Program-made: the position numbers and the translations under genes
Notes under the pieces: generated by a model
The model's database searches: none
Seen by the model: the letters and a program-made list of their open reading frames with translations, nothing else
Told to the model about the DNA's origin: nothing
Part shown: positions 1 through 64,000 of the stretch, piece after piece
How positions within the stretch are numbered: position 1 is the stretch's first letter
Layout of the letters: the number at the start of each line of letters is the position of its first letter
IMG/VR virus record: IMGVR_UViG_3300037504_000682
Coordinates: 1 to 64,000 of that record
DNA length: 64,000 nt
Direction: 5' to 3' (one strand)
Origin: a virus

Positions 1-8
1 AAGAGGAT

Positions 9-920
9 ATGTCCATCGCCCTCACCTGCGGCAGCTTCGAGGCCAACATCCGGGGCATTGACGCAGATGAGTTTCCCGGAACCCCAACCGCCGCCCCCGA
101 GGGCTGGATCACCGTGCCGTTGCCCGCAGATTTCTCCGAGCGGGTAGGGCGGGTGGCCTTTGCTGCCGCAACTGACGAGAGCCGGCCTGTCTTTCAGGGC
201 GTCGCCCTCGTCCTGAATAGGCTCAACTTCACGATGGTAGCCGCTGACGGGTTTCGCCTGAGCCTCGACCAAATGACCTGGGACTGCCCCGAGGCGGTGG
301 GGCAGCAGATTGACGAGAGCGGGATAAAATGGACCGAGACCAGCGACACGGAGCTGCCCCATCTCATCTACATCGTGCCGGCCGCCGCCTTAACCGAGGT
401 GGGGCGAATTGCCAAGGACAGCGGTTCACCGCTGTCGATGCACGTTGACCCGGACGGCCGGCAGGTAGTTTTTACCTGCGGCCCGACTACCGTCACCAGC
501 GCCCTGATTGAAGGAGACTTTCCCAACTATCATCGCGTCCCGCCTACCAACCATACCACCTCGACTGTTATCGACCGCAGTCAGCTATCGAGAGCGGTGA
601 AGATGTCCCATATTTTCGCCAAGTACGGCGCGGACATTCTCAAGGTGACCATCACCCCCTCTCCCAACGGCGGGGCGGGCACCGTGGCTCTGTTTGCCCG
701 GTCGGATGAGGCCGGTGACAACGAGGCCGAGCTGAGCGCCGCTATCGAGGGCGAGCCCGTAGAAATCGCTTTCAGCGCCGTCTACCTGGGCCAAGCCCTG
801 GCGGCGGTGAATGGCTGGGAGCAAGTGAGGCTCCAGACGGGTACGCCCTCAGCGCCGGGCAAGCTGGAGGTGGTGGGGCTGGATGACTGGACACACGTAA
901 TAATGCCGATGCATATTTAG
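9..920 (+). CDS. dnaN: DNA polymerase III beta sliding clamp homolog (probably 5'-truncated by window edge)
   Basis: IDADEFP, FAAATDESRPVFQGV, AADGFRLS, LIEGDFPNY, IAFS, and C-terminal VIMPMHI. Confidence 0.88.
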   Translation: MSIALTCGSFEANIRGIDADEFPGTPTAAPEGWITVPLPADFSERVGRVAFAAATDESRPVFQGVALVLNRLNFTMVAADGFRLSLDQMTWDCPEAVGQQIDESGIKWTETSDTELPHLIYIVPAAALTEVGRIAKDSGSPLSMHVDPDGRQVVFTCGPTTVTSALIEGDFPNYHRVPPTNHTTSTVIDRSQLSRAVKMSHIFAKYGADILKVTITPSPNGGAGTVALFARSDEAGDNEAELSAAIEGEPVEIAFSAVYLGQALAAVNGWEQVRLQTGTPSAPGKLEVVGLDDWTHVIMPMHI

Positions 921-931
921 GAGGAGCAACG

Positions 932-1138
932 ATGACAAAAGGTATCTTATGGCGGCGCGAAAGCGACGCCCTCCAGACCGACATCGACCGGGCCGCCGCC
1001 CGGCTCAAGACAAAGACCGGTCAGGAGGCAGTTGTTTGCCTCGTCCGGGTGGGCGAGGCCGATGAGGCCGAGGGCGTAGAGGTGCGGGAGGCAAAGAATA
1101 TTCAGCCCAATCACATTCTGGTGGGGGTGGACGAATGA
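932..1138 (+). CDS. Small hypothetical protein (weakly similar to 53729-53992)
   Basis: SD GGAGGAG; resembles small Anaerolineae-type proteins. Confidence 0.6.
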   Translation: MTKGILWRRESDALQTDIDRAAARLKTKTGQEAVVCLVRVGEADEAEGVEVREAKNIQPNHILVGVDE

Positions 1139-1533
1139 AACCGGACAAATATCAAGCGCCGGCCTGGGAGACCTGGGCCTTTAAGGACGACCTGCTGGCT
1201 GACCAGATGGAACACGCCCTGGGCCAGTTGGTAGCCGAAGCGGGGGAGTTGCTGGGAATGGCTGTGAAAGCAAAATATAAACCCAGCTACCAGTACAGCC
1301 GGGAGGCCGAACTGGATGAGTGGGGCGACTGGTGGTACTACTGCCGGGTGAGCGCCTACTTATCCGGGTGGGCGGTTGAGCCGTGGCTTGTGGTTGACAT
1401 CCGAGATATTAAGGAACCCGGGAAGAGCTACCCGCTTTTTGAGGCGGCCCAATTTTTGGTGTCGCAGAGCAATCTGCTATTAGAGGATTACCTGATAGGC
1501 TTCCCCCCGATGATGTCATCCTGGGCAAATTAG
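1135..1533 (+). CDS. MazG-like NTP pyrophosphohydrolase
   Basis: LVAEAGELL...ELDEWGDWWYY acidic helical motif. Confidence 0.6.
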   Translation: MKPDKYQAPAWETWAFKDDLLADQMEHALGQLVAEAGELLGMAVKAKYKPSYQYSREAELDEWGDWWYYCRVSAYLSGWAVEPWLVVDIRDIKEPGKSYPLFEAAQFLVSQSNLLLEDYLIGFPPMMSSWAN

Positions 1534-1638
1534 AGTTGGGCGGTTGCAACGCTCCAACCGTAATCTCATTCGCAATATGAGGCCAATTGAAGCGGCGAAG
1601 TTGAATGGCCAGTATTGGGCCTGGATACGGAGTGAGCG

Positions 1639-1911
1639 ATGACCAGCAATCACCAAGCCAACCGTTGGCGCAAGTACGAAGTCAAGGCCCCTACGCTGCT
1701 TCAATTCTTGGAGCAATACCATCGCCACGACCGCTTTCGAGGCCGGGGAGAGGACTACGCCCAGGCTTGCATCGAAAGCCACCGGGTGGCAGTCGAAAAG
1801 CAAGGCTACACCCTGCTGAGCCGCCACGATAATGCGACCGGGCAGCCGGTGACGTGGTTCGCTAGGCCGGAACGTGTGGAGCCAAATCAATTGAGTATGT
1901 TTGAGGAGTGA
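1639..1911 (+). CDS. Hypothetical phage protein
   Basis: SD-led ORF ending QLSMF, a clamp-binding-like motif. Confidence 0.6.
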   Translation: MTSNHQANRWRKYEVKAPTLLQFLEQYHRHDRFRGRGEDYAQACIESHRVAVEKQGYTLLSRHDNATGQPVTWFARPERVEPNQLSMFEE

Positions 1912-1914
1912 GCG

Positions 1915-2205
1915 ATGACCGCCCCCTGCACCAACTGCCGCCGAGAGCCCCGCTATGGCCACGGTCTCTGTCGCAACTGCTACGACTACGAGCGCCGGAC
2001 CGGCAAGCCTCGCCCCAAGCGGCTCTACAACCCTGGCTCCGTGCCGGACTGGACCCCGCAGTCGGAGCGGTGCGAGTGTGGCCGGCCAGCGGTGCGGCGG
2101 GTAGCGGTGGTGGGGGTGAAGGGGCAGCAGGTTTGGTATTATGACCTGTGCGCATCGTGTTGGCGGGAGGAGCAGGAGACACGGCGGCGGGTGAGGGCGG
2201 CTTGA
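1915..2205 (+). CDS. Zinc-finger protein
   Basis: Several CxxC/CxC pairs. Confidence 0.6.
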   Translation: MTAPCTNCRREPRYGHGLCRNCYDYERRTGKPRPKRLYNPGSVPDWTPQSERCECGRPAVRRVAVVGVKGQQVWYYDLCASCWREEQETRRRVRAA

Positions 2206-2243
2206 AAAGTGCAATTATTTTTTAGCGATGGAAAGGAAATATT

Positions 2244-3131
2244 GTGGCAAACCAAACATTTACCGGGACAGATAGCAGGGCGAGCGTTTTGGATAGACGC
2301 TATTTTGATCTTTGCATTTACCACGGCGGTTGCCTTGATGGCTTCACGGCGGCCTGGGTGGTTCACGATACGACAAACAAAGCGATTGAATTTATCCCCG
2401 CCAAGTACGGGGATGACCCGCCCGGCGTGACCGGCAGAGACGTTATCATTGTCGATTTTAGCTATCCCCGTGATGTACTGGTGGCAATGAATGAGCAGGC
2501 CAACAGCTTGCTCATTTTAGACCACCACAAAAGCGCCCGGCAGAATTGCGAGGGCCTCCCATTTGCGGTGTTCGATATGAACAAAAGCGGGGCAATGTTG
2601 ACTTGGGAACATTTTTACAGGCCGGAAGCGCCGCCGGAAATTATACGTTATGTTCAGGACGGAGATTTGTGGCGTTTTGAGTTGCCCCACAGCAAAGAAA
2701 TTCGAGCGGCTATGTACTCTCACCCAATGGAATTTATTATCTGGGATGGGATTGCTGTTGCGCTTCAGAGCGATGTTGGCAGCATCTCCCACCAAACCCT
2801 GTTAGCTGAAGGCGAGGCCCTGCTCCGTGATCGACAAAAAACAATCGACAGCCTCACATCCGGCTGGGCAATCGAGCGGCAGACTATTGGCGGCTATGAT
2901 GTGCCTTGCCTCAATTGCCCCCGGTGGTTGGCAAGCGACACGCTGAACGCCCTGGCGGTTGGGGAGCCGTTTGCCGCCAGCTACTATGACAGCGCGGACA
3001 AGCGGACCTTTGAGCTTAGGTCAGCACCGGACGGGGTTGATGTCTCTGAGGTTGCCGCCCGGTACGGCGGAGGTGGACATAAACACGCCGCCGGGTTTGC
3101 CGCCGAGAAGCCGGAAGTTTTATCATCCTAA
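2244..3131 (+). CDS. DHH/DHHA1 phosphoesterase
   Basis: YHGGCLDG, IVDFS, LDHHKS, ELRS, YGGGGHKHAAG. Confidence 0.9.
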   Translation: MANQTFTGTDSRASVLDRRYFDLCIYHGGCLDGFTAAWVVHDTTNKAIEFIPAKYGDDPPGVTGRDVIIVDFSYPRDVLVAMNEQANSLLILDHHKSARQNCEGLPFAVFDMNKSGAMLTWEHFYRPEAPPEIIRYVQDGDLWRFELPHSKEIRAAMYSHPMEFIIWDGIAVALQSDVGSISHQTLLAEGEALLRDRQKTIDSLTSGWAIERQTIGGYDVPCLNCPRWLASDTLNALAVGEPFAASYYDSADKRTFELRSAPDGVDVSEVAARYGGGGHKHAAGFAAEKPEVLSS

Positions 3132-3150
3132 ATTTTGCTTAACGGAACTA

Positions 3151-3179
3151 TTGACCTATGTAAACATTTATGGTAAACT
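3151..3179 (+). promoter_or_regulatory. Sigma70-type late promoter
   Basis: TTGACC-17-TAAACT with extended -10 TG. Confidence 0.75.
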
Positions 3180-3241
3180 GAAACATATGGCATAGGGGGC
3201 GGCACCAGACCGCTACTCCCTATGCCTCTATTTGTTTACAG

Positions 3242-3297
3242 CCCCGATGCCGCCGCCCCCTATGCCAAGGCGTGCCGGTATCGGGGTTTTATTATTT
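3242..3297 (+). terminator. Leader terminator-like hairpin
   Basis: CCCCGATGCCG/CGGTATCGGGG followed by TTTTATTATTT. Confidence 0.65.
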
Positions 3298-3307
3298 GGA
3301 GCGAACT

Positions 3308-3679
3308 ATGGACTTAACATCACTACCGAACATTTTAGCGAGCCTGGTGGGTGGGGGGCTAACGGTTCCGGCTACCAGCTATGTAATCAACTGGCTTGGC
3401 CCCCGCATCAAAACCCCGCTCACCAAAAACCAAAAGCGTGTCATTTCTTTTGTTGTCGCTGCTGTCATTATGGTAGCGGCGTTTTTGCTTCAGGTGAGAT
3501 TGGGCTATGCGCCAGCGCCCACAAGCCCGGCGGCGTGGTTTGAGCAGGTGACGCCGTTCTTCTTTGCCGCCTGGACCGTCAGTCAGGGCGTGCTATCGGC
3601 CTGGAAGCGGGGTAAGGCGGAGCCGGATGAAGAGATGCGGATTTTGCCGGTGGAGGATGAGCCGGAGCCGGGGGCCTAG
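3308..3679 (+). CDS. Holin-like membrane protein
   Basis: Three hydrophobic segments and a charged tail; SD GGAG; first late gene. Confidence 0.55.
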   Translation: MDLTSLPNILASLVGGGLTVPATSYVINWLGPRIKTPLTKNQKRVISFVVAAVIMVAAFLLQVRLGYAPAPTSPAAWFEQVTPFFFAAWTVSQGVLSAWKRGKAEPDEEMRILPVEDEPEPGA

Positions 3680-3680
3680 A

Positions 3681-4205
3681 TTGCCTGTCCCGCTTGATAG
3701 CTTGCCGACCTATGTCGCTTTGTTCGTTGGGGGCCTTATTGCTGTTTGGTACTTTATGACAAAAGTTGTCTATCCCTGGTGGGCCGGTGAAATGGCCAAA
3801 CAGCGAGAACACGACCGACAACAGGCCGAAGCCAGGGCCGCCGCTGAGCAGTCGGAAGAGGTGGCCCTGTGGTCGCAGATGGTCCAACTCCAAACCAGGG
3901 TACTAGACCAAAATAGCCTCCTACTCGACTTCCTAATCACGCTGGCAACCGAGAGGTCAGACACCTACAGCAAAGAAACACAAGAGAAATTTACAGCCGT
4001 AACGGGAAAAATGGCGGCAATTCAGCACGAGATCAGGGAGCTTCGGACCAGCATCAGCATTTTGGTTCACGATGCCGCCAATAATGAGCGAGACCGGGAG
4101 GCACTAAAAAAGGTGCCGGCATACCTACTGGAAATACAAAGTAGGCAGCAAGAGTTTTTTAGGGAGGTCCGGCATCTGATACAACCAGAGCGAGCGAGCG
4201 AATGA
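3681..4205 (+). CDS. N-terminal TM plus coiled-coil protein (lysis-associated?)
   Basis: One TM then a helical region; same architecture as 56978-57571. Confidence 0.55.
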   Translation: MPVPLDSLPTYVALFVGGLIAVWYFMTKVVYPWWAGEMAKQREHDRQQAEARAAAEQSEEVALWSQMVQLQTRVLDQNSLLLDFLITLATERSDTYSKETQEKFTAVTGKMAAIQHEIRELRTSISILVHDAANNERDREALKKVPAYLLEIQSRQQEFFREVRHLIQPERASE

Positions 4206-4543
4206 GCGACGAGTTGGGTATGGACCGGGCAACCCGGCATCTTCAAGAGTTAAACAATAAAATTGATGAGATTATGGTCGCTGCTGATGTTGTCAAGAAG
4301 AAAACCGAGGCGGCCCTGGTTAAACTGAATGACATTAGAACTCTGGCCGTCAATTGGGAGAGCCGGGCGGAAATCAACGGATTTTCTGTTGTGGCGGCCA
4401 GAGGGGAGCCGGGGCCGCTAGTAAAGGAGCTTAAGGCAGATAATGATCGACTGCGGGAGGAGCGGGATAGGTTGAGACAAAGCAACCGAGAACTCAAGGC
4501 CAACCTTGACGCCTGCCTGAGCCGGGAGAGGCAGCGCAAATGA
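4202..4543 (+). CDS. Coiled-coil protein
   Basis: Heptad pattern; ATGA coupling. Confidence 0.55.
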   Translation: MSDELGMDRATRHLQELNNKIDEIMVAADVVKKKTEAALVKLNDIRTLAVNWESRAEINGFSVVAARGEPGPLVKELKADNDRLREERDRLRQSNRELKANLDACLSRERQRK

Positions 4544-4794
4544 AAGCCTATCACGGCATCGACCTGCCAGTCAATGACCCCCGTCTTGCCGGGCAATCTT
4601 TGGCCTGCGGGGAGCGGGTGCGACTGATGGAAGAGGGGGAGCTGTGGGAGTGCCAGGTGGTGATTGTCAACGACGGAAAGGCCCGGCTGCTGCCGATGTT
4701 TAGGCCCAGGCAACGCAGCGCCCCCGGCATTACCACGGCCCAGGAGCAGCGCAACTGGCAGCGGGTGGCCTTCACGGGCCTGGAGAACAGATGA
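4540..4794 (+). CDS. Hypothetical protein
   Basis: ATGA-coupled at both ends. Confidence 0.5.
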   Translation: MKAYHGIDLPVNDPRLAGQSLACGERVRLMEEGELWECQVVIVNDGKARLLPMFRPRQRSAPGITTAQEQRNWQRVAFTGLENR

Positions 4795-5096
4795 CCGGTA
4801 TCCTAGCCGCCCTACTCGCCCTCGCCGGCCTGTACCTCTGGCTCTACTACCGACCCTGCCAGACCGTGCCGCCGGTGGTGGATTACTACGACTACATCCG
4901 GTCGGCAGAGTGGCGCGAGCGGGCTATCGACTGCAAGCAGACCGCCAACCAGATTTGCGCCGACTGCAAGCAAAAGTACGAGCTTTGGGAGTTGCAGGCC
5001 CACCACGTCACCTACGAGCGGCTGGGTAACGAAAGGCCGGGGGACTTGGTTTGTTTGTGCGATGGGTGTCACAAAGGGAGGCACGGGATTGATTGA
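4791..5096 (+). CDS. HNH endonuclease with N-terminal hydrophobic helix
   Basis: CADC...LQAHHVTY...LVCLCDGCHKGRH. Confidence 0.85.
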   Translation: MTGILAALLALAGLYLWLYYRPCQTVPPVVDYYDYIRSAEWRERAIDCKQTANQICADCKQKYELWELQAHHVTYERLGNERPGDLVCLCDGCHKGRHGID

Positions 5097-5287
5097 CATT
5101 TTTGGGTGGCAGCAATGACCAATGATTTACTGCTAGATATTTTAGAACGCATCACAAAGCCATTTACGGATGTTTTTTGGTCCGCCTATCTTAAGGCCGG
5201 AGCGCCGTATGGTGAAACGGATGAGGGATTTGCGCGGTGGCTAAAGGAAATCAACGACAAGCTAGACAATCATCATTTGTTACAGAG

Positions 5288-6490
5288 ATGACCGACAGCC
5301 TCAAGTTTTGGAACGATCCGATTGACACGTTTTACGACAGCGCAATGCAAGCCGGAATGGAGGCAGAGCAAATGAAACCGCAATCAGCGGCGTGGGTGCA
5401 ATCGTGGCAGATTGTACCGTGCAGCAATCAGCAATGGTGCATCGACCGGGTTATTGAGAGCTGCGCTGGTAAATTTACCGACTTGCTTTTGGGCGTATTA
5501 CACCTGACCGGCGGGGACAGCGACGGGGCGTGCCTGGGTTATTCCGGGCACTACCACCAACGACCGGAGCGTATTAATGGCCTGACGATGCTGGAGTACT
5601 TCACCCAGCAGGCTCACGCCGCCGGGATGAGGGTTCACGGCTGGCACGTCGTTGGTCTGTTCGGTGGCCACCGGGGGCTGGTTGACCCGCTGCCTGATGA
5701 ATGGAATTTGAAGGGGGGATGCGGTGATCGGTCCTGGGTCGACTTCCGCAGGGAGGAAGCCCGCCAGCGCATCGCTGATGCCATTATGGACATTCAACGG
5801 CTCAACAAGCTAGATGGTGTTCACCTGGATTACATTCGCTACCACTTGAGCGCCCACGGCTGCGCCGGGCTCCACGCCGACCAGATTACCGACATCGTGG
5901 AGCGGGTGCGAGCTGGTCTGCCTGCCGGGCAGGATGTTAGCGTTGCTTTCCTGGGCGATGCGCCGGACGCCTACGGGGGCAGTAAGTCATCGAATACCTA
6001 TCAGGACATTGACGGCTGGCTCGACCGGGGGCTGGTCGATTTTGCCTGCCGGATGCGCTACCACGATGACCCGTCAGCAGTGGCGGCCCCCAATGTAGAG
6101 AGCTGCCCCAACAGCCACCTCATCCTCCCCGGCGTGTCTGCCGAACCGGCGGTGTACGATGACCCCGATACCGCCGCCGCTTTTATTAAGCAGGTGAAGG
6201 AATGGAAGGCCCTGGGCTATACCGAGCTGTCCTATTTTGACCACGGTCGGTTGGATGACCTGCCGATTGAGGCGTGGGCCGTGATACCGGATGTCCAGCC
6301 GGTGGCGCAAGAGCCGGAGCCGCCGGCAGAGCCGGAGCCGGGGACCATAACGATGCCGATTGGCGACTATAACAGCATCATTCTTTCGCGCGACCGGGCA
6401 CGCCAACAGGTGCAGGCTATTGGGGAGGAATTGGCCCGACTGCGGCAGATGGTAAACGAATTGCAGGCCGGGATGGAGGGGGAGGGATGA
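5288..6490 (+). CDS. Glycoside hydrolase-like 10 (GHL10/YngK-type TIM barrel), candidate lysin
   Basis: AHAAGMRVHGW, LDGVHLDYIRY, QDIDGWLDRGLVD; start could be 5372. Confidence 0.75.
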   Translation: MTDSLKFWNDPIDTFYDSAMQAGMEAEQMKPQSAAWVQSWQIVPCSNQQWCIDRVIESCAGKFTDLLLGVLHLTGGDSDGACLGYSGHYHQRPERINGLTMLEYFTQQAHAAGMRVHGWHVVGLFGGHRGLVDPLPDEWNLKGGCGDRSWVDFRREEARQRIADAIMDIQRLNKLDGVHLDYIRYHLSAHGCAGLHADQITDIVERVRAGLPAGQDVSVAFLGDAPDAYGGSKSSNTYQDIDGWLDRGLVDFACRMRYHDDPSAVAAPNVESCPNSHLILPGVSAEPAVYDDPDTAAAFIKQVKEWKALGYTELSYFDHGRLDDLPIEAWAVIPDVQPVAQEPEPPAEPEPGTITMPIGDYNSIILSRDRARQQVQAIGEELARLRQMVNELQAGMEGEG

Positions 6491-6665
6491 CGCCAGAAGA
6501 TCGACAAGAAGCAATTGATGGATTGAAGGAGATTTGTGTGGAAATCGGATGCAGTGGATGGTCACCAAGGCTGTGCCAAAACCAGCCCCATCGTTGTGAA
6601 ATTATTAAAAAGATTGTTTGTCCAAATGGGGTTGAGCTGGTGGACAACAAATGGGTGGCAAAAAA

Positions 6666-6956
6666 ATGACCGACATCCTACACCAAGCCGCAGCCATAGC
6701 CGAGGCCGCCCAATCGCCGCTTGACCGGCTGGAGCAACTCTACGGCATCGACACCGAGAGCGACGCGCCGCGCTGGCGTATCTGGACCAATGCCGGGCTG
6801 CGCCATTGCCGACACTGCGGGAGAGCGGACCGCTGGACAGACGAGGGCGCGAGCTACGTGTGCGAGCACGAACCGCCGGAGTGGGGCTGCTGGGCCATCC
6901 GGCAGTTGGACAGCGTGGGCCGGGGGTGGGTAGTTGATGCGGAGGTGGCGGAGTAG
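6666..6956 (+). CDS. Hypothetical protein with CxxC
   Basis: Coupled ORF upstream of terS. Confidence 0.5.
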   Translation: MTDILHQAAAIAEAAQSPLDRLEQLYGIDTESDAPRWRIWTNAGLRHCRHCGRADRWTDEGASYVCEHEPPEWGCWAIRQLDSVGRGWVVDAEVAE

Positions 6957-7387
6957 TGGGAAGGGCTGACAGCAGGCTTGATTATGACCGGGTAGCCACC
7001 ATTTTGGTGGAGGCTGCTTTTTTTGGTGATAGTCAAGCTGCCGAGCGGTGGGGTGTATCGGAGCGGACGGTACAAAGATACCGAAAGAGAATGGGCAAAA
7101 GTGACGAACTGTCGTCTATTGTCGCCTTAAAAAAAGAAAATTTTGAGCAAAACTGGGCCGATGAAATCCCCGCCGCTATTCGCTCTGCTACCCGTTTTTT
7201 GATGAACGCCAGCCGACAGGCCGACCCAACGGACCCGGCCGCCATTCACGCCGTAGCCGGGGCGATGAAAATAATGGCCGAAGTTGGCTTAACAAAGGAA
7301 ATCTTAGATGTTCGGCTTGGTCGATACGATAGACCGAACGGAGAAGAAAATAGACAGGTGGATAGTATCCCAGCCTCAACAGGGTAG
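6956..7387 (+). CDS. Terminase small subunit (HTH)
   Basis: AAERWGVSERTVQRY HTH directly before terL. Confidence 0.75.
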   Translation: MGRADSRLDYDRVATILVEAAFFGDSQAAERWGVSERTVQRYRKRMGKSDELSSIVALKKENFEQNWADEIPAAIRSATRFLMNASRQADPTDPAAIHAVAGAMKIMAEVGLTKEILDVRLGRYDRPNGEENRQVDSIPASTG

Positions 7388-8750
7388 GGACGAGTTGCCA
7401 TTCACCGACTTCGTTAACCGCGTCAACCCCCGGTATGAATGGTACGGATACGCCCGGCGACTTGCCGGCCTGTTGCAGCAGGTGGCGGACGGGGAGACAA
7501 AGCGGCTTATGATATTTATGCCGCCCCGCCACGGCAAGAGCGAGCTTGTCAGCCGGTTATTTTCGGCATATTACCTTTACCGCCATCCGGAGCGATGGGT
7601 GGGTATCAGCAGCTACGCGGCTGAGCTGGCCTACACCTTTAGTCGCAACGCTCGGGACAACTACACCAGAGCGGGTGGCACGCTCAAGAGCGACGCCAGT
7701 GCGGTGAAACATTGGGAGACCGGGCAAGGCGGCGGCCTGTGGGCGGCTGGGGTTGGCGGGCCTATTACCGGCCGGGGCTTCCACCTGGGCATTATTGACG
7801 ACCCAATCAAAAACGCTGAGGAGGCCGCCAGCGAGACAATCAGAGCAAAACACAAGGACTGGTATGACAGCACCTTCTACACCCGCGAGGAGCCGAACGC
7901 CGCCATTGTGGTCATTCAGACCCGGTGGCACGAAGATGATCTGTCCGGCTACCTGCTCAGCAAAGAGCTAGACGAGCCTGAGCAGTGGCGCATCGTCCAC
8001 TTTGAGGCAATCAAGCGAGAGGATGAGCCGGACTACCCGCAAAGCTGCACCACAGAACCGGACCCGAGGGAGCCGGGTACAGCCCTGGCCCCGGAGCGAT
8101 ACGACATTGACCGGCTGCGGCGCATCAAGGGGCGCATTGGGGATTATTTCTTTGCGGCGCTTTATCAACAGTGCCCCCGCCCCCGTGAAGGCAATATGTT
8201 TAAGCGGGAGTGGTTCGACATCGTTTCGGCCCCACCCGCCAACGCCCGGCGGGTTCGGTACTGGGACAAGGCCGGCACTGCTGACGGCGGAGCCTATACC
8301 GCCGGGGTGAGAATGTCGGTCGATGAGAATAGCGTCTACTACGTAGAGGATTTGGTTAGGGGCCAGTGGGGAGCAGCGGAACGAGAGGCGGTCATCAAAC
8401 AGACCGCCCAGATGGATGGGCGGGACGTGGGTATCTTTGTGGAGCAGGAGCCCGGCAGCGGCGGCAAAGAGAGCGCAGAGGCCACCATCCGCAATCTGGC
8501 GGGCTTCACCGTTAAGGCCGACCGGGTGACCGGAGACAAGGTGACGAGAGCGGAGCCATTCGCCGCCCAGGCCGGTGGGCGCAACGTCAAGCTGGTCAAG
8601 GCCGATTGGAACCGGGGCTATCTGGACCGGCTGATGTCGTTTCCCCACGGGACGTATAAAGACGACATCGACGCCTCAAGTGGGGCGTTTAACAGGTTGG
8701 CCGAGCCGATAGCGGTCCAATACCAAGAACACAATCCATTTTACGGATAG
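7308..8750 (+). CDS. Terminase large subunit
   Basis: MPPRHGKS Walker A, IIDDPIK, QTRWHEDDL, YWDKA, DDIDA. Confidence 0.95.
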   Translation: MFGLVDTIDRTEKKIDRWIVSQPQQGRDELPFTDFVNRVNPRYEWYGYARRLAGLLQQVADGETKRLMIFMPPRHGKSELVSRLFSAYYLYRHPERWVGISSYAAELAYTFSRNARDNYTRAGGTLKSDASAVKHWETGQGGGLWAAGVGGPITGRGFHLGIIDDPIKNAEEAASETIRAKHKDWYDSTFYTREEPNAAIVVIQTRWHEDDLSGYLLSKELDEPEQWRIVHFEAIKREDEPDYPQSCTTEPDPREPGTALAPERYDIDRLRRIKGRIGDYFFAALYQQCPRPREGNMFKREWFDIVSAPPANARRVRYWDKAGTADGGAYTAGVRMSVDENSVYYVEDLVRGQWGAAEREAVIKQTAQMDGRDVGIFVEQEPGSGGKESAEATIRNLAGFTVKADRVTGDKVTRAEPFAAQAGGRNVKLVKADWNRGYLDRLMSFPHGTYKDDIDASSGAFNRLAEPIAVQYQEHNPFYG

Positions 8751-8759
8751 AGGCGACAT

Positions 8760-10181
8760 ATGCCAGAAGCGACGCGATACATTACAGACACCGACAGCAC
8801 CGAATACAGGGCCGTCGAGGATGCCTTTGTGGGTGAGTACAACCGACGGGCCAAGAAAATCTCAACCGGCTGGGACTACTACAATGGCAACCACCGCAAG
8901 CCATTAAAGGCGCAAAAGGACGGCTACGATGATAACGTGGTAGTCAACCACGTTGAGAGCCTGACCGACCGGATCATCGGCTTCCTGCTAGGCGACGGCA
9001 TTATGTTTGACGCCAGCGGGGACGATGAACAATCACAGATTGATGAGCGAATAGCTACCCTGCTTGACGCCAATCGGAGTGCGATTATGATTGAGAACAT
9101 CGCCCTGGCCGGGGCAATCGAGGGACACTGTGCCGTCAGGCTGGTGCCCGCAGATGGCGACCTCCCCCGCCTCATTCGCATCAAGCAGCGCCATTTTAGC
9201 GCCTTTTGGGATGCCTTTGATATGGACCGCGTTTTGTGGTATCGCTTGCAGCATACCAGCGGCGGCGTGGGCCGGCGCATCGACTACGTTAAAGGCCGAG
9301 AGATGAATGGGCGGATTGACCACACCCTGGACGGTTGGACCGAATATGTCTACAAGCTCGACAAGGCGACCGATAGCGGCGGGGGGCTGCTCATCCAGCC
9401 GTCAGCTAAGTGGGAGCTGGCACAGGAGCCAGAGGTGTGGGAGTTTGATTGGCCCCCAATCACCGACTGGCAAAATCTACCGGACCCAAACAGCTACTAC
9501 GGGCGCAACGACATTGACGCCGCCATCAGGCTGAACGACGCCACCAACTTCATTCTCAGCAACACCCAGCGGATTATCAAACACTTTGCCGACCCCAAGA
9601 CGGTAGTCATCGGGGCCAAAGCCGGGCAGATTGTACCAACCGCCGTGGGTGGCCTGTTCTCCATCCCCAGCTCTGACGCCAAGGTGATGAACCTTGAGAT
9701 GCAGAGCGACGGAGAGCTGTCCAGGTGGCTAGCTGAGGTCATCACCGCCGCCCTATGGGAAAGCGGGGGAATGGTCGACCCGCAAAACGTCAAGGATATG
9801 GTGGGGCAGCTAACCAACTTCGGGCTCAGGGTGCTGTTTGCCAACGCGGTCAAAAAGACCGGCAAAAAGCGCATTTTGTACGAGGAGGCGTTCAGCGAAA
9901 TGATACGCCACGCCCTGGAGCTTGCGGGCACGGCTGCGCCGGATATGGTCGCCACAATCTGGCCTGACGTGCTACCGACCGATGAGGAGCGGGAGGTTGA
10001 GGTACTCGGGGCTGACCTGGACCGGGGCGCGATCAGCCTGCAAACCTACCGGGAGCGCCGGGGCTACGACAACGAGCGGGAGTTAAACCGGCTTGAGCAA
10101 GAGGGCTCGGTTGGCGGCGACCCGGGGGTGGCTATCCTGGGCCTACTCAATAGAAACCGACCATTTAATCAAGGTGGATAA
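8760..10181 (+). CDS. Portal protein (SPP1 gp6-like)
   Basis: Follows terL; DYYNGNH, typical size. Confidence 0.85.
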   Translation: MPEATRYITDTDSTEYRAVEDAFVGEYNRRAKKISTGWDYYNGNHRKPLKAQKDGYDDNVVVNHVESLTDRIIGFLLGDGIMFDASGDDEQSQIDERIATLLDANRSAIMIENIALAGAIEGHCAVRLVPADGDLPRLIRIKQRHFSAFWDAFDMDRVLWYRLQHTSGGVGRRIDYVKGREMNGRIDHTLDGWTEYVYKLDKATDSGGGLLIQPSAKWELAQEPEVWEFDWPPITDWQNLPDPNSYYGRNDIDAAIRLNDATNFILSNTQRIIKHFADPKTVVIGAKAGQIVPTAVGGLFSIPSSDAKVMNLEMQSDGELSRWLAEVITAALWESGGMVDPQNVKDMVGQLTNFGLRVLFANAVKKTGKKRILYEEAFSEMIRHALELAGTAAPDMVATIWPDVLPTDEEREVEVLGADLDRGAISLQTYRERRGYDNERELNRLEQEGSVGGDPGVAILGLLNRNRPFNQGG

Positions 10182-11254
10182 TGCCACGACCCAACGCCAT
10201 TGAAGCCTCCGAGCGGTTTCGGCAGCAGCTACTAAACGAGGTGGCGGCCGCAACCGAGCGAATGGCTATCATCTACAACCGCATATTCACCGGCCTCCAG
10301 GATGAAGTCAGCCAGTTAGCAGAGCAGATAGCCGAGATGGAGCCGCCGGACAAAGAGGACATTATGAGGCTGGCCCGGATGCAACGCGTCTTGCGACAGG
10401 TGGCCGACCAGGCCGAACGGTTTGGGGGCGTGGTCCAAAACGAGATAGCCGTCATTCAAACGCAGTCTATTGAAAAGGGCATAGATGACACCTTGAAGCT
10501 GATGGAGTTATCGTTACCAGAATTGCCACCTGAATTACAGCGGGAAATTGTTGGCTCATTCACCCGCCTGCCGGCTGATGCGGTTGAAGCCGCCGCCGGC
10601 TTGTTTGGGGATGACAGCCCGCTGGTGGAGCGATTACAGTCAGCGTATGGTGAGTATGTAGCTAGCCAGGTAGAGAAGCATATCGTTGATGGCATAGCGG
10701 TGGGACAGAACCCCCGCCGGATAGCCCGGCTCCTTGAGCGCAACCTGCAAAGCTCATTGGGCAGCGGCCTGTCATCGGCCTTGACAACGGTTCGGACGGC
10801 TCAAATCAAAAGCTATCAGATAGCCAACCACGCCACCTACCGGGCTAACCCCAACCTGGTGCCGGGGTGGATTTGGCACGCCGAGCTTGATGATCGGGTG
10901 TGCCTCAGTTGCGTGGCCCAGCACGGCACGGAGCATCCGGTTGATGAGCGGCTAAACGACCACCACAACGGCCGGTGTGCCCCGTTGCCCAAAACAATCA
11001 CCTACCGGCAACTAGGTATAGACTTACCTGAGACCGTACCGCCCACCCAACGGGGAACCGACTGGTTCAGGCAGCAATCCGCCAGCCGGCAGCGGGCTAT
11101 GATGGGCGGGGCGATGTACGACGCCTGGCGGGCGGACAAGTTTCGACTGGAGGAATTGAGCCGGCCTTATGATGACGTGGTGTACGGGGAGCTACTCAGG
11201 GAGGCCAGCTTAAAGGATTTGTTGGGGGAACAGGCCAGGGAGTTTTACAAATGA
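10181..11254 (+). CDS. Minor head morphogenesis protein (SPP1 gp7/Mu F)
   Basis: WIWHAELDDRVCLSC...HHNGRC. Confidence 0.85.
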   Translation: MPRPNAIEASERFRQQLLNEVAAATERMAIIYNRIFTGLQDEVSQLAEQIAEMEPPDKEDIMRLARMQRVLRQVADQAERFGGVVQNEIAVIQTQSIEKGIDDTLKLMELSLPELPPELQREIVGSFTRLPADAVEAAAGLFGDDSPLVERLQSAYGEYVASQVEKHIVDGIAVGQNPRRIARLLERNLQSSLGSGLSSALTTVRTAQIKSYQIANHATYRANPNLVPGWIWHAELDDRVCLSCVAQHGTEHPVDERLNDHHNGRCAPLPKTITYRQLGIDLPETVPPTQRGTDWFRQQSASRQRAMMGGAMYDAWRADKFRLEELSRPYDDVVYGELLREASLKDLLGEQAREFYK

Positions 11255-11392
11255 CCGACAAGGCTTTTGCCATCAGCATCCGCCGGCTTCTGCTGTCCAT
11301 TGCCCATCAGGTGAGACGGAAATATGGCAGTGAGGTGCTGCTGATTATATTGACCGGGGAGGCAAAATAATCACATCTCTAATCGTTTACTG

Positions 11393-11421
11393 TTGCAATC
11401 AAACTTATTTTATGGTAATAT
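11393..11421 (+). promoter_or_regulatory. Internal head-operon promoter
   Basis: TTGCAA-17-TAATAT; shares TTTATGGTAA with the 3151 promoter. Confidence 0.7.
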
Positions 11422-11468
11422 AGAAGATAGCACAACCCAATAGATTTGGGCCAACTCTATTTTAAGAC

Positions 11469-11530
11469 AACGCCCGTTTGTGACAGGTCAACGCCCGGAG
11501 CGACGCCTGCCGCAAGCGGGCGTTTTTTTA
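11469..11530 (+). terminator. Long hairpin plus U-run before scaffold gene
   Basis: AACGCCCGTTTGTGACAGG/CCTGCCGCAAGCGGGCGTT then T-run. Confidence 0.65.
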
Positions 11531-11558
11531 TTCGCCAGGAGCGAATAGGGAGAGACCA

Positions 11559-12215
11559 ATGGCAAATGATAAGAACCCCTTGACCAGCTCGGAGCCGGCG
11601 GGGGATGAAGGCGACCAGCAGCAGCCGGATCTTGAGCTAAACGACAGCGACACCAGTCAAGCGGAGCCAGAAGGCGACAGCGGCCAGGAGCCAAAGACGT
11701 TTGACGAGGATTACGTCAAGAAACTGAGGGACGAGGCGGCTAAATACCGCACGGACTTGAGGGACACCCAAAAAGAGCTTGACGCTCTTAAAAAGACCGT
11801 CTCCAAATTTGAGAAGTCCCAGAGCGAGCAGGAGCAGGAAGAGCTCAAGAAACAAGGCGAGTGGAAGGCGGTAGCCGAACAAAACGCGATGGAACTGGCA
11901 AAGTTGGAAGATGTGGCCGATCAACTCGAACGCTATAAGGCCACGCTAACCGACATCCTGGACGGGCAACGAGAGGGCATACCGGCCCCGGTTGTTGATC
12001 TGCTCGACAGGATGGAGCCAATCGAACAACTTGAATGGCTCGCCAAAAACAAAGGCGAACTCGTCAAGCCGGAGCCGCAGCAACAAAATCGCCAACAACT
12101 GGCGGACTTCAACCCGCAGGGCAACAGCGGGCCGGCGGAGAACGACGAGCAGCGTATTGCCAGAATGACGCGCAATATGGGCCAAATGGTCTCGCCCTTC
12201 GGTAGCCAAAAATAA
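11559..12215 (+). CDS. Capsid scaffolding protein
   Basis: Acidic N-terminus, YVKKLRDEAAKYR coiled coil, precedes capsid gene. Confidence 0.85.
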   Translation: MANDKNPLTSSEPAGDEGDQQQPDLELNDSDTSQAEPEGDSGQEPKTFDEDYVKKLRDEAAKYRTDLRDTQKELDALKKTVSKFEKSQSEQEQEELKKQGEWKAVAEQNAMELAKLEDVADQLERYKATLTDILDGQREGIPAPVVDLLDRMEPIEQLEWLAKNKGELVKPEPQQQNRQQLADFNPQGNSGPAENDEQRIARMTRNMGQMVSPFGSQK

Positions 12216-12237
12216 CAACGAGACATAGGAGCGAACT

Positions 12238-13104
12238 ATGGCCGCAGGATTAACGACTTTTGCCCAAATCGAGGCGAGAGTCAACGATTTGATTGAAGAT
12301 AGCCTGGCGGTAGCTCGTATGGCCAACGTCCTGACCCCAACCGTGACGCAACTCAGCGCCACCGGGATGATGGACAGAAAAGTCAACGAGTACAACGCCA
12401 TCACCTTTGCTCAGGCCGGTGAGGAGGACGACACCTCCGCTCAGCAGTTCACCAAAGATGCCTTGAGCACGCTCAGCCCAAACATCTACCGGGCGCGAGT
12501 GGATATGACCGACCCCCGAATGGAAACCGACTTTGACGCCGAGATGGCCAATGCTGCGATGGAGCTTGGTAGCGCCGCTGCCAAGCATATCGACAATAGT
12601 ATTGCCAGCCTGTTTAGCTCGGCTACGGCCGGGACCATCGGCTCCGGGTCCGGTGATACCATCTCCTGGAGCGACATCACCGCCGCGTATGCCATTCTGA
12701 GCAATGCCAATATCCCGGCCGGAGCGCCGGTCTATTGCGCTCTGCACCCGTACCAGTGGGAGCCGCTTTTGCGGGCTAACACCATTGCCGGGGCTTCGGC
12801 TTCGGTTGCGCCGAATTTCCAGGACCGGCTGACGGCTGCGCCCAACTTCTTCCAGGTGCCGCGCTTCCAGGGGGTCACTTTCGTGATTAGCAACAGCATC
12901 ACGATCACCTCTAGCGCCGCTACTGGGGCGATGTACGTGCCTCAAGCGTTTGCGGTTGACACCCGCAAGCCGTTTGACATCCGGCCGCAGCGAGATGAGA
13001 GTAACGAGCTAACCGAACTGAACGCGTCAATGTGGTATGTAGCCGGTACTTGGCGACCTGCCTTTGCCGTCGCACTCAACACTGACGCGGCTACGCCGTC
13101 GTAA
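12238..13104 (+). CDS. Major capsid protein
   Basis: Position, size, LHPYQW-type motif. Confidence 0.85.
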   Translation: MAAGLTTFAQIEARVNDLIEDSLAVARMANVLTPTVTQLSATGMMDRKVNEYNAITFAQAGEEDDTSAQQFTKDALSTLSPNIYRARVDMTDPRMETDFDAEMANAAMELGSAAAKHIDNSIASLFSSATAGTIGSGSGDTISWSDITAAYAILSNANIPAGAPVYCALHPYQWEPLLRANTIAGASASVAPNFQDRLTAAPNFFQVPRFQGVTFVISNSITITSSAATGAMYVPQAFAVDTRKPFDIRPQRDESNELTELNASMWYVAGTWRPAFAVALNTDAATPS

Positions 13105-13115
13105 GGGGGATAACG

Positions 13116-13508
13116 ATGAATAGCAAATTTTTTGTAGTCAATCCTGACACGATGCCCGGCGACGGCGACTTGTGTATGGTGGCCAAAGCCTCAGACATTC
13201 ACGGCGGCTTTACGGTGGTCAACGCCTGGGCCGTCTCTGATGCGGTGGGCACGCTCAATCTGGTGCTGCAAAACTACGGCACCAGCGGCACGGTGGCCGG
13301 AGGGACGGTTGCCGGGATGGGTAGTGGAACCGCCACGGTCTGGGCCGAACACACGCCGCAAGAGCTGACCATTACCGCCGCCAATGCCTTCGTTGACGCC
13401 AACGAGGTGCTGATGCTCAAGAAGGTTGAGAGCGCGGCCGGCAATGACCTTGGCACCGCTGCCGCCGTCGTTGTGGAGTATGTTGACGGCGTGGTAACGC
13501 AGGGATAA
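13116..13508 (+). CDS. Capsid decoration/cement-like protein
   Basis: Small beta-rich A/G/T/V protein after capsid gene. Confidence 0.55.
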   Translation: MNSKFFVVNPDTMPGDGDLCMVAKASDIHGGFTVVNAWAVSDAVGTLNLVLQNYGTSGTVAGGTVAGMGSGTATVWAEHTPQELTITAANAFVDANEVLMLKKVESAAGNDLGTAAAVVVEYVDGVVTQG

Positions 13509-13569
13509 AAATAACCGGGGTTGGCGGTGAACCCTCCGTCACCGCCGCCCCGGCTTTACGGAGGGAATA

Positions 13570-14781
13570 GTGAGAATTTACGCTCATTCAACGGCACCGT
13601 GGAGCCCATCGAGCTATAGCGTTCTGGTGAGCCGGACTCTGCCGAATATGGTCAGGGACGGTCACAAGGTCACGCTTGGCACCTGGTACGGCCTGGCTGG
13701 TCAACCGCTCCCCTGGACGATTGCCGGGAGAGAGGGCCAGCCGGCCAAATCTGTCACGGTGCTGCCGGCCAAAAATGGCTCAAACTATGCCATTGACACA
13801 ATGGTTGCCAGCTACAAGCACTTCAAGGCTGAGGTACTCATCACCATCTCTGACGTGTGGGTGTTCCCTAAGGACCAGACCAGAATGACAAACTTCTGCC
13901 CCTGGCTCCCCATCGACCACGATCCGCCACCCAAGCCCGTACTTGAGGCCCTGGAGCCAGCCATTTACCCGATGGTGTACAGCCGCTGGGGGGTTGAGGT
14001 GCTTAAAGAGGCTGGCGTGAAGGCTCACTATGTCCCCTGTAGCGCCCCGGCCAAGCAGTTTACGCCGGGCGACAAGGCCAAGGCCCGCGTCGACCTGGGC
14101 TTTGCTGATGATGCTGATTTTGTGGTGTCAATCGTGGCGGCCAACAAAGACCCTCACGACCGCAAGGGATTCGCCGAGGGGCTTTTGGGCTTTGCCCGCT
14201 TCTTGGAGAGCCGCCCCAATACCTACCTGTATCTCCATACCGATTGGAGCGGGGCCATTGACATCCCGGCTCTGGTTGAGAACCTGGACATCAAGGACCA
14301 GGTGATTAAGCCGGACCCCTACGCCTACGCCCTGGGGCTGCTTGATGCGGAGTATATGACCAGCGTCTACCGGGCCAGCGACGTTCTACTAAATTCTTGC
14401 AAGTCCGAGGGGTTTGGGCTGCCGTTGGTGGAGGCCCAGATGTGCGGAACGCCGATTATAGCCACCGACTTTGCCACCACTGACGAGCTGATGTTTGCCG
14501 GCTGGCGATTGCAAGGTCAACCGGATTGGTCAAACGGCTTAAATAGCTGGCGGATGCGGGTGAACGTTGACGACGTGGTGAGCGCCTTAGAAGAGGCGTA
14601 TCACGAAAAGGACAATCGGAAACTGGCCAAAAAGGCCACCAACGGAGCTCGGCGGTATGACAATGACACGATATTCAATCAGCACTGGCGACCGGCCCTA
14701 AAAGATATTGAAGAACTGGTAAGCGATGAAAAAAACGTCTTTAGCCTTACCGAAAATCTCGATATGGTCTCTGTTCCGTGA
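13570..14781 (+). CDS. GT-B (GT4-like) glycosyltransferase
   Basis: RKG and EGFGLPLVEAQMCGTP (EX7E). Confidence 0.92.
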   Translation: MRIYAHSTAPWSPSSYSVLVSRTLPNMVRDGHKVTLGTWYGLAGQPLPWTIAGREGQPAKSVTVLPAKNGSNYAIDTMVASYKHFKAEVLITISDVWVFPKDQTRMTNFCPWLPIDHDPPPKPVLEALEPAIYPMVYSRWGVEVLKEAGVKAHYVPCSAPAKQFTPGDKAKARVDLGFADDADFVVSIVAANKDPHDRKGFAEGLLGFARFLESRPNTYLYLHTDWSGAIDIPALVENLDIKDQVIKPDPYAYALGLLDAEYMTSVYRASDVLLNSCKSEGFGLPLVEAQMCGTPIIATDFATTDELMFAGWRLQGQPDWSNGLNSWRMRVNVDDVVSALEEAYHEKDNRKLAKKATNGARRYDNDTIFNQHWRPALKDIEELVSDEKNVFSLTENLDMVSVP

Positions 14782-15487
14782 CGACGCGGGCGACAACATA
14801 GCCCGATACCGAAAACAGGTGACTGGCCTGGATTATCCGCCTGAGCTATTGCGCTTCTATCTAGTCGAGGGGGATAGCCAGGATGATACGCTTTCTGAGA
14901 TCAAAGCTTGGGCGGTTGAAGATGAGCGCGTGACAGTAACGACCCACAATACCGGGCTGTCCCGGATGCGTCACACACCCCATCCCGAGCGAGTTGCCGG
15001 CCTGGCCTCCACCGGCAACGCCGCCCTGGACGCCTTGGCTGCTGACAACTGGGGTGATTATGCCCTGTTGATTGAAAGCGACCTGATCTACCAGCCCGAT
15101 GTCATTCTATCCCTGCTCACTAATCTGCCCCACCCTGATGCCGTAGTCTCCCCATACATTTGGATACCCGGCGATGGATCATATTTACAGTTTTATGACA
15201 TTTGGGCCTTTCGCACTGCGGCGGGCAAGATGTTTCGCCCCTACCAGCCGCTTTGGTATCAGGTGCATATGCCGACAGGACCGTTTGAGATAAATAGCGC
15301 CGGTTCGATGGTGATGTTTCCCATTGCCCCTATTGTGGACGGAGTGCGCTACCCACTGGAGACGGCCATTATGGGCATTTGTGACCAGTACCGGGAGAAA
15401 GGCTATAAAATCTACGCTGACCCGCAAACAAACATTTTTCACCCAAAGGTTCTTAATCCTTATCCTTTGGTTGATAACCAAACGTAA
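14726..15487 (+). CDS. GT-A fold glycosyltransferase (Anp1/GT2-like)
   Basis: VEGDSQDDT, LIESDL, FYDIWAFR. Confidence 0.75.
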   Translation: MKKTSLALPKISIWSLFRDDAGDNIARYRKQVTGLDYPPELLRFYLVEGDSQDDTLSEIKAWAVEDERVTVTTHNTGLSRMRHTPHPERVAGLASTGNAALDALAADNWGDYALLIESDLIYQPDVILSLLTNLPHPDAVVSPYIWIPGDGSYLQFYDIWAFRTAAGKMFRPYQPLWYQVHMPTGPFEINSAGSMVMFPIAPIVDGVRYPLETAIMGICDQYREKGYKIYADPQTNIFHPKVLNPYPLVDNQT

Positions 15488-15515
15488 CAAAACGAAAGCA
15501 AACGAAAGGCGTACA

Positions 15516-16163
15516 ATGAACGTTGTCATAATCGGCACAGGGGGGATGGCCAAAGAGATTTACGGAATGCTGCTTGATTGTGGCCATACCGTGACGGGCT
15601 TCATTGCCGCTCTGGACAGCTACCCCAATCTGTTTATGGACCTACCAGTCCTGGGCGATGATAGCTGGTTTGTCTCTGAGCGGGCGCTTGACGTGGTGAT
15701 AGCCAACGGCTCCCCGGCGGTTCGGCGCAAAATCAGAGATTATTACTCGACCAGCGCCCACCGCTGGCCCAGGTTTATCCATCCTGGCTCGCACGTTTTT
15801 GAGCAGGTGATTGTTAATGGCGGCTCCACCGTTATGCCCGGCGGGGTAATCCAGCCGGACACGCGAATAGGGCGTTATGTTCACGTCAATATGGGCGTGA
15901 CTATCGGCCACGACGTTTCAATCGGGGACTACTCCGTTATTAACCACAACGCTGGGATTAGCGGTAATGTCAAGGTTGGCGAGGGGGTATTGATTGGGGC
16001 CGGGGCCACGATCATCGAGAACAACACCATCGGAGCCGGAGCCACCATCGGAGCCGGGGCGGTAGTGACAAAAGATGTACCGCCCGGTGAGACCTGGGCG
16101 GGAGTGCCGGCAAGGCCGCTGGTTAAAGCCACGAACGGAGCCAAGCGTGAAGAAATTATTTAA
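15516..16163 (+). CDS. NeuD/PglD-type sugar acetyltransferase
   Basis: IIGTGGMAKE, IGHDVSIG, hexapeptide repeats, GVPAR. Confidence 0.92.
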   Translation: MNVVIIGTGGMAKEIYGMLLDCGHTVTGFIAALDSYPNLFMDLPVLGDDSWFVSERALDVVIANGSPAVRRKIRDYYSTSAHRWPRFIHPGSHVFEQVIVNGGSTVMPGGVIQPDTRIGRYVHVNMGVTIGHDVSIGDYSVINHNAGISGNVKVGEGVLIGAGATIIENNTIGAGATIGAGAVVTKDVPPGETWAGVPARPLVKATNGAKREEII

Positions 16164-16773
16164 GGCCGCCAGTTACAAGCCAAATAACGATTTTGTCCGG
16201 GAAGTAATGGAGCAGCTAACTGATGATCCGGTCTGGACGCTCGATATACTGGAAATTGTGAACAACCGGGAGCCAGACATCAGGACGTTGCTCAGTTATC
16301 TGGCCAACAAGTTTGAACCCAAAAACTATCTTGAGATTGGCGTCAGGCGGGGCTTCTCTATGGCAATGGTGGCCGCTCGCTGTCCCGAGTGCGACATCTA
16401 CGGGTTCGACTTGTGGAAGGCCAACTACGCCGGGGTGCCCAACCCCGGTCCTGAGTTTGTGGAGCAGGAAATCAAGCGATTCAACCATACCAGCAAGTTG
16501 GCCCTCATTAGCGGGGATACGGCAATCACTCTTGAAGCCTTCTTTGATGACAACCCTGATCTTGAATTTGATTTGATGCTGGTCGACAAGGAGGGACCGC
16601 TAAACGACCTGCGGTTGTGCCTCCCTCGGCTGGCCAAAGGTGGCTACCTGGTGACTGATGATCTCAATATGCCAGAGCAGGCCCACACCTGGGATACCAT
16701 CAAAAAAGAATTTGCCAAGGGCTACACCTACCACGCTGAGGGGCGGGTGGGCTTGGTGAAGCGAGGTAAATAA
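16147..16773 (+). CDS. Class I SAM methyltransferase (Methyltransf_24-like)
   Basis: YLEIGVRRGFS, GFD, LAKGGYLVTDD. Confidence 0.85.
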   Translation: MKKLFKAASYKPNNDFVREVMEQLTDDPVWTLDILEIVNNREPDIRTLLSYLANKFEPKNYLEIGVRRGFSMAMVAARCPECDIYGFDLWKANYAGVPNPGPEFVEQEIKRFNHTSKLALISGDTAITLEAFFDDNPDLEFDLMLVDKEGPLNDLRLCLPRLAKGGYLVTDDLNMPEQAHTWDTIKKEFAKGYTYHAEGRVGLVKRGK

Positions 16774-17384
16774 TGGCGGTCCGGGACGGGATGAGCAACC
16801 TAATAGCTCGCGTCCGGTCGCTGGCCAACGCCGGCACAGCCGAGTACACCGTTGGCGGCGACACCTACTGGACCGATCAGCAGATACAGGACATCCTGGA
16901 CGGTAACAGCCAATTTATTGTTGACAGCCGACTCCATTGGCAAGAGCAGGACGTAAGCGGTACCAGCGTCTATTACACCGCCCAGGCCGCCTACCGTGAT
17001 TTTGAGGAGGCAGACAGCGGCACCGCCCGTTGGGCCGTTCGGGATGGACCGGGCAACTTGCAATCAACCGCCAACTACACGGCCGATTACCGCAGTGGCC
17101 GGATTACCTGGAGCGCAAACCAGGATGGCACCATCTATTATCTGACGGCCTACACCTACGACGTTCACGCCGCCGCCGCCGACATCTGGCAGCAGCGAAT
17201 GGCCCACTTTTCCGACTGGTACGATTTCCGGGCGGACAATCAATCCTTTAGCCGGTCACAGGCATTTGAGCACGCCCAAAAAATGGAAGACGCGATGAGG
17301 GCCAGGGTTGGGGCCAATGTGGTAGGCCAGCCGGCGGGCGGGTTCCGAACCGGCGTATTTTACAGGACGGACCTAAATGGCTAA
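16773..17384 (+). CDS. Head-tail adaptor-like protein
   Basis: Position; YDVHAAAADIW. Confidence 0.65.
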   Translation: MAVRDGMSNLIARVRSLANAGTAEYTVGGDTYWTDQQIQDILDGNSQFIVDSRLHWQEQDVSGTSVYYTAQAAYRDFEEADSGTARWAVRDGPGNLQSTANYTADYRSGRITWSANQDGTIYYLTAYTYDVHAAAADIWQQRMAHFSDWYDFRADNQSFSRSQAFEHAQKMEDAMRARVGANVVGQPAGGFRTGVFYRTDLNG

Positions 17385-17565
17385 AGGCCCTGCAATCGAG
17401 GTCAGGAAAATGCCAAAAACCATAACGATGCAGATGGATTTGCATTTAACTCGCGAATTTTTAATCCGTCGCTGGGTTGCGGTCAAACTGATTATGATGG
17501 CGGCTTGGGTTTTGGGGTGCAACATAGAAATTAAAACATACGATGTGGAGCAATCAAATGTCTAA
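17377..17565 (+). CDS. Hypothetical protein
   Basis: Coupled ORF. Confidence 0.45.
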   Translation: MAKGPAIEVRKMPKTITMQMDLHLTREFLIRRWVAVKLIMMAAWVLGCNIEIKTYDVEQSNV

Positions 17566-18097
17566 AGCCGAGATAGGCGCAGGGCAATCAGCTAATCCAT
17601 TTATCGACAGCGCCACTGGCGGTCTCATAATCCTAGATGTGCCACACCAAAAAATTCACAACGGTAATCATTATTACATTGCCGGCTACGAGACCGTTGG
17701 CAGTGATGGTACATTGAACTTTACCGTCACTGCCAACGCAGATGATTTTGTTCATCTAACGTTTCACATCTCCGGCACAAATGTAACCACTGTTGATGTT
17801 TATGAAGGGGCGTCTGGCATTAGTGGTGGTACTGCCCTGACCCCGATAAACAATAACCGAAACAGTAGTAACACCAGCGGCTTAACGGCAAAAGTCAACC
17901 CAACTGTTACACCAGGCTCAAATACCATTGATGGGTACAAATTCGGATCAAACGGCGGCGGTAACGCGCCAGATATCGGTGGCGGGGTAGCCAGAGAGGA
18001 TGAGATAATATTAAAGCGATCCACCAGCTACCTGTGGCAAATAGTATCCGGGGCTGCTGACAATCTGATTAGTTACCGCATTGATTGGTACGAGTAA
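17558..18097 (+). CDS. Beta-rich putative virion protein
   Basis: SD GGAG; G/S/T/N-rich. Confidence 0.6.
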   Translation: MSKAEIGAGQSANPFIDSATGGLIILDVPHQKIHNGNHYYIAGYETVGSDGTLNFTVTANADDFVHLTFHISGTNVTTVDVYEGASGISGGTALTPINNNRNSSNTSGLTAKVNPTVTPGSNTIDGYKFGSNGGGNAPDIGGGVAREDEIILKRSTSYLWQIVSGAADNLISYRIDWYE

Positions 18098-18462
18098 TGA
18101 CAGCCCTGACTAGCCAGGAGCTAATCGATATGAGGGCGGTCGCTGATGACTTCTTCCCGGACATATGCACCATTCAAACGCCTACCGACACGACCGACGC
18201 AAGCGGCGGGGTGTCTACTTCTTACGCTAACACTTATACCAATGTGGCGTGCCGTCTGGACCCGGATACGGGCGGGGGTGAGGCATCTAACAACTTTGCG
18301 CTAGAGAGCGGCTCAGAATGGTGGCTCAACATCCCCTACGACCAGGCCATTGACGCAACGTATCGAGTGGTTCACAGCGGCAGCACCTACGAAGTCAGCC
18401 ACGTGATGGACACCCACAGCTATGCCACCATCCGCCGAGCGGCGCTGATTAGGATTGACTAA
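18097..18462 (+). CDS. Head closure (SPP1 gp16-like)
   Basis: TDASGG, NVACR, TYEV; position. Confidence 0.7.
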   Translation: MTALTSQELIDMRAVADDFFPDICTIQTPTDTTDASGGVSTSYANTYTNVACRLDPDTGGGEASNNFALESGSEWWLNIPYDQAIDATYRVVHSGSTYEVSHVMDTHSYATIRRAALIRID

Positions 18463-18812
18463 TGGCAACCGAAGTTAAGATTGACGACAAGGTACTTCAA
18501 GAGATTATTAAAAACGTGGCAAATTTGGAACCACGACGCTATATCATTGCTGACGGCGTAGAGTATGGTGTATTTCAGGAGTTTACCGACAAAGGCCACC
18601 CATCACTGAGGCCGGCCTTTGAGAAGCACACCACGCGGATACCGGATATAGTCGGAGCGGTGATAGAAAGAGCCCCCAACCGGGGGTTGGCCACGGTAAA
18701 CCTGAATAGGGCGATGAAAAAGCTGGCCTTTGACATTGCCAACGAGTGGGCGGCAGATGTCAATGTCGACACCGGGGCCTACAAAAACAGCATCCACGTC
18801 GAAGAGGAGTAA
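18462..18812 (+). CDS. Neck protein (HK97 gp10-like)
   Basis: VEYGVFQEF, PSLRPA and VDTGAYKNSI motifs, in permuted order. Confidence 0.65.
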   Translation: MATEVKIDDKVLQEIIKNVANLEPRRYIIADGVEYGVFQEFTDKGHPSLRPAFEKHTTRIPDIVGAVIERAPNRGLATVNLNRAMKKLAFDIANEWAADVNVDTGAYKNSIHVEEE

Positions 18813-19222
18813 TGGCCACGCCTGTCGCCGCCCTTGAGGAAGCTCTTTATACCACGCTATCTGCCACCAGCGCCCTAACAACGGAGCTGGGGGGGACGGC
18901 GATTTACAACAAACGAGCCCCGCAGCCGGCCCCGGACAAATACGTTATATTCCAGTGGCAGGGCGGAGGTGACCTGAACGAGTCGCCCACCCGGATGAGA
19001 AATCCGATCTACACCGTGCGGGGGGTTGCACCCACCCAGGCCGGAGCCAGTGCCATAGATGACGAGATTGACGCGGCGCTGCATAATCAGGAATTAACCG
19101 TCACCGGCTGGACCAACATCTGGATGGCCCGGGAGGATGACGTAAATTTTGTTGAGTACGACGCCAGCGGGGTGGCTCACTACAACGTCGGCGGGCAGTA
19201 CAGAATAATCATAGATAGCTAG
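18812..19222 (+). CDS. Tail completion/terminator protein (DUF3168-like)
   Basis: Position and size; IYNKRAP...YVIF. Confidence 0.7.
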   Translation: MATPVAALEEALYTTLSATSALTTELGGTAIYNKRAPQPAPDKYVIFQWQGGGDLNESPTRMRNPIYTVRGVAPTQAGASAIDDEIDAALHNQELTVTGWTNIWMAREDDVNFVEYDASGVAHYNVGGQYRIIIDS

Positions 19223-19230
19223 GAGCGAAT

Positions 19231-19632
19231 ATGACCGCCTATACCGGCAAAAATCTATACCTACTCTGGAACGGCACGTCTATCGAAAGCGATTACCGCA
19301 GCTTTGACCCCACCGAGGAGATGGGCACCGATGACGCCAGCGCCGGCAGCGATGCCGCCGTAACTCGCAAAACCACCCTCAAGGACGGAAACGCCAGCCT
19401 GACGATGCGATCTATTTCTGGCACCGCCGGGACCGCTCTGTGGGCTACTACAATGGCGGTGGGTACTGAGGGCACCCTGGAATGGGGCCCAGAGGGGACA
19501 GCCACCGGAGAGAAGCGGGCCTACGTCAACGCCATTCTGACCAGCCGCAGCGAGTCAAATGCCTACGCCAACGTAGTTGAGTGGACGTTTGATTGGGAAT
19601 ACTCTGGAGAAGTCACCTATACCACATATTAG
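19231..19632 (+). CDS. Major tail tube protein
   Basis: TTLKDGNAS, LEWGPEG; position. Confidence 0.75.
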   Translation: MTAYTGKNLYLLWNGTSIESDYRSFDPTEEMGTDDASAGSDAAVTRKTTLKDGNASLTMRSISGTAGTALWATTMAVGTEGTLEWGPEGTATGEKRAYVNAILTSRSESNAYANVVEWTFDWEYSGEVTYTTY

Positions 19633-19652
19633 AATTATTGACGGGGGGATAA

Positions 19653-20149
19653 ATGGCAGAAGATATTAAGGTTGATTTGAACCAAATCACCCGCCGGGAG
19701 TTTAGAAAGTTTCTGGCAGACCTGGACAGCGCCAAAGACGGCTTTGAGCGGGATGACCTGACCGGGGCGCTTATTGAAAAGGTGGTTGTGTCCTGGCCTT
19801 TTGATGAGGAAATTACCAAGGATGGCTACCTGTCGCTGGGCCTGGCTGACAGCAACCGGGTTGACGCCTTGTTGACTGACGCCCTAAACGGGGTTGGCAA
19901 AAAAAAATAGGTGAGGTTATCTATCTCTCTGGTAAATATAACGAACCACTTAACGTGGTGGCAAGCCGGGAGGGCGTGGGATTAGATGTTGAGGACTTAT
20001 ACTATCGGGCCAAAATCGCAATGATAACGGGCTGGGAATATGAGTATATTGATACCCTGGGCGCGGTTGATGTAGAGGCAATTATGCAGGTTTACGAGGC
20101 CGAGCAGAAAATGGCAAAGCCAAAACCGAAGGCTAAAAAATGGCGGTAA
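19653..20149 (+). CDS. Tail assembly chaperone (19653-19910) with -1 frameshift extension to 20149
   Basis: A9 run at 19899-19907 before TAG; the -1 frame is open into the 19955-20149 ORF. Confidence 0.8.
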
Positions 20150-21807
20150 CAGTTGCATCGCTTATGGCGGTGCTAGACATTGATAAAAAGAAATTTGAGA
20201 AGGGCTTAAAGGACGCTCAGGGGCGGCTCAATAAAGTTGGCGATGCCCTCAAAGGTGGCTTGCTTGTTGCCGGTGGCGCTGCGGCTGCTGGTCTGGCCGC
20301 AGCCGGAACCGCCGCAGTGAATTTTGAGAACGACCTACAAAAAGCGACGTCTAACCTGGCCACCAACCTGGGGATTAGTGCGGATGAGGCCGCGCAATTT
20401 GAGGATACATTAACAGGGATTTTTGCAACGCGCCCCGGCCGGTCGCTGGAGGAAATAGCCGAGGCCGTTGGGTTGATAGACAAATCAATTGAAGGGCTGG
20501 ACCAAAAACAACTTGAAGCCCTGGCCGGGGGGGCGCTTGATATCGAGCGCCAATTCGGAAAGGACCTTAATGAAACCGTCGACGCCGCCGCCGTGCTTAT
20601 GGATGAATTTGGGCTGAGCGGACAAGAAGCCTTGAACTTTATCGAGAAGGGCCTAACCGAGGGGTTGGACCGCTCTGGCGATTTCCTGGACAGCGTAAGG
20701 GAGTACGGTAATCTGTTTGGTGAGGCGGAGGCCGACGCGGGAGAGTTTTTTAGCATCCTGGAGAGCGGGGCTCAAGGCGGGGTGTTGGGCACCGACAAAG
20801 TAGCCGATGCTTTCAAGGAGTTTCAGATACGTGCCCTGGAAGGTAGCGACGCTGTATATGGTGCCTTTGAGGATATGGGGCTTAGTTGGGATCAATTCGC
20901 CCAGGGCCTCAGCGATGGTTCATTGAACGCCACAGATGCCTTTGCTACTATCATTGACCGGCTGAACCAGATTGAAGACCCGATTGAGCGCCAGCGCCTT
21001 GGAGTGGCCCTGATGGGCACCCAGTTTGAAGATTTGGGGCAAACGGCGGCTGGCGAACTAAGCACGGTGTCCACCAGCCTTGGGGACATACAAGACCTTA
21101 ATAGCACGCTTGGGGAGCAGTACGACACCCTGGGTGGTAAATTTGGGCAGTTGAAAAATCAGGCCCTTGTTGGACTGGCCCCGGTTGGTGAGATAATCGC
21201 CAGCGGGCTAACTGATTTTATCGAGGGGGCTATACCCATTGTTCAGGAGTTCGCCGCATCTTTTAGCGAAAACCTTGGGCCAGCCACGATGGTTATCAAT
21301 GACGCCCTGACCAGGATGGGGCAGGCCCTGGGGATTACCAACGAAAAGGTAACCGGGATGGATGTTATTTTGTCTATCCTTAAAGGTACTCTGGATGCTA
21401 TTGTTATCGGTGTGCAGGCCACTGCCGTTGTTATGAGCTTATTGGCCGATTCGGTTGAGTGGGTCACCCAAACAATTAACGAGGGTGTAGCTGGCTGGCA
21501 AAAATTCGGGGACAGCCTGGGGGCGCTAAAGGACAAAGCACCCGACTGGATTATACCAGGCTCGCCGACCCCATTCGAGCGGGGGATTAGGGGGATAACA
21601 AGCGCAATGAAGGCGCTCCCGGATATGGATGGCGCCCTATCTCTTAGTGGCGGTACGCCTATTGCTTCTGCTGCCGGCGGGGCCAGTAGCACAATCAATA
21701 TTGATATGGGTGGTCAAAGCCTGTCATTCTCTAATGATGACCAAGGGATTAATCAGGCGATGATCGCGATTGTCCAAATGCTACGCTCACAAATATCTAA
21801 CCAGTGA
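20140..21807 (+). CDS. Tape measure protein (short, 555 aa)
   Basis: Helical; TDKVADAFKEF and GTQFEDLG PhageMin_Tail-like motifs. Confidence 0.9.
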   Translation: MAVTVASLMAVLDIDKKKFEKGLKDAQGRLNKVGDALKGGLLVAGGAAAAGLAAAGTAAVNFENDLQKATSNLATNLGISADEAAQFEDTLTGIFATRPGRSLEEIAEAVGLIDKSIEGLDQKQLEALAGGALDIERQFGKDLNETVDAAAVLMDEFGLSGQEALNFIEKGLTEGLDRSGDFLDSVREYGNLFGEAEADAGEFFSILESGAQGGVLGTDKVADAFKEFQIRALEGSDAVYGAFEDMGLSWDQFAQGLSDGSLNATDAFATIIDRLNQIEDPIERQRLGVALMGTQFEDLGQTAAGELSTVSTSLGDIQDLNSTLGEQYDTLGGKFGQLKNQALVGLAPVGEIIASGLTDFIEGAIPIVQEFAASFSENLGPATMVINDALTRMGQALGITNEKVTGMDVILSILKGTLDAIVIGVQATAVVMSLLADSVEWVTQTINEGVAGWQKFGDSLGALKDKAPDWIIPGSPTPFERGIRGITSAMKALPDMDGALSLSGGTPIASAAGGASSTINIDMGGQSLSFSNDDQGINQAMIAIVQMLRSQISNQ

Positions 21808-21882
21808 GATCAAGGTGCACGCGCCACAGGCTAAAAGTAGCACTGCGGCATAGATGACTAAATTCTTACCGGCTTTAAACAT
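21787..21882 (-). CDS. 31-aa hydrophobic peptide with lipobox-like LLAC
   Basis: MFKAGKNLVIYAAVLLLACGACTLISLVRYL; SD AGGAGG; TGnTATAAT at 21900-21908. Confidence 0.6.
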   Translation of the reverse strand: MFKAGKNLVIYAAVLLLACGACTLISLVRYL

Positions 21883-21912
21883 TTTACCCTCCTGAGACCA
21901 TTATAACACAAA

Positions 21913-22263
21913 ATGACCGTAACTGTACAGATAAACGGAACCACATTAAACCCGCAGCCTTCCGAGACTGCCTGGGAGGAGAGCGTGACCGGCGGCAAGC
22001 TCGACGGCACGGACGCCCTGGGCGCTTACAGCGTGCTTACCCTGCGGGCTCCGGTAGAGAGCGGAGGCACGGCGAATTGGAACTGGTCGGACTTTGAAAA
22101 CCAGGTACTTACCTCTATCACCGTGCCAGACCGCCTTGAAACGATGCGCGGCACCGGCACCACCTACAGCAGCGGGGTTGTCTCCAAGAAAATCACCAAG
22201 ACAAACGCCCCGCCGGGTGGCCTGGTACGGGGGGTAGAGATGCGGGTACTGGTGGTGACATAA
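21913..22263 (+). CDS. Distal tail-like protein
   Basis: Follows tape measure. Confidence 0.55.
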   Translation: MTVTVQINGTTLNPQPSETAWEESVTGGKLDGTDALGAYSVLTLRAPVESGGTANWNWSDFENQVLTSITVPDRLETMRGTGTTYSSGVVSKKITKTNAPPGGLVRGVEMRVLVVT

Positions 22264-23123
22264 TGCCCACCACGCCATTTAGTGATGACCTGGTCGACAA
22301 GCTCAAGGGCGCTACAGCCTGGCGTTTTGACAGCAAGCTCGGCCCCGTGTTTACGCCCCGGTTTTTTTGCTGCACTGACCCAAACGCCCTTGGTATCTCT
22401 GACGGCAAGGAGCCGGTGGCCATTATCCAGCTCTCCCCCAGCCCGGCCTTTACTAATGAAACCGTAGACTACGACGGCACCCTGAGTTATGATCCCGATG
22501 GCTCCATCACCGGCTACGCCTGGACATTTGAGAGCCACACCCCCACCAGCGGAACCGCAAACAGCGGCACCCTCAACTATAGCACGTCTGGCACCTACAC
22601 CATAGAGTTGGTCGTCACCGACGGGACCGGCTTAAAAAGTTCCCCGGCCCGGACCGAACTCGTGGTGGTCGACCCGGCCTTTATGGGATACGTTGCCACC
22701 AGCAGCGGAGTATTTTACAGCGACGGTACCAACCCGGTCACCTGGATCGACAAAAACAGCGGGCTAAGCGGTGATGACCTGGTGGCCAACTGGGTGGCAA
22801 TCGACCCGGCAACACAAACACTGCCGGAGGCCAGCAAAACCGTTTGGCGCTCGACCGACGGCGGCATCCAGGTGTCCAACGACGGTGGGGCGAGCTGGAC
22901 AGAAAAAAACCCCTCAACTATCCCCAACGACCAAGGGGACAGCCCGGCCCCCACCGTATCAGACGTTTCATTCCAACAACTCCATTTTGTGGGTGACAGG
23001 TTGTTCGTGATTGGCACCTGGGCCAACGGCAGTGGGGACGAGCGGTCCGCCATATTTTATACCGATAATGCGCCGGATGTACGAAGCGACACCAGCGCAA
23101 CGGTGACCTGGAGTAACGTGTAA
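22263..23123 (+). CDS. PKD-domain tail protein with Asp-box
   Basis: SYDPDGSITGYAWTF...GTYTIELVVTD; SNDGGASW. Confidence 0.8.
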   Translation: MPTTPFSDDLVDKLKGATAWRFDSKLGPVFTPRFFCCTDPNALGISDGKEPVAIIQLSPSPAFTNETVDYDGTLSYDPDGSITGYAWTFESHTPTSGTANSGTLNYSTSGTYTIELVVTDGTGLKSSPARTELVVVDPAFMGYVATSSGVFYSDGTNPVTWIDKNSGLSGDDLVANWVAIDPATQTLPEASKTVWRSTDGGIQVSNDGGASWTEKNPSTIPNDQGDSPAPTVSDVSFQQLHFVGDRLFVIGTWANGSGDERSAIFYTDNAPDVRSDTSATVTWSNV

Positions 23124-24817
23124 TGGCACTTGCCGCAAATGCACCAGTCCAAGTTGATGGCAACGTCTGCCAGCCGTTTGCTATCACCGAGGTTGATACC
23201 GGCATAGGTATCGCAGCCTATCGTGATGTAGACAGCAATCAGACTGAGGCTCGGGTGATTGACATTACCGGCGGCTCCATCTCGGTTGGGGCGCAAACCG
23301 TCTACAACGGCACGCCGGACGGAGAGCCGGACATCGACAAGCTGGAAACGGACAAGGCGTTTAGCTCTGTCTGGGAGGGGGGTGCTAGCGGATACGTTAA
23401 AGGGATGGTCCTTACTCGCTCCAGCTCAACCGTCAGCAGTGGCACCTTATCCAGCGCTGCCGATACGGGCGACGTTAACGCCGCTGCCTGCTGCGTTGCC
23501 ACCAGTTCTAAGGCGCTGGTGGCCTGGGACAATTCAACCGGCGGGGCTCAGATGGCCCATTTTAGTATTAGCGGTACAACCGCAACCCCCGGCACGGCTC
23601 AATCTATTTCAACACGCATCAGGCCAGTGTCAGCCTGTAGGCTGACCTCAACTTACAGCATAGTTTTTGGTCGGCGTTTTACCGCCACCGGGGCAGACCG
23701 CGCCCGTTTCATCCTGGTTGACACCAGCGGCACCAACCCCAGCTCATCGGATGAGGTGGACGACTTGAGCGGAAACCTGATGGCCGGCGACCAGGGGGAC
23801 ATTGCCCGGCTGGATGACAATACCGCCATTGCCACCTGGGAGGATGACACCACCTCTCCGGGTGATACTTACGCCGTGATTATTACCCGCTCCGGCTCAA
23901 CCATCTCGGTCGGCACCCCGCAACTTGTCAACTCAAACGGCGGGCAGGTTGCCATCGTGGCCCCGAATGCCACAGAGGCCGTCCATTTTGACGGCTCCGG
24001 CACCAAAGACGGCACCGCTACCAAGCTAACTATCTCAGGCACAACCATCACCGTCACGGCCGACACGGTTGAATTTGGCACTACGGCCAGCGTTGACACG
24101 CCCGGCGCGGCTATCCTATCTGACACCAAGCCGGTCATCTGCTACTACAACGCCACCGACGGCCGGGCGGTGCTGCTTACCGGGGCTCCTTCATCTGGCG
24201 CGTCCACCTACGAAATCCGCCACCTCGGCCTGGCCAGCGACAGTGAAAACCTCTACGTCACCGGCAATGAGAGCGGGACGCTGACCACCTGGGTCTATGA
24301 CCTGTCCACCCTGACCGAGCAAACCAGCTACACCCACGGAGCGGCAACCTACGCCGAGCTGGACAACCGGACCTATGGTGTATTTCCGGCAGCCAGGCCG
24401 GGCTCTGACAACATACTTTACATTTACGGCCGGGACGGCAACGACAAGCAAGTGCAATACCTGGACCGCAATGGAACCCTGGGAGTTCAGGACGTGGGGC
24501 CGGGGACGGCGACCTGGGGAACCGCCAAATACGCCAACGCCTTAATGGCCGACCCCCTCACCCCCAATGACGTGATCGTGTCCTTTGACGACGATGACCT
24601 GTACCGAACCACGGACGCTACCGCCAACTGGGTTAAAATGGGCGACGCCACCAGCGGGCTTAGGACTTCCCAGCGCTTCCCGACCGACAGCAACGAGATT
24701 ATTTTAGGCGGCACGGCCGCCGGTACGGCTCACTATACGCCTAATTTTGGCGTCAGCTACGGCGACGTAAGCGGTACGTCGCTGGGCACGATTAACTGGT
24801 TTGAGGTGAGCCGATAA
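23123..24817 (+). CDS. Beta-propeller-like tail/receptor-binding protein
   Basis: Repeated ISGTTI units; TTDATANW and TPNFGVSY Asp-box-like. Confidence 0.6.
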   Translation: MALAANAPVQVDGNVCQPFAITEVDTGIGIAAYRDVDSNQTEARVIDITGGSISVGAQTVYNGTPDGEPDIDKLETDKAFSSVWEGGASGYVKGMVLTRSSSTVSSGTLSSAADTGDVNAAACCVATSSKALVAWDNSTGGAQMAHFSISGTTATPGTAQSISTRIRPVSACRLTSTYSIVFGRRFTATGADRARFILVDTSGTNPSSSDEVDDLSGNLMAGDQGDIARLDDNTAIATWEDDTTSPGDTYAVIITRSGSTISVGTPQLVNSNGGQVAIVAPNATEAVHFDGSGTKDGTATKLTISGTTITVTADTVEFGTTASVDTPGAAILSDTKPVICYYNATDGRAVLLTGAPSSGASTYEIRHLGLASDSENLYVTGNESGTLTTWVYDLSTLTEQTSYTHGAATYAELDNRTYGVFPAARPGSDNILYIYGRDGNDKQVQYLDRNGTLGVQDVGPGTATWGTAKYANALMADPLTPNDVIVSFDDDDLYRTTDATANWVKMGDATSGLRTSQRFPTDSNEIILGGTAAGTAHYTPNFGVSYGDVSGTSLGTINWFEVSR

Positions 24818-25857
24818 TGGCCAGCGTCGATGTCTTAGGTCGCATCGAGGGGAGCCTGCAAGATGGGGGCTGGAAGGCCAGCGGGAACGTGTTTGGGGAT
24901 GCCGACCGGCTGAACTTCTACCAGGAGATCATCGCCTGGTTCGATTTTTACGGCGATGGATGGGAGGGCCAGCCCCGCCCGGCCTTTAGTGGCCACCTGC
25001 TGCCTGACCCCTGGGCCAAAACCTTCCAGGATAGCGACGCCCCATTCTCTGCCTTCACCGCTCAGGAATTTATGAAGCGCGGGCGGGTGCAGGGTATCTA
25101 TTTCAAGGATGACAGTACACCAGCCAACGACCACCAAATAAACGGGATGCAACTGGCTGACATCGTGGAGCATATTCTGGGCAAAAGCGGAGAGTATGGC
25201 CATTGCAATCTGGTCGATGGCGTATGGCCGGAGGGGTTTTTGGAGCTGGACATTGACGCCACCAACAGTACCACGGTGGCAGAGTACGAGGTCAAAGAGG
25301 GCAACTTCTGGAGCCGACTTAAAGAAATTGCGGACATCGAGTTTTACCTACTCTACGTCGATAAAACGAATACGCTTCATTATATACCGCATCCGATGTT
25401 TGACGCCTCGCTGCCGGACCCGGTACTGACCATCACCAGCGACCTGCTACTTGAGCCGCTTGATTTTGACCGGCGGCACACGGAGCAGATAGGGCAGGTT
25501 AAGTTACAGGGAACGACGCCGGCCGGCCTTCAAATCAGCGGCAAGTATCCGACCGACGCCAACCCCGGGCCGGTTATGCAGCGGGCCGGGTATCTGGCCA
25601 CCAGTAACGCGCTAATGAACACCATTGCCGAGCGGATGTATAAATTTGAGGCCCGTGATTATACCATCACCGCTCAGCTATCCGGGGCGGTGGGGCTGAT
25701 GCTTGACATTTTAGACCGGGTAGCCGTCACCTATACCAGTAGCGGAGACGGGATCACCTGGAGCAGTAAAAAATTTTGGATAAGCAAAGTCGTTGTAGAA
25801 ATTATGGAAAATTTCACCGCTCGCACCACGTTAACAATGGATGCCGAAAATGCCTAA
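24817..25857 (+). CDS. Tail tip/hub protein
   Basis: Position and size. Confidence 0.55.
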   Translation: MASVDVLGRIEGSLQDGGWKASGNVFGDADRLNFYQEIIAWFDFYGDGWEGQPRPAFSGHLLPDPWAKTFQDSDAPFSAFTAQEFMKRGRVQGIYFKDDSTPANDHQINGMQLADIVEHILGKSGEYGHCNLVDGVWPEGFLELDIDATNSTTVAEYEVKEGNFWSRLKEIADIEFYLLYVDKTNTLHYIPHPMFDASLPDPVLTITSDLLLEPLDFDRRHTEQIGQVKLQGTTPAGLQISGKYPTDANPGPVMQRAGYLATSNALMNTIAERMYKFEARDYTITAQLSGAVGLMLDILDRVAVTYTSSGDGITWSSKKFWISKVVVEIMENFTARTTLTMDAENA

Positions 25858-27106
25858 CGGATTATCACCGGACCTGATGCAAGAGATCATCGGCCTGGCT
25901 CGGGAGATGGGCAATAAATTTGCCCAGTCTGAATTTATCCCAGGCTGTGAGGTCAAGGACGTATCCGATAAGAACCAGTACGACACAGACAACGGTTGGA
26001 TTGAGGCCATCGTTGGCCAGCACAACCAGCAGCGGTGCCGCTGGAAGGGGCAATACCCCAACGTCTCCGTTGGTGATTTTGTTGACGTGCTTTATTTCCC
26101 GACCAGACGGCTATTTGAGGTTTGGCGGCAAGGGGGGAGCGGCTCACTGGTAACATCAAACACGCTCAACAACTTCACCGCCACCACCGACCCTGGCACC
26201 GGTGACGACGAAAACGACGGCTACAGCGACGGCTCTGTTTGGCTCAACACCTCAACCGACACGGTTTTCCGCTGCGCCGACGCATCAGCCGGGGCTGCCG
26301 TCTGGCGGGAGCTGATTGACGCCAACTCAGATGCGACTTTTGACGCCGGGGTGACGGTCTCGACCGACAACCTTGACAGCGTATCATCTGGCGGCATTGC
26401 GGTGGCTGATGACCTGGAGCTGGCTGATGGAAAAGACATATTCCCGGACGGTCAGCAATTTGGGCTATGGAACCGCAACGTAAATTATGGCGTTAGTCCA
26501 GATGAGCGGTGGACCAACAACTCAGATGATATATCCTGGGCCGGCTGGGCCAGCTATACCGGATTTGGTACACCATCCATAATTAGCACCACCAACAATA
26601 TCTATCGTGTCGCCAACGCCGGAGCCACCAAGGCATTTCGGTATAGAGCGGCCTCGACCGGGGCTCATATATTTTTGCGGTGCCGGGTGTCGATTACCTA
26701 CGTCGTATCCGCCGGTCTAATGATAGATGACGGTGTAGACGCTGGCGACGGCAACGGAGCCAACAATTTCTACCGTGCCTACATCACTCAATCGACGCTG
26801 GCAGGCCCGGTGAATTTGGTGGAACAGTATCGCACCGGTGGCGGCTCTGTAACCACGAATACCTCTACCGGCACGGTTGCGCTTGGCACATTCATCGGAC
26901 TTAGAATAAATACCGACGGGACCAGATGGACAAGTTGGTCTTTGCGCCCTAATTATTTCGGCGAAGCAGGCGAGGCTGTTCAATTTACCAGTGGCGTTGG
27001 GGCGCAAACCTGGACACCGGCCCGAGTGGGGCTATATTGGGTCGGGACTGCTGTGGATGGCAACCGCAAAGGCTTGTGGGACTGGTACGATGAGGCAACG
27101 AGTTAA
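25841..27106 (+). CDS. Tail fibre/spike protein
   Basis: TTDPGTGDDENDGYSDGSVWLNT fibre motif; lectin-like C-terminus. Confidence 0.7.
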   Translation: MPKMPNGLSPDLMQEIIGLAREMGNKFAQSEFIPGCEVKDVSDKNQYDTDNGWIEAIVGQHNQQRCRWKGQYPNVSVGDFVDVLYFPTRRLFEVWRQGGSGSLVTSNTLNNFTATTDPGTGDDENDGYSDGSVWLNTSTDTVFRCADASAGAAVWRELIDANSDATFDAGVTVSTDNLDSVSSGGIAVADDLELADGKDIFPDGQQFGLWNRNVNYGVSPDERWTNNSDDISWAGWASYTGFGTPSIISTTNNIYRVANAGATKAFRYRAASTGAHIFLRCRVSITYVVSAGLMIDDGVDAGDGNGANNFYRAYITQSTLAGPVNLVEQYRTGGGSVTTNTSTGTVALGTFIGLRINTDGTRWTSWSLRPNYFGEAGEAVQFTSGVGAQTWTPARVGLYWVGTAVDGNRKGLWDWYDEATS

Positions 27107-27570
27107 TGAAAGCCGAAATAAACGGTCTGATAATAGAGAATGATGATCCAGCCGGATTTGCAGCGGCATTTATTCAGGCGCATTATGAGCCCGACCTCGC
27201 CACCGTCCGCTCCTGGGCACTGACCACCGTCCGGCAACTGGCAGCCGAGCGCGAAAACCAGCTCGACGCGCTGGTAGCCGGCAGTCGGACGCGGGCCATT
27301 ATGCTCAATACGGAAATTACCAACTACTGGCAGTCTGACCGCCCGGCGGACCCGAACCCAGCTGTCTACGCTATCGCGAACAGTCTGGCTACGCGGCGCG
27401 GGGCGACCCTGCGGGCGACGCTGGAGGGGCTATTCACACGCTGGCAGGCGGTCCGGGATCGGATTGTGACCATCACCACCGAGCTGGACCGGCTAGAGGA
27501 GGAGATAGCGGCGGCCTCGACGGTAACCGACATCGAGGCCGCGATGGCGGGGATCGACTGGGGGGCGTAG
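27106..27570 (+). CDS. Tail fibre assembly-like protein
   Basis: C-terminal IAAASTVTDIEAAMAGIDW resembles DUF4376. Confidence 0.55.
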   Translation: MKAEINGLIIENDDPAGFAAAFIQAHYEPDLATVRSWALTTVRQLAAERENQLDALVAGSRTRAIMLNTEITNYWQSDRPADPNPAVYAIANSLATRRGATLRATLEGLFTRWQAVRDRIVTITTELDRLEEEIAAASTVTDIEAAMAGIDWGA

Positions 27571-27601
27571 GCAACAAAAAAGCCCCGGCGAGCCGGGGCT
27601 T
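27571..27601 (-). terminator. Terminator, copy 1 of direct repeat
   Basis: GCAACAAAAAAGCCCCGG-cga-GCCGGGGCTT. Confidence 0.8.
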
Positions 27602-27616
27602 GTGGGGGGGGGCTGG

Positions 27617-27889
27617 CTATTCGACCTCCACCAGCCAATCGAACTCGGACCAGACCTCGTGTAAAATGAGGCCAACCCGCTCGGCCTCATCGCTGTCGGT
27701 ATCGCCGTCGACCGAGTAGCGGCCGTGGCCGGTTGTGATCTCGATCTCGGCGTCGGGGTAATGTTTCCGTAGCTCGGCCTCTAGCATTTGGTCGAATTTG
27801 GCCTCGCTGGCCTCGGTGTCGTAGCCGTCCGCGCCCTCGGGGCCGTACATCGCGTCCTCTGAATTATCGTATTCGATTTTTATGTGCAT
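27617..27889 (-). CDS. Small acidic protein
   Basis: SD GAGGAG before MHIKIEYD. Confidence 0.6.
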   Translation of the reverse strand: MHIKIEYDNSEDAMYGPEGADGYDTEASEAKFDQMLEAELRKHYPDAEIEITTGHGRYSVDGDTDSDEAERVGLILHEVWSEFDWLVEVE

Positions 27890-28011
27890 TCTGTTTTTCT
27901 CCTCGACTAATTCAATCAATTTGTAAATCAGCGCCTCGGTCGGCTGCCGCTGGCCGGACTCAATCATCGAAACATACGTTTTGACAATGCCTAGCTGGCC
28001 GGCTGGTTGGT

Positions 28012-28245
28012 TTATGCGGCCGGGTCGTTCCGGCCTTTATCTGTCAACTCGTCCGCCGCTTTCAGCTCAGCGGCGATGATTTCCATTAACCTGTCGTTGC
28101 GTACCACCCGCCGGAGGAGGGCTCGCCAGGTGGGCTCGCCAGCCGTCTGGCCGGCGGTGGCTACGGAGCCGGTGGCAGCGGCCAGGTCGTCCAGCCGCTG
28201 CCAATCCTCCGGAGCGAGCGTGGTGCTACGTCGCTCTTGTGGCAT
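28012..28245 (-). CDS. Ribbon-helix-helix-like regulator
   Basis: RRSTTLAPEDWQRLDDLAA...RALLRRVV. Confidence 0.55.
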   Translation of the reverse strand: MPQERRSTTLAPEDWQRLDDLAAATGSVATAGQTAGEPTWRALLRRVVRNDRLMEIIAAELKAADELTDKGRNDPAA

Positions 28246-28249
28246 CGGA

Positions 28250-28471
28250 TTACCTCAATAGGTAGGCGTCAACCAGGTCAGCGGCGGTAATCTCAAAACC
28301 GTCCGGATGATTTCGGTTGAACACGCGGGCCACAATTGTGTCGCCCTTGCCACGATCAACCAGGCTATCCACACTCTCGCCAGCGTTGACCGGCTCCCAC
28401 TTGCCAGACCTGATACCGGCCTGGCGGGCGATTGCTTTGACCTCGGGTGAGGCATTATTCAGGTTAAACAT
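28250..28471 (-). CDS. Hypothetical protein
   Basis: SD AAGGAG directly after promoter. Confidence 0.65.
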   Translation of the reverse strand: MFNLNNASPEVKAIARQAGIRSGKWEPVNAGESVDSLVDRGKGDTIVARVFNRNHPDGFEITAADLVDAYLLR

Positions 28472-28503
28472 TTTTGATCTCCTTGTTTTGTTGGTTGATT
28501 TAA

Positions 28504-28554
28504 TAACTAGCTACTTACAATTCCTATAATATCATACAACTAGCTAGTTGTCAA
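28504..28554 (-). promoter_or_regulatory. Promoter with palindromic operators
   Basis: TTGACA-17-TATTAT; ACAACTAGCTAGTTGT at 28536-28551; TAACTAGCTACTTA at 28504-28517. Confidence 0.8.
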
Positions 28555-28608
28555 GCGATTTACACGGTTTAAAAATCAGTTTTTCAAAATCTGCGTCTTT
28601 TTAAGGTT

Positions 28609-28640
28609 GCAACAAAAAAGCCCCGGTCCGGCCGGGGCTT
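28609..28640 (-). terminator. Terminator, copy 2 of direct repeat
   Basis: GCAACAAAAAAGCCCCGG-tccg-GCCGGGGCTT. Confidence 0.8.
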
Positions 28641-28700
28641 TCCTGGCGGCGTCGACGCTCGCGCCGCAGTCGCAAAACAAACTGTTGGTCATTCAGTTGG

Positions 28701-29000
28701 TCATTCTTTCCTCCCCGGCAGAAATTTTCTCACTCCCGCCGCCAGGCCAGGCCGCCGCGCCGGCGGCTCGATGTAGTAATAATTCTGCCGGCCAATGGCC
28801 TTCCGATAGGCGATTTTACAGCCGGTGTAGGTGATCAAAAGCAGAGCCAGGCCCCCTGCCACAGACCAGATGATCCCGATGATCTGCTGAGCAATCACCA
28901 GGGCCGCCGTGGCCAGCACCAGGGCGGCAGCCCCAAATAGTACATAGCTCCAGGTCCGCAGCCATTCCACTGGTCCGTCCCAGTCATCTCTGTTGGTCAT
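28701..29000 (-). CDS. Two-TM membrane protein
   Basis: Two hydrophobic helices and a basic tail. Confidence 0.65.
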   Translation of the reverse strand: MTNRDDWDGPVEWLRTWSYVLFGAAALVLATAALVIAQQIIGIIWSVAGGLALLLITYTGCKIAYRKAIGRQNYYYIEPPARRPGLAAGVRKFLPGRKE

Positions 29001-29028
29001 TTTTGGCCTCGATTCTCTCTGATTTAAG

Positions 29029-29161
29029 TGCGACACCCCCACGACAAAGCCACGACACCGGCCCGACCACCTACGACGGCGCTACGACAGCCTCCCCCGG
29101 CCGCCCCCGCCCCGGCGTAGCCCTGTCGTGGCTATGTCGTAGCATTGTCGTGGCCCCGTCG
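29029..29161. repeat. Two opposed arrays of ~11-bp-phased YACGACA repeats
   Basis: CGAC at 29031/42/53/64/74/85; GTCG at 29125/36/47/58. Confidence 0.85.
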
Positions 29162-30406
29162 GGCCTCATCAGCCCGCTTTAGCAGCTCCTTGATCTCCTG
29201 GAGCTGCCGGCCGTTAGGCTTGTCGGTGTCATAAAACTCCCGGGCGATGGCCGTCACCGATTCCCCGGCGGCGTGCATCGCCTGGGCCTGGAGTACCCGG
29301 GCGTCCGGCAGCTCCAGGACCACCTTCCCAGCCGGCTGGGCGTAGCCCGGGAACGGCCCCGGCAGGGCATACTCGACCGGCCGGGCCTTGCTGCCATCCG
29401 GATTGACCTTGCTGTTGGGATGGATGAAGGCCCGGTGAGGCTCGCCCTGGCCGCCGATCAGCTCGACCAGGATGGCGCTCTTCCGGATAGCCGCGCTGAT
29501 CCCCAGGGTGTCGACATTCGGCGAGTGGGTGATCACCGTCAAATGGATGTTGACCTTCCGGCTCTCCGTCAGAAGCGTCTCGAAATACTCGCCGGCCCGT
29601 TCCACCTTCCGCTGGATGGAGGTCCACTCCTCGATAAAGACGCTCACCCGGGCGTGCTGGCCGTAGCCCATCAGCCCTTCAGCCACGTCGGTATAGCGGC
29701 TGGTCATCATCCAGACCAGCGACTGGAGAGCGTTGGCGATGGCCTCATAATCCCGGCCGGCCCCGATCACGTCGATCCCCAGCACCTTACTGGGGGAATG
29801 AGGGTCAATCATCACGATCTGGCTATGATCCGCCCGGCTGGCGATAAGATGCTTGACCAGGGTCGACTTGCCGGCATCCGAGCCGCCGGTGATGATCAGG
29901 CGCTGAGCCGGGGTCAGCTTGGGCAGGATGGGCGCAAGCGACGGCCCCTCCTCCGGCGGGGCCAGCTGGGCCACCTGCTGGGCCTGCCGCGCCGCCCGGC
30001 CGTGGGCGACGTTGAACAGCTCATAGCGCCCCACCTCGTCCCGGTCGAAGGCCGAGGGGTGACCGTTGATCCGGCCAGGGATCAGATGCAGAGGGATGGT
30101 GATAGTGGTGCCATTGGCCTGAGTGAGATAGACCTGCTGGCCAGGGTCGGCCACGGTCACCAGGACACCCGCCTCCAGCCGGGCCTTATCGGCCCGGGCC
30201 CGGGCCTCGTCGCTCTCGTAGCGCTTTCGGTTGACCAGGTGCCGGGCCATCAGGGCCAGGCCGACCACAAACACCAGGCCGGCCAGGGCCATCGAGCCGG
30301 CCACGACCAGCAGGATCAGGCCGACCTCGTACCGGTAGACGCCGGCCAGGTAGATGGTCAGGGCCGTGCCGCCGATTGCGATCAGGACCTTCCAGATAGT
30401 ATTCAT
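29132..30406 (-). CDS. Membrane-anchored FtsK/HerA (TraB-like) ATPase with C-terminal HTH-like segment
   Basis: 2 N-terminal TMs; GGSDAGKS; IDPH; VFIEEW; SRKVNIHLTVITH. Confidence 0.8.
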   Translation of the reverse strand: MNTIWKVLIAIGGTALTIYLAGVYRYEVGLILLVVAGSMALAGLVFVVGLALMARHLVNRKRYESDEARARADKARLEAGVLVTVADPGQQVYLTQANGTTITIPLHLIPGRINGHPSAFDRDEVGRYELFNVAHGRAARQAQQVAQLAPPEEGPSLAPILPKLTPAQRLIITGGSDAGKSTLVKHLIASRADHSQIVMIDPHSPSKVLGIDVIGAGRDYEAIANALQSLVWMMTSRYTDVAEGLMGYGQHARVSVFIEEWTSIQRKVERAGEYFETLLTESRKVNIHLTVITHSPNVDTLGISAAIRKSAILVELIGGQGEPHRAFIHPNSKVNPDGSKARPVEYALPGPFPGYAQPAGKVVLELPDARVLQAQAMHAAGESVTAIAREFYDTDKPNGRQLQEIKELLKRADEARRGHDNATT

Positions 30407-30678
30407 ACTCCCATCACCCCCCATCTTATGGAGTTCACTCCAACGGCCAGCACCTTGCCGGCCGTGTCCAGCCGCCTGGACCACCTGTCCATCCATCTGG
30501 CCAACCTGAACCGGACACGGTTGACGTTTACCTGAACATTCCAGATGAACATCAGGATGGCCGTCAGGCTGAACAGGTCCAACACGGCCACCTGGACGCC
30601 ATCCTGTTCATCTCGCCTGGTCACGGTCAGGGTCAGATGGACGGCCACCTGGCTGGATCGTACAATCGCCCGGCTCAT
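30403..30678 (-). CDS. Small hydrophobic protein
   Basis: Stop overlaps the ATPase start; hydrophobic stretch. Confidence 0.45.
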   Translation of the reverse strand: MSRAIVRSSQVAVHLTLTVTRRDEQDGVQVAVLDLFSLTAILMFIWNVQVNVNRVRFRLARWMDRWSRRLDTAGKVLAVGVNSIRWGVMGV

Positions 30679-30682
30679 ATGG

Positions 30683-31423
30683 TCACCCCCTGACCTTCCC
30701 ATTGAGTGCCCGTAGGTCACGCCGGATGGTCGCCCGGCTCACGTCCAGGGCATCGGCCATCTCGGTCTGGTTCATTCCCTGTTCATGTAGCACCATAACC
30801 TGTTCACGTCTCTGTTCAATGGCCAGGTCTCTGGCCTCGTTGGCCTGGTCTAGTCCGGTCATTTGGGTGGCCATTTGGTGATGTTCACCCACTTTGGCCT
30901 CTTTGACCTGGTCACTGACCCGGGCCAGGGCCTCACGGCGCTGACCGATCTGGTCATTCAGGTGGTCAATCTCTGTCCGGGCCTGGTCCACCCGGGCGGT
31001 CATCTCGGCCAGGGTGGTCACCAGCCCTGACCGTTCGATCCGAACCTTGACCAGTTCCCTGAGCACCTCGGAGGCCACGAGCAGGGTCACCGGCGGCAGG
31101 GCGGCCACGAACCAGGCCACCGAATTGGGCGGGGCGTGCAGCACGTTGCCGGTGATGGTGATCACCCCGTAGGCCAGGATCAGGCCGATGAGCCATCGCC
31201 GCCGGACGCCGATCAACTGGAAGGCGAGCAGGACGGCCGTGAACACGACCAGGGCCACGTCCACAATGACCGGCCATATCCAGGCCAGATGAGCCGGCTT
31301 GCCATTGGTTATAGCCAGATCGTTCAAGGCCTCGAAGCTGAGCACAAATGAGCCCAGGGCGATCAGTGCAACGGCCACCACCACGGCCAAAGAAACGGAA
31401 TCGATCAGCTTGTTGTTCATCAT
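30683..31423 (-). CDS. DUF2637-like (Spd-type) 4-TM plus coiled-coil plus HTH protein
   Basis: LSFEALNDLA, AWIWPVIVD, GNVLHA, AALPPVTLL; MADALDVSRATIRRD. Confidence 0.8.
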   Translation of the reverse strand: MMNNKLIDSVSLAVVVAVALIALGSFVLSFEALNDLAITNGKPAHLAWIWPVIVDVALVVFTAVLLAFQLIGVRRRWLIGLILAYGVITITGNVLHAPPNSVAWFVAALPPVTLLVASEVLRELVKVRIERSGLVTTLAEMTARVDQARTEIDHLNDQIGQRREALARVSDQVKEAKVGEHHQMATQMTGLDQANEARDLAIEQRREQVMVLHEQGMNQTEMADALDVSRATIRRDLRALNGKVRG

Positions 31424-31584
31424 CTGCTCGCTTTCTCCAAACGCACGTTTAAAAATAAAAAGCGCCCTCTACTTTGCGCAGGGGACGCTCAACCAATACA
31501 ATAAGCACAGGTCTCCCACCGCCCCTGTCGGTCGGGAGGCTCAGGCCGGGGTTGCTGGTGTTGGCGCACCAGTCCCGGCCGCTT

Positions 31585-31911
31585 TTATTTCTCACATTTT
31601 AACACAGCTCCCCGCCGGCTGCAATCGGCAATCTGGCGGCGATACTCATCCGGCCCCTGACCGTTGAGCGTTCGCCGGGCGATCACCTCGGCCTGGTCGA
31701 GGTCGACCTTGTGCCAGATGGCTACGGCCAGCAGGCAGCGCGGCTCGACCGACCGGCGGCGGATGTCCCGGGGAGGCGCGTTCATTTCGTCGCAGGTCGA
31801 GGCCGGCAGCGGGCAGCTCAGGCACACGTCGGTGCCGGGGGTCCGGTAGTACAGGTTGGGCCCCGGGCCGGCCTTATCCTCATCCTGAAACAGCTTGATC
31901 GACTTCCCCAC
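31585..31911 (-). CDS. Hypothetical Cys-containing protein
   Basis: CLSCPLP motif. Confidence 0.45.
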   Translation of the reverse strand: MGKSIKLFQDEDKAGPGPNLYYRTPGTDVCLSCPLPASTCDEMNAPPRDIRRRSVEPRCLLAVAIWHKVDLDQAEVIARRTLNGQGPDEYRRQIADCSRRGAVLKCEK

Positions 31912-31918
31912 GCCGCTA

Positions 31919-32740
31919 CTACTCCCGTGTCTCCCCGGCTGGATACTCCTCCCGCCAGGGCGACCACTCCAAATTGCCCTTGAAAAATACCGGCACCTCC
32001 CACCCGTCCAGCACGGCCAGCAGCCGCTCGACGTGCCCCGGCTCCGGCTGGTAGTAGGTCCGGCCGCTGCTGGCCGCCCCGATCACCGCCCACCGCAGGG
32101 CATCGGGGTACTGCTCGACGATCCCCGACACGTCCCAGCTCAGCGGCTCAAAGCTCATCCAGGTGACGAGGTCATCCGGCAGCTCGCTCAAAACGGCCAG
32201 CGCCTTGTGCAGCAGTCGCTCCTGGTGGTGGCGACCCAGCCGGCCGCCGTGCATCCAATCCGGCGGGGAGCTGGCCCCCGGCCAGAAATTGGCCGGAAAA
32301 TCAAACCGCTCCATCCGGATCGGGTTTTTGGTCAGGCTCAGGAACGTATGCCAGCTGGCCTCCCGGCAGACATCGAGAACCTGCTCGACCTGGCCGGCCG
32401 GCACCCAATGGCCGAAGAGGTCCGACATTGAGTCCAGGAAAATGCGCGATGGCTGGGTGACCTTAAGCGGCTCCTCCAGCCGTTCAGGGTGCCAGTAGTG
32501 GTGCTCGAAGCCTTCCGGGTAGGCGGCCCTGGCCACCCCTTCGGCCACGGCCTCGGCATAGCAGATGGCCACCGTGCCGTCGGGCATCTCCCACCGGCAG
32601 CGGTGTTTGCAGCCGCCGGGCACGTTCCAGGTGTAGCCCCGGCTCTCGTGGCCGTCCGGGTGGATGGTTTTGCACCACTCGATTCCGCCGGCGACCTTCT
32701 GGAGGCCGTCTACCATCACCAGTTTGCCTTGTTTGTTCAT
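31919..32740 (-). CDS. DUF5131 (phage Gp37/Gp68, radical-SAM-like)
   Basis: WN..GC...C...CYAE, RIFLDSMSDLF, LTKNP, SFEPL, VFFK. Confidence 0.88.
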   Translation of the reverse strand: MNKQGKLVMVDGLQKVAGGIEWCKTIHPDGHESRGYTWNVPGGCKHRCRWEMPDGTVAICYAEAVAEGVARAAYPEGFEHHYWHPERLEEPLKVTQPSRIFLDSMSDLFGHWVPAGQVEQVLDVCREASWHTFLSLTKNPIRMERFDFPANFWPGASSPPDWMHGGRLGRHHQERLLHKALAVLSELPDDLVTWMSFEPLSWDVSGIVEQYPDALRWAVIGAASSGRTYYQPEPGHVERLLAVLDGWEVPVFFKGNLEWSPWREEYPAGETRE

Positions 32741-33450
32741 ACCGTCGCCTCCTGAAATAATGGCAGCTGCAACCGCCAGCCAACCGCGTGCAGCCGCGCT
32801 CGATCTTTGAATAAATCAGGCGGGCTGGCCAGATACCGCCTGACGTTTCTGGCGCTCATTCTCATTAGCGTATGGCTGTGGAATCGATTCCTTACCTCCC
32901 GCCAGGTATTTCGCCTGGCGCTCCAGAAAGAGCCGTAGTCCTGGGCCTTCTGGAAGATAGCCGAGCAGTCGAGGCTAACGATCCTGGACCCGGCATATTT
33001 ACGCATCAGGATCACATATTGATCAGGATGACCGCCCAGCAGGTGCAGCTTCCGGCCGGCGACCTCTCCAGACTCCGGTAAAAATCCGGCGTAGCTGGTG
33101 GGCACCGAGATAGCCACGATCACTCCGGCCGGAACGTCGGCCGCCGCCCCAGGGAATTTGGGGCAGACCATCGGCCAGCTGCCGGCCCCCAGCACGTCCC
33201 AGACCTGGGCCAACATCTCCCTCTTTTGGGCCGGCGATTCGTAATCGGCCACCATGGCCAGGTCAGGCTGCCAGAAGCGGATCACGGCCAGGTGCTCACT
33301 CCAGTCGTAATCCCGCCATTTGATGTCCACGAAGTAGGGCCGCCCGTAGGCCGTGGCGTCGCTCCGAAAGCCGTACAGCCATCCCTCGGCCTGGAGCAGG
33401 CGAGGGGCGTCCGGGTCGCCACCCCGGCAGCCGATCAGCTTCACGCTCAT
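32737..33450 (-). CDS. TGT-fold-like protein (DUF6610-like)
   Basis: FVDIKW, SVPTSY, LHLLGGHP, SLDCS. Confidence 0.6.
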   Translation of the reverse strand: MSVKLIGCRGGDPDAPRLLQAEGWLYGFRSDATAYGRPYFVDIKWRDYDWSEHLAVIRFWQPDLAMVADYESPAQKREMLAQVWDVLGAGSWPMVCPKFPGAAADVPAGVIVAISVPTSYAGFLPESGEVAGRKLHLLGGHPDQYVILMRKYAGSRIVSLDCSAIFQKAQDYGSFWSARRNTWREVRNRFHSHTLMRMSARNVRRYLASPPDLFKDRARLHAVGWRLQLPLFQEATV

Positions 33451-34370
33451 ACCGCCGCCACCTCCATCTGCCGCCGGTGGGCCCGCATCAGCATATTCTG
33501 GTTGTGAGCCGCCCGCCCCATATTATTCTCATTCGATCCATACGTCCGCGTATCCACCCCCTGCCGGCGCAGCACCTCGCAGGCCCGGCAGTCGCAGCGA
33601 GGCGCGGTGATCGGTTCAAGCAGCCGGTCCGGCCGGCCCCGTTCGGTCCGGGCCGCCTTATGCCGGACCAGCTCCCCATCCTGCTCCATAAAATAGATCC
33701 CGGCCGTGAAGGCTTGCTTGAAGTGACTGGAGCCGTCGAAGCTATTAATCCCCAACCGGCTCCACTGCCCCGCATAATCCGGCGAGGAGAGGCCCAGGAC
33801 GTGCAGATAGTGCCAGGGCAGCTCAGCCCGGATGGCCTCCACCGCCGCGATGTTATCCGCCTTGGCGCTGGCCCGGCCGGCCAGGCCACCCAGGGCGATG
33901 GCTTCATAACCCAGGTCGGCCAGCCAACGGGCGTTCTCTACCTTCTCGGCCAGGTCGACCCCGTGGGCCGTGACCACCGGCTCGAAGTCCGTCCCCGCCA
34001 CCAGCTCCAGGAACTCAGCAGCCGACCGGCGGTTGAATCGCCGGCGCTCCTCCAGGTTGCCGTAGCGACCGATTAACATATGGTCCGGAGCGATGAGGTA
34101 ATCGCCGGGCCGGGCCCGGGCCAGGTACTGCCGGAAGGCCCAGCCGGCCGTGACCCGTTCGCCGCGCAGCTGCGGCACCGCTTCGGCCCGGTAGCTCCAG
34201 GCCCCGCAGTCGAAGATCATTCGCTGGCGAGGCGGCAGGTCCTCCCGGGCGTAGGCCAGGGAGGTGAGCCAGCCGGCCGGTTGCTCGTCCAGGAACTCCC
34301 AGTAGGGCCGGGGCCGGCCGTCGATCTTGATATAGTCCCGGTTGCCGATCACGCCGAAGTAGCTACTCAT
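33447..34370 (-). CDS. tRNA-guanine transglycosylase/DpdA-like protein
   Basis: FDCGAWS, APDH, AHG, ALGGL, LHVLG, SFDGSS, CDCRAC...HN zinc site. Confidence 0.85.
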   Translation of the reverse strand: MSSYFGVIGNRDYIKIDGRPRPYWEFLDEQPAGWLTSLAYAREDLPPRQRMIFDCGAWSYRAEAVPQLRGERVTAGWAFRQYLARARPGDYLIAPDHMLIGRYGNLEERRRFNRRSAAEFLELVAGTDFEPVVTAHGVDLAEKVENARWLADLGYEAIALGGLAGRASAKADNIAAVEAIRAELPWHYLHVLGLSSPDYAGQWSRLGINSFDGSSHFKQAFTAGIYFMEQDGELVRHKAARTERGRPDRLLEPITAPRCDCRACEVLRRQGVDTRTYGSNENNMGRAAHNQNMLMRAHRRQMEVAAV

Positions 34371-34556
34371 CGGCCGGCTCCTGGGGAAGGGCTCGCTGTG
34401 CAGCCTCCAGCTCTTCGTCAAGGATGAAGACAGCCTCGTCCAGGCTGCGACCCGGGCCGGGGCCATACTTGCCGATATAAGTCTTGAGTTGCGCCCTGAT
34501 TTGGTGAAGGTCTCTAATCGCCTGGGGACTGTTCTGGAACCTGAATGGTCGGGCGC

Positions 34557-34823
34557 TCATTCTGACCACCCCTGCCGCTTATACTCCGCCACACTCTCCC
34601 GGGTCCGCTGCCAGACCTCATCCGTCTCCGGCAGATCGAACACGCACAGATCCGCCCGCTCGGCTCCGTTGAGCCGGCAGTACCGGGGCCGTGCATTCAG
34701 CTGCGGGCAGCTGCCGGCCCCCTCAATGTCGTCGGCCCGGGCATATTTGCAGTATATTCGCTCGTCGAGCCAGTCGACCGGCCTTACCTGATCCGTTCGC
34801 AACTGAATTACAAGTCCTTCCAT
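34557..34823 (-). CDS. Hypothetical protein
   Basis: SD AAGGAG. Confidence 0.5.
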   Translation of the reverse strand: MEGLVIQLRTDQVRPVDWLDERIYCKYARADDIEGAGSCPQLNARPRYCRLNGAERADLCVFDLPETDEVWQRTRESVAEYKRQGWSE

Positions 34824-34912
34824 AATGCGCTCCTTTTAGTATAATAGGGTCGGCCGGGAGATAGTGCGCTCGCCTGGCCGAGGCCCACCGGGTTACGGCC
34901 GGTGGGCCGGTT

Positions 34913-37432
34913 TTATTTTGCCGTCTTGCCATTCATCGCCGGCTGAGCCACCCCTGCTGATTTGGCTTCCGTAGTCGCCAGCCAATCAAACAGGGTCGGG
35001 GCCAGGGCCTGCTGCTCAATTGTCTCGCAGTACCTGACGCCATTCTCGAAGTAGGTGTCGCTCAACTCGATCCCATAGCCGCGCCGGCCGAGTTTGACAG
35101 CCAGATACGGCACAGTAAAGAGGCCGGCGAACGGGTCCAGGATCAGATCATCTTCATTGCTATAGAGCCGGATGGCCCGCTCCACGATGTCAAACGGCAG
35201 GGGACACAGGTGGTTTTCCTGCTGCTTGCGCCGCTGCTCGCTGTTGAGGCAGCGCATAAAAACGATGTCGTCCCAGACCCAATCGCTGGTGCTGACCGGT
35301 GGCTCGTAGAAAAAATGAGCCGGCAGGTTGCCCGCCGCCTCTTTGGTTTCCAGCCGGGCCACGTGGGCCTCGTAGTCATAGAGCTCGGCCGGCTGCAGCA
35401 TGCCGTTTCCATTTGACCGCCAAAAGCCATGAGCTGCGATTTGCCACCGGGCCCGGCTGTAGTCGGCCTTGTCTTTAGTCACCGGCTCATCGGCGTATTG
35501 ATCAGAATTGTCGGTCGGCGGCTTTCGGAAAAGAAGCAGGTACTCCGGCAGGCCGGAACCCATCTTGGTGGCATCCTTGGTCATCTCGGTCCATCCCAGC
35601 CGGTATGTTGACGCGTTCTCCCGGACCACGTCGGTAACGATGGTCCGCCGGCCTTCGTACATCCAGCCGTGCTCCCGGAAAGCCATCACGCACTCATCAG
35701 AGAATGGCGCAATTTCGGTGAAGCCGTGGGGCGTCTGGTGGCCGTAGAGAACCCGGTCTTTGACGTGAATGGCCGCCACCCGGCCGGGCTTTGTCACCCG
35801 CAGGAGCTGGGGGATGAGAAAATCCATCTGCTCCCAAAACTCGACATCGGTCGAGTTGTGACCAAAGTCCTCGTACTGGATGGTATATTCGTAGTGATTA
35901 CCAAACGGGATCGAGGTCATAATCATATCGACCGAATTGTCCTCCAGCCGAGGCATCTCCAAAACACAGTCGTTATTGACCGCCGTGAATCGTTTGCCTC
36001 CCGCCTCCCGCCGGTCGATGCCGATCTGGCGCTTCAGGTCGCTGGTTAAGGCCGCGTGGGAAAGTCCATATTTTCTCACGATCCGCTGCATCTTCTCTAC
36101 CTGCCGCTCGTACTGGCTCCACTTGCGTTGAAGGGCCTTAACCACCTGATCTTCGCTCTCGGCGTAGATGATATGGATGTTAACCTCTTTTCCCTGCTGG
36201 AAGCGGTATAGCCGGTGAACGGCCTGGATGAAATCCTGAAACTTGTAATCGACACCCAGAAAGACGGCGTCCGAGCAGTAGTGCTGGAAGTTACAGCCGG
36301 ATCCGGCGATCTCCGGCTTGGTGGCCAGGATCGGGAACTGACCCCGGCTAAAACCCAGGATGCGCTCCTCTCGGAGCTCCAGGGCCTGGGAGCCGTAGAC
36401 GCTGATCGCGTCCGGGACGGCCCGCTCGATGGCCCGCCGCTCATCCTCCAGGTGGTGCCATAGGAGCCAGTGGTGGCCGGGATTGGCCTCGATGATCTCG
36501 ACCATCTTGCCTACCCGGGCGGCCATCGTGGCCCGCTTTTCGGCAACCGCCTCCCGGACCCCACCGGCCGCATCCAGAAACAGCCGGTGCTGGCCCCGGT
36601 TGTCGGTTTGCTCCCAGGCCCGTTGGTGGTCAACCGGGAGGCGGTGCCAGTGAACCTGAAGTGGCGGCAACTCGTAGCCCTCGTCTGAGTAGCCCAGGTC
36701 GCTGGGCTTGTAGACAAAGAGCGCCCAGCTGGCCACCCACAGCCAGAACTTCTTTTCCTGGTTGGGGATCAGGGTCAAATTGCCGGCCTTGTTCACGTCC
36801 CGCTGGAAAAAGCGGGTCAGGGCCTGGCCGTTGTCCATAATGTCCAGGAAGTTGGCGTAGTAAATAAGCTCCCGGTATCGGTTGGGGTCGGGAGTGGCTG
36901 TGCAGACCCACCGGTACGGGACGCCGGCAAAAACTTCGTTGAAGATGTGGTAGGTTTTGCTGTCCAAGCTCCGGAGGACGCTGCCCTCATCCAGGCTGAC
37001 TCCGGCGATATCATGCAGCCGGGGGTCGATGTCGCCGTCTCTAACCCGCTCGTAGTTGGTGATCAGATACGGCGTGTCTGCCGCCTCGATCTCGGCGTCA
37101 GTCCGGACGTACTGGAACCGGACGCCCATAGCGGGCCCGTCCTCTTCGGAAAACTGATGCTTTACCCCAAGGGGGCAAACGATAAGGAACTTACCGCCGC
37201 GGCGGCGGGCCAGAACCTGGCGGCCCAGCTCGATCTGGATTCTGGTTTTGCCCAGGCCAAAGCTCATTGCCACCAGAGCTCTCCCCTGGCGAGCAGACCA
37301 GACCACGGCGTCTCGCTGGTGAGGCTTTAGCAAGGCGGGGTCGAGATCGTTCGGGTCGAGATGGAAGCCGGCCCGGACGGCGATGTCGGCTTTTTGTTGC
37401 AGGAATTTGAGATAGTTACCGTTGTTGTTCAT
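34913..37432 (-). CDS. SF2 helicase / N4-N6 DNA methyltransferase fusion
   Basis: GLGKT, LDEGS, TAT, RLYRFQQ; TSIPF, HLCPL, DPFAG. Confidence 0.9.
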   Translation of the reverse strand: MNNNGNYLKFLQQKADIAVRAGFHLDPNDLDPALLKPHQRDAVVWSARQGRALVAMSFGLGKTRIQIELGRQVLARRRGGKFLIVCPLGVKHQFSEEDGPAMGVRFQYVRTDAEIEAADTPYLITNYERVRDGDIDPRLHDIAGVSLDEGSVLRSLDSKTYHIFNEVFAGVPYRWVCTATPDPNRYRELIYYANFLDIMDNGQALTRFFQRDVNKAGNLTLIPNQEKKFWLWVASWALFVYKPSDLGYSDEGYELPPLQVHWHRLPVDHQRAWEQTDNRGQHRLFLDAAGGVREAVAEKRATMAARVGKMVEIIEANPGHHWLLWHHLEDERRAIERAVPDAISVYGSQALELREERILGFSRGQFPILATKPEIAGSGCNFQHYCSDAVFLGVDYKFQDFIQAVHRLYRFQQGKEVNIHIIYAESEDQVVKALQRKWSQYERQVEKMQRIVRKYGLSHAALTSDLKRQIGIDRREAGGKRFTAVNNDCVLEMPRLEDNSVDMIMTSIPFGNHYEYTIQYEDFGHNSTDVEFWEQMDFLIPQLLRVTKPGRVAAIHVKDRVLYGHQTPHGFTEIAPFSDECVMAFREHGWMYEGRRTIVTDVVRENASTYRLGWTEMTKDATKMGSGLPEYLLLFRKPPTDNSDQYADEPVTKDKADYSRARWQIAAHGFWRSNGNGMLQPAELYDYEAHVARLETKEAAGNLPAHFFYEPPVSTSDWVWDDIVFMRCLNSEQRRKQQENHLCPLPFDIVERAIRLYSNEDDLILDPFAGLFTVPYLAVKLGRRGYGIELSDTYFENGVRYCETIEQQALAPTLFDWLATTEAKSAGVAQPAMNGKTAK

Positions 37433-37634
37433 TCAGCGCTCCCCTGACAGCTCGTTCTATGTTCTCCACCCGCTCGCTCACCCTGGCCGCCAGGACCGGG
37501 TCGCAGTCGGCCAGCACCTCGGCACACTCGGCCAGGAGCTGCCCGTCAAGCCGGATCTGGGCCGCCAGGCCGGCGATGAACTGCTGGGCCTTGCGAGGGG
37601 ATAGACGTGTTGGGGTTTTTCCGTTTCGTTTCAC
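37416..37634 (-). CDS. Hypothetical protein
   Basis: SD GGAGG; coupled. Confidence 0.5.
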   Translation of the reverse strand: MKRNGKTPTRLSPRKAQQFIAGLAAQIRLDGQLLAECAEVLADCDPVLAARVSERVENIERAVRGALNEQQR

Positions 37635-37653
37635 TTCCGCCGCCTCCTGTGCT

Positions 37654-38028
37654 CTACTCTATCCGGACGGCCGTCTGCCGCCGGCTTGATTTGTCCGGCC
37701 GGGCCATCTCTCCCAGGTCCAACAATTGCCCCCAGACCAGGCCATAAGCCGCCGCCCGGGCCGGCCCCTGCTGCCGGTGGACCTCGGTCTTGAAGTTGCT
37801 GTAGTCCAGTCCCCGGATGATCTGGGCCAGGCCAATCCCGAGGTTCGTGGGGCTGACCGTGGCCCGGTAGCGGTAGTCGGTGCCGGCTCCGGCCACCGTC
37901 TCGCCTAATCCCGGAACGCGCGTTCGGAGATTGTCCAGGTCCTCGGCCACCCGGGCCCGGACCGTCAGTTTGGTGTCGCCCGGCTTCTGCACGATGCTGA
38001 AGAAGCCGAAGGGGGTAAAAATCCACAT
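37654..38028 (-). CDS. Conserved hypothetical protein
   Basis: MWIFTPFGFFSIV...VRAR...DYRYRA...YSNFK. Confidence 0.65.
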   Translation of the reverse strand: MWIFTPFGFFSIVQKPGDTKLTVRARVAEDLDNLRTRVPGLGETVAGAGTDYRYRATVSPTNLGIGLAQIIRGLDYSNFKTEVHRQQGPARAAAYGLVWGQLLDLGEMARPDKSSRRQTAVRIE

Positions 38029-38038
38029 AGGTATGCTC

Positions 38039-38545
38039 CTAAAGGTCTATCACTTCTCTGGCTAGATGTTTTTTGGCGTAATCCAGCGGGACGATCAAGC
38101 CGTGGGTGTTATAGCCGTCGTTCTGGTTTTTGCTGGTCGCCACTTCTCGAAATTTTAGCTTCAGGCTATCCATCTGGGCCCGCAGCTCGTCCGGCCAGAA
38201 GACCAGGATCACCCCGTTGAGCAGGGCCGCGTAGAGGATGTAATCGGCCCGGCTGGTGTAGACCCAGCCCGGCTTGCCGGCGGTGTCGACCGAGATGGTC
38301 TCCAGGAAGATATTGCCGGTGTAGAAGGTCTGGATTCCGGACTTGTATTCAACAAACCAGGTCGTTCCGTCCTTGCTGAATATCCTGTCCCCCAGGCAGA
38401 GTACCCGCTCCTGGTGCGGGGTCGTTTTCTCGATGGTAAAGCCCCGGGCCTCGAAGTAGTCATCCAGAAACGCCTCGACTTGCATCCCCCGGATGTACTG
38501 GGGAGTCTTAGTAAATTGGCTGGTCACTCCGGTCGACCGTTGCAT
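38039..38545 (-). CDS. PD-(D/E)xK nuclease-like protein
   Basis: E...GDRI...VEYK...TGNIFLE. Confidence 0.65.
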   Translation of the reverse strand: MQRSTGVTSQFTKTPQYIRGMQVEAFLDDYFEARGFTIEKTTPHQERVLCLGDRIFSKDGTTWFVEYKSGIQTFYTGNIFLETISVDTAGKPGWVYTSRADYILYAALLNGVILVFWPDELRAQMDSLKLKFREVATSKNQNDGYNTHGLIVPLDYAKKHLAREVIDL

Positions 38546-39662
38546 AGGTAATTTCCTTCCCTATTTTGAGTCCCCAGGTGAACCAGGCCACCGGGAACTG
38601 GGCTCCGGCCCCATCCCAACCCTTGTTGGGCATCTTGAAGTTGATCCGCTTGTCCAGCAGGATCAACTCCAGGCCGAAGACCCGAAACATATCCTGGGCC
38701 GTTTTGGCCCCCAACATTTCAACCGGCATCAGGAGGGCGAAGGGCTGGCCCAGCTGATAGCAGCGCTCAAGCCACGGGTACTTAATGCTATAGGGCGGGT
38801 TCGTGACCAGGCAGTCCCAGAGACCATCCGGCTCATAATCGAAAAAATTCTGGCCGTCCAGCAGGTCAGATGAAACAACCTCGAAGCCGGCGTCGTAAAG
38901 GCCCTCGACCAGATAGCCCTCTCCCCGGGCCGGCTCCCAGATCGTGGTAAAGCGCTCGATGTAGGGCAGCAGGGGATCAATGGCATAGGGCGGGGTCTGG
39001 CAGGCGTCGTATCCCTTGGGGACGTAGATGTCTCCCTCTCGGTTGGCCTTATTGTCCCGCTTGTAGTTGGGCTGCTGGGGCCGGCAATCCGGGCAGGTGG
39101 CCCCTTCGTAAACCTGGCCGCAGCCCTCACAGATCGGCAGGGCCGATTCCTCGATAGCGGCCTCCAGGTGCTCGTCCTTGCCATAAAGCGGCCGGGTGTC
39201 GGCCGGAATCGGGCTGGGGACGGTAGCCTGGAAGGTGCTGCCGTTCTGTTTTGGTTCCTTGTGCCGGTCGACAATGTCCCGGCCGGTGGAATAGGTGATC
39301 CGCTCGCCGGCTTCAGCCCGGGCGATGGCCTCCTGCCGGGCTTCGTCGGGGGTTTTTGGTTCTGCCAGCAAATACAGCGCCTTTGCTTGAAATTCCAACC
39401 CGGTTGGAATTTGAGGGAATTCACGAGCAACGTTCATAAAGCGCCGCGCTGTCTCTTGGCTCCACCCAAACTCACTTTCAAGCCACCCACCAAAAGCGCC
39501 GTGGGGCAATCGCTCTTTTACCTCGATCAACTTCTCCCCAATCTCGATAATATCCTGGGCCGTCCGGCGCATCAGGGTTTTGATCTCGCTGGTCCGCTGC
39601 TCGACCACGATCCGGGTCTCGGCGTCCAGTTGGGTGTAGTTAAATACCGTCGTTATTTCCAC
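38508..39662 (-). CDS. DUF3102 plus N6-adenine DNA methyltransferase fusion
   Basis: IGEKLIEVKERLPHGAFGGWL; WEPARGEG; TNPPYS. Confidence 0.85.
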   Translation of the reverse strand: MEITTVFNYTQLDAETRIVVEQRTSEIKTLMRRTAQDIIEIGEKLIEVKERLPHGAFGGWLESEFGWSQETARRFMNVAREFPQIPTGLEFQAKALYLLAEPKTPDEARQEAIARAEAGERITYSTGRDIVDRHKEPKQNGSTFQATVPSPIPADTRPLYGKDEHLEAAIEESALPICEGCGQVYEGATCPDCRPQQPNYKRDNKANREGDIYVPKGYDACQTPPYAIDPLLPYIERFTTIWEPARGEGYLVEGLYDAGFEVVSSDLLDGQNFFDYEPDGLWDCLVTNPPYSIKYPWLERCYQLGQPFALLMPVEMLGAKTAQDMFRVFGLELILLDKRINFKMPNKGWDGAGAQFPVAWFTWGLKIGKEITYATVDRSDQPIY

Positions 39663-39672
39663 AAGTCGCTCC

Positions 39673-39963
39673 TTATTCCGCTCTGCCTAATAGTTCAATG
39701 GCCGGCACCGCCGGATTATTGCGCTCCGGGGTGAGATCGACCCCGAAATGAGCCATCAGGAAATCGGCCACGCCGGGAAAGTACAGCCCGCTCACCCACC
39801 AGGCCCGCCGGTCCTTCACCCACCGCCGGGCGTGGGGCGGCAGGAGCTTCAGGTCGTGGACCAGGTCGGAGTTGTACGAAAACTCCAGCAGGAAGCCCTC
39901 GGTGAGCGGGGTGATAGAGAAGCTGCCGTGCTCGGTGTTATAGGTCTTCTTGAAGCTGGTCAT
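39673..39963 (-). CDS. HARP-like small domain protein
   Basis: FSYNSDLVHDLK...RRWVKDRRAWWV. Confidence 0.55.
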   Translation of the reverse strand: MTSFKKTYNTEHGSFSITPLTEGFLLEFSYNSDLVHDLKLLPPHARRWVKDRRAWWVSGLYFPGVADFLMAHFGVDLTPERNNPAVPAIELLGRAE

Positions 39964-39973
39964 CGCCCCCCCC

Positions 39974-40879
39974 TTAAACCACCGCTCGTTGATCCGGCCC
40001 TACGACCTGGACTTGCGCCCATAGCTGGCCGGTAAGGCGGCTGAGTAGCGCTCCTCCGATGTCGGCCACGTAGCCACCTTGCCGCCGCCAGACATCAGCC
40101 AGATCGTCCAGGCTGTGATTGGCGGTGATAATCAACGGCTTCTCGTACATGTAGCGGTAGTGAATGACCTCATACAGTTTGCCCAGGGCCCATTCGCTAG
40201 GCATCCGCTTGTCGATGTCGTCTATCACCAGAAACGTGGCGTAATTCATCCCCCGCCAAAGCTGGCCCTCGGTCGGGCCGGGATTGTCGCTCTTGTCCCA
40301 GCTCTGCTGAACCCGGGAGCAGTGCAGAACCCACTCGACGAAGCGAACGGACAGGTTGGGCGGGCCGGCATCTATGGCGTCCCAGGCCATTTTGCGCAGG
40401 GCCGAAACGGCCAGGTGGGTTTTACCTACCCCGTACTCCCCCCCCCAGAGCCACAGCAGATTCCGCTCCCGGCTGTAGGTTTCGGTGTACTCAATGACAT
40501 CTCCTAGGTGCTTTCTGGCCAGGCCGTGACGGGCGATGTCCCAGTTCTCAAATGTCATCCGGGCGTAGCGGCCGGCGTCAATGCCGCCAGCCCGTGAAAC
40601 AATTTCCCCGTAGGCCGCCTGCTTCTCCTGGTGCTTTTGCTCTGCCAGCTGCCGGTTGCGCTCCTCGGTCACCGCCGGGCAATCACACGAAACACGCCAA
40701 TAAACGGTCACCTCGTCGCTCATCTGCATGCTGCCGGGCTCCACAATCCGGCCGCAGTGTTCGCAGCTGTAGCGGTACTCATCGGGACCTTGCTGCGATA
40801 GCTGCCGCTCTAGCACTGTGCCCAGCGGTAACGGTCTCTTCTGTCGGTCGTGGCTTCTTCCGTTTGCCTGAATGTCCAT
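39974..40879 (-). CDS. DnaC/IstB-like helicase loader
   Basis: CxxC/CxC; GVGKTHLA; VIDDI; IITAN. Confidence 0.88.
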   Translation of the reverse strand: MDIQANGRSHDRQKRPLPLGTVLERQLSQQGPDEYRYSCEHCGRIVEPGSMQMSDEVTVYWRVSCDCPAVTEERNRQLAEQKHQEKQAAYGEIVSRAGGIDAGRYARMTFENWDIARHGLARKHLGDVIEYTETYSRERNLLWLWGGEYGVGKTHLAVSALRKMAWDAIDAGPPNLSVRFVEWVLHCSRVQQSWDKSDNPGPTEGQLWRGMNYATFLVIDDIDKRMPSEWALGKLYEVIHYRYMYEKPLIITANHSLDDLADVWRRQGGYVADIGGALLSRLTGQLWAQVQVVGPDQRAVV

Positions 40880-41735
40880 TTTGCGCTCCGTTCTTTCGTT
40901 CCACTTGCTGAATCTGCCCGGTGATTGTCTTGATCAAGCTACCCGGCGACTTGTGGGTGTACCGCCCCCTGTTTAAAATTTCTACAGCCTCGTCTATCAA
41001 CCCCCTCGCCCGGCCGACGTCACCCCCGGCCAGGTCTAAAATGTCGCAACAATCATCCTCCCACATCTGGGCGTCCGTAATCCCCCTGGGGGCGTTTCCG
41101 GTTTCTTGCTGGTAATAGGTGGCCAGTTGATCAGCCGGGTTTTGTTTCGGGATTTTTTCTCTAATTCCTTGTTCAGGGCCCTCTCTCGCATGCGCGTGCG
41201 CGATAGTAGTAGGAGTCTTTAAATTAACCTTCTCTTTAAACTTCTTATTAGGCCGCCGTTCTGGCGGCACGCTTCCGGAATGGTTCCGGCTTTCTTCCGG
41301 CAAGTTTCCGGAAGGCGGTTGGGCCTCCTGATCCAGGTTTCCGTCAGGTGTCGGGGCGTCCTGGTCATTGTCGCCGTCCTGGCTGCTGTCCTGGGGTGGC
41401 TCCGGGTAGGTTGACGTCTCCCGGTCGGCCCTGAGTCCGATCTGGTTGTCGTTGAAGCCGGGCCAGTATTGCCATTTTTCGCCGTCGGCTTCGAAGAGAA
41501 CGATCAGGCCGACCTTCTGCATCTCCTGGAGGTAGTGCTCCACCGCCTCGATTGAGACGTCGCTGCGCCAGGGGAAGACAAGGGAGCGGACCATCACCGG
41601 GTCACCGTAGAAGACGCCGTTTTTGTCCAGATGGCTGATGATCCAGGTGGCCAGGAGCCGGCAGGTGTCATCGGGGAGGTTTTTGAACTTTGAGCTGCGG
41701 CTGATCGAGTTGTTTACCATTCGCCCTCTAGCCAT
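40779..41735 (-). CDS. Phage replication initiator
   Basis: MARGRMV wHTH-type N-terminus and low-complexity linker, upstream of DnaC. Confidence 0.75.
   Translation of the reverse strand: MARGRMVNNSISRSSKFKNLPDDTCRLLATWIISHLDKNGVFYGDPVMVRSLVFPWRSDVSIEAVEHYLQEMQKVGLIVLFEADGEKWQYWPGFNDNQIGLRADRETSTYPEPPQDSSQDGDNDQDAPTPDGNLDQEAQPPSGNLPEESRNHSGSVPPERRPNKKFKEKVNLKTPTTIAHAHAREGPEQGIREKIPKQNPADQLATYYQQETGNAPRGITDAQMWEDDCCDILDLAGGDVGRARGLIDEAVEILNRGRYTHKSPGSLIKTITGQIQQVERKNGAQNGHSGKRKKPRPTEETVTAGHSARAAAIAARSR
41270..41345. repeat. TTCCG(G) iteron-like repeats in initiator linker (candidate ori)
   Basis: Five TTCCG copies next to an AT-rich tract at ~41215-41250. Confidence 0.5.
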
Positions 41736-42442
41736 TGGTGACCACCCCTTCCATCGCCGGTAGCTGCGCTCGCAGGGTCGTGATTTCCTCCCTGGCCAGC
41801 CGCGCTTGCTCCATATGGTAGAGGTATCTTCCCCAAAGTTCCTGGCCTCCATCCGCCACTTGATCGGCGTAGCCAAACCATCGACACCAAGCCCTGTTGG
41901 CGTCCCGGAGGTGTCGCTTCCGCTTATTGTGCTGCCGGTCGATTTCCGCCGTAATAGATTGTGTAATTATGCTTGTCATTAATCCGCTCTTTCGCTTGTC
42001 ACCGGCCCCTACGCCGGCTCACTCATTAATGGTTTCTGCCGGATCACGGCCAGCGCCTCCCTGAGCCTGGCCCGCTCCCGGCTGGCCTTGAGGCCCGCCG
42101 GCGTATCCAGCCCGAACCGCTCATGCAGGTTAGCGTTGACCTCCAGCCGGTCCTGGATGTACTTCTCTACTACTTTTGTCACCAGCTGCACCGCCGCCCC
42201 GTGGTCCATCAGGCCGCTACCGCCGCCGGCACCCGGGCGGACCGGTTGGCTATCGCTTTTGGGATTTTGCCCAGCCGCTGGTGCTGGCTGGTATTGTGCC
42301 ACCAGCCGCACTCCGGGCAGGGGTAGGTGTAGAGCCGGTGCCGGTGTCGCTGGCAATAATCTGTGGCGACCCGATGGGCCGAACCAAAGTCCGGGAAGGC
42401 ATCCTTTCCACTGGGGCAATCTAATTGTTCTGCAATCATCTC

Positions 42443-42904
42443 TCACCTCAATTCGTTGAAAATTTCGGGGATGGTCACCCCGTCCGATTCCATTGGGATC
42501 AGCTTCATCCCGGCCTGGATGTCCCGGGCCGCCCCGGCCGAGATGTCGACCAGTCGGGCCACGACGATCCAGTTGTTCTGCTTCCGCTCCGGCCCGATCA
42601 GCTCCATCGCCCGGACGATCTTGCCGCTCTGGGCCACCACGTCCAGGGCTACCTCGCTCCACTTCGGCGGCCGGCCGCGCCGCTTCCCGGCCTTGCCGGC
42701 TATCCGCCGGGCCTGCTTCTTGATGGCCCGGGCTTTCTCCTCGACAAGCGGCAGCAGGATGTCGACCACCTTGTAATTCTTGTCTTTGATTCCCTCCACC
42801 TGGAGGGTGTCGATCAGGCTACCGATCCGCCGCGCTTCGGCCAGGATCAGTTCGGCCGGCTCGACGGCCTCATCGGGCCAACCCTGGAGATTACTGTTCA
42901 CCAT
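42443..42904 (-). CDS. Hypothetical helical protein
   Basis: Coupled ORF in leftward operon. Confidence 0.55.
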   Translation of the reverse strand: MVNSNLQGWPDEAVEPAELILAEARRIGSLIDTLQVEGIKDKNYKVVDILLPLVEEKARAIKKQARRIAGKAGKRRGRPPKWSEVALDVVAQSGKIVRAMELIGPERKQNNWIVVARLVDISAGAARDIQAGMKLIPMESDGVTIPEIFNELR

Positions 42905-43232
42905 TCTCGACCTTGTCCTTGAGTTTTTCGGCCCGGCGCTCCTGGGCCCGCTTTTTCCAGAGCTGGCCGGCGATCATCGGTCCGCCGGTCAGCAGGTGAC
43001 TGATAATCGGCTGTACGGCCACAAACCAGGGGTTGACCGGATCGCCCGACAGTAAAATGGTCAGGATGGCGGCCACGGTGCCGATGTCGGTCCAGCCGTC
43101 GCCGATCACCACGCTGAGCCAGGTCCAACCCTGCTCAAATGAATTATGGTAAATATAGACCGCGTAGCCGATGCCGCCGGCCAGGAGTAGGGACCAGATT
43201 GCAATCAGGATGGATAATGTCGTCGCTGTCAT
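42891..43232 (-). CDS. Membrane protein
   Basis: Several TMs; first gene of leftward operon. Confidence 0.6.
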   Translation of the reverse strand: MTATTLSILIAIWSLLLAGGIGYAVYIYHNSFEQGWTWLSVVIGDGWTDIGTVAAILTILLSGDPVNPWFVAVQPIISHLLTGGPMIAGQLWKKRAQERRAEKLKDKVENGEQ

Positions 43233-43506
43233 AAAAAAACCTTTTTTCTGATTAAAATTTGAATTTAATTTGGTTAGCCTGGATTTTTCGGAATCCGTGA
43301 TAGAATGAGTCTGATCCTTAACAACCCGGCCTGCCGCCCCTACGACAGGCCGGACTTTTTCATTGGGCCGCCAACGGTTGGCGACGGGGGCGGCCCAATT
43401 CCTCCTCCGTTTTGTGTATATAATGGTGTATCTATCAACCAGTACCAAAGTACCAGGAGGAGAAAATGAAACCTCAATTAAAACCCGTTAGGAGGTCGAT
43501 TAATCT

Positions 43507-44412
43507 ATGAAAAGGTGGGACCGATTAATCGACCGTTTCGCTACCGGCAAGGCCGTCCGCCGCAAGCCGGTGACCGTCGAGTGGTATCGCCAAAGGCTCA
43601 GTCACTGGGCCGAATTCACAACTAGCCGCAAGCTCAAGCCCAAAAAAGTAAAAGCTAAACATCTTGACAAGTTCTTTGCCGGCCTTAGAGAGGCCGGATA
43701 CACCGCCAATACCATCAAAGGCACCGAAACCGCCCTTCGGACTTTTTTCGGCTGGTTGGTCCGCCGGGGCAAGATGAAGCGCAATCCGTTCGACCGCTTC
43801 GAGCCGGTTGAGGTTCCCCGCCAGTCGCAGCCGATCATCCGGCTGGAGTACGCTTACCGGATGATCCGGGCGGCCGAAGCCGACGATTCCGTGATCGCCC
43901 GCCGGGACGCCGCTATTATGCGCTTCCTGCTCAGCACCGGAGCGCGTAGAGAGGAGGTGGTTTCTGTCAGATGGGAGTGGCTCGACCTGGCCGGCGGCCT
44001 GGTCAAGTTGCGGGGCAAATTCGGCCACGAACGGTTGATTCCACTCGTGGCGACCACCGTCACGGCCCTGGCGATCTGGATCGAGGCCCGGCCAGCCAGT
44101 GACTGGCTGTTTGTCAGCCTGAAGGCTAACCAGTACAATCAAGTCGGGGACAAGCTGGCGGTCAATACGATCAACAAGCTGCTTGACCGCTGGAAAATCG
44201 CGGCCGGCCTGCCAGAAGAGGCCGAGGTCAATCCCCACGCCTGGCGACGCAGGTTCGCCACGGAGCTGGCCAAAGCCGGAGATCCGTTCCGGCTCCAGAC
44301 CCTGCTGGGTCATCTGGATATGAACACGACAAAAAAATACATCCTCGATCAGCCCGATATTTTGAGGGAGATGATCGAGCGCTATGGGCCGGGAATCAAA
44401 GGCGATACGTGA
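43507..44412 (+). CDS. int: Tyrosine integrase
   Basis: TGARREE, K, HAWRR, LGH, Y catalytic residues; SD AGGAGG. Confidence 0.93.
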   Translation: MKRWDRLIDRFATGKAVRRKPVTVEWYRQRLSHWAEFTTSRKLKPKKVKAKHLDKFFAGLREAGYTANTIKGTETALRTFFGWLVRRGKMKRNPFDRFEPVEVPRQSQPIIRLEYAYRMIRAAEADDSVIARRDAAIMRFLLSTGARREEVVSVRWEWLDLAGGLVKLRGKFGHERLIPLVATTVTALAIWIEARPASDWLFVSLKANQYNQVGDKLAVNTINKLLDRWKIAAGLPEEAEVNPHAWRRRFATELAKAGDPFRLQTLLGHLDMNTTKKYILDQPDILREMIERYGPGIKGDT

Positions 44413-44471
44413 TAATCTCTCACGTACCGCTTGGTTTTTCGAGCAGGTTGCCAACGGGGAGCCTTCGGCAG

Positions 44472-44528
44472 ATGATTTAGGATCATGTGCCGAAAGGCGT
44501 GCGGGTTCGAGTCCCGCCTTCCCCACTA
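44472..44528 (+). other. att core: 3' part of tRNA-Leu(TAG)
   Basis: ATGA-TTTAGGA-TCAT anticodon arm, GCC-GAAA-GGC variable arm, GCGGG-TTCGAGT-CCCGC T arm, CTTCCCCA; no canonical D arm. Confidence 0.9.
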
Positions 44529-44529
44529 A

Positions 44530-44743
44530 CTGGTGACCTGTTTTTTGTTGCCGGTTCATGAATATAAATCTCCTACCCTTCTGAGGGTAGCGTGATTAGT
44601 CGCTCGAAAGAGCGGCGAGTGCTGTTGTTCACCCGGGGTTGTTTGGCGACGGGTCCGGGTGAGCGGTTCTGTAGCTGGCGATTGCCATTACAGAACAAAA
44701 GGAAGACGCTCCTGCCTCAGTCGGTGGGGGCGTCTTTTTTATT
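44530..44743 (+). ncRNA. Candidate structured RNA ending in intrinsic terminator
   Basis: Consecutive hairpins with G-U pairs on the plus strand, a GAAA tetraloop and a terminal U-run. Confidence 0.5.
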
Positions 44744-45002
44744 ATCCCTTACTTTCGTCTTCTTTGTGCTTTTCCAGGAATTCAGACAGAGGCACGCCGA
44801 CGGCATCAGCAATTGCTCGCAGGGTATCCAGGCGAGCTCCGGGCTTGTACCCGTTTTTTACGATACCGTAAGTGTGACTGTACGACCGGTCGATCTCCCG
44901 GCAAAGCCAGTCGATGGTTTTGCCCATCTCGTCAAGACGCTGCTCCAGGAATGTTTTTTGTTCCTCTTGTTCCATAATAGCGGTGGCCAGCATCAACAGC
45001 AC
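44742..45002 (-). CDS. XRE-family HTH regulator
   Basis: LCREIDRSYSHTYGIVKNG...LDTLRAIADAVGV. Confidence 0.85.
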   Translation of the reverse strand: MLLMLATAIMEQEEQKTFLEQRLDEMGKTIDWLCREIDRSYSHTYGIVKNGYKPGARLDTLRAIADAVGVPLSEFLEKHKEDESKG

Positions 45003-45049
45003 TCTCCTTTCTGTTTGGTTTGGGCCGCCCCTGGGCGACCGTTTCTAAG

Positions 45050-45157
45050 ATAGTATCACAGCTTTCCGAGCTGGTCAAGACAGTATATACACTTCACTAT
45101 ATATTTTAAGGATTTCTCAGAACGCACGTTGAGAAGTCCGTCAAAATCGGTTATACT
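45050..45157. promoter_or_regulatory. Divergent promoters with operator
   Basis: Minus TTGACC-17-TACTAT; plus TTGAGA-17-TATACT; operator at 45084-45105. Confidence 0.75.
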
Positions 45158-45177
45158 GGACAAAAACGAGGTGGATA

Positions 45178-45888
45178 ATGCTTGAAGAGATCAAAAACGA
45201 TCGCATCACCCTGATTCTTTCGGTTGTCTTCGTCCTGCTCTTGTGCGTTAGTGTTGGTATGGTTGGCCTGCTCGGTTTTTTATGGCTCAACCGTTCGGCC
45301 GAAGTGGCCGGCCCGCCGCCGGCCGAGTCCGCGGACTCCGTTACTGGCGACGAATTACCGCCACCCGCCGAAGATGCGCAGCCTACCGAGGAGGCCCCAC
45401 CCCCGGCCGGGCCGGTGGCCGATCAGCCCCAGGAGCCAGCCCAGCCCCCGGCCGAGATGACCGAGGGGGTCCAGCAGGCTTATCTCGCCCTGGTGACCTA
45501 CGATTCCACCCTGGCGTTACTTTCCGAATTGCCCGGCCGTCCGGCCGACAGCCCGGAAGCCATTGGCGAGCGGCTGGGGGTCGTGATCGGAGCGACGGCC
45601 ATCCTGGAGGCCGTATCCCAGAAGCTGGAGCAGGAGCCGCCGCCGGGCTTTGAGCCGGCCTGGGAAACGGCCCGGCAGTCGATACCAGTCACCCAGGGGG
45701 CACTGGCCGCCTGGTCCGATCAGGAAGTCAACCTGTCTCAAATGGCTGAGCAGTTGCCGTATACCCTGGTCGACCAGGCCGTCGACCAGGCCGACCGGGC
45801 CCTGGTGGAGCAGTACGGCGGCAGCCAGGCCGATCTGGACCGGATGCGAGCCGAAGCCGAAGCGAAGTTGGTGGAAGCTCTGGAGTAA
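45178..45888 (+). CDS. Single-TM, Pro-rich-linker surface protein (exclusion candidate)
   Basis: N-terminal TM, own promoter and terminator (45912-45937). Confidence 0.7.
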   Translation: MLEEIKNDRITLILSVVFVLLLCVSVGMVGLLGFLWLNRSAEVAGPPPAESADSVTGDELPPPAEDAQPTEEAPPPAGPVADQPQEPAQPPAEMTEGVQQAYLALVTYDSTLALLSELPGRPADSPEAIGERLGVVIGATAILEAVSQKLEQEPPPGFEPAWETARQSIPVTQGALAAWSDQEVNLSQMAEQLPYTLVDQAVDQADRALVEQYGGSQADLDRMRAEAEAKLVEALE

Positions 45889-45946
45889 AATAGCAGCCCG
45901 CTCACCCTCAAGGGTCGCCACTCGGCGGCCCTTTTTTGTTGTCTAC

Positions 45947-46013
45947 AATGTATACTGGAGTGTATATTTTTAAGGTTTATCAGGTTGACAATATACACTG
46001 AATATTATATACT
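45947..46013 (+). promoter_or_regulatory. Strong rightward early promoter with operators
   Basis: TTGACA-17-TATACT; AATGTATACT-GG-AGTGTATATT. Confidence 0.85.
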
Positions 46014-46061
46014 AGAGATTATAAACACCCGTTAGAAATTCTTCACAGAAAGGACCTTTCG

Positions 46062-46355
46062 ATGGCCTACAATCTACCGTTTATCAACGATTATCGAAGT
46101 CAACAGCCCGAAGCCGACAGCGCCCTTCCCCAGACCGAGGCCGCCAAGTACGAAGTCGAGTGGCTCACCTGGATGGAGCGCAAAACGGTCGGCCCCAAGA
46201 ATTTCAAGGCCACCCTGGCCACCTTCCGGCGGGACTTCGGCCCTCAGACCGACTGGTCCGAAGACTGGTCCGTCCAACAAGGCGAGACCCTGCTGATCAC
46301 CGTCGCCCTCCGGGAGCATATCCTGGACTTGTCCGCTCAAGAGAATAGCCAATAA
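46062..46355 (+). CDS. Hypothetical protein
   Basis: First ORF after promoter. Confidence 0.6.
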   Translation: MAYNLPFINDYRSQQPEADSALPQTEAAKYEVEWLTWMERKTVGPKNFKATLATFRRDFGPQTDWSEDWSVQQGETLLITVALREHILDLSAQENSQ

Positions 46356-46444
46356 AAAAGCCCCACCGGCCGGCGGGAGTACGGCCGGGTGGGGCTCCTT
46401 TAATTGGTGCGAAAGCACCGGAGAACACAAGGAGTATAGCACAA

Positions 46445-46783
46445 ATGTCTCAAAATGGTAAAAGTTTTGTAGTCCTAAGCGATGGCAGTCTGGCCCCGGT
46501 TCCCGAGGGAGCTGACCCGGACTTCATCCGGCGCTTTGAAAACGCCAAGCTGGAAGCGGCCAAAAAGCCTAAGAAAAAGAAGCGCCGCTCCCGCCGGTCC
46601 TCCGGCTCCCGCTACGCCGGCAAAAGCTGGCGGGCCGACAGCGTCTTGGGCCGCAGCTCGTACTTCGAGCAGCAGGCCGAGACCTACGAGGCCACCCGGG
46701 AGCTGGTCGACCGGGCTAACGGCAACGAAGAGGCCGACGAGGATGAAGAAATCCAGGTCATCCTCGAAGGGCGACCCTGGTAA
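46445..46783 (+). CDS. Hypothetical basic/acidic protein
   Basis: SD AAGGAG. Confidence 0.6.
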   Translation: MSQNGKSFVVLSDGSLAPVPEGADPDFIRRFENAKLEAAKKPKKKKRRSRRSSGSRYAGKSWRADSVLGRSSYFEQQAETYEATRELVDRANGNEEADEDEEIQVILEGRPW

Positions 46784-46859
46784 AAAGCGAGCGGCCGGGT
46801 GCTGCGAACACCGGGCCGCTCGATAGTCAGTCTCTCCGACCAAAGAAAGGTGACTTGAG

Positions 46860-47264
46860 ATGAGTGTAGCACAGAAAACCAGAGATCGTCAAATGAAGCA
46901 TTTAGAGAATGTAGTCGAGAGACACAATCTCAACCGCTCCATTTTGCTTCAGGCCCAGCGAACCGGCAACCCGGCCGCCGGCCTCAAGGTCGCTCTCCGC
47001 CGGCTCTTTCCGACCGCCGGGGCCACCGAAGCCGATCACCTAGAGGCCCCCGCCGTTGTCGACGAGCCGGGCCCCAAGCCCAAGCCGGCCATCCAGAACA
47101 TCGGTCACAGTATTCAGCAGCTCCTGGGCCAGGAGCCGGTGACCCACAGCCCCAAGCCTCGGCAACTCACCGCCGAGGAGCGTGAGCGAGGCTACGCGGC
47201 GGCCCTGCGGCCGGACGCCTGCAACCGTAAGCGCCGAAACAACTGGCAGTTTAAGGCCCGGTAG
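46860..47264 (+). CDS. Hypothetical protein
   Basis: SD AAGGTGA. Confidence 0.55.
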   Translation: MSVAQKTRDRQMKHLENVVERHNLNRSILLQAQRTGNPAAGLKVALRRLFPTAGATEADHLEAPAVVDEPGPKPKPAIQNIGHSIQQLLGQEPVTHSPKPRQLTAEERERGYAAALRPDACNRKRRNNWQFKAR

Positions 47265-47750
47265 CGAAAGGACTCGGAAGATGTCACAGACCGTAAACGT
47301 CACCTCCAGACCGGCCGGCCTCGGCACCCACTGCGACGCCTGGCACCGCAATCCCGACCCCGGCGGCCCGTATCTGGTCCGCTGCCGGCGGACGGCCCGC
47401 CGCCGGCTGGTAATTGTCGACAGCCGGGAGGCCTACACCGTGAAGCGCTGCGACGAGTGTGCCGGCCGGTTGCAAGAGAAGGCCGCTAACGGAGCCACCT
47501 TTGAGATTTTATCTGATGAACCAATCGGAGCATTAGTATGAATACCTACGACGTTGAAGTGAGACGGCAGGGCCAGCTGGTGGCCACGGTACGAACCAAC
47601 GCCGACAGCGGCCTTGAGGCCTGCGACCGGGCCGAACGGAAGATGAAGGCCAGGCCGAAGGCCTGCCACCTGGGAGAAAATGGCAAAACACGAATAGTTT
47701 ACTGGGCCGGGTTCGATACCTGCGCCCGGCAAGTGATAGGAGCGTAACGA

Positions 47751-48923
47751 ATGGGATTTCCAAAATTCAAACAAGATCACAAAGAGCCGATCTTTTGCTG
47801 GCTCTACGGCGTAGCCCGGGGTGGCAAAACCACCCTGGCCCTGGACTTCATCCGGGAAAATCAGCCCGGGGTCGTGATCCCGATGGATCAGCGCTTCGAG
47901 GTCTACCGGGACCTGGCCCTGGCCGAAGGGGTCGATGTCTGGCCGGTCAGTGACCCATCTGACCCAACGGTCTGGGCCAGTGCCGATCACATTATGGAAA
48001 ACCTTCGGCGCAACTTCCCCGGCTCCGGAGCCCGGTCGCTGGTCTGGGACAGTATCAGCCCCGAGTTCCGGCACTGGGTCGAGTGGGCGATGGCCTACGC
48101 CGACAAAACTCCCCAGGAGCGGCAGCAGGCCCTGGGCCCCAAGTTCAAGAATAAGTCGGCCCTGTTCCAGCCGAAGGCTCACTATATGGAGCAGGTGGCG
48201 ATGATCGCCAATTACGGCGTCAGCTGCATCTGGGTCTCCCATGAGCACCAGGGCGGCGACCAGTCCGGCAATCTGGTGATGAAGACCTCGATCACCGACC
48301 AGGAGCGGCTGAAGTTTCAGCGCAACGTCAACCTGGTCTTGAAGGTTCACCTGAACAGCGGTCGCTACGGGGTCGAGATCGAGGAGGCTCGGAACCGGCC
48401 GGAGTTGAACGGCCGGGTGATCTGGGATGAGCCGGGCAATATGTTCAAAGGCGTCTGGAAGCAGATCGAAGCCGCCTTCTACGCGGCCCAGGTGGTCGAC
48501 TGGGACCAGATCGAGCAGTTCGCCTCCGACCGGCAGGCGGCCGATCTGGCGATGGAGCAGACCCGGGAGGTAGACGGCGAGATCGTGACGCCGTTCAAAA
48601 ACGTCCACCACGCCTTAAACGCCCTGGCCCAGGTCAAGGAGAAGACCGGCCACCAGTCCGGGATAGACCTGGCCAAAGCCTGGAAGACCGAGGTCGAGGC
48701 CCGGCTGCAAGCGGCCGCCTCTGACCAGAGCAACCCGCCGGCCTTCAAAACCCTGGAGGACCTCCTGTTCCAGATGCACCTGGAGTTCAACCTCAAGGAA
48801 GGCCCGGCCAAGAAACTGCTCAAGGAACTGGGTTTCACCTCCCTGCCCGCCAACGGCGGACTCCAGGAGCGGCTGGCCGAGATGTACGCGGCCGTTAAGG
48901 AGCATATGGAGGCGCAGCAGTAG
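47751..48923 (+). CDS. Sak4/AAA_24-like recombination ATPase
   Basis: LYGVARGGKTT, LVWDSIS, WVSHE. Confidence 0.75.
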   Translation: MGFPKFKQDHKEPIFCWLYGVARGGKTTLALDFIRENQPGVVIPMDQRFEVYRDLALAEGVDVWPVSDPSDPTVWASADHIMENLRRNFPGSGARSLVWDSISPEFRHWVEWAMAYADKTPQERQQALGPKFKNKSALFQPKAHYMEQVAMIANYGVSCIWVSHEHQGGDQSGNLVMKTSITDQERLKFQRNVNLVLKVHLNSGRYGVEIEEARNRPELNGRVIWDEPGNMFKGVWKQIEAAFYAAQVVDWDQIEQFASDRQAADLAMEQTREVDGEIVTPFKNVHHALNALAQVKEKTGHQSGIDLAKAWKTEVEARLQAAASDQSNPPAFKTLEDLLFQMHLEFNLKEGPAKKLLKELGFTSLPANGGLQERLAEMYAAVKEHMEAQQ

Positions 48924-48989
48924 TCAACCCAAAGGTCCCGGCTTGGCCGGGGCTCAATTGCAACCCTACGTAAGAAAGAGAAGAATAAA

Positions 48990-49940
48990 ATGCCTAAAAC
49001 AATCGTTACTCACACGAACCCTGATCTGGACGCCGTAACGGGCGTCTGGCTGCTCAAGAGATTTCACGCGATGGCCGAGGCCGAGGTTGCTTTTGTCAAC
49101 ACCGGCAACCCTGACCCTGACGTTCTGGCCGAAGCGACCGCCGTGGTCGATACCGGCCGGGAGTTCGATGACAGCCGGCTACGGTTCGACCACCACCACC
49201 TGCCCGGCCAGGCGGCTAACGACACCTGCGCAGCCCGGCAGGTGTACGAGTTTGTGAATTACTTCCTGTATTCCTGGTCCGGCTCCTGGGAGCTGGACTA
49301 CCTGCGGCCGCTCGTTGATCTCGTTTTTGCCGGCGACACCGGCCGGGATGAGGCCAATCAGAGCCGGGAGCTTGGCTTACACGCCATCTTTGCTGGCTAC
49401 AAGTCAAGAATGAAGGACGAAAGCGAAGACGGCCGGGTGTCGGATATGGCCGTCCTGCAGATGGGCTTCAGCTTATTGGACGCCCTGGAGACTCGTCTGC
49501 GCAAGCAGGTCGAGGTCAAGCGAGACCTGGCCCAAAAGGTCGTCTATAAGTCGGACGACGGCCAGGTATGGGGCATCCGGCACGGCACCAGTGGGCACGC
49601 CTTTGCCGCCTACGAGGCCGGGGCGAGGGTGGTTGTGTTTGAGGGTGAGCCGACCGAGGTCGAGGGTGGCACCACTTACCCGGTCGGCATCATGCGGGCC
49701 GGTGAATGGCAGGAGCCCCACGTTGGCGAGTTGGTTGAGACCATCCTGGCCGGCCTTAGAAATTACACGGCAACTGATGGTCAGGCAGAGGCCATTTACT
49801 CTGAGCTTGATAGCTGGTTCAAGCATCCGGCCGGTTTTTTCGCCGGTCGGGGGACGCCCAAGGCTCCGGTATTTGAGCCGGTCGAGATCGACCTGGCCTG
49901 GTTGGCCGCAGAGGTCTCCGACGCCTGGGAGAGAGAGTAA
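48990..49940 (+). CDS. MYG1/DHH-like metal-dependent hydrolase
   Basis: THTNPDLDA, VDTG, FDHH. Confidence 0.7.
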   Translation: MPKTIVTHTNPDLDAVTGVWLLKRFHAMAEAEVAFVNTGNPDPDVLAEATAVVDTGREFDDSRLRFDHHHLPGQAANDTCAARQVYEFVNYFLYSWSGSWELDYLRPLVDLVFAGDTGRDEANQSRELGLHAIFAGYKSRMKDESEDGRVSDMAVLQMGFSLLDALETRLRKQVEVKRDLAQKVVYKSDDGQVWGIRHGTSGHAFAAYEAGARVVVFEGEPTEVEGGTTYPVGIMRAGEWQEPHVGELVETILAGLRNYTATDGQAEAIYSELDSWFKHPAGFFAGRGTPKAPVFEPVEIDLAWLAAEVSDAWERE

Positions 49941-49953
49941 TCAGGAGAAAACG

Positions 49954-50952
49954 ATGATAGGTTATCTGGTAATCTGGCGCATGGCCGACGTGGCCGCGCC
50001 ATACGACGACCTTGAAGAGCTGGCCGGCGCGGTGGGCTTCGACCTGGACTACATCCCCAGCCCGCCGCAGCCCCGCCACGCCTGGGAGAAGGCGACGAAC
50101 CTCAAACGGCAGAAGTTGATCGTGCCGGAGGCCTACACCGCCCAGGTCAAAGCCAAGTACAGTTGCGAGCCGGCGGTGGTAGCCGAGACCAAGATTATCT
50201 CTTCCACCACCCGGCACCTGGTCCGCTACATCATCGTCAAGGGGGCCGACAAGCGGGACAAGCAGCTAGATATGAAGTCGGTGGCCGTCTTGAAGTACGA
50301 CGACGACCGGCTGGACGACGCCGATAAGTTCGTCGGTCTCTACCATCCCGACTACGACCCCAGTGGAGCCACCAACGGCAACATTCCGGCCCTGATCCAC
50401 CGGATGCAGACGGAGTACCAGCGCCAGCTAAGTATGGCCGATGGTCAGGACGTGCGTTACAAAATCCGCTCCTACCTGGAGAAACTGAGCGCCACCTGCC
50501 TGGCCGATGGGACCTACTTCATCCCCGGCGGGGTGGTCGGGGTCCAATCCAAGCTGGATAGCCTCCAGGCCTTTATCCTGGGCCTCCAGGAGTGGAAGGT
50601 GACCGACAGCGCCCTGACCTGCCAGGTCTACAAGGTGGACGACGACGGCAGCGCCATTAGCCAGCGCAACCGGGCCGAGGTGGCCGAGGGGGTGATCCGG
50701 CAGTTCAAGACCCGGCTCACCTCGACGATGGAGGCCCTGACCACGCCTGATAAGCGGGGCCAGCTGGCCACCCAGCGGCGGGTCGAGCAGGCCTCGGCCG
50801 ACTTCCTGGAGATCAAATCATCAATCAAACTGTACCAAGAGACGCTGGGCGAGGAGATGCAAGCCCTGGCCGATATGCTCCATATGTGCCAGACGGCGAT
50901 GTTCACCGCCCACGATAAGCTAGAGGAGAGCACCGATGCACACTCAAATTAA
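49954..50952 (+). CDS. DUF6744-like protein
   Basis: GYLVIW N-terminus, GTYFIP, helical C-terminus; upstream of AAA/VWA pair. Confidence 0.55.
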   Translation: MIGYLVIWRMADVAAPYDDLEELAGAVGFDLDYIPSPPQPRHAWEKATNLKRQKLIVPEAYTAQVKAKYSCEPAVVAETKIISSTTRHLVRYIIVKGADKRDKQLDMKSVAVLKYDDDRLDDADKFVGLYHPDYDPSGATNGNIPALIHRMQTEYQRQLSMADGQDVRYKIRSYLEKLSATCLADGTYFIPGGVVGVQSKLDSLQAFILGLQEWKVTDSALTCQVYKVDDDGSAISQRNRAEVAEGVIRQFKTRLTSTMEALTTPDKRGQLATQRRVEQASADFLEIKSSIKLYQETLGEEMQALADMLHMCQTAMFTAHDKLEESTDAHSN

Positions 50953-52171
50953 TGGTCGTACCATCACACTCACCCAGCCGGCCCGCCCTATTCGCGCCCT
51001 CCTGGCCGGCCGGGCCTGGCAGACCGACGAGCAGCCGGCCGATGGCCCGGCCGACCTGGCCCAGGTATCAAACGACCTGCAAGCCCTGTGGGGTGAGCTT
51101 GAGGCCAAGTTCATCGACCGCTCCGAACTGATCGAGGCCGCCCTGACGGCTCTTGTGGCCGGCGAGCACACCTTCGTCTACGGCCCGCCGGGGACGGCCA
51201 AGACGGCGGTGATCGAGACCCTGGCCGCCGGGATCGGCGGCACCTTTGCCGAGCGGCAGATCACGGCCGAAACCACCACCGACGAGGTATTCGGACCCAT
51301 CGACGCTGTGGCCTTCAGCCAGGGCCAGTACACCCGCCGTTGGGCCGGGATTGCCGTAGCCGACGTCTTCTACATCAACGAGGTCTGGGAGGCCTCCTCG
51401 ACCGTGACTAACATTTTCAAGACGGCGCTTGAGAGCCGCAAGGTCCACGACGGCGACGTGGAGCGGGCCATCCCCCTCCTGTCTGCCATCGCCGACAGCA
51501 ACCACGTCCCGACCGACAAAAACCAGCAGGCCGACTGGGATCGATTCCTGGTCCGGCTGGCGGTGGGCTACATCCGGGACGCGGGCCTGTTTGATCTGAT
51601 GCTGACGGCCGATGCCGGCGGCACCCGGCCCTTCTACCCGGATCTGACCCCGGACCACCTGCGGCTGACGGCCGCCGCCGCTGAGCTGATGGCCCTTAAC
51701 CCGCCGGCCGACCTCAAGGAAGTGCTGGTCAGCCTGTGGCGGGAGCTGGGCCAGAACGGTCGCAGCGTCTCCGACCGGCGCTGGCGAAAGACCCTGAAGC
51801 TGGCCTGTGCGGCCGCCCTACTTGAAGGGGTCGACCCTGAACCGCGCCACCTGGCCGTGGGTCGCTGGACGCTCTGGAACGAGCTGGACGAGCGGGAAGA
51901 GGTGGCCAACCTGGTGATGAGCCAGACCGATCCCCTGGCCGGGGAGGTGCTGGACGCCGAGGCCCTGCTGGCCGATCTCAAAAAGGCCCGGGACAGCATC
52001 GCCCGGGGTGATATGATGGCCCGGCAGGAAGTGATCAGCCGGGGCCGGAAATTGTCGAAGCAGGCTCAGGAATTGATCGACCGGGGAGCCAACGGCTACA
52101 CCGGCCGGCTCCAGACCGTGATCGAGCAGGCGGATCAGGTCTGGGAAGAAGTCCTGGATTGGAAGGTGTAA
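50936..52171 (+). CDS. MoxR/RavA-like AAA+ ATPase
   Basis: GPPGTAKT, EVFGP, DRF, SDRRW. Confidence 0.9.
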   Translation: MHTQINGRTITLTQPARPIRALLAGRAWQTDEQPADGPADLAQVSNDLQALWGELEAKFIDRSELIEAALTALVAGEHTFVYGPPGTAKTAVIETLAAGIGGTFAERQITAETTTDEVFGPIDAVAFSQGQYTRRWAGIAVADVFYINEVWEASSTVTNIFKTALESRKVHDGDVERAIPLLSAIADSNHVPTDKNQQADWDRFLVRLAVGYIRDAGLFDLMLTADAGGTRPFYPDLTPDHLRLTAAAAELMALNPPADLKEVLVSLWRELGQNGRSVSDRRWRKTLKLACAAALLEGVDPEPRHLAVGRWTLWNELDEREEVANLVMSQTDPLAGEVLDAEALLADLKKARDSIARGDMMARQEVISRGRKLSKQAQELIDRGANGYTGRLQTVIEQADQVWEEVLDWKV

Positions 52172-52172
52172 G

Positions 52173-53729
52173 ATGACCAGACTGTGGCGAATTAAGGACG
52201 TTGAATCGATCTTTGAGGCCAACCGCTTCGATCTGGCCGACTACCGCCAGGCGGTGGGAGCTTACCCCCGCCTCTCGACGGCAAACAGCCGGGCCCGGGA
52301 TGAGCTGGGCGGCGGCCAGCCGGCTCAGGACGCCTTCCTGGACCTGTACAAGGCGGCTCCCCGCCTGGCCGAACCCTGCCCAGCTGCCCTCTCCGGTCTG
52401 CGGCAGCTGGTCGAGCGGGGCCGGCAGACCCCGGAGTACCAGAAGCTCCGGGCCGGCAGCGTGGGCGATCTGGTCAGCGCGGCGGTGGGGGCCGAGGTCT
52501 ACGTCGACCGGGTGATGAAGCACCTGCCCGATGAGGTCAAAGAGGCGATCAAGCAGCAGTCGGTCGCCCAGAAGAAGGCCGACGAGGCCCACCGGCAGGC
52601 CCAGGCGGCCCGAGATTTCTCCGAGCTGCTGGGGCAGATAATGGAGCAGACCGACGACCCGGCCCGCCTGCGGGATTACGAGCAGCAGCTGCCGCAGGCC
52701 ACCTATCAACAAGAAGCGGCCGAGGCCCGGGCCCAGGAGATGCAGGCGGCAGCCGACGAGTTTAAGGCCGCAGCCGATGAGGCAATGGCCGGCCACGAGG
52801 CCCAGGTCACCGCCGCCCTCAACCAGGCCGCCGGCCAGGCGGCCCAGGAGGGACAGCAGGTCAGCCAGGTGGTGCGAGGCTTCAGCCAGGCCGCCGGCGG
52901 AAGCGGGGAGTACGTCGACCCTGAGCAGGTCCGGGGCGTTATGGACCTGATGGCCCGTCAGCCCAACCTCCAGGAGCTGGCCGAGCTTCTGGGCTGGGCC
53001 CGGCGGATGGTCCGGGCCGAGTGGCGAAAGAGCCCCCGGGGCCGGACGGAGCTGACCGGCTACCGCAAGCAGGCCCTGGTCCCGTCCCGGATGGCCACGG
53101 CCGAGATGGCCCGGATGGTTTCGCCGGCGGCAGCGATCCGCCAGGACTGGCAGCGGCGGGCGGTCGATAACGCCATTATGCACCGCCAGTATGAAGGCGA
53201 GAGCCAGGAGGGCCGGGGGCCGCTGGTGATGGTCCGGGATGAGAGCGGCTCGATGGAGGGAGCGCCCCACGCCCTGGCCGTGGCCCTGGAGTGGGCCCTG
53301 CTGGAGATCGCCCGGCGGGACGGCCGGCCGTTTGTCTGCATCCCCTTCTCGGGGGCGGGGCAGTCTGAAATCTGGCGAGCCCCGGAGGCGGGCAAGCCGG
53401 ATATGGAGAGCCTGCTTCACCACCTGGGTCACTTCTACGGCGGTGGGACCGAGCCGTATAACCCACTGGCGGCGGCCCTGGATGTGATCGAGGCGGATGA
53501 CCTGAAGGCCGACGTGCTGCTGCTCACCGATGCCGACTTTGCCTCACCCCCGGCCGACTTTATGGAGCGACTGGACGAGGTTCGCTCCGGCCGGCCGGTT
53601 AAGATGGTCTCGGTCGTGATTGGGGCCGGGGGCCATCAGGCCCGGAAGTTCAGCGACAAGGTCATTTTTGTGGGTGACCTACTGGCCGACCGGGAGAAGC
53701 TGGCCGGGGCTGTGGGGGGGGTGGTCTAG
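52173..53729 (+). CDS. ViaA-like VWA protein
   Basis: MIDAS DESGS, GGTE, LLTDA. Confidence 0.9.
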   Translation: MTRLWRIKDVESIFEANRFDLADYRQAVGAYPRLSTANSRARDELGGGQPAQDAFLDLYKAAPRLAEPCPAALSGLRQLVERGRQTPEYQKLRAGSVGDLVSAAVGAEVYVDRVMKHLPDEVKEAIKQQSVAQKKADEAHRQAQAARDFSELLGQIMEQTDDPARLRDYEQQLPQATYQQEAAEARAQEMQAAADEFKAAADEAMAGHEAQVTAALNQAAGQAAQEGQQVSQVVRGFSQAAGGSGEYVDPEQVRGVMDLMARQPNLQELAELLGWARRMVRAEWRKSPRGRTELTGYRKQALVPSRMATAEMARMVSPAAAIRQDWQRRAVDNAIMHRQYEGESQEGRGPLVMVRDESGSMEGAPHALAVALEWALLEIARRDGRPFVCIPFSGAGQSEIWRAPEAGKPDMESLLHHLGHFYGGGTEPYNPLAAALDVIEADDLKADVLLLTDADFASPPADFMERLDEVRSGRPVKMVSVVIGAGGHQARKFSDKVIFVGDLLADREKLAGAVGGVV

Positions 53730-53992
53730 TGCCTCTCCTGAACTACAGGTTCGCAACTGCGAACATCGGCCTCAACCTCGGTCAGGCCCTGGAGGACTAT
53801 TGGACCAGGTTTGGACAGGAGCCCCGGGGCATCGTGGTTAACCAGAAGCAGCTGGCCGAGGCCCAGGCTTACACCCGGAAGATCAGACTGCCGGAAAACG
53901 TGACCATCTCCGGCAGCGGCGGCTGCTTTACGTGTGAAGTGTGGCTGGAGACGAATGGCGACCAAACGAACGGGAGAGGCCCTGATGGATGA
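53729..53992 (+). CDS. Small hypothetical protein
   Basis: Similar pattern to 932-1138. Confidence 0.5.
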   Translation: MPLLNYRFATANIGLNLGQALEDYWTRFGQEPRGIVVNQKQLAEAQAYTRKIRLPENVTISGSGGCFTCEVWLETNGDQTNGRGPDG

Positions 53993-54401
53993 TAGACATC
54001 TGACCATAGAGGATGCAAAAAGGATCATAAAAACTGGAGTGCCCGGGGCTGTGACCATTACCCAGATCATACACGGAAGGCCCATCAGCTGGTGGACGCC
54101 GGCCATAAACGAGATACCCATCAGTTCAACTGGCGATGTTTTGCAGTTCAGCAACCCGAGCGACGCCCTGGATAAGGCAATCGAGCTACAAAAAGAGGCC
54201 ATAGCCAGGCGGGAAGTCGAGGAGGGCTCACCATGAACGGATTCACCGTTTATCTTGTCGTCGGCAGGTGGGCAAAACCCGGTGTCGCTATCGACGGGAA
54301 CGTATTACGGATTGTTCTCGGCTTTATCGCCATTGGCTTTATGCTAACCGACCTTGAAGTCTTTATGGGAGAAATCCTGGACGTATTGGAGGAGAAAACC
54401 A

Positions 54402-54707
54402 ATGGTTAAACCTGCTCACCACGTCGAACCAGAGGTTCTGGTCGAAAATCAAACCCACAAAATCTTTGCCAAAGGTGGCCGGCTATTCAAGATCGAGTAT
54501 ATCCGGGGCCAGGAGCAGGACCGGCCAGAAGACATTATTTTCTGGATTTGGACCGCGAACGGCTGGCGACTTTTTGACTCCCTGAAGGGTTGGCCTGATC
54601 AAGCTATTTATACCCTGGCCGGCCTGATAGTCGAATTGACCGACCAGGCCATTACCGTCTCAGGTTCTGACCATTCCGTAGAAATCTACAAGGAGCTTTT
54701 GCAATGA
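54402..54707 (+). CDS. Hypothetical protein
   Basis: SD GGAGGAG; coupled to DHH gene. Confidence 0.55.
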   Translation: MVKPAHHVEPEVLVENQTHKIFAKGGRLFKIEYIRGQEQDRPEDIIFWIWTANGWRLFDSLKGWPDQAIYTLAGLIVELTDQAITVSGSDHSVEIYKELLQ

Positions 54708-55513
54708 TCTGCATTTACCACGCCGATTGCCCGGACGGCTTCGGAGCCGCCTGGGTGGTCAACCGCTGGGCCCGGCAAAATGAGGTATCGGTCAGGTTCA
54801 TTCCGGCTGCCTACGGCGACGAACCTCCCGACGTGGCCGGCCAGGAGGTGGTCATCGTCGACTTCTGGTATCCCCGGGACGTCCTCCTGGAGATACACCG
54901 CCAGGCCAAAAGCCTGATCGTCCTGGACCACCACGACGGGGCCAGAGAGGCCCTGGCTGGCCTGGAGTTCGTTCGGGTCGGCGACCAGGCTGGCTGCATG
55001 ATGGCCTGGGGCCATTTCTTTTACGGCTGCGAGCCGCCGCTCTTTTTGGAGTACATCCAGGAAGGCGACCTGTACCGCTGGAAGCTGGATCACTCCCGGG
55101 AAGTCTACGCGGCCATCTGTAGCTACCGCCAGGATTTCAACCTGTGGAGCAAGTGGGAGAGCCGGGGCGCGGTCTACCGCCTGGCCGAGGAGGGCCGGGC
55201 CATTATGCGGGAGCGAAACAACCAGATCGCCAAGCTCGCAAACGGCCCGGTGGTCCGGGTCGAGATCGGCGGCTACAACGTGCCGTGCGTCAACGCGCCC
55301 CACTTCCTGGCCAGCGATTTGTGCAATCTGCTGGCCGTAGGTGAGCCGTTTGCCGCCAGCTACTGCGACGAGGCCAACCACCGCCGCTTCAGCCTGCGGG
55401 CCACTGCTGCCAGCGGAGTCCACGTTAACCAGGTGGCCCGGCTCTACGGCGGCGACGGCCACGAGCGGGCGGCGGGATTTACCATCAAGAAACCTGAAAT
55501 TTTGGGAGGATAA
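54704..55513 (+). CDS. DHH/DHHA1 phosphoesterase (homolog of 2244-3131)
   Basis: IYHADCPDG, IVDF, LDHH, LAVGEPFAASY, YGGDGH. Confidence 0.9.
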   Translation: MICIYHADCPDGFGAAWVVNRWARQNEVSVRFIPAAYGDEPPDVAGQEVVIVDFWYPRDVLLEIHRQAKSLIVLDHHDGAREALAGLEFVRVGDQAGCMMAWGHFFYGCEPPLFLEYIQEGDLYRWKLDHSREVYAAICSYRQDFNLWSKWESRGAVYRLAEEGRAIMRERNNQIAKLANGPVVRVEIGGYNVPCVNAPHFLASDLCNLLAVGEPFAASYCDEANHRRFSLRATAASGVHVNQVARLYGGDGHERAAGFTIKKPEILGG

Positions 55514-55627
55514 CGTGACTATTATCGTTGGCGCGATTTGTGGCTTGGTCGGCCTAATCGACGGCTTTGTGGTCGGCTTTACGGCCGGCTCCGACACGGC
55601 CACAGACGAAAACAGGAGAAAGTATCA

Positions 55628-55957
55628 ATGAAACAGGCGATTATGAACCTCGATGACCAAATGGTCATCAAAAAACTCAACGAGCTGGGCTTGTATGACC
55701 TCTTCCACGAACAGGCCGGCCGGGCCCAGGGGCCGGATCGGGACGTAGTGATGGAGCATCAGGAGGACGATACCATTTATTGGTTCGTGCTCCACAAAAA
55801 CTACACCGATCCCAAAGACAACGGCTACCTGATGATCCACCTCTCTGGCGCTTCAGGCGACCGGGAGGCGGTCGAGGTCGTCCGGCAGTCCTTTGAAGCT
55901 CTGAGCAAAACACCCATCGAACCGCTCTACGTCGATGAGCCGGGCAAGAGAAACTGA
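55628..55957 (+). CDS. Hypothetical protein
   Basis: SD AGGAG. Confidence 0.55.
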   Translation: MKQAIMNLDDQMVIKKLNELGLYDLFHEQAGRAQGPDRDVVMEHQEDDTIYWFVLHKNYTDPKDNGYLMIHLSGASGDREAVEVVRQSFEALSKTPIEPLYVDEPGKRN

Positions 55958-56000
55958 AACGTCCGTTCTGTGATATAATAAGCGCAACCAGGAGGAAGCT

Positions 56001-56261
56001 ATGGACAATCCCCTTGCCATCAAATGGTCCCCGCTCCAGCGGGCCCAGAACGTAGTGACCAATCTTGAGCAGCGCGGCCTCCGGATCGACCAGCCTCACC
56101 GCAGCGACCTGGTCGCCCTGGTGCTTCACGAGATCACCCAGGCCGAAGAGGAGGCCCGCCGGCAGGAGCGGCGCAAGATCGCGGCCGAGTGGCTGGTCGA
56201 AAGCCTGCCGGCCGACGTACTGCAAATGGCCGCCGAGCGGGTCACCGCTCAGGAGTGGTGA
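56001..56261 (+). CDS. Hypothetical protein with own promoter
   Basis: TGnTATAAT at 55971-55979; SD AGGAGG. Confidence 0.65.
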   Translation: MDNPLAIKWSPLQRAQNVVTNLEQRGLRIDQPHRSDLVALVLHEITQAEEEARRQERRKIAAEWLVESLPADVLQMAAERVTAQEW

Positions 56262-56442
56262 GAAAGGCCTGGGCCAGTTCGGCCAGCGACCCGGGCCGGA
56301 TTCCGGCCAGGGTGGCCCGTTCCTGATCGGAGAGGTCGAAGTCCTGGCCGGATCCGGCCGGATCCCCCAGCAGCTGCCGGCAGAAGGCCGGGTCAACCAG
56401 GGCCTGGGCGAATAATTTGGCGAGTTCTCTGCTTGGTTCCAT
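56242..56442 (-). CDS. NHLP-leader-like small protein
   Basis: AQALVDPAFCRQLLGDP...FDLSDQERATL. Confidence 0.55.
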   Translation of the reverse strand: MEPSRELAKLFAQALVDPAFCRQLLGDPAGSGQDFDLSDQERATLAGIRPGSLAELAQAFLTTPER

Positions 56443-56522
56443 AGGGCCAGTCTAGCCCCGGCCGGTCACCGAAAGAGGCTCTTTTCTGCCGGCCGGGGCG
56501 ACAAATCAAAAGGCGTTAAATT

Positions 56523-56846
56523 CAAAATAGGCCGGCTTATTTTGTGACAGCCACCAAGGAAATTACTGGTCGCTAAATGCAAGATAAGCCGGCCTTTTTG
56601 TGTGGTCGTTCGTCAGAAATTATCAGCCGGTAAACCAGGGATAGCGCCAACTAATTTCTCTGGCCACAGGAGAGAAATAGTGGCGACTAAAGGCGGGCTT
56701 ATTTCTCTCTCTTGTCCACACGAATTACCGGAGCCTATTCTGGAAATAGCCCAGTTTATTTTCTCCCGGCCACCCGAGAAAATAACGGCCATTAATCGCC
56801 GGTTAAGCCGCTCTATTTTCTCCCGGGCCGGACGAGAAAAATAAAC
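56523..56846. repeat. Array of inverted GAAAATA/TATTTTC motifs
   Basis: At least 10 alternating half-sites forming several hairpins. Confidence 0.7.
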
Positions 56847-56847
56847 G

Positions 56848-56971
56848 TTGCAAAGTCGGAACAAACGTGCTACACTACTGTCAGCGGCGGGAGTCCAGTG
56901 CGGGCTACCCCGCCGCTTACAATTTTAAAGGCCCTCGGACACCCCGTCGCCGTCCGAGGGTCGTTTTTTTT
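56848..56971 (+). promoter_or_regulatory. Late promoter with two-hairpin leader and terminator
   Basis: TTGCAA-17-TACACT; hairpin 56883-56917; CCCTCGGAC/GTCCGAGGG plus T-run. Confidence 0.75.
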
Positions 56972-56977
56972 GTACTT

Positions 56978-57571
56978 ATGCCATCACTCCAGGAAATTGC
57001 CGCATTTTTAGCCTTCATCGCCCCGGCCGCCGGGGCTGTCTGGCTTTTGATCAGAGAACGGACCACTCAGCGGCTCAAGGCTGAAATCGAGGCTCAGAAC
57101 AAGCGGTTGGAGCTGGAGCTTGAGGAGTCGCGCCAGCGGCTGGAGGAGCGCAACAAGCGACTGGAGGCCGAGCTAGAGAAGGCCCGCCAGCAGCTCGGGG
57201 CCGAGATTGACGCCCAGGCCGACCACCGGGAACACGTCCAGAAGCAGTCCGATCTTGAGACTGCCTACCACCTGGCCGAGGGAGCGGCAGCCCAGCAGGT
57301 TATGGCTGAGTTGGTGGCCAACTCCCAGGATAAGCTCGACGACGCCTACGGCTTCATCAGGTCGGACATCAAGGCCGACCTGGAGCAACTTCAAACGCTC
57401 GTTGACGAAATACAGAAACAGCTCTTGTCCTATTACCCGAAGATCGACGAGGTCCCCTCGATCAAATACGAACTCAGAAACTTCTCCACCCAGTCCCGTC
57501 TCCTGGTCAACCTCATTAGAGAGATTTACGAAAAATTATTCAAGGAGCAGTCGGATGAAAAACTGGACTAA
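56978..57571 (+). CDS. N-terminal TM plus coiled-coil protein
   Basis: Architecture parallels 3681-4205. Confidence 0.65.
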   Translation: MPSLQEIAAFLAFIAPAAGAVWLLIRERTTQRLKAEIEAQNKRLELELEESRQRLEERNKRLEAELEKARQQLGAEIDAQADHREHVQKQSDLETAYHLAEGAAAQQVMAELVANSQDKLDDAYGFIRSDIKADLEQLQTLVDEIQKQLLSYYPKIDEVPSIKYELRNFSTQSRLLVNLIREIYEKLFKEQSDEKLD

Positions 57572-58109
57572 TCGGCTGGTCGGGCCAGCAGGAACCGTTT
57601 TGATCACTATTGGATATTGCTACCTGTCCACCCTGTGGCCAGACATTATCCCCAGCACTGCCGCTATCCTTTTTCCGGTTGTCGCCGTCGCCGCTTTTAT
57701 TAGTGGCTTGCGGGCCGGGCTGGTCGCCGCCCTGTGGACCGGAGCTTACAGCGCCTGGCAGCTGTGGCCGGCCGATATTCCCCGGGCGGTGGTCGTTACC
57801 GCCAGCGCGGTCGCCCTGGCGGTTGTGGTTGGCGTGCTCAAGCGGCGCTCCCGGCTATCAGACCTGGCTCGCCGCAAGGCGACCGCGTTCGACGAGGTCA
57901 ACGGCAATATCCTGCGAATAGGACAGATGCAATCCCGGCTCTTTGAGCTGCTCTCCGGCTGGCGGCACATCCCCGATAAAGAAAAGTATCGCCAGGTCGA
58001 GATCGTTTACGGAGGCCTGGTTACCCTGGCTACGATGACCGCCGGCTGGCACCAGCTGGCCCGGGAAAAGAAGGAAGTTCAATCCGGAGGTCCGACAAAG
58101 GAGCACTAA
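57555..58109 (+). CDS. DUF4118-like 4-TM protein
   Basis: VAVAAFISGLRAGLVAALW pattern. Confidence 0.6.
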   Translation: MKNWTNRLVGPAGTVLITIGYCYLSTLWPDIIPSTAAILFPVVAVAAFISGLRAGLVAALWTGAYSAWQLWPADIPRAVVVTASAVALAVVVGVLKRRSRLSDLARRKATAFDEVNGNILRIGQMQSRLFELLSGWRHIPDKEKYRQVEIVYGGLVTLATMTAGWHQLAREKKEVQSGGPTKEH

Positions 58110-58279
58110 GTGGGCGAACGGCTCAACATCCGCCACTCCGGGGTGGGGATGAGGCCGGACCACTCCGGGGTGGCCCTGGTCTTTCAGCTGTTTCGGCCGG
58201 GAATCAAAACCATCGGCGAGCGGCTGGCCGCCCTCGAAGCCGGGGGATAATTTATCTTTGAGCTTTCCAGGGGGAAGCG

Positions 58280-58942
58280 ATGGCAGTTGAATTAGTTTAC
58301 GGCGAGCGCAAAGAGCGCGAGACCAAAAAGGCGATCCTGGCCTGCAACGACTACTTGCGGATGGGACCCGGCCGGAGCTTACAGAAGCTACACGACCGTT
58401 ACCAGGCCGTATCCGAACCGTTACCACCAACCAGGCGAATTACCACCTTAAAGCGTTGGTCAAAGGATTTTGAATGGCAAAAACGGGCCGCTGATTACGA
58501 AGCCTATCTTGACCATCAAAAGACCGAAATGGCCGAGCGACGCCGGCGGCAGGCGATGGAGCAGGGCCTAGCCCTCGACTACGAGCGGGTCACCGTCCTG
58601 AAAAACCTGACCTCTCTGCTTCTGGGCGAGATGCTCAAAAAAGACCCGGCTACCGGCAAGTTGATCAACATCTGGCTCCAGGACGCCAAGCAGATCGGCT
58701 CCGGAATTGACGCCGAACGGGTCGACATCGAACACTTCAACGCCGCCATCATTCGGGAGCTGCGCGGCCTGCTGGACGACCTGGCCAAAGAGACCGGCGG
58801 ACGCAAGGAGAAACACGAATTCAGCGGACCGGGCGGCGGGCCGATCAAGACCGAAGACACCACGATGGACGACGATGGTCGGGCCCGGCGGATCGTGGAA
58901 CTACTGACCAAGGTCAAAGGGCGCGTGAGCGACGATGATTGA
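58280..58942 (+). CDS. Terminase small subunit
   Basis: YLRMGPGRSL, RWSKDFEWQKRA, EFSGPGGGPI; precedes terL. Confidence 0.75.
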   Translation: MAVELVYGERKERETKKAILACNDYLRMGPGRSLQKLHDRYQAVSEPLPPTRRITTLKRWSKDFEWQKRAADYEAYLDHQKTEMAERRRRQAMEQGLALDYERVTVLKNLTSLLLGEMLKKDPATGKLINIWLQDAKQIGSGIDAERVDIEHFNAAIIRELRGLLDDLAKETGGRKEKHEFSGPGGGPIKTEDTTMDDDGRARRIVELLTKVKGRVSDDD

Positions 58943-60494
58943 CGAGTGGGAGGTCAGTCAGCTTCAGCAGCATATGACCGGCCGGGAGCGGGCCTACCTG
59001 GAGGCCTTGCTTTCTGACGAGTTCATTTCGCTCTCGCAATACATCCAGGCCGCCTGGCCCGTGGTCGAGCCGGCCACCGACTTCATCTCCAACTGGCATA
59101 TCGACGCCATCAGCGACCACCTGGAGGCGGTCACCTGGGGCTGGATCAAAAACCTGATCATCAACATCCCCCCGCGCCATATGAAATCCCTGACCGTCTC
59201 TGTCTTCTGGCCGACCTGGGCCTGGACCTGGCGGCCGGAGCTGCGCTGGCTCTTTGCCTCCTACGCCGAGAAGCTGGCCATCCGGGATAACGTCAAGAGC
59301 CGGCGAGTGATCAAATCGCCCTGGTATCAGGCCCGCTGGGGCCACGTCTTTCGGCTGACCGGCGACCAGAACGAGAAGATGCGCTTTGAGAACGACCGCT
59401 CCGGCTACCGGATCGCCACCAGCGTAGGCGGCAGCGCCACCGGCGAGGGCGGCGACATCATCGTGGTCGACGACCCCCACAAGATGAAGGAGGTCGAGAG
59501 CGACCTGATCCGGGAGGGGGTCCTGGACTGGTGGGATGAGACGATGAGCACCCGCCTCAACGACCCCAAGAGCGGCAATAAGGTGATCCTGATGCAGCGG
59601 GGTCACGAACAGGACCTGACCGGCCACGTCCTGGAAAAGATGGAGCAAGGGGGCGAAAGCTACGAGCACCTGTGCCTGCCGGCCGAGTATGAGCCGACCA
59701 CCTATGTGACGGCCATCGGCTTTGAAGACCCCCGCACTGAGCCGGGCGAGCTCTTGTGGCCGGATCACTTCGACCAGGAGGCCATCGACAACCTGAAGAT
59801 TTCGCTTGGCTCCCGGGCGTCTGCCGCCCAGCTCCAGCAGCGGCCCAGCCCGGCCGAGGGCGACATCTTTAAGAAAAAATGGTGGCGCTTCTGGATTCCG
59901 CCCGGCTCCAACCTGCCGCCTTACCGGATCAAGCTGCCGGACGGCTCTCTCTTTGAGTGCGAGCAAAGGGAGTTGCCGGCGTTTTTCACCGAGCAGCTCC
60001 AGAGCTGGGATATGGCCTTCAAGGACACCAAGTCCAGCGCCTTTGTGGCCGGCCAGGTCTGGGCCCGGCTGGGGGCCGACAAGTTCCTGCTCGACCAAGA
60101 GCGAGATCGGTGGGACTTCCCGGCCACCCTGGCCGCCGTCCGCCGGGTGACCACCCGCCACCCGGCCGCTCACGCCAAGCTGGTCGAGGATAAGGCCAAC
60201 GGGCCGGCCGTGATCCAGACCCTGCGCAGCAGTGTCGCCGGCCTAATCGCGGTCAATCCGGAGGGGGACAAAGTCTCCAGGGCCAACGCCGTGACCCCAG
60301 ACATCGAGGCCGGCAACGTCTACCTACCCCACCCGGCCATCGCGCCCTGGGTCGACGGCCTGATCGACGAGTGCGCCTCTTTTCCTAACGGCGCTTTCAG
60401 CGACCAGGTCGACACCCTGAGCCAGGGGCTGGTCCGGCTGAAGAAAAACGAGCAGCGGGATCAGAAAAGCAGGCCCCGCTCCCACAGTTTGTAA
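58935..60494 (+). CDS. Terminase large subunit (second)
   Basis: INIPPRHMKS, VVDDPH, MQR, SWDMAFK, EDKANG, DQVD. Confidence 0.95.
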   Translation: MIDEWEVSQLQQHMTGRERAYLEALLSDEFISLSQYIQAAWPVVEPATDFISNWHIDAISDHLEAVTWGWIKNLIINIPPRHMKSLTVSVFWPTWAWTWRPELRWLFASYAEKLAIRDNVKSRRVIKSPWYQARWGHVFRLTGDQNEKMRFENDRSGYRIATSVGGSATGEGGDIIVVDDPHKMKEVESDLIREGVLDWWDETMSTRLNDPKSGNKVILMQRGHEQDLTGHVLEKMEQGGESYEHLCLPAEYEPTTYVTAIGFEDPRTEPGELLWPDHFDQEAIDNLKISLGSRASAAQLQQRPSPAEGDIFKKKWWRFWIPPGSNLPPYRIKLPDGSLFECEQRELPAFFTEQLQSWDMAFKDTKSSAFVAGQVWARLGADKFLLDQERDRWDFPATLAAVRRVTTRHPAAHAKLVEDKANGPAVIQTLRSSVAGLIAVNPEGDKVSRANAVTPDIEAGNVYLPHPAIAPWVDGLIDECASFPNGAFSDQVDTLSQGLVRLKKNEQRDQKSRPRSHSL

Positions 60495-60694
60495 CGGACG
60501 TTTGAAAATGACCGACACACCCCAGGACATCGAAGCCGCGCAGCGCCGCATCCGGGAGCTGGAGGCCGCTCTTGACCGGGAGGCCCGCTGGGCCGAGTTG
60601 TACCACGACCGCTGGCTTTTGTCCCACGACCGTGGGAACCATAGCATCGACTGGCAGGCGACCAACGACTACCGTCACCTGATCGGAGGAGAGA

Positions 60695-62281
60695 ATGGCT
60701 ACATTCGATGAACTGACCCTCAAGGACGCCGAGGAGCGTATTCCGGACCGGGGCGAGGATTGGCTAAAGGCCAACCGGGCCTACTACCACGGCGACCACT
60801 GGCAGGATGGCGACGGCTGGTCCGGCCCGATGCTGGATATGAAACATAAGCTATATAGCCAGATGCTGCTCGAAATCCAGCGAGCCTTCGTCTCCAAAAA
60901 CACCATCGCCGAGGTGGCCGAGAGGCATAGCGCCGGGGTGATCGGCCGGGAGCCGCGCTGGCGGCTGACCGTCCGCCGGCCGCTGGCCGACGGCGAGGAG
61001 CCCACGGCCCAGGAGCAGACCTTGATCGACGAGGCCGAGATGCTGCTTAACGGCTGGTGGGAGGATCGGGGCTGCCATAAGGTGCTCAGGGAAGCGGCCG
61101 AGACGATGCTCCTGGCCAAGCGGGGCTCTCTCAGGCTCTTTGTGCCGCCGGGGCTCCTGGTCGACGGCTTGGTGCCCCGGGAGCCGGTCGAGGAGGCTAT
61201 AGGCCGCATCTACCTGCACCATCCGGAGCCGGAGCAGGCGGCCGTGCCCCGGGACCGAAACACGATGCAGGACATCGGCATCTACCTCTTTGAGCGCAAC
61301 AATCAAAAGCTGGCCGAGCTGATCTACCTGGATGGCGACTGGACGGTGATCCGGCTGGCCGAAGCGACCAGCGACGAAGGCGAGGAAGAAGAGCAGCCCG
61401 AGCCCTGGCGCTTCAACCTGGGTGGCCGGCTGACGATGTTTGAGATGAATCGCCGGCTGCTTATTACCGAGCAGGTCCGGCAAAACCAGAAGCTGCTTAA
61501 CCTGGCGCTCACGATGCTTCAGCGCAACGTGATCCAGGGCGGCTTTCTGGAACGCACGTTTTTTAATGCCCAGCTGCCCGGCAAAGATATACCCGATCCG
61601 GACCGGCCGGGGGAAACCAAGTTCGTACCGGAGCCCCTGCACGTCGGGCCCGGGGCTACGAACTTCCTCTCCGGCGTGGTGACCGAAGACGATCAGGGTA
61701 ACACAGTGGTGGCAACTCCTTCGGTGGTCTACCGGAACCCGGTGCCGGTAGAAACCTTTGCCGAGACCAAGCGGGAGGCCTACAGCTGCATCCTGGAGGA
61801 GGTTGACCAGCTGCACGTCCTGATCACCGGCGACGCCACGGCCAGCGGTGAGAGCCGCAAACAGGCCCAGACCGACTTCCGGCAGTCCCTGCTGGACAGC
61901 AAGGATCAACTGGAGAAGGCCACCGCTTGGCTCCTGGAGACGGTACTGGCGATGGCGGCCGAATTCTCCGGCCAGGCCGGCCGGTACGAGGAGCTCCGGG
62001 TTGACGCCGAGTGCCGGGTCGACCTGGGTCCCATCTCGGGCGACGAGCAGCGGGTGGCCAGGGAGCTGGTCGAGGCTCAGATCATCTCGAAGCGAACGGC
62101 AATGAGCCGGGTGGGGGTGGACGACGCCGACGCCGAGGCCGGCCAGATCGCTACCGAGCAGGAGGAGAGCAGCCAAAGGCAGCAGCAGAGCCTGGCCACG
62201 GCCGTACTGAACGCCCAGCGGCAGCTGGCCGGCGGGCAGCAGTCGACCGGCCTGGAGCAGCCGGAGGGAGAGGAGGAGTAG
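60695..62281 (+). CDS. Portal protein (second)
   Basis: Follows terL; YYHGDHWQ, ASGESRK. Confidence 0.75.
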   Translation: MATFDELTLKDAEERIPDRGEDWLKANRAYYHGDHWQDGDGWSGPMLDMKHKLYSQMLLEIQRAFVSKNTIAEVAERHSAGVIGREPRWRLTVRRPLADGEEPTAQEQTLIDEAEMLLNGWWEDRGCHKVLREAAETMLLAKRGSLRLFVPPGLLVDGLVPREPVEEAIGRIYLHHPEPEQAAVPRDRNTMQDIGIYLFERNNQKLAELIYLDGDWTVIRLAEATSDEGEEEEQPEPWRFNLGGRLTMFEMNRRLLITEQVRQNQKLLNLALTMLQRNVIQGGFLERTFFNAQLPGKDIPDPDRPGETKFVPEPLHVGPGATNFLSGVVTEDDQGNTVVATPSVVYRNPVPVETFAETKREAYSCILEEVDQLHVLITGDATASGESRKQAQTDFRQSLLDSKDQLEKATAWLLETVLAMAAEFSGQAGRYEELRVDAECRVDLGPISGDEQRVARELVEAQIISKRTAMSRVGVDDADAEAGQIATEQEESSQRQQQSLATAVLNAQRQLAGGQQSTGLEQPEGEEE

Positions 62282-62689
62282 GATGACTTCATACACGGAC
62301 CGGTATCCAAAGAGATGGGAGGACCGACCGGAGGGGCGGCAGACAAACATTTTCTTGTGTCCGTTTTGCCAGAGGGAGCGGTGTGATTGTTTAGAAACGA
62401 TGATATACCCTGCACGAGATTGGCCCGGCAAGGGGACCGATGCAAAAATCAACATCACCACCAGAGAAGATACCGGCAGCGCGAGTACAACATCAGGAAG
62501 GTGAAAGGGGTGCTATGCGGAAAGTCTCGACCGTTCCGGTCCGGAAGGTGGGCCGGTTTGAGCAGGTTGGCGGGCCGAGGGAGGAATGATGAACATCTGG
62601 CTGATTGATCTCATCTGGCGGATGAAGCGCAGCCGGGAGCGGCGATATGATCACTCCTGGACCGAGCTAATAAAACTCACAAGGAGAGT

Positions 62690-63469
62690 TTGGCCGTGAA
62701 ATACATTTTAGATGGCAGGTTTTGGGTGAGCTGGCAAAACCTGAATAGAAAGTTCGACCGGCTCGGAAATCGGATCAAGCAAGGCTCCGGCTTCTGGCAC
62801 GGCCGGGCCTGGATACACAAGTCTGAGGGTAGATTTTCTGCCAAGGTTGAGTGGAACTTCAAATCTAGCTTTTGTTTCATCGGCCTATCGGTTGGTGGCG
62901 ACGAGAACGACCTTGGGTTCCATGTCGCCCTGCCGCCGGTGGCCATTTGGGTGAGTGTCGCCGGCATTGTGCCGCGACGCTGGGTCAAAAACCTCGATTG
63001 GTGGTATCGACCCTGGCCGAAAGAGGTCGACCTCACCGTTTACGCCGGCAGCCTGTGGTGGAAACTGTGGCGCAGCGAAAGCGACTGGATGGACGACGCC
63101 ACTGGCTGGGAAGGCAACTTCAACTTCGTTGATTTCTTTTTGGGCCGGGATAAATGCCGCCACGAGACGCTTTACGAGATCGACGAGATGGAGGTCCGGC
63201 TCAAAGACGGCGATTATCCGGTCTCGATCCGTATTTTCCGCAGCTACTGGGACCGGCCACGCTGGCTCACCCGCTCCATTGTTCGGGCCACGGTTACATC
63301 CCTGGACGAAAGCGGCGTTCCCACTGGTGACGAAAAGTTCGGAAGCGACAACAACACCATCTCCTCCACCTTCCCGGCTTCAACCATCCGGGAGGCGGTC
63401 GAGAAATTCTGCGAAGACATCGAGATCGCCCGGCAGAGATATGGGTATTACCGGAGGGTGGGCTCGTGA
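62690..63469 (+). CDS. Trp-rich hypothetical phage protein
   Basis: SD AAGGAG; long ORF. Confidence 0.6.
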   Translation: MAVKYILDGRFWVSWQNLNRKFDRLGNRIKQGSGFWHGRAWIHKSEGRFSAKVEWNFKSSFCFIGLSVGGDENDLGFHVALPPVAIWVSVAGIVPRRWVKNLDWWYRPWPKEVDLTVYAGSLWWKLWRSESDWMDDATGWEGNFNFVDFFLGRDKCRHETLYEIDEMEVRLKDGDYPVSIRIFRSYWDRPRWLTRSIVRATVTSLDESGVPTGDEKFGSDNNTISSTFPASTIREAVEKFCEDIEIARQRYGYYRRVGS

Positions 63470-63825
63470 AGCGAAACCGTAGAGCCGAAGCCAAAAAGAA
63501 AGCCCGCCAGCAGGCCCGCCGCAAGGAGGTCGAGGCCCTGCTTATGGCGATGGGCCAGGCGGCCGTAGAGGTTCTGGTCACCCACTTCGACTTCACCGAG
63601 GCCCAGGCCGTACACTTCCTGAAGTTCGTCCGGCAGCGACTGCCCGACATTCGCCCTGTCCGGCCGGTGCTGAGCCACCTCGACCGGTTGGAGACCACGG
63701 CCCAGCGCTTTGGGGTGGCCGGGATGCAGGTCTTGACCGGCATCTACGGCCTGGAGCAGGCTCAGGCCGATGACTGGTTGCAAAGAATGGTCGAGGCCGG
63801 CCGGCAGATGGACAAGGCGGCGTGA
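63466..63825 (+). CDS. Hypothetical protein
   Basis: GTGA-coupled ORF with internal repeat. Confidence 0.55.
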   Translation: MKRNRRAEAKKKARQQARRKEVEALLMAMGQAAVEVLVTHFDFTEAQAVHFLKFVRQRLPDIRPVRPVLSHLDRLETTAQRFGVAGMQVLTGIYGLEQAQADDWLQRMVEAGRQMDKAA

Positions 63826-64000
63826 TGAAAACCGTCCCCGAGTGGGTTATCGACTGTATCACCGAATGGAAATCCACCCTCCTGCTCCAGGAGTGGACTT
63901 TCGAGACCAGTTTGAGCCCCCACCCCGGCGGTGACGGATCCGGCCATACCAGCGCCCATATTACCCTGTGGCCGGACATCCGCCGGGCCCAGCTGGAGAT

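Follow-up and report, generated by a model that had tools for sequence, protein, structure and literature searches.

The leaders that precede the lysis and packaging genes of one phage module and the packaging genes of another in this viral DNA resemble the PR'-tR' region of lambda, and we put the chances at about even that both are promoter-proximal terminator gates, opened by a putative read-through factor. The intrinsic terminators of the two leaders, T1 and T2, end only 15–20 nt short of the first start codons, too little to accommodate a promoter, and late transcription must therefore read through them. From the geometry of the sequence, the folds, the recurrence of the layout and the paralogy of two of its copies, we infer that the promoters are active, that transcription stops at the terminators or passes them, and that a factor exists.

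The window, the whole stretch of DNA analyzed here, is the first 64 kb of the 99,175-bp IMG/VR record IMGVR_UViG_3300037504_000682. The record consists of two separate phage modules, region A (1 to ~28.3 kb) and region B (~28.3–99.2 kb). Region A carries genes for a beta clamp and a DHH phosphoesterase, leader 1, lysis-like genes, TerL (7308), and portal, MuF, scaffold, capsid, and tail genes. Region B carries lysogeny and early genes, a DHH phosphoesterase gene (54704–55513), leader 2, TerS and TerL genes, and a long structural module, as well as a tRNA-3'-end-like att core near 44.5 kb (44500–44530). The DHH phosphoesterase of region B is encoded on the plus strand; a longer overlapping ORF on the minus strand (54686–55603) was rejected as spurious. 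There are two TerL genes in the record (window positions 7308–8750 and 58935–60494), with one full structural module each. Only four items are common to the two regions: TerL (28% identity), MuF (29%), the DHH phosphoesterase (48%), and one 256-bp repeat (95%) that occurs at the end of module A (28013–28268) and at the very end of the record (98920–99175). Two modules in one 99-kb record point to tandem or co-assembled phages. The preliminary description took the leaders to head both late operons; since there are two structural modules with separate terminases, these are the packaging operons of two different phages.

A small phage-borne CRISPR array is found in region B beyond the window (record 69549–69755), with four repeats CTATTCCCCACACGCGTGGGGGTGAACCG and a promoter at ~69478–69513. 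The exact repeat core occurs in 40 stretches, mostly from Anaerolineae, Caldilineales, and Ardenticatenia metagenome-assembled genomes. Because of these matches, the earlier guess of a Chloroflexota host gains support, and the host is probably a member of the Anaerolineae.

The features of the two leaders are as follows.

3151–3179, plus strand: leader 1 promoter-like site, TTGACC-17-TAAACT with an extended TG
3188–3203, plus strand: region 1, the 5' arm of H1 in leader 1, a perfect 16-nt complement of 3252–3267
3189–3226, plus strand: 5' hairpin H1 of leader 1, from folding; two tiers, with a C/A internal loop and then UCUAUUUGUUU
3240–3296, plus strand: intrinsic terminator T1 of leader 1 with a U-rich tail; stem-loop 3240–3288, 11-nt loop 3258–3268
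3308–3679, plus strand: first gene after leader 1, encoding a 123-aa membrane-like orphan protein; GGAG RBS at 3297–3300, ATG at 3308
56848–56876, plus strand: leader 2 promoter-like site, TTGCAA-17-TACACT with an extended TG; paralogous to record 78935–78963
56883–56917, plus strand: 5' hairpin H1 of leader 2, from folding; 9-bp lower stem, AC bulge, 5-bp upper stem
56930–56972, plus strand: intrinsic terminator T2 of leader 2; stem-loop 56930–56962, 11-bp stem, 11-nt loop ACCCCGUCGCC at 56941–56951
56978–57571, plus strand: first gene after leader 2, encoding 197 aa with an N-terminal transmembrane helix and a coiled coil; ATG at 56978

Sequence reading and folding place the promoter, the hairpin formed by 3188–3203 and 3210–3226, and the terminator of leader 1 where the preliminary description had them. 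H1 and T1 are separated by a 13-nt A/U-rich linker, and the leader folds far better than its shuffles (z-score -4.9). The perfect 16-nt pairing that had been claimed between 3188–3203 and a segment inside the terminator is also borne out, as 3252–3267 is the exact reverse complement. This segment, region 3, comprises 6 nt of the upper 5' stem of T1 and 10 of its 11 loop nucleotides. The complementarity is far beyond chance: a match of at least 12 nt arises in 1.5e-4 of loop shuffles.

Several other reading frames lie in and around leader 1. A mini-ORF, AUG GCA UAG (3187–3195), is situated at the predicted 5' end of the leader RNA, within the 5' arm of H1, and its leaderless translation would compete with both pairings of region 1. 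Two genes 5' of the leader, a 96-aa basic Zn-ribbon-like protein with two CxxC...CxxC motifs is encoded at 1915–2205 on the plus strand. Downstream, a 417-aa protein (5237–6490) has a weak GHL10 glycosyl-hydrolase-like match, and together with the membrane protein encoded at 3308–3679 it may form a lysis cassette behind leader 1.

In leader 2, a 12-nt linker joins H1 to T2, and T2 has a U8 run within 56963–56972. The fold of this leader is likewise far better than that of shuffles (z-score -5.8). The genes for TerS (58280) and TerL (58935) come after the gene for the 197-aa protein. Directly 5' of the leader 2 promoter (56640–56845), and again 5' of the CRISPR promoter (record 69200–69400), there are arrays of a dyad element (TATTTCTC...GAGAAATA) that look like putative regulator binding sites.

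Leader 2 had been ascribed the same design as leader 1. The order of promoter, hairpin, and terminator is indeed the same, and a match between hairpin arm and terminator loop exists, with GCGGCGGG (56884–56891) and CCCGUCGC (56943–56950) forming seven Watson-Crick pairs and one G-U pair. However, this match touches loop bases only and is near chance. An 8-bp match is found in ~5% of shuffles or random 11-mers compared with the upstream 51 nt, and in 1.4–3.6% when the comparison is with the 5' arm alone. Among 35 other terminators with 10–12-nt loops from fetched loci, matches of at least 8 nt to the upstream 86 nt are not rare. The arm/loop complementarity of leader 2 is marginal (p about 0.05).

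The arrangement seen in the two leaders recurs elsewhere in the record. A search for extended -10 promoters over the 99 kb gave 11 matches. A terminator lies 20–150 nt 3' of the promoter in six of these (0.75 expected, p=3.5e-5), and the usual order, terminator and then promoter, is present in only one. The six transcription units have a common cassette layout, in which an extended -10 promoter is followed by a 5'-proximal hairpin, an intrinsic terminator, and then an RBS. Besides leaders 1 and 2 they are the following.

11393–11530, plus strand: cassette M3, region A; TTGCAA-17-TAATAT with TG, small hairpin 11436–11450, long terminator 11468–11524, then U7
Record 78935–79233, outside the window: cassette M4, region B; precedes head genes, paralogue of leader 2
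46788–46892, minus strand: cassette M5, of lower confidence; promoter 46892–46863, TTGACG-18-TACACT with TG, hairpin, terminator 46822–46788
31462–31624, minus strand: cassette M6, of lower confidence; promoter 31624–31596, structured leader, terminator 31488–31462

Cassettes precede the packaging and the scaffold/capsid genes in both modules. M3 is located directly 5' of the scaffold (11559) and major head (12238) genes of region A, M5 precedes a small minus-strand gene, and M6 precedes an excisionase/HTH-like gene (30683–31423). The M3 terminator offers three alternative 5' partners, two copies of AACGCCCG and one of GACGCCUGC, for the single 3' arm GCGGGCGUU. An 8-mer common to leader 1 and M3, CUCUAUUU, was considered together with boxA-like linkers and set aside, as these are within chance expectation.

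Leader 2 and M4 can be aligned without gaps from the -35 element through the 5' arm of the hairpin, promoter spacer included, with 35 of 43 positions identical. Conservation within the promoter spacer (11 of 17 positions) is compatible with a binding site. The hairpin is kept between the two, with one compensatory pair (G56891–C56909 to A-U) and one wobble change, and its apical part is 17 nt long in leader 2 versus 5 nt in M4, where the loop is GCUAU. Judged by this alignment, leader 2 and M4 are true paralogues. The first hairpin of M4, at about +2 to +29, is followed by U6 and is for this reason a predicted terminator itself. The loop of the second M4 terminator, CUUAC, is not complementary to the hairpin arm, and the stretch between the two terminators holds a 44-aa ORF (record 79010–79144) that has an RBS of its own.

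The 5' hairpins of leader 1, leader 2, and M4 contain the motif GCUAY. In the two leaders GCUAC sits at the junction of the upper stem and the bulge (3212–3216 and 56904–56908), in keeping with the GCT-AC bulge noted previously in both first hairpins.

The mechanism that we prefer, the terminator gate, would work as follows. A strong sigma-A/sigma-70-type extended -10 promoter would start a leader of ~90–105 nt. This leader is predicted to form a 5' hairpin followed by a strong intrinsic terminator that abuts the RBS of the first gene. Unaided, RNA polymerase would produce the short leader RNA only. A phage-encoded or phage-induced factor would then cause the polymerase to read through and thereby switch on the lysis, packaging, and head genes, in the manner of lambda PR'-tR'-Q or N-nut. 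The most likely recognition or loading element would be the 5' hairpin, with GCUAY in leader 1, leader 2, and M4; this hairpin would also shield the read-through mRNA at its 5' end. As the six cassettes are distributed over two phage modules, the gate would be a genome-wide device and not special to two late operons; to speak of a late gate may be too restrictive, since M5 and M6 precede non-late genes. Leader 1 alone has, through its 16-nt complementarity, a possible kinetic switch in addition, in which blocking of H1 would allow region 1 to trap the upper stem and loop of the terminator. Of the attenuator/antiterminator motif proposed in the preliminary description, control at the leader terminator is retained on grounds of geometry, and the shared conserved two-state RNA motif is not.

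Candidates for the factor were sought throughout the record, in which region A is truncated at its 5' side, and the negative results count against the gate. The earlier remark that no Q-like protein could be recognized agrees with six-frame searches of the 99-kb record, where PF06530, PF03589, and PF06323 gave no match at E<=1. No NusG was found in six-frame searches of the record, and matches to sigma region 4 were all sub-threshold and in unrelated genes. The small ORFs 5' of both leaders could not be assigned to any family. This includes the Zn-ribbon-like protein, which has one homologue (77% identity, on a 917-nt contig) and was not adopted as the factor beyond the rank of a candidate. 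A further point against the gate is that a -10-like pause element (TAnnnT) is absent from about +1 to +30 of leader 1, leader 2, and M4, although the test is weak, as the start sites are predicted; M3 carries TAGATT.

A simpler explanation, which we regard as unlikely, is that there is no dedicated switch. The terminators would then be ordinary operon-insulating ones with promoters squeezed in just 5' of them, expression would depend on partial read-through (constitutive attenuation), the hairpins would act as 5' stabilizers, and the complementarity in leader 1 would be left over from an inverted duplication. At leader 1, M3, M4, and M6, a co-oriented gene ends 9–140 nt before the promoter. 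An operon-end terminator is therefore expected at the position of the hairpin, and the terminator of these four cassettes could simply end the upstream co-oriented operon. Leader 2 does not follow this pattern, as it has no co-oriented gene for ~600 nt upstream. H1 of leader 1 and the first hairpin of M4 (H1') are themselves trailed by U-rich runs, and a hairpin-plus-terminator pair is also present at an ordinary gene end (34849–34916). In addition, the redundant 5' partners in the M3 terminator make terminator-internal repeats look like a local habit. On the other hand, the wasteful order of promoter and then terminator occurs six times against one conventional order, which suggests design, and both the promoter spacer and the hairpin are conserved between leader 2 and M4.

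Another possibility is that the short terminated leader RNAs and the large terminator loops take part in trans in a kissing-loop network in region B, which would modulate termination or in which the leader RNAs would act as small RNAs. Its members would be the loop of an att-linked RNA (44560–44745), the T2 loop, and the loop of a leftward leader hairpin (43398–43361, minus strand). The att-linked RNA, on the plus strand, adjoins the att core, is strongly structured (z=-8.3) with five hairpins, and ends in a terminator. The hairpin that provides the possible trans partner is this one.

44628–44664, plus strand: hairpin of the structured RNA 44560–44745, with loop UUGGCGACGGG at 44643–44653

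The loop UUGGCGACGGG matches two other loops: it is perfectly complementary over 9 nt to CCCGUCGCC, which lies in the T2 loop, and over 11 nt to CCCGUCGCCAA, which lies in the loop at 43388–43378 (minus strand). Its match to the T2 loop is better than the cis match of H1, which is 8 bp long and includes a G-U pair. There are precedents in the CI RNA of P4, which pairs with seqA and seqC and so controls termination, in IsrK, a short RNA that acts on its own read-through form (PMC4825925), and in StxS (PMC7547250). The complementarity is nevertheless only 9–11 nt long, and the loops show no YUNR motif. The leader 1 loop has no equivalent partner in the record, in which region A is truncated, and the CUUAC loop of the M4 terminator is also without a partner. 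A given 9-mer is expected by chance ~0.8 times per 198 kb, so that the argument rests on all three copies being in hairpin loops. These matches suggest a trans kissing-loop network of the P4 CI RNA or IsrK kind in region B; as an account of the leaders we consider it quite unlikely.

The explanation given in the preliminary description was that each leader is a self-contained, signal-dependent two-state switch, in which the 5' arm of H1 has two possible partners, its own 3' arm (terminator on) and the interior of the terminator (terminator off), and that this motif is conserved in both. We hold this to be quite unlikely. The 16-nt complementarity of leader 1 speaks for it, and T1 and T2 both have unusually large, C-rich loops of 11 nt. 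For leader 1 transcripts ending at 3268–3280, the helix between regions 1 and 3 is the predicted minimum free energy structure, at -37.6 versus -25.0 kcal/mol for H1 alone. Once formed, it would have to cross a barrier of ~26 kcal/mol to reach T1. However, the calculated barrier from H1 to this helix is ~12.6 kcal/mol, too slow for a window of <1 s during transcription without a trigger, and the full leader prefers H1 plus T1 (-55.8 vs -40.7 kcal/mol). These kinetics imply termination by default, with a trapped read-through state possible only if H1 is blocked, for example by a factor on region 2 (3210–3226).

In neither leader does the alternative helix exclude the terminator stem. In leader 1 it takes up 6 of the 18 bases of the 5' stem together with the loop and leaves the basal 12 bp of T1 untouched. 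The alternative pairing in leader 2 lies 18 kcal/mol above H1 plus T2 and is at chance level. It uses no stem nucleotide and therefore cannot exclude the terminator. The arm/loop design is also missing from the paralogue M4 and from M3, M5, and M6, early units among them. For any of the cassettes, pairing of the 5' half of the terminator with upstream sequence gains no more energy than it would with that sequence shuffled, and for this reason such a gain is uninformative as the signature of a switch. A kinetically controlled switch in leader 1 alone is physically plausible on these calculated energies.

The two leaders are alike in architecture and are not detectably homologous, which also argues against a conserved switch. 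When the window is searched with a covariance model of leader 2, leader 1 scores 15.4 bits (E=0.05) and comes sixth, behind ordinary hairpin-plus-terminator sites at 34849–34916 and 46354–46422. The motif that had been called conserved is thus scored below generic terminators, and homologues of it were not found. No Rfam family, including C4, IsrK, leaders, and riboswitches, gave a gathering-level match in the window, both leaders showing only sub-threshold noise (E>=0.2). Similarity searches and covariance models likewise returned no homologue of either leader: blastn was negative on 50,697 phage genomes, the two models, one per leader, gave nothing below E=0.27 on 257 related loci, and no leader homologue was seen among about 430 related loci. 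In 401 Anaerolineae-class genomes, blastn with both leaders gave only short chance matches in coding DNA.

The neighboring genes did not lead to related leaders either. The first late proteins are orphans, the 123-aa protein after leader 1 being one among 5.8e9 proteins, and relatives of the first late genes gave no homologous leaders. On viral and metagenome contigs, DHH relatives do not exceed 52% identity, and their downstream context is not conserved; closer DHH homologues (P0006–P0021) have 54–64% identity. A search of the 401 genomes with the DHH protein gave one 48% match with an unrelated downstream region. TerL relatives, which reach 76 and 60% identity, have neither the upstream synteny nor a similar leader, and a scan for the motif CCAG...GCTAC gave tRNA-like noise only. 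Covariation of the alternative pairing, which had been named as a check, finds no support in the sole homologue found, the paralogue M4, which is without arm/loop pairing.

That the inverted repeats are DNA operators for a repressor or activator just 3' of the promoter, and not RNA elements, is highly improbable: leader 1 has three copies of GGCAUAGGG/CCCUAUGCC, leader 2 and M4 have AGCGGCGG/CCGCCGCU palindromes, and dyad arrays are situated just 5' of the leader 2 promoter, but the half-site spacing changes from 17 nt in leader 2 to 5 nt in M4, which an RNA stem tolerates, the stems hold G-U pairs, which would be mismatched in DNA and likewise on the opposite strand, and the hairpins are backed by U-tracts.

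Among known systems, classical terminator/antiterminator attenuators include the antisense-controlled attenuation of pT181 and pIP501. As in these, an upstream segment of leader 1 has a choice of pairing between a nearby partner and part of the terminator. In contrast to them, the alternative helix misses the base of the terminator stem in leader 1 and any stem base in leader 2, and we found neither a leader peptide nor a ligand pocket nor a countertranscript.

The terminator gate is most readily compared with the late cassette of lambdoid phages (lambda, 21, and 82), which consists of PR', QBE/SDPE, tR' (giving 6S RNA), and Q as defined previously (10.1101/651190); BrrG of the Bartonella gene transfer agent is a further Q-like example. 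In that cassette, as predicted here, a strong promoter that looks constitutive is followed by an intrinsic terminator within ~100 nt, directly before the late genes, and a short RNA is the default product (10.1101/651190; 10.1101/2024.11.20.624540). The short terminated PR' RNA is a by-product there, and StxS arises from termination at PR' (PMC7547250). Unlike the lambdoid cassettes, those described here come without a protein of a Q Pfam family and without an evident -10-like pause element, occur several times per genome, in some cases before non-late genes, and have a stable hairpin at the very 5' end, in phages whose host phylum is probably Chloroflexota.

The leaders also resemble lambda N/nut (boxA plus boxB) and the boxB-boxA leaders of rrn operons in having a small hairpin and an A/U-rich linker, at several operon starts and upstream of terminators. 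As in N/nut, a short motif, here GCUAY, is found by eye at the same place in three hairpins, and the resemblance of CUCUAUUU and GCUUACAAUUU to boxA is by eye only. Unlike N/nut, no N-like protein was identified, and the hairpins are long and G+C-rich and not 15-nt, GNRA-like boxB elements. As with the put RNAs of HK022, a structured RNA directly after the promoter could act in cis on the polymerase without a known protein. The put RNA has two specific stem-loops and gives constitutive read-through, and no put model in Rfam matches here. Constitutive read-through of the put type would make the adjacent terminator pointless.

Leader 1 resembles the immunity region of P4 (seqB as CI RNA, seqA, and seqC) in that a single segment can pair with two others, with a bearing on termination. 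Similarly to P4 and to IsrK of Gifsy-1, the structured RNA of region B carries the complement of two leader loops (PMC4825925). The differences are that in P4 the pairing leads to termination and the leader is processed to give CI, that the order of the segments is not the same, and that no Rfam model of C4, IsrK, or related families matches here.

How phages of Chloroflexota regulate their genes is almost unexplored. As the known antiterminator families are absent, a new factor or an RNA mechanism is to be expected. An extended form of the gate, which we think unlikely as a whole, would be that Anaerolineae phages use a new antitermination system, in which a G+C-rich 5' hairpin with GCUAY in its bulge or loop stands at the head of each gated transcript and recruits a novel factor or acts on the polymerase itself, and in which the terminator loops are also addressed by RNA pairing, with cis pairing through the 16-nt switch of leader 1 and trans pairing in region B. 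If this were true, pairing by the att-linked structured RNA would couple the lysogeny module to read-through of the late genes. Leader 1 provides three complementary segments in a compact, testable setting, and region B provides a candidate trans RNA. More generally, if most transcription units start with a promoter that is followed by a terminator, this would imply regulated read-through as the main timing device.

Follow-up and report, generated by a model that had tools for sequence, protein, structure and literature searches.

What do two tandem TGT-like proteins and a radical-SAM-like protein do side by side in a phage operon, when no genes for making 7-deazaguanines are detected in the phage? 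Modification of DNA with 7-deazaguanines, of which DpdA proteins are regarded as the signature, is a major defence of phages against restriction enzymes. The three genes, here called A, B and C, lie in the window that we analyzed (64,000 nucleotides, positions 1 to 64,000 of the virus record IMGVR_UViG_3300037504_000682), which comes from an uncultured phage of tidal-flat metagenome origin. A preliminary description had read them as a two-transglycosylase pathway coupled to DUF5131, drawing on host precursors or installing an unknown base that is further modified. The contig is high in GC, its TerL is about 41% identical to the terminases of Synechococcus and Bradyrhizobium phages, and its FtsK-like gene has no phage match; the phage is probably bacterial.

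Organization of the operon

Genes A, B and C belong to a minus-strand early operon. A GC-rich hairpin with a T-run (34882..34908, no strand assigned), situated between a SNF2-methylase gene and the operon, resembles a terminator and is likely to mark a transcription-unit boundary; it is followed by an AAAGGAG ribosome-binding site ahead of the ATG at 34823. Because this hairpin and the new ribosome-binding site separate them, the SNF2-methylase fusion was rejected as a part of the module. A promoter scan of positions 31300-35100 returned none. The first gene of the operon, orf88 (34557..34823, minus strand), and the 65-aa orf65 (34363..34560, minus strand), which overlaps orf88 at one end (ATGA) and the start of A at the other, are without family matches. 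They are followed on the same strand by A (33447..34370, 307 aa), B (32737..33450, 237 aa) and C (31919..32740, 273 aa). By coordinates, A and B share 4 bases at their stop and start codons, as do B and C, which confirms the earlier account of three minus-strand ORFs with 4-bp overlaps (33447-34466, 32737-33450 and 31919-32740). Although the open frame of A extends to 34466, the ATG at 34370 is its most probable start, because all 23 aligned homologues start there and orf65 fills the upstream interval 34363-34560; the longer start at 34466 was therefore rejected. Beginning 8 bases past the stop of C, orf108 (31585..31911, minus strand) encodes a small Cys-containing protein with a short FhuF_C-like Cys motif, and its membership in the module is uncertain.

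Gene A is a member of the DpdA family

The Pfam TGT model matches A weakly (24.8 bits, under the cut-off). Matches to the DpdA models of NCBIfam (2e-22) and PADLOC (2e-21) are far clearer, and a profile of the A family (alignment A1) matches the DpdA structure 7UI4 at 2e-23. Since A reaches 79.5 bits where the equivalog cut-off of NCBIfam NF041059 is 200, its sequence places it as a member of the DpdA family that is not a bDpdA equivalog. The predicted structure of A (AF2, pLDDT 94.9) has 7UI4 as its top Foldseek match (E 4.6e-14, TMq 0.78), with tRNA TGTs behind at about 1e-7. The profile alignment with 7UI4 placed all six DpdA active-site residues: D95, F99, D130, H181, L236 and D256 of 7UI4 correspond to D54, W58, D96, H136, L192 and D212 of A, which are invariant in 24 homologues (alignment A1). 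In 7UI4, D95 is the general acid/base, D256 the nucleophile, and D130, H181, F99 and L236 bind the base (PMC10164549). The zinc site CxCxxC...H of A (C259, C261, C264 and H289) is likewise invariant and aligns with CECNIC...H of 7UI4, so that the description of A as a zinc-site TGT/DpdA-like protein holds, with DpdA as its best match. The DCG motif had been taken for a deviation from the usual DSG. It is not one: DCG is invariant among the homologues of A and is a DpdA signature, its counterpart in 7UI4 being DCGAFTY. By fold and residues, then, A is a predicted DpdA-family DNA-guanine transglycosylase. With the bacterial DpdA of Salmonella Montevideo, the DNA preQ0 insertase solved as 7UI4, it shares the TGT TIM barrel, DCGA[FW], the six active-site residues, the zinc site and a family link to DpdC; it differs in being phage-borne, about 100 residues shorter and 17% identical in the structural alignment, besides falling under the equivalog cut-off.

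Relatives of A are linked to 7-deazaguanine genes

A survey of gene neighbourhoods bore out this assignment. DpdC (DUF6884) is fused to the relative of A in 8 of 14 viral loci and lies immediately downstream in 2 more (10/14 together), and QueD directly follows one of the fusions (L005). On the strength of these fusions and neighbours, the sequence context ties the family of A to preQ0/ADG DNA modification. This DpdA subfamily is abundant in metagenomes, where it is usually fused to DpdC; tblastn with A matched a single phage record, an unannotated one, and described phage DpdAs have no BLAST-detectable similarity to A. Homologues number roughly 355 for A, 165 for B and 1379 for C.

The linkage to DpdC and Que genes that marks the family is absent from the present record. 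The preliminary description had noted that folE and queCDE are missing from the window, and this extends to the whole record of 99,175 bp (96% complete), in which no FolE, QueC, QueD, Radical_SAM/QueE, QueF, YhhQ or DpdC was found, although divergent genes could escape such a search, which also missed A with the TGT model. ParB_N and DUF6884 had no match in the whole record, and no dpdD-K restriction genes were found. Compared with the bacterial Dpd restriction-modification system (dpdA-K), the phage therefore lacks recognizable counterparts of the DpdB/ParB-like partner, DpdC and dpdD-K. Bacterial DpdA requires the ParB-like ATPase DpdB (PMC10164549), and the lack of a ParB-like gene in the record speaks against the explanation that we favor below.

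Because the phage has no detectable precursor genes, use of the host preQ0/preQ1 pool is the natural reading, and this part of the earlier proposal stands as such; phages with DpdA and no precursor genes are documented (PMC6884629). The present phage resembles these DpdA-only phages in having a DpdA without preQ0 synthesis genes, so that modification would draw on the host pool, and differs from them in that DUF6610 and DUF5131 follow DpdA in one operon. One such phage, the mycobacteriophage Orion, has a host without the pathway and no DNA modification (PMC6884629). By this precedent the module could be idle and the phage DNA free of 7-deazaguanine, or the enzymes could have host tRNA, host DNA or, like the TGT-like Cap10, a protein as their target, or could involve another base. 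Consistent with these possibilities are the failure to find precursor genes, a transporter or DpdC in the record, the appearance of Cap10 in the structure searches with A as well as with B, and the missing equivalent in B of DpdA H181, the residue that reads the base edge. We nevertheless consider them very unlikely. The full DpdA-type active site and the zinc site are strongly conserved across hundreds of homologues of A, the family has close ties to DpdC and QueD, and the best structure and profile match is a DNA enzyme rather than a tRNA TGT or Cap10.

Gene B is a putative minimal transglycosylase of the DpdA4 type

Gene B sits right after A, in the slot usually held by DpdC among the relatives of A, and matches Pfam DUF6610 (PF20314) at 8e-25 (88.1 bits, gathering cut-off 27). 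Its predicted structure (AF2, pLDDT 95.3) is a TIM barrel whose top Foldseek matches are all TGTs (8e-5). In a VIA structure search the best match was archaeosine TGT (Z 15.2 over 229 residues), with generic TIM barrels close (Z 12-14.7) and QTRT2 also among the matches (Z 11.7). The fold of B thus matches TGTs best, though near generic TIM barrels, which agrees with its earlier description as a second, shorter TGT-like barrel. Alignment of the B family with the A family by hhalign (E 5.6e-5, probability 66%, a local low-mact alignment) pairs D42 of B with D54 of A and HLLGG..SxD161 with HVLGL..SFD212. Six residues of B are invariant (D42, D69, K98, H136, L138 and D161), among them its three candidate catalytic aspartates, D42, D69 and D161. 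No zinc site or zinc subdomain was found in B.

DUF6610 has been named DpdA4 in HVTV-1 (gp69), a virus whose DNA carries preQ1 and in which this protein is the sole transglycosylase candidate. The authors who described it considered it specific to archaeal viruses, found it linked to genes for preQ1 synthesis, QueF among them, and could not get it to function in E. coli (PMC10516641). With this protein gene B shares the Pfam family, the minimal TGT-like barrel and the lack of a zinc site; in tblastn it is 26-27% identical to HVTV-1/HCTV proteins. In contrast to its archaeal-virus counterpart, it stands right after a zinc-bearing DpdA on a high-GC phage contig without the preQ1 synthesis genes. 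By fold and residues B is a minimal TGT-like barrel and a putative transglycosylase of the DpdA4 type. A family so far regarded as specific to archaeal viruses is therefore also present in a probably bacterial phage contig and in metagenomic contigs. A search of genome contigs with B matched one Flavobacteriaceae MAG only. Among the best 150 DUF6610 representatives the only fusions are to GNAT (in both domain orders) and to zinc-ribbon extensions, and none is to DUF5131 or DpdA.

DpdA and DpdA4-type enzymes have been combined repeatedly, as DpdA and DUF6610 occur together in three lineages: this phage, the related phage contig L001 and the mycobacteriophage Knocker. In L001 the pair is 59% and 67% identical to A and B, with an HTH gene in between. 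Knocker (cluster B) carries a ParB-DUF6610 fusion beside DpdA and FolE/QueC/D/E; like the present locus it unites a DpdA with a DUF6610 domain in a single cluster, and it differs in the fusion to the ParB-like domain, the full preQ0 pathway, the absence of DUF5131 from the cluster and a DpdA of another subfamily with no significant BLAST match to A. In Rosebush, also of cluster B, a ParB-like protein accompanies DpdA, QueC/D/E and FolE, and 28% dPreQ0 is present in the DNA.

These arrangements bear on whether A and B might form one heteromer in the manner of eukaryotic QTRT1/QTRT2, with A as the catalytic zinc subunit and B as a DNA-targeting or regulatory subunit that replaces DpdB. Translational coupling of A and B would suit such a complex, as would their recurrence in three lineages, the QTRT2 match of B, the need of bacterial DpdA for a ParB-like partner, and the fusion of DUF6610 in Knocker to a ParB-like domain that in Rosebush is a separate protein preceding DpdA. 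This arrangement seems distinctly unlikely to us: the invariance of all three candidate catalytic aspartates is unexpected for a non-catalytic subunit, most DUF6610 genes have no A-like or Pfam-TGT gene nearby, and HVTV-1 has no transglycosylase candidate other than DUF6610. Tandem TGT-superfamily proteins with conserved catalytic aspartates leave the proposed two-transglycosylase pathway plausible overall; the installation of an unknown base found no direct support.

DUF5131 is weakly coupled to A and B

Gene C matches Pfam DUF5131 (PF07505; Gp37/Gp68) at 1e-22 (81.3 bits, cut-off 28.9) and phrog_2045 at 5e-32, and probably encodes an Fe-S or radical-SAM-like protein. The insert that had been noticed in this motif is real: C has C44-x3-C48-x11-C60-Y-A, and the Cx3Cx11C spacing is invariant across its subfamily, which is large and mostly viral, whereas other DUF5131 proteins have Cx3Cx2C or Cx6Cx2C. 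A profile of the C family (A3) found no meaningful relative among solved structures, and an ESM Atlas search returned DUF5131 clusters only. A published classification places DUF5131 within the radical-SAM superfamily, where it shares a megacluster with spore photoproduct lyase (PMC9477430). With the wider family (RadicalSAM.org megacluster 5-2; PADLOC candidates PDC-M30B/M41B) C shares the three conserved Cys before C-Y-A, and its subfamily differs in the Cx3Cx11C spacing. Spore photoproduct lyase acts on DNA.

The claim that DUF5131 is coupled to the two TGT-like proteins fared unevenly. In roughly 38 viral loci that carry a close relative of C, DUF6610 lies within 6 kb once only and a relative of A never; the relatives of C have no conserved neighbour and mostly stand alone in phages. 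For these reasons we regard the coupling of DUF5131 to A and B as weak. At the level of whole records an association is nevertheless seen, with DUF6610 in 5 of 32 viral records of the Cx3Cx11C subfamily and in 0 of 46 controls (p about 0.01). This excess speaks against C being wholly unrelated to the module, and given the association C may perform a further-modification step.

The fullest form of such a role would be a three-step pathway in which a base inserted by A and/or B is then modified in DNA by the DUF5131 protein, or in which that protein supplies the base used by B, yielding an undescribed 7-deazaguanine derivative. The layout of the locus is in keeping with it, as the A/B and B/C junctions both have a 4-base overlap, one small flanking ORF runs into A and the other lies within 8 bases of C; so are the radical-SAM classification shared with spore photoproduct lyase and the record-level association. 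In two contigs that are otherwise unrelated and differ in gene order, a Cx3Cx11C DUF5131 gene also stands near DUF6610 (at 0.5 kb in L018, at 2 kb in L117), and QueD/QueE/FolE lie 3-5 kb from a relative of C in L045/L046. Yet at least 26 of the 31 records with close relatives of C are without DUF6610, none of the 31 has a Pfam TGT match, and QueD occurs only in two near-identical ones. In 4 of the 5 co-occurring records DUF6610 is 9-24 kb away, and common phage lineage may underlie the association. No relative of A in the viral loci surveyed has a C neighbour, and even in L001, the closest phage with an A+B pair, no C-type gene stands beside the pair, the sole DUF5131 there being of a different type and about 12 kb away. 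We judge the three-step pathway unlikely. Quite improbable, too, is a new two-enzyme DNA hypermodification route of DUF6610 and Cx3Cx11C DUF5131, added here to a classical DpdA, in which the radical-SAM-like enzyme would make or remodel a base and the minimal transglycosylase would install it as an undescribed guanine replacement.

A proposed DNA-modification module

We favor, by a modest degree of confidence, a phage early-operon module for DNA modification, and hence anti-restriction, in which A and B are the transglycosylases and C is probably independent. From the observed folds, residues, gene order and co-occurrence, we infer the substrate, the identity of the base, the DNA target and the role of C as follows. 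After replication, A would exchange guanine in phage DNA for a 7-deazaguanine base by the double displacement demonstrated for DpdA, with D212 as the nucleophile and D54 as the general acid/base. The base would most likely be preQ0 from the host pool, because the phage has neither synthesis genes nor DpdC. Gene B would add a further transglycosylase, reduced in size and of the DpdA4 type, whose catalytic aspartates are its own. It would most likely act in sequence contexts different from those of A to insert a 7-deazaguanine, or else insert a different derivative, for example preQ1, and protection would be widened in this way. The product of C would be a self-contained Fe-S or radical-SAM-like enzyme that is co-transcribed here and probably performs no obligatory step of the pathway. 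The equivalog score of A, the nearness of the B fold score to generic TIM barrels, the missing zinc subdomain and H181 counterpart of B, the failure of DpdA4 in E. coli and the unmodified DNA of Orion count against this explanation.

What is new here is how the parts of a known anti-restriction system are arranged; the kind of system is not new. If both enzymes are active, phages can stack two transglycosylases, which bears on the completeness and sequence breadth of protection without an encoded precursor pathway. Members of the DUF5131 family, C included, are often found near DNA methyltransferases in phages, and the locus offers one of few contextual leads for this very common phage protein of no known function.

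Organization of the early operon

The source IMG/VR record (99,175 bp, 96% complete, from a tidal-flat metagenome), whose first 64 kb form the window, carries a plus-strand late structural block encoding a terminase, an SPP1-type portal and a MuF protein. Early genes on the minus strand come after it, and one unit among them comprises orf88 (34557-34823), preceded by a strong ribosome-binding site, orf65 (34363-34560), the DpdA-like gene A (33447-34370), the DUF6610 gene B (32737-33450), the DUF5131 gene C (31919-32740) and orf108 (31585-31911), every gene overlapping or abutting the next. The 4-bp A/B and B/C overlaps reported in the preliminary description are correct by coordinates, and its start of A at 34370 is right, because every homologue begins there and orf65 occupies the upstream frame. 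Directly upstream, also on the minus strand, a gene for an 839-aa protein (34913-37432) joins an SNF2-type helicase to an N6/N4 DNA methyltransferase and is ~67% identical at the DNA level to phage 'DNA helicase/methylase' genes (Arthrobacter, Mycobacterium and Pseudomonas phages); 3' of this gene, before orf88, lies a GC-rich hairpin with a T-run (34882-34908). The fusion is a second DNA-modification function adjoining the operon. The start of orf108 lies 8 bases past the DUF5131 stop, and its Cys-containing, 108-aa product matches the FhuF 2Fe-2S C-terminal motif over a short stretch (23 bits); this protein may serve as a redox partner or be unrelated.

Further downstream on the minus strand (29132-31423) are genes for a DUF2637 membrane/HTH protein and an FtsK/SpoIIIE-like ATPase, the latter without a match among 50,697 phage records. 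A small protein with a DinI-like domain (27617-27967, minus strand; 24 bits, at the cut-off) is encoded at the late/early switch, and a group-1 glycosyltransferase gene (13570-14781, plus strand) lies within the structural-gene block.

A belongs to a DpdA subfamily usually linked to DpdC

A scored only 24.8 bits against Pfam TGT, compared with 2e-22 and 2e-21 against the NCBIfam and PADLOC DpdA models, and a search of 5.8 billion proteins returned 355 homologues at 50-66% identity. The best PDB match of its confident AlphaFold model (pLDDT 94.9) was the bacterial DpdA structure 7UI4 (E 4.6e-14, TMq 0.78), with tRNA TGTs ranking below, and the family profile matched the 7UI4 sequence at 2e-23. 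Using this profile alignment, we transferred the active-site roles assigned by Gedara et al. (PMC10164549) onto A: the general acid/base Asp95 corresponds to D54, the nucleophile Asp256 to D212, the base-edge residues Asp130 and His181 to D96 and H136, and the base-sandwiching Phe99 and Leu236 to W58 and L192. All six residues of A, together with its CxCxxC...H zinc site, are invariant in a 24-sequence alignment. The 'DCG' of A had been read as a departure from the usual DSG; since the active site maps on DpdA residues that are invariant in the family, it is instead a DpdA signature, present in 7UI4 as 'GDCGAFTY' (D115 of the chain, whose numbering is offset by 20, is native Asp95).

Many listed homologues are ~440 aa long with a C-terminal DUF6884 domain, the domain of DpdC, which in the bacterial Dpd system converts preQ0-DNA to ADG-DNA (PMC10164549). 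DpdC is fused to the A relative in 8 of 14 viral loci (L002, L004-L008, L010 and L014) and encoded immediately downstream in 2 (L009, 6876-7355; L013, 6903-7295); in L005, QueD directly follows the fusion. Viral and metagenomic contigs often carry such fusions, of which we found no description in the 7-deazaguanine literature searched. We place A, with high confidence, among the DpdA-family DNA transglycosylases, in a subfamily that usually acts together with DpdC.

B resembles a minimal transglycosylase and recurs with DpdA

B matches Pfam DUF6610 (88 bits), which Hutinet et al. 2023 renamed DpdA4 and described as archaeal-virus-specific; they could not demonstrate its activity in E. coli, and presented it as the sole transglycosylase candidate in HVTV-1, a virus with preQ1 in its DNA (PMC10516641). 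The top Foldseek matches of its confident model (pLDDT 95.3) were all tRNA TGTs (8e-5). VIA-align placed archaeosine TGT first (Z 15.2, 229 residues aligned), then Cap10, bacterial TGT, DpdA and QTRT2 (Z 11.7-13.1, 206-213 residues). Because generic TIM barrels score Z 12-14.7 on shorter alignments, the fold alone does not settle the earlier proposal of a second TGT-like barrel; a full-length profile comparison with the A family (E 5.6e-5) is more specific. This comparison pairs D42 of B with D54 of A, and HLLGG...S-x-D161 with HVLGL...S-F-D212. Across 35 aligned sequences, D42, D69, K98, H136, L138 and D161 are invariant and no zinc site is present; strand order in the models suggests that D69 corresponds to D96 of A and that a C96-P97-K98 motif takes the place of its H136. 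Taken together, the conserved residues, fold and profile match suggest that B is a minimal transglycosylase with catalytic competence, and its recognition of the base edge would differ from that of DpdA.

In the window and in L001, the closest phage locus with both genes (A and B 59% and 67% identical to ours, an HTH gene between them), B follows A in the slot usually held by DpdC. In mycobacteriophages Knocker, Rinkes and Funsized, gene 1 encodes a ParB-like domain fused to DUF6610 (Knocker, L016 1-1317: residues 5-153 and 227-416), and its neighbours in Knocker are FolE, a Rosebush-type DpdA, QueC, QueD and QueE. Rosebush has a separate ParB-like gp1, of the ParB part only, and DpdA; dPreQ0 takes the place of 28% of the G in its DNA (PMC6884629). 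DpdA and DUF6610 thus occur together repeatedly, in three or more lineages and with different DpdA types. The Knocker gene is annotated only as a 'ParB-like nuclease domain protein'. Most other sampled DUF6610 genes have no A-type neighbour, and their products carry a GNAT acetyltransferase domain at either the N- or the C-terminus (P0172, P0180, P0210, P0423, P0466, P0483 and many others), some with extra zinc-ribbon N-termini; the GNAT fusions hint at an acetylated base. We consider it rather improbable that A and B, though related and encoded in tandem, act as a heteromer.

Precursor supply

The absence of folE and queCDE noted for the window extends to the whole 99-kb record, where FolE, QueC, QueD, Radical_SAM/QueE, QueF, YhhQ and DpdC gave no match. 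This is the known situation of DpdA-only phages, a large group in Hutinet 2019: phage 7-11 has trace dADG in its DNA, and Orion, whose host lacks the pathway, has no modification (PMC6884629). An idle module, as Orion might suggest, or one directed at another target, seems the least probable outcome. On balance we lean towards an anti-restriction DNA-modification operon, in which two transglycosylases would use host preQ0 or preQ1 and the co-transcribed DUF5131 protein would be a largely autonomous Fe-S enzyme. DpdA and the DpdA-only state were already known; new relative to the literature searched are a DpdA subfamily in which fusion to DpdC prevails, the occurrence of DUF6610 beyond archaeal viruses, its tandem arrangement with DpdA, and the DUF5131 subfamily of C.

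C represents a distinct DUF5131 subfamily loosely associated with DUF6610

C is a DUF5131 protein (81 bits; phrog_2045; PADLOC PDC-M30B/M41B), a radical-SAM subgroup in the same RadicalSAM.org megacluster as spore photoproduct lyase (PMC9477430). The insert noticed earlier in its Cys motif is real and characterizes a large, mostly viral subfamily (1379 matches, many at ~60% identity) with an invariant G-C-x-H-x-C-x-W-x-M-x-[DN]-G-x-x-A-x-C-Y-A, or Cx3Cx11C, whereas the motif elsewhere in DUF5131 is Cx3Cx2C (vir524, Enterocloster phages) or Cx6Cx2C (Sbash, Angelique). The record of L001 also holds a canonical DUF5131 gene (14655-15611; 293 bits to Pfam), ~12 kb from the A-B pair.

A pathway joining A, B and DUF5131, as first proposed, would fit the shared operon; among ~38 viral loci with close C relatives, DUF6610 lies within 6 kb in 1, an A relative in none, and no neighbour family is conserved. 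Pfam TGT matched in 0/31 of the corresponding records, in a search that likewise failed to detect A in the record of the window itself, and QueD occurred in 2/31, the two near-identical. We regard the three-enzyme pathway as unlikely, and favour the largely autonomous role for C. DUF5131 genes tend to lie near DNA methyltransferases, in the window too.

DUF6610 occurs somewhere in 4/31 C-subfamily records, or 5/32 with that of L060 added, against 0/46 controls (38 records carrying another DUF5131 type plus 8 carrying an A relative; Fisher one-sided p = 0.0095 for 5/32). The two genes are 0.5 kb apart in L018 and 2 kb apart in the metagenomic contig L117, which have nothing else in common with the window and place C upstream of B, opposite to the window order. 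This association, new relative to the literature searched, is real but loose, with shared phage lineage a possible cause. In loci L045/L046 (938-2747 and 5860-6855), a Cx3Cx11C-type DUF5131 gene has QueD, QueE and FolE genes 3-5 kb upstream, with a GIY-YIG gene in between, and a weak DpdA-like ORF sits at the locus edge (116-604).

Follow-up and report, generated by a model that had tools for sequence, protein, structure and literature searches.

A predicted structured RNA beside the tRNA-Leu attachment site of a tidal-flat phage, with loop complementarity to two operon leaders

Folding predictions for both strands indicate that a short interval beside the attachment site of this phage encodes a structured non-coding RNA of ~215 nt, read from the plus strand. 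The interval is a succession of six hairpins, and the top of the longest one is complementary to hairpin loops in the leaders of two operons, one for replication and one for packaging. Our best single explanation for the three matching loops, held tentatively and short of being probable, is that this RNA would be the trailer of a tRNA and would act in trans through kissing-loop contacts. We set out below the evidence on structure, position and loop placement, together with the alternative explanations on which each line of evidence bears.

The phage, uncultured and temperate, is a 99,175 bp IMG/VR record (IMGVR_UViG_3300037504_000682) rated 96% complete, and the window is the whole stretch analysed, 64,000 nucleotides long (bases 1-64000 of the record). 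Its sequence comes from the assembly of a tidal-flat metagenome, and a second tidal-flat study also contains it at low depth; contigs from a second tidal-flat sample represent the same phage at >99% identity but stop short of covering the hairpin region. An exact 127-bp repeat joins 28142-28268 to 99049-99175, the latter copy touching the right end of the contig, and 28018-35 is also identical to 98925-42. Since the remaining sequence around the two copies is unrelated, the repeat does not reflect a concatemer; a genome end, or a join made in assembly, are possible explanations.

On the plus strand, positions 44525-44750 fold into six successive hairpins, H1 to H6 (Table 1). The sequence-only reading of this DNA had described about six plus-strand hairpins ending in a terminator, and both the fold and the terminator scan bear this out. 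The minimum free energy (MFE) is -107.1 kcal/mol (z -7.43), a value that none of 200 dinucleotide shuffles equalled, as against -72.1 kcal/mol (z -4.53) for the reverse strand. H1, H4 and H6 are each 8 to 11 kcal/mol weaker on the reverse strand. There are 16 G.U pairs in the plus-strand fold and only one in the reverse fold, and the hairpin stretch is 61% G+T. In an MFE scan of both strands, the array is the second most structured 220-nt window of the 99-kb genome, the first lying near 69.2 kb. Together, these predictions indicate that the structure is real and has been selected as a plus-strand transcript, not as duplex DNA or minus-strand RNA.

Table 1. Positions of features in the attachment region and in the two operon leaders (coordinates of the window)
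Feature	Position	Strand	Evidence and remarks
A', second leftward-leader hairpin, 13-bp stem, weak U-rich tail	43326..43353	-	minus-transcript fold
B', 11-bp hairpin heading the leftward (replication) operon leader	43362..43399	-	open 16-nt loop starting CCCGUCGCCAA; opening cost 2.5 kcal/mol
Tyrosine integrase (int), XerC/D-like, 301 aa	43507..44412	+	Pfam Phage_integrase 4.9e-27 and N-terminal SAM-like domain
attP core, 3' part of tRNA-Leu(UAG), anticodon stem to discriminator	44472..44526	+	metagenome tRNA contigs; alignment to Caldilineaceae tRNA-Leu
H1, 10-bp hairpin	44528..44556	+	-9.5 kcal/mol, 3 G.U; reverse strand -1.2
H2, hairpin	44567..44597	+	-12.4 kcal/mol
H3, hairpin with GAAA tetraloop	44599..44616	+	-11.0 kcal/mol; reverse strand -7.6
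Linker, the only open one in the RNA	44617..44625	+	opening cost 0.1 kcal/mol
H4, longest hairpin, 12+5 bp	44626..44665	+	-25.1 kcal/mol, 6 G.U; reverse strand -14.2
H5, hairpin	44666..44696	+	-16.1 kcal/mol
H6, intrinsic terminator, 18-bp stem then U run	44699..44740	+	terminator scan; -26.7 kcal/mol; reverse strand -15.8
Small Cro/C1-type HTH gene	44742..45002	-	Pfam HTH_26 4e-4; PHROG repressor families ~3e-4; convergent on hairpin array
Divergent promoter-like sites beside the HTH gene	45050-45157	both directions	promoter scan
L1, first hairpin of the second late leader	56883..56917	+	fold
T, intrinsic terminator of the late (packaging) leader, 11-bp stem	56930..56962	+	open 11-nt loop ACCCCGUCGCC, then eight U; opening cost 3.8 kcal/mol

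Could the array instead be a DNA element? The array adjoins attP, and its inverted repeats are of course present in the DNA too; they might be arm sites of attP, or the DNA might form a cruciform or a single-stranded fold that serves recombination or replication. However, 16 G.U pairs on one strand suggest selection on RNA or on a single strand, not on duplex DNA. No arm-binding domain was found in the integrase in the Pfam domain search, so DNA arm sites are not expected, and no direct-repeat arm sites were found. The phage also carries a terminase-large-subunit-like gene, which stands against a DNA-level role, and we regard such a role as highly improbable.

Two other assignments were considered and rejected. 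One was a protein-coding open reading frame at 44592-45053, which runs antisense to the HTH gene and covers all the hairpins. The other was a relationship to two dyad arrays, at 56.4-56.9 kb and 69.2-69.5 kb; their units are AT-rich and unlike the hairpins described here. The second of these arrays (69183-69465) is strongly structured on the plus strand, is the most structured window of the genome, and precedes a short CRISPR array at genome positions 69548-69760, outside the window, with a 29-nt type I-E-like repeat, CTATTCCCCACACGCGTGGGGGTGAACCG.

The order of features in the region is leftward operon, int, tRNA-Leu(UAG) 3' fragment, hairpin array and then the minus-strand HTH gene. Several tRNA-Leu contigs from the same metagenomes align at ~44472-44529 and then diverge on both sides, one 171-nt contig is identical to 44472-44526 with zero differences, and the acceptor strand supplied by one loose 5' contig end, GGGGAAG, is complementary to the phage CTTCCCC. 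These observations define the attP core. The hairpin array starts right after it, with H1 2 nt past the tRNA discriminator. Since the core lies on the plus strand with int to its left, integration joins the 5' half of the host tRNA to the phage core and then to H1-H6. The array would hence become the trailer of the rebuilt tRNA-Leu gene, and int would come to lie at the opposite end of the prophage. No plus-strand terminator was detected by the terminator scan between the tRNA end (44527) and H6, in keeping with the earlier claim that none separates the RNA from the tRNA; H6 is the only plus-strand terminator downstream of the core in that scan. The further claim, that integration would put the RNA under the host tRNA promoter, gains support for its geometry from the orientation of the core and the divergence of the contigs; the placement itself is predicted, the attP form being the only one seen among the metagenome contigs. 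With H1 as a cap and H6 as the 3' end, the array would have the layout expected for an RNA that survives tRNA 3' processing.

The nearest relatives of the integrase, ~50% identical, are Chloroflexi proteins, and one related integrase adjoins a full tRNA-Leu(UAG) in a Caldilineaceae genome (the best GTDB match, 45%). On these grounds, the host of the phage is probably a member of the Chloroflexota. Upstream of int, a 14-codon open reading frame (MKPQLKPVRRSINL, 43467-43511) with a good AGGAGG site has a stop codon that overlaps the int start, and may encode a leader peptide. A perfect 12-bp inverted repeat, GGTCGATTAATC / GATTAATCGACC, with 17 nt spacing (43494-43534), flanks the int start codon and overlaps the int RBS; this repeat may form a hairpin that acts on translation, or it may serve as an operator.

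The attP region itself (44441-44543) contains more than a 3' fragment; it carries a decayed copy of tRNA-Leu, with 5'-half remnants GGGGAG and GGCAGA and with the D arm deleted. The fold of this copy as plus-strand RNA has an acceptor-like stem, a long arm and a T arm. It is clamped by a 13-bp helix (44441-53 with 44531-43) that competes with H1, and the RNA would hence fold differently before and after integration. Indeed, in the fold of the attP state the 5' arm of H1 pairs with 44441-53 instead.

H6 has the GC-rich stem and the following U run of an intrinsic terminator, and it also serves the convergent HTH gene, more weakly. Its position suggests that it shields this gene from antisense read-through. 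Hence, the array could be a module that acts only in cis. H6 would stop read-through from the host tRNA, and from int in the free phage, antisense into the repressor gene; H1-H5 would stabilise or pause the trailer or the int 3' UTR; and the loop matches would reflect coincidence or sequence bias. Phages that integrate in tRNA genes must provide the tRNA 3' end and a stop signal, and a strong plus-strand terminator facing a convergent gene is what is seen here. However, one terminator would do, and five more plus-favouring hairpins, H1-H5, that lack U tracts would still need explaining. Two observations on the loops, their co-occurrence in three hairpins and the openness of one of them, also count against a cis-only role, and are described below with those that favour it. 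On balance, we consider this explanation possible but somewhat unlikely.

The motif shared by the three loops is TTGGCGACGGG at 44643-53 and 43378-88, both on the plus strand, and CCCGTCGCC at 56943-51, also on the plus strand; motif searches returned exactly the coordinates first proposed. The 9-mer GGCGACGGG has exactly three copies in the 99 kb, counting both strands: at the top of H4, in the loop of the first leftward-leader hairpin, and in the late-leader terminator, within its open loop. As a raw count this is at chance, as a cis-only role would predict: the window has three copies where 1.54 are expected, and 19 of 100 shuffles had as many. Similarly, an 11-mer match somewhere in 64 kb is unremarkable.

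It is the placement of the copies that is striking. Each copy occupies the apical loop of a hairpin with a GC stem, and the three stem sequences are unrelated. We compared this with a set of 115 loop regions, from hairpins that have 7 bp or more of perfect stem and 9-20 nt in the loop, by shuffling letters within loops. A 9-mer common to three loops arose in 2.2% of shuffles. When only the non-coding loops were used (n=22), a 9-mer was found in three loops in 8 of 40000 shuffles (0.02%), and a shared 11-mer in 0.46%. The non-coding loops were picked with a strand-block mask, and B' was added by hand since translation put the true start of the gene at ATG 43241, downstream of B', which makes B' non-coding. 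The loop test was devised after the data had been seen. The same is true of the non-coding restriction, and we therefore take the true significance of the sharing to be roughly 10^-3 to 10^-2. Thus, the initial caution that chance was not excluded holds for raw k-mer counts, whereas the loop co-occurrence speaks against chance.

The orientation of the copies is also of note. B reads CCCGUCGCCAA on the minus strand in the leftward leader, T reads CCCGUCGCC on the plus strand in the late leader, and H4 reads the complement on the plus strand. All three copies are complementary in the transcripts expected from the gene directions. A triple co-occurrence in loops in the right orientation is unlikely by chance, and is thus difficult to accommodate in a cis-only role. 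On the other side, the leaders of this genome are rich in GC-rich complementary motifs.

What are the proposed targets? The leftward operon, which ends at ATG 43241, includes a replication-initiator-like gene, and the late operon includes a terminase-large-subunit-like gene with 188 viral relatives. The two targets thus head a replication operon and a terminase-like operon, functions that must be silent in a lysogen. Both leaders consist of a first hairpin followed by one that resembles a terminator. Upstream of L1 and T, the late leader has a weak promoter-like sequence (TTGCAA-17-TACACT, 8/12 matches, below the scan cut-off). L1 and T both fold stably as the late transcript grows, so termination would be the default and late expression must need an antitermination event. 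By sequence inspection, the T loop can also pair, with one G.U pair, to GGCGGCGGG in the 5' arm of L1, and H4 could therefore compete with an internal alternative pairing. The 11-nt loop of T is free of internal pairing, which is unusual among the terminators of this phage and is left unexplained by a cis-only role. Of the two late leaders, just one has the target motif. Furthermore, both leaders form the hairpin and the terminator unaided, which counts against a trans-acting RNA.

Just upstream of the leftward leader, in the int/leftward promoter region, the sequence GTGTATATA(A/C)TG at 43414-43425 recurs in inverted orientation at 45081-45092, in the switch region beside the HTH gene; this motif looks like a shared operator.

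The energetics of pairing were assessed with an accessibility-corrected search for ungapped duplexes between the whole RNA and both genome strands, which gave 2569 candidates. Pairing of H4 with B' ranks first (-12.0 kcal/mol) and pairing of H4 with T ranks fourth (-9.2 kcal/mol). The complementarity extends over 11 nt in the leftward leader, and over 9 nt plus one G.U pair in the late leader; both leader-hairpin loops are open. The apical region of H4 (44637-54) holds UUGGCGACGGG (44643-53). The sequence-only reading was right that the H4 loop carries the motif, but the loop is partly closed in the MFE fold: some of the motif is sequestered in a weak helix of 5 bp, three of them G.U pairs, and opening it costs 6.6 kcal/mol. 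Best duplexes for 60 random 216-nt segments of the genome were better (mean -16.2 vs -12.0 kcal/mol) because such segments are less folded. The energies are in this respect unremarkable, as expected for a cis-only role. RNAcofold of the RNA with the leaders gave no gain, although this program cannot represent loop-loop contacts, and an unrestricted RNAduplex search over the genome was discarded since it returned long spurious duplexes. Together, the predicted energies allow the H4 pairings, for which both target loops are open; they are no proof of selection.

Two further matches involve the HTH gene. The linker stretch GAGUGCUGUUG (44617-44627) is identical to the HTH mRNA between its RBS and start codons (44994-45004); as DNA, this is an inverted repeat of 19 nt at 84%, and it ranked second in the accessibility-corrected search. 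In addition, an arm of leader hairpin B (43387-43398) has 12 nt of perfect complementarity to the 5' leader of the HTH gene (45020-45031).

We propose the following for a trans-acting trailer RNA. Transcription from the host tRNA promoter would run through H1-H5 and stop at H6. Processing of the tRNA 3' end would free a trailer with H1 as its 5' cap and H6 as its 3' cap, which would suit a stable RNA. Through UUGGCGACGGG at its top, H4 would then make loop-to-loop contact with CCCGUCGCCAA in the first hairpin of the leftward replication leader, and likewise with CCCGUCGCC in the late-leader terminator, whose loop is open. In lysogens, both leaders would thereby be kept closed or terminating. 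The result would be an RNA layer of immunity, switched by integration, on top of the protein repressor. Indeed, any immunity RNA would be an extra layer beside the Cro/C1-type HTH repressor module and would not provide immunity alone. The least secure step is the direction of the effect, repression over activation; repression in lysogens would be the logical direction. Taken as a whole, this model, in which an integration-activated immunity RNA is made only under the host tRNA-Leu promoter, seems to us unlikely, if far from negligible.

An alternative function for the array is retroregulation of int, as by the sib element of phage lambda. Like sib, the array is a structured element that lies beyond attP from int on the same strand, and that is joined to int only in the non-integrated state (int, 43507-44412; core, 44472-44526; hairpins, 44528-44740, plus strand as int). 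In the free phage, read-through from int would extend into the helices of H4-H6, which are long (18 bp in H6, 12+5 bp in H4), and these would be processed and degraded, e.g. by RNase III. Integration would part int from the element, such that Int could be made on induction. Such read-through is conceivable if the terminator just past the int stop is leaky, and the tRNA-like remnant could direct processing. However, no RNase III site is recognisable from the sequence, no excisionase or antitermination system was identified among the genes (Pfam, PHROG), and the three matching loops are left unexplained. Furthermore, lambda sib acts in cis on int mRNA via RNase III, whereas the array gains an upstream tRNA gene on integration and has complementarity in trans to two leaders. 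We therefore consider retroregulation of int improbable. As to the end of int, a hairpin over its stop codon (44402-44430) is better paired as minus-strand RNA, with G.U in place of an A.C mismatch, and the scan calls a terminator on that strand; on the plus strand it is followed by UUGGUUUUU, and its fold suggests that it could be a leaky plus-strand int terminator.

Another explanation for the same motif in three loops with different stems is that a shared factor, such as a nut-like antitermination protein, binds all three hairpins, each read as a CCCGUCGCC loop. The copy beside att would then have to be read on the minus strand, through read-through from the HTH gene. H6 is indeed weaker as a minus-strand terminator, and a minus-favouring terminator lies further on, at 44430-44402. 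However, the minus-strand copy would fall after the HTH terminator, the array as a whole strongly favours the plus strand, and no RNA-binding antiterminator was recognised among the neighbouring genes. A common recognition element is thus very unlikely in our view.

Relatives of the array were sought in several collections. No Rfam family matched anywhere in the window at the gathering score, and 44380-44800 gave no match even with the threshold relaxed to E<=10. Comparison with phage records by blastn gave only a tRNA-like 60-nt match. Searches for the locus anchored on the integrase, in viral contigs, GTDB genomes and metagenome contigs, gave no usable relative of the array; at the best GTDB locus, the Caldilineaceae one with the 45% integrase beside a full tRNA-Leu, the flank is non-homologous. 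Comparison of the array DNA with 401 Chloroflexota genomes gave chance-level matches only. Relatives of the terminase are at most 60% identical, and the five longer records checked had no related integrase. An exact-pattern scan for the top of H4 returned 21 matches in unrelated contexts, about the number expected by chance. The array is hence currently an orphan element, with no alignable relative in the collections searched.

How does the proposed RNA compare with known systems? The sequence-only reading had cited the immunity RNAs CI of P4 and C4 of P1. As with P4 CI and C4 of P1/P7, we propose a small structured phage immunity RNA with two complementary sites in lytic operons, where it would cause premature termination or shut-off. 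By sequence, the array RNA has two complementary sites in lytic transcripts (11 nt, and 9 nt plus one G.U), as do members of the C4 family. P4 CI and C4 are processed by RNase P, and processing of the array RNA by tRNA-maturation enzymes is plausible. Unlike the C4 antisense family, the array RNA has no sequence or structure match in Rfam. CI and C4 are cut from the leader that they control, whereas the array RNA is a separate unit, 1.2 kb and 12 kb from its proposed targets. Its expression would, unlike that of the P4 and P1 RNAs, hang on the host tRNA promoter after integration, and a protein repressor is also present. Membership of the P4 CI/P1 C4 family is thus not borne out, and the comparison is one of analogy. 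The suggested RNA immunity switch is supported in part: plus-strand structure at the RNA level, a geometry that places the RNA after the tRNA, and non-random placement and orientation of the loops have support, whereas expression of the RNA and an effect on termination are predictions.

Small RNAs of the 3'ETS-leuZ type are derived from the tail of a tRNA transcript, the 3' external transcribed spacer (3'ETS), and are released by processing. Further precedent for RNAs from the tail of a stable-RNA transcript comes from small RNAs located between the dual terminators of rRNA operons (PMC8144298). The array RNA would resemble both, as the tail of a stable-RNA transcript that ends at the operon terminator, in its predicted integrated form only. 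RNAs of these two kinds are chromosomal and act as sponges or bind Hfq or CsrA, whereas the array trailer is supplied by the phage and, in our proposal, made only in lysogens. Even on a modest reading, the array is a clear example of a phage-supplied, highly structured tRNA trailer with an insulating terminator at a tRNA attachment site.

The proposed contacts resemble countertranscript attenuation in pT181 and pIP501, where loop-loop contact between an antisense RNA and a nascent leader sets terminator formation. A further likeness is that the top of H4 starts with a YUNR-like UUGG. The pT181 and pIP501 RNAs are encoded in cis opposite a single target, whereas the array RNA would act in trans on two targets, with 9-11 nt of complementarity. 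If this is correct, the large open loop of the late-operon terminator, otherwise puzzling, would have a function.

Integration-dependent immunity has been described in mycobacteriophage BPs and its relatives; in BPs, attP lies inside the repressor gene and integration strips a degradation tag from the repressor protein (PMC4557955, PMC3694055). The likeness is that, in our proposal too, integration at attP turns immunity on. Unlike in BPs, the core is 215 bp past the HTH stop (44742-44), outside the repressor coding sequence, and what depends on integration would be an RNA. Should the model be true, it would provide the first example of integration itself switching on an immunity RNA via a borrowed host tRNA promoter. 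It would also unite the RNA immunity of P4 and P1 with the integration-dependent immunity of BPs, in a phage of a barely studied host group, probably the Chloroflexota.
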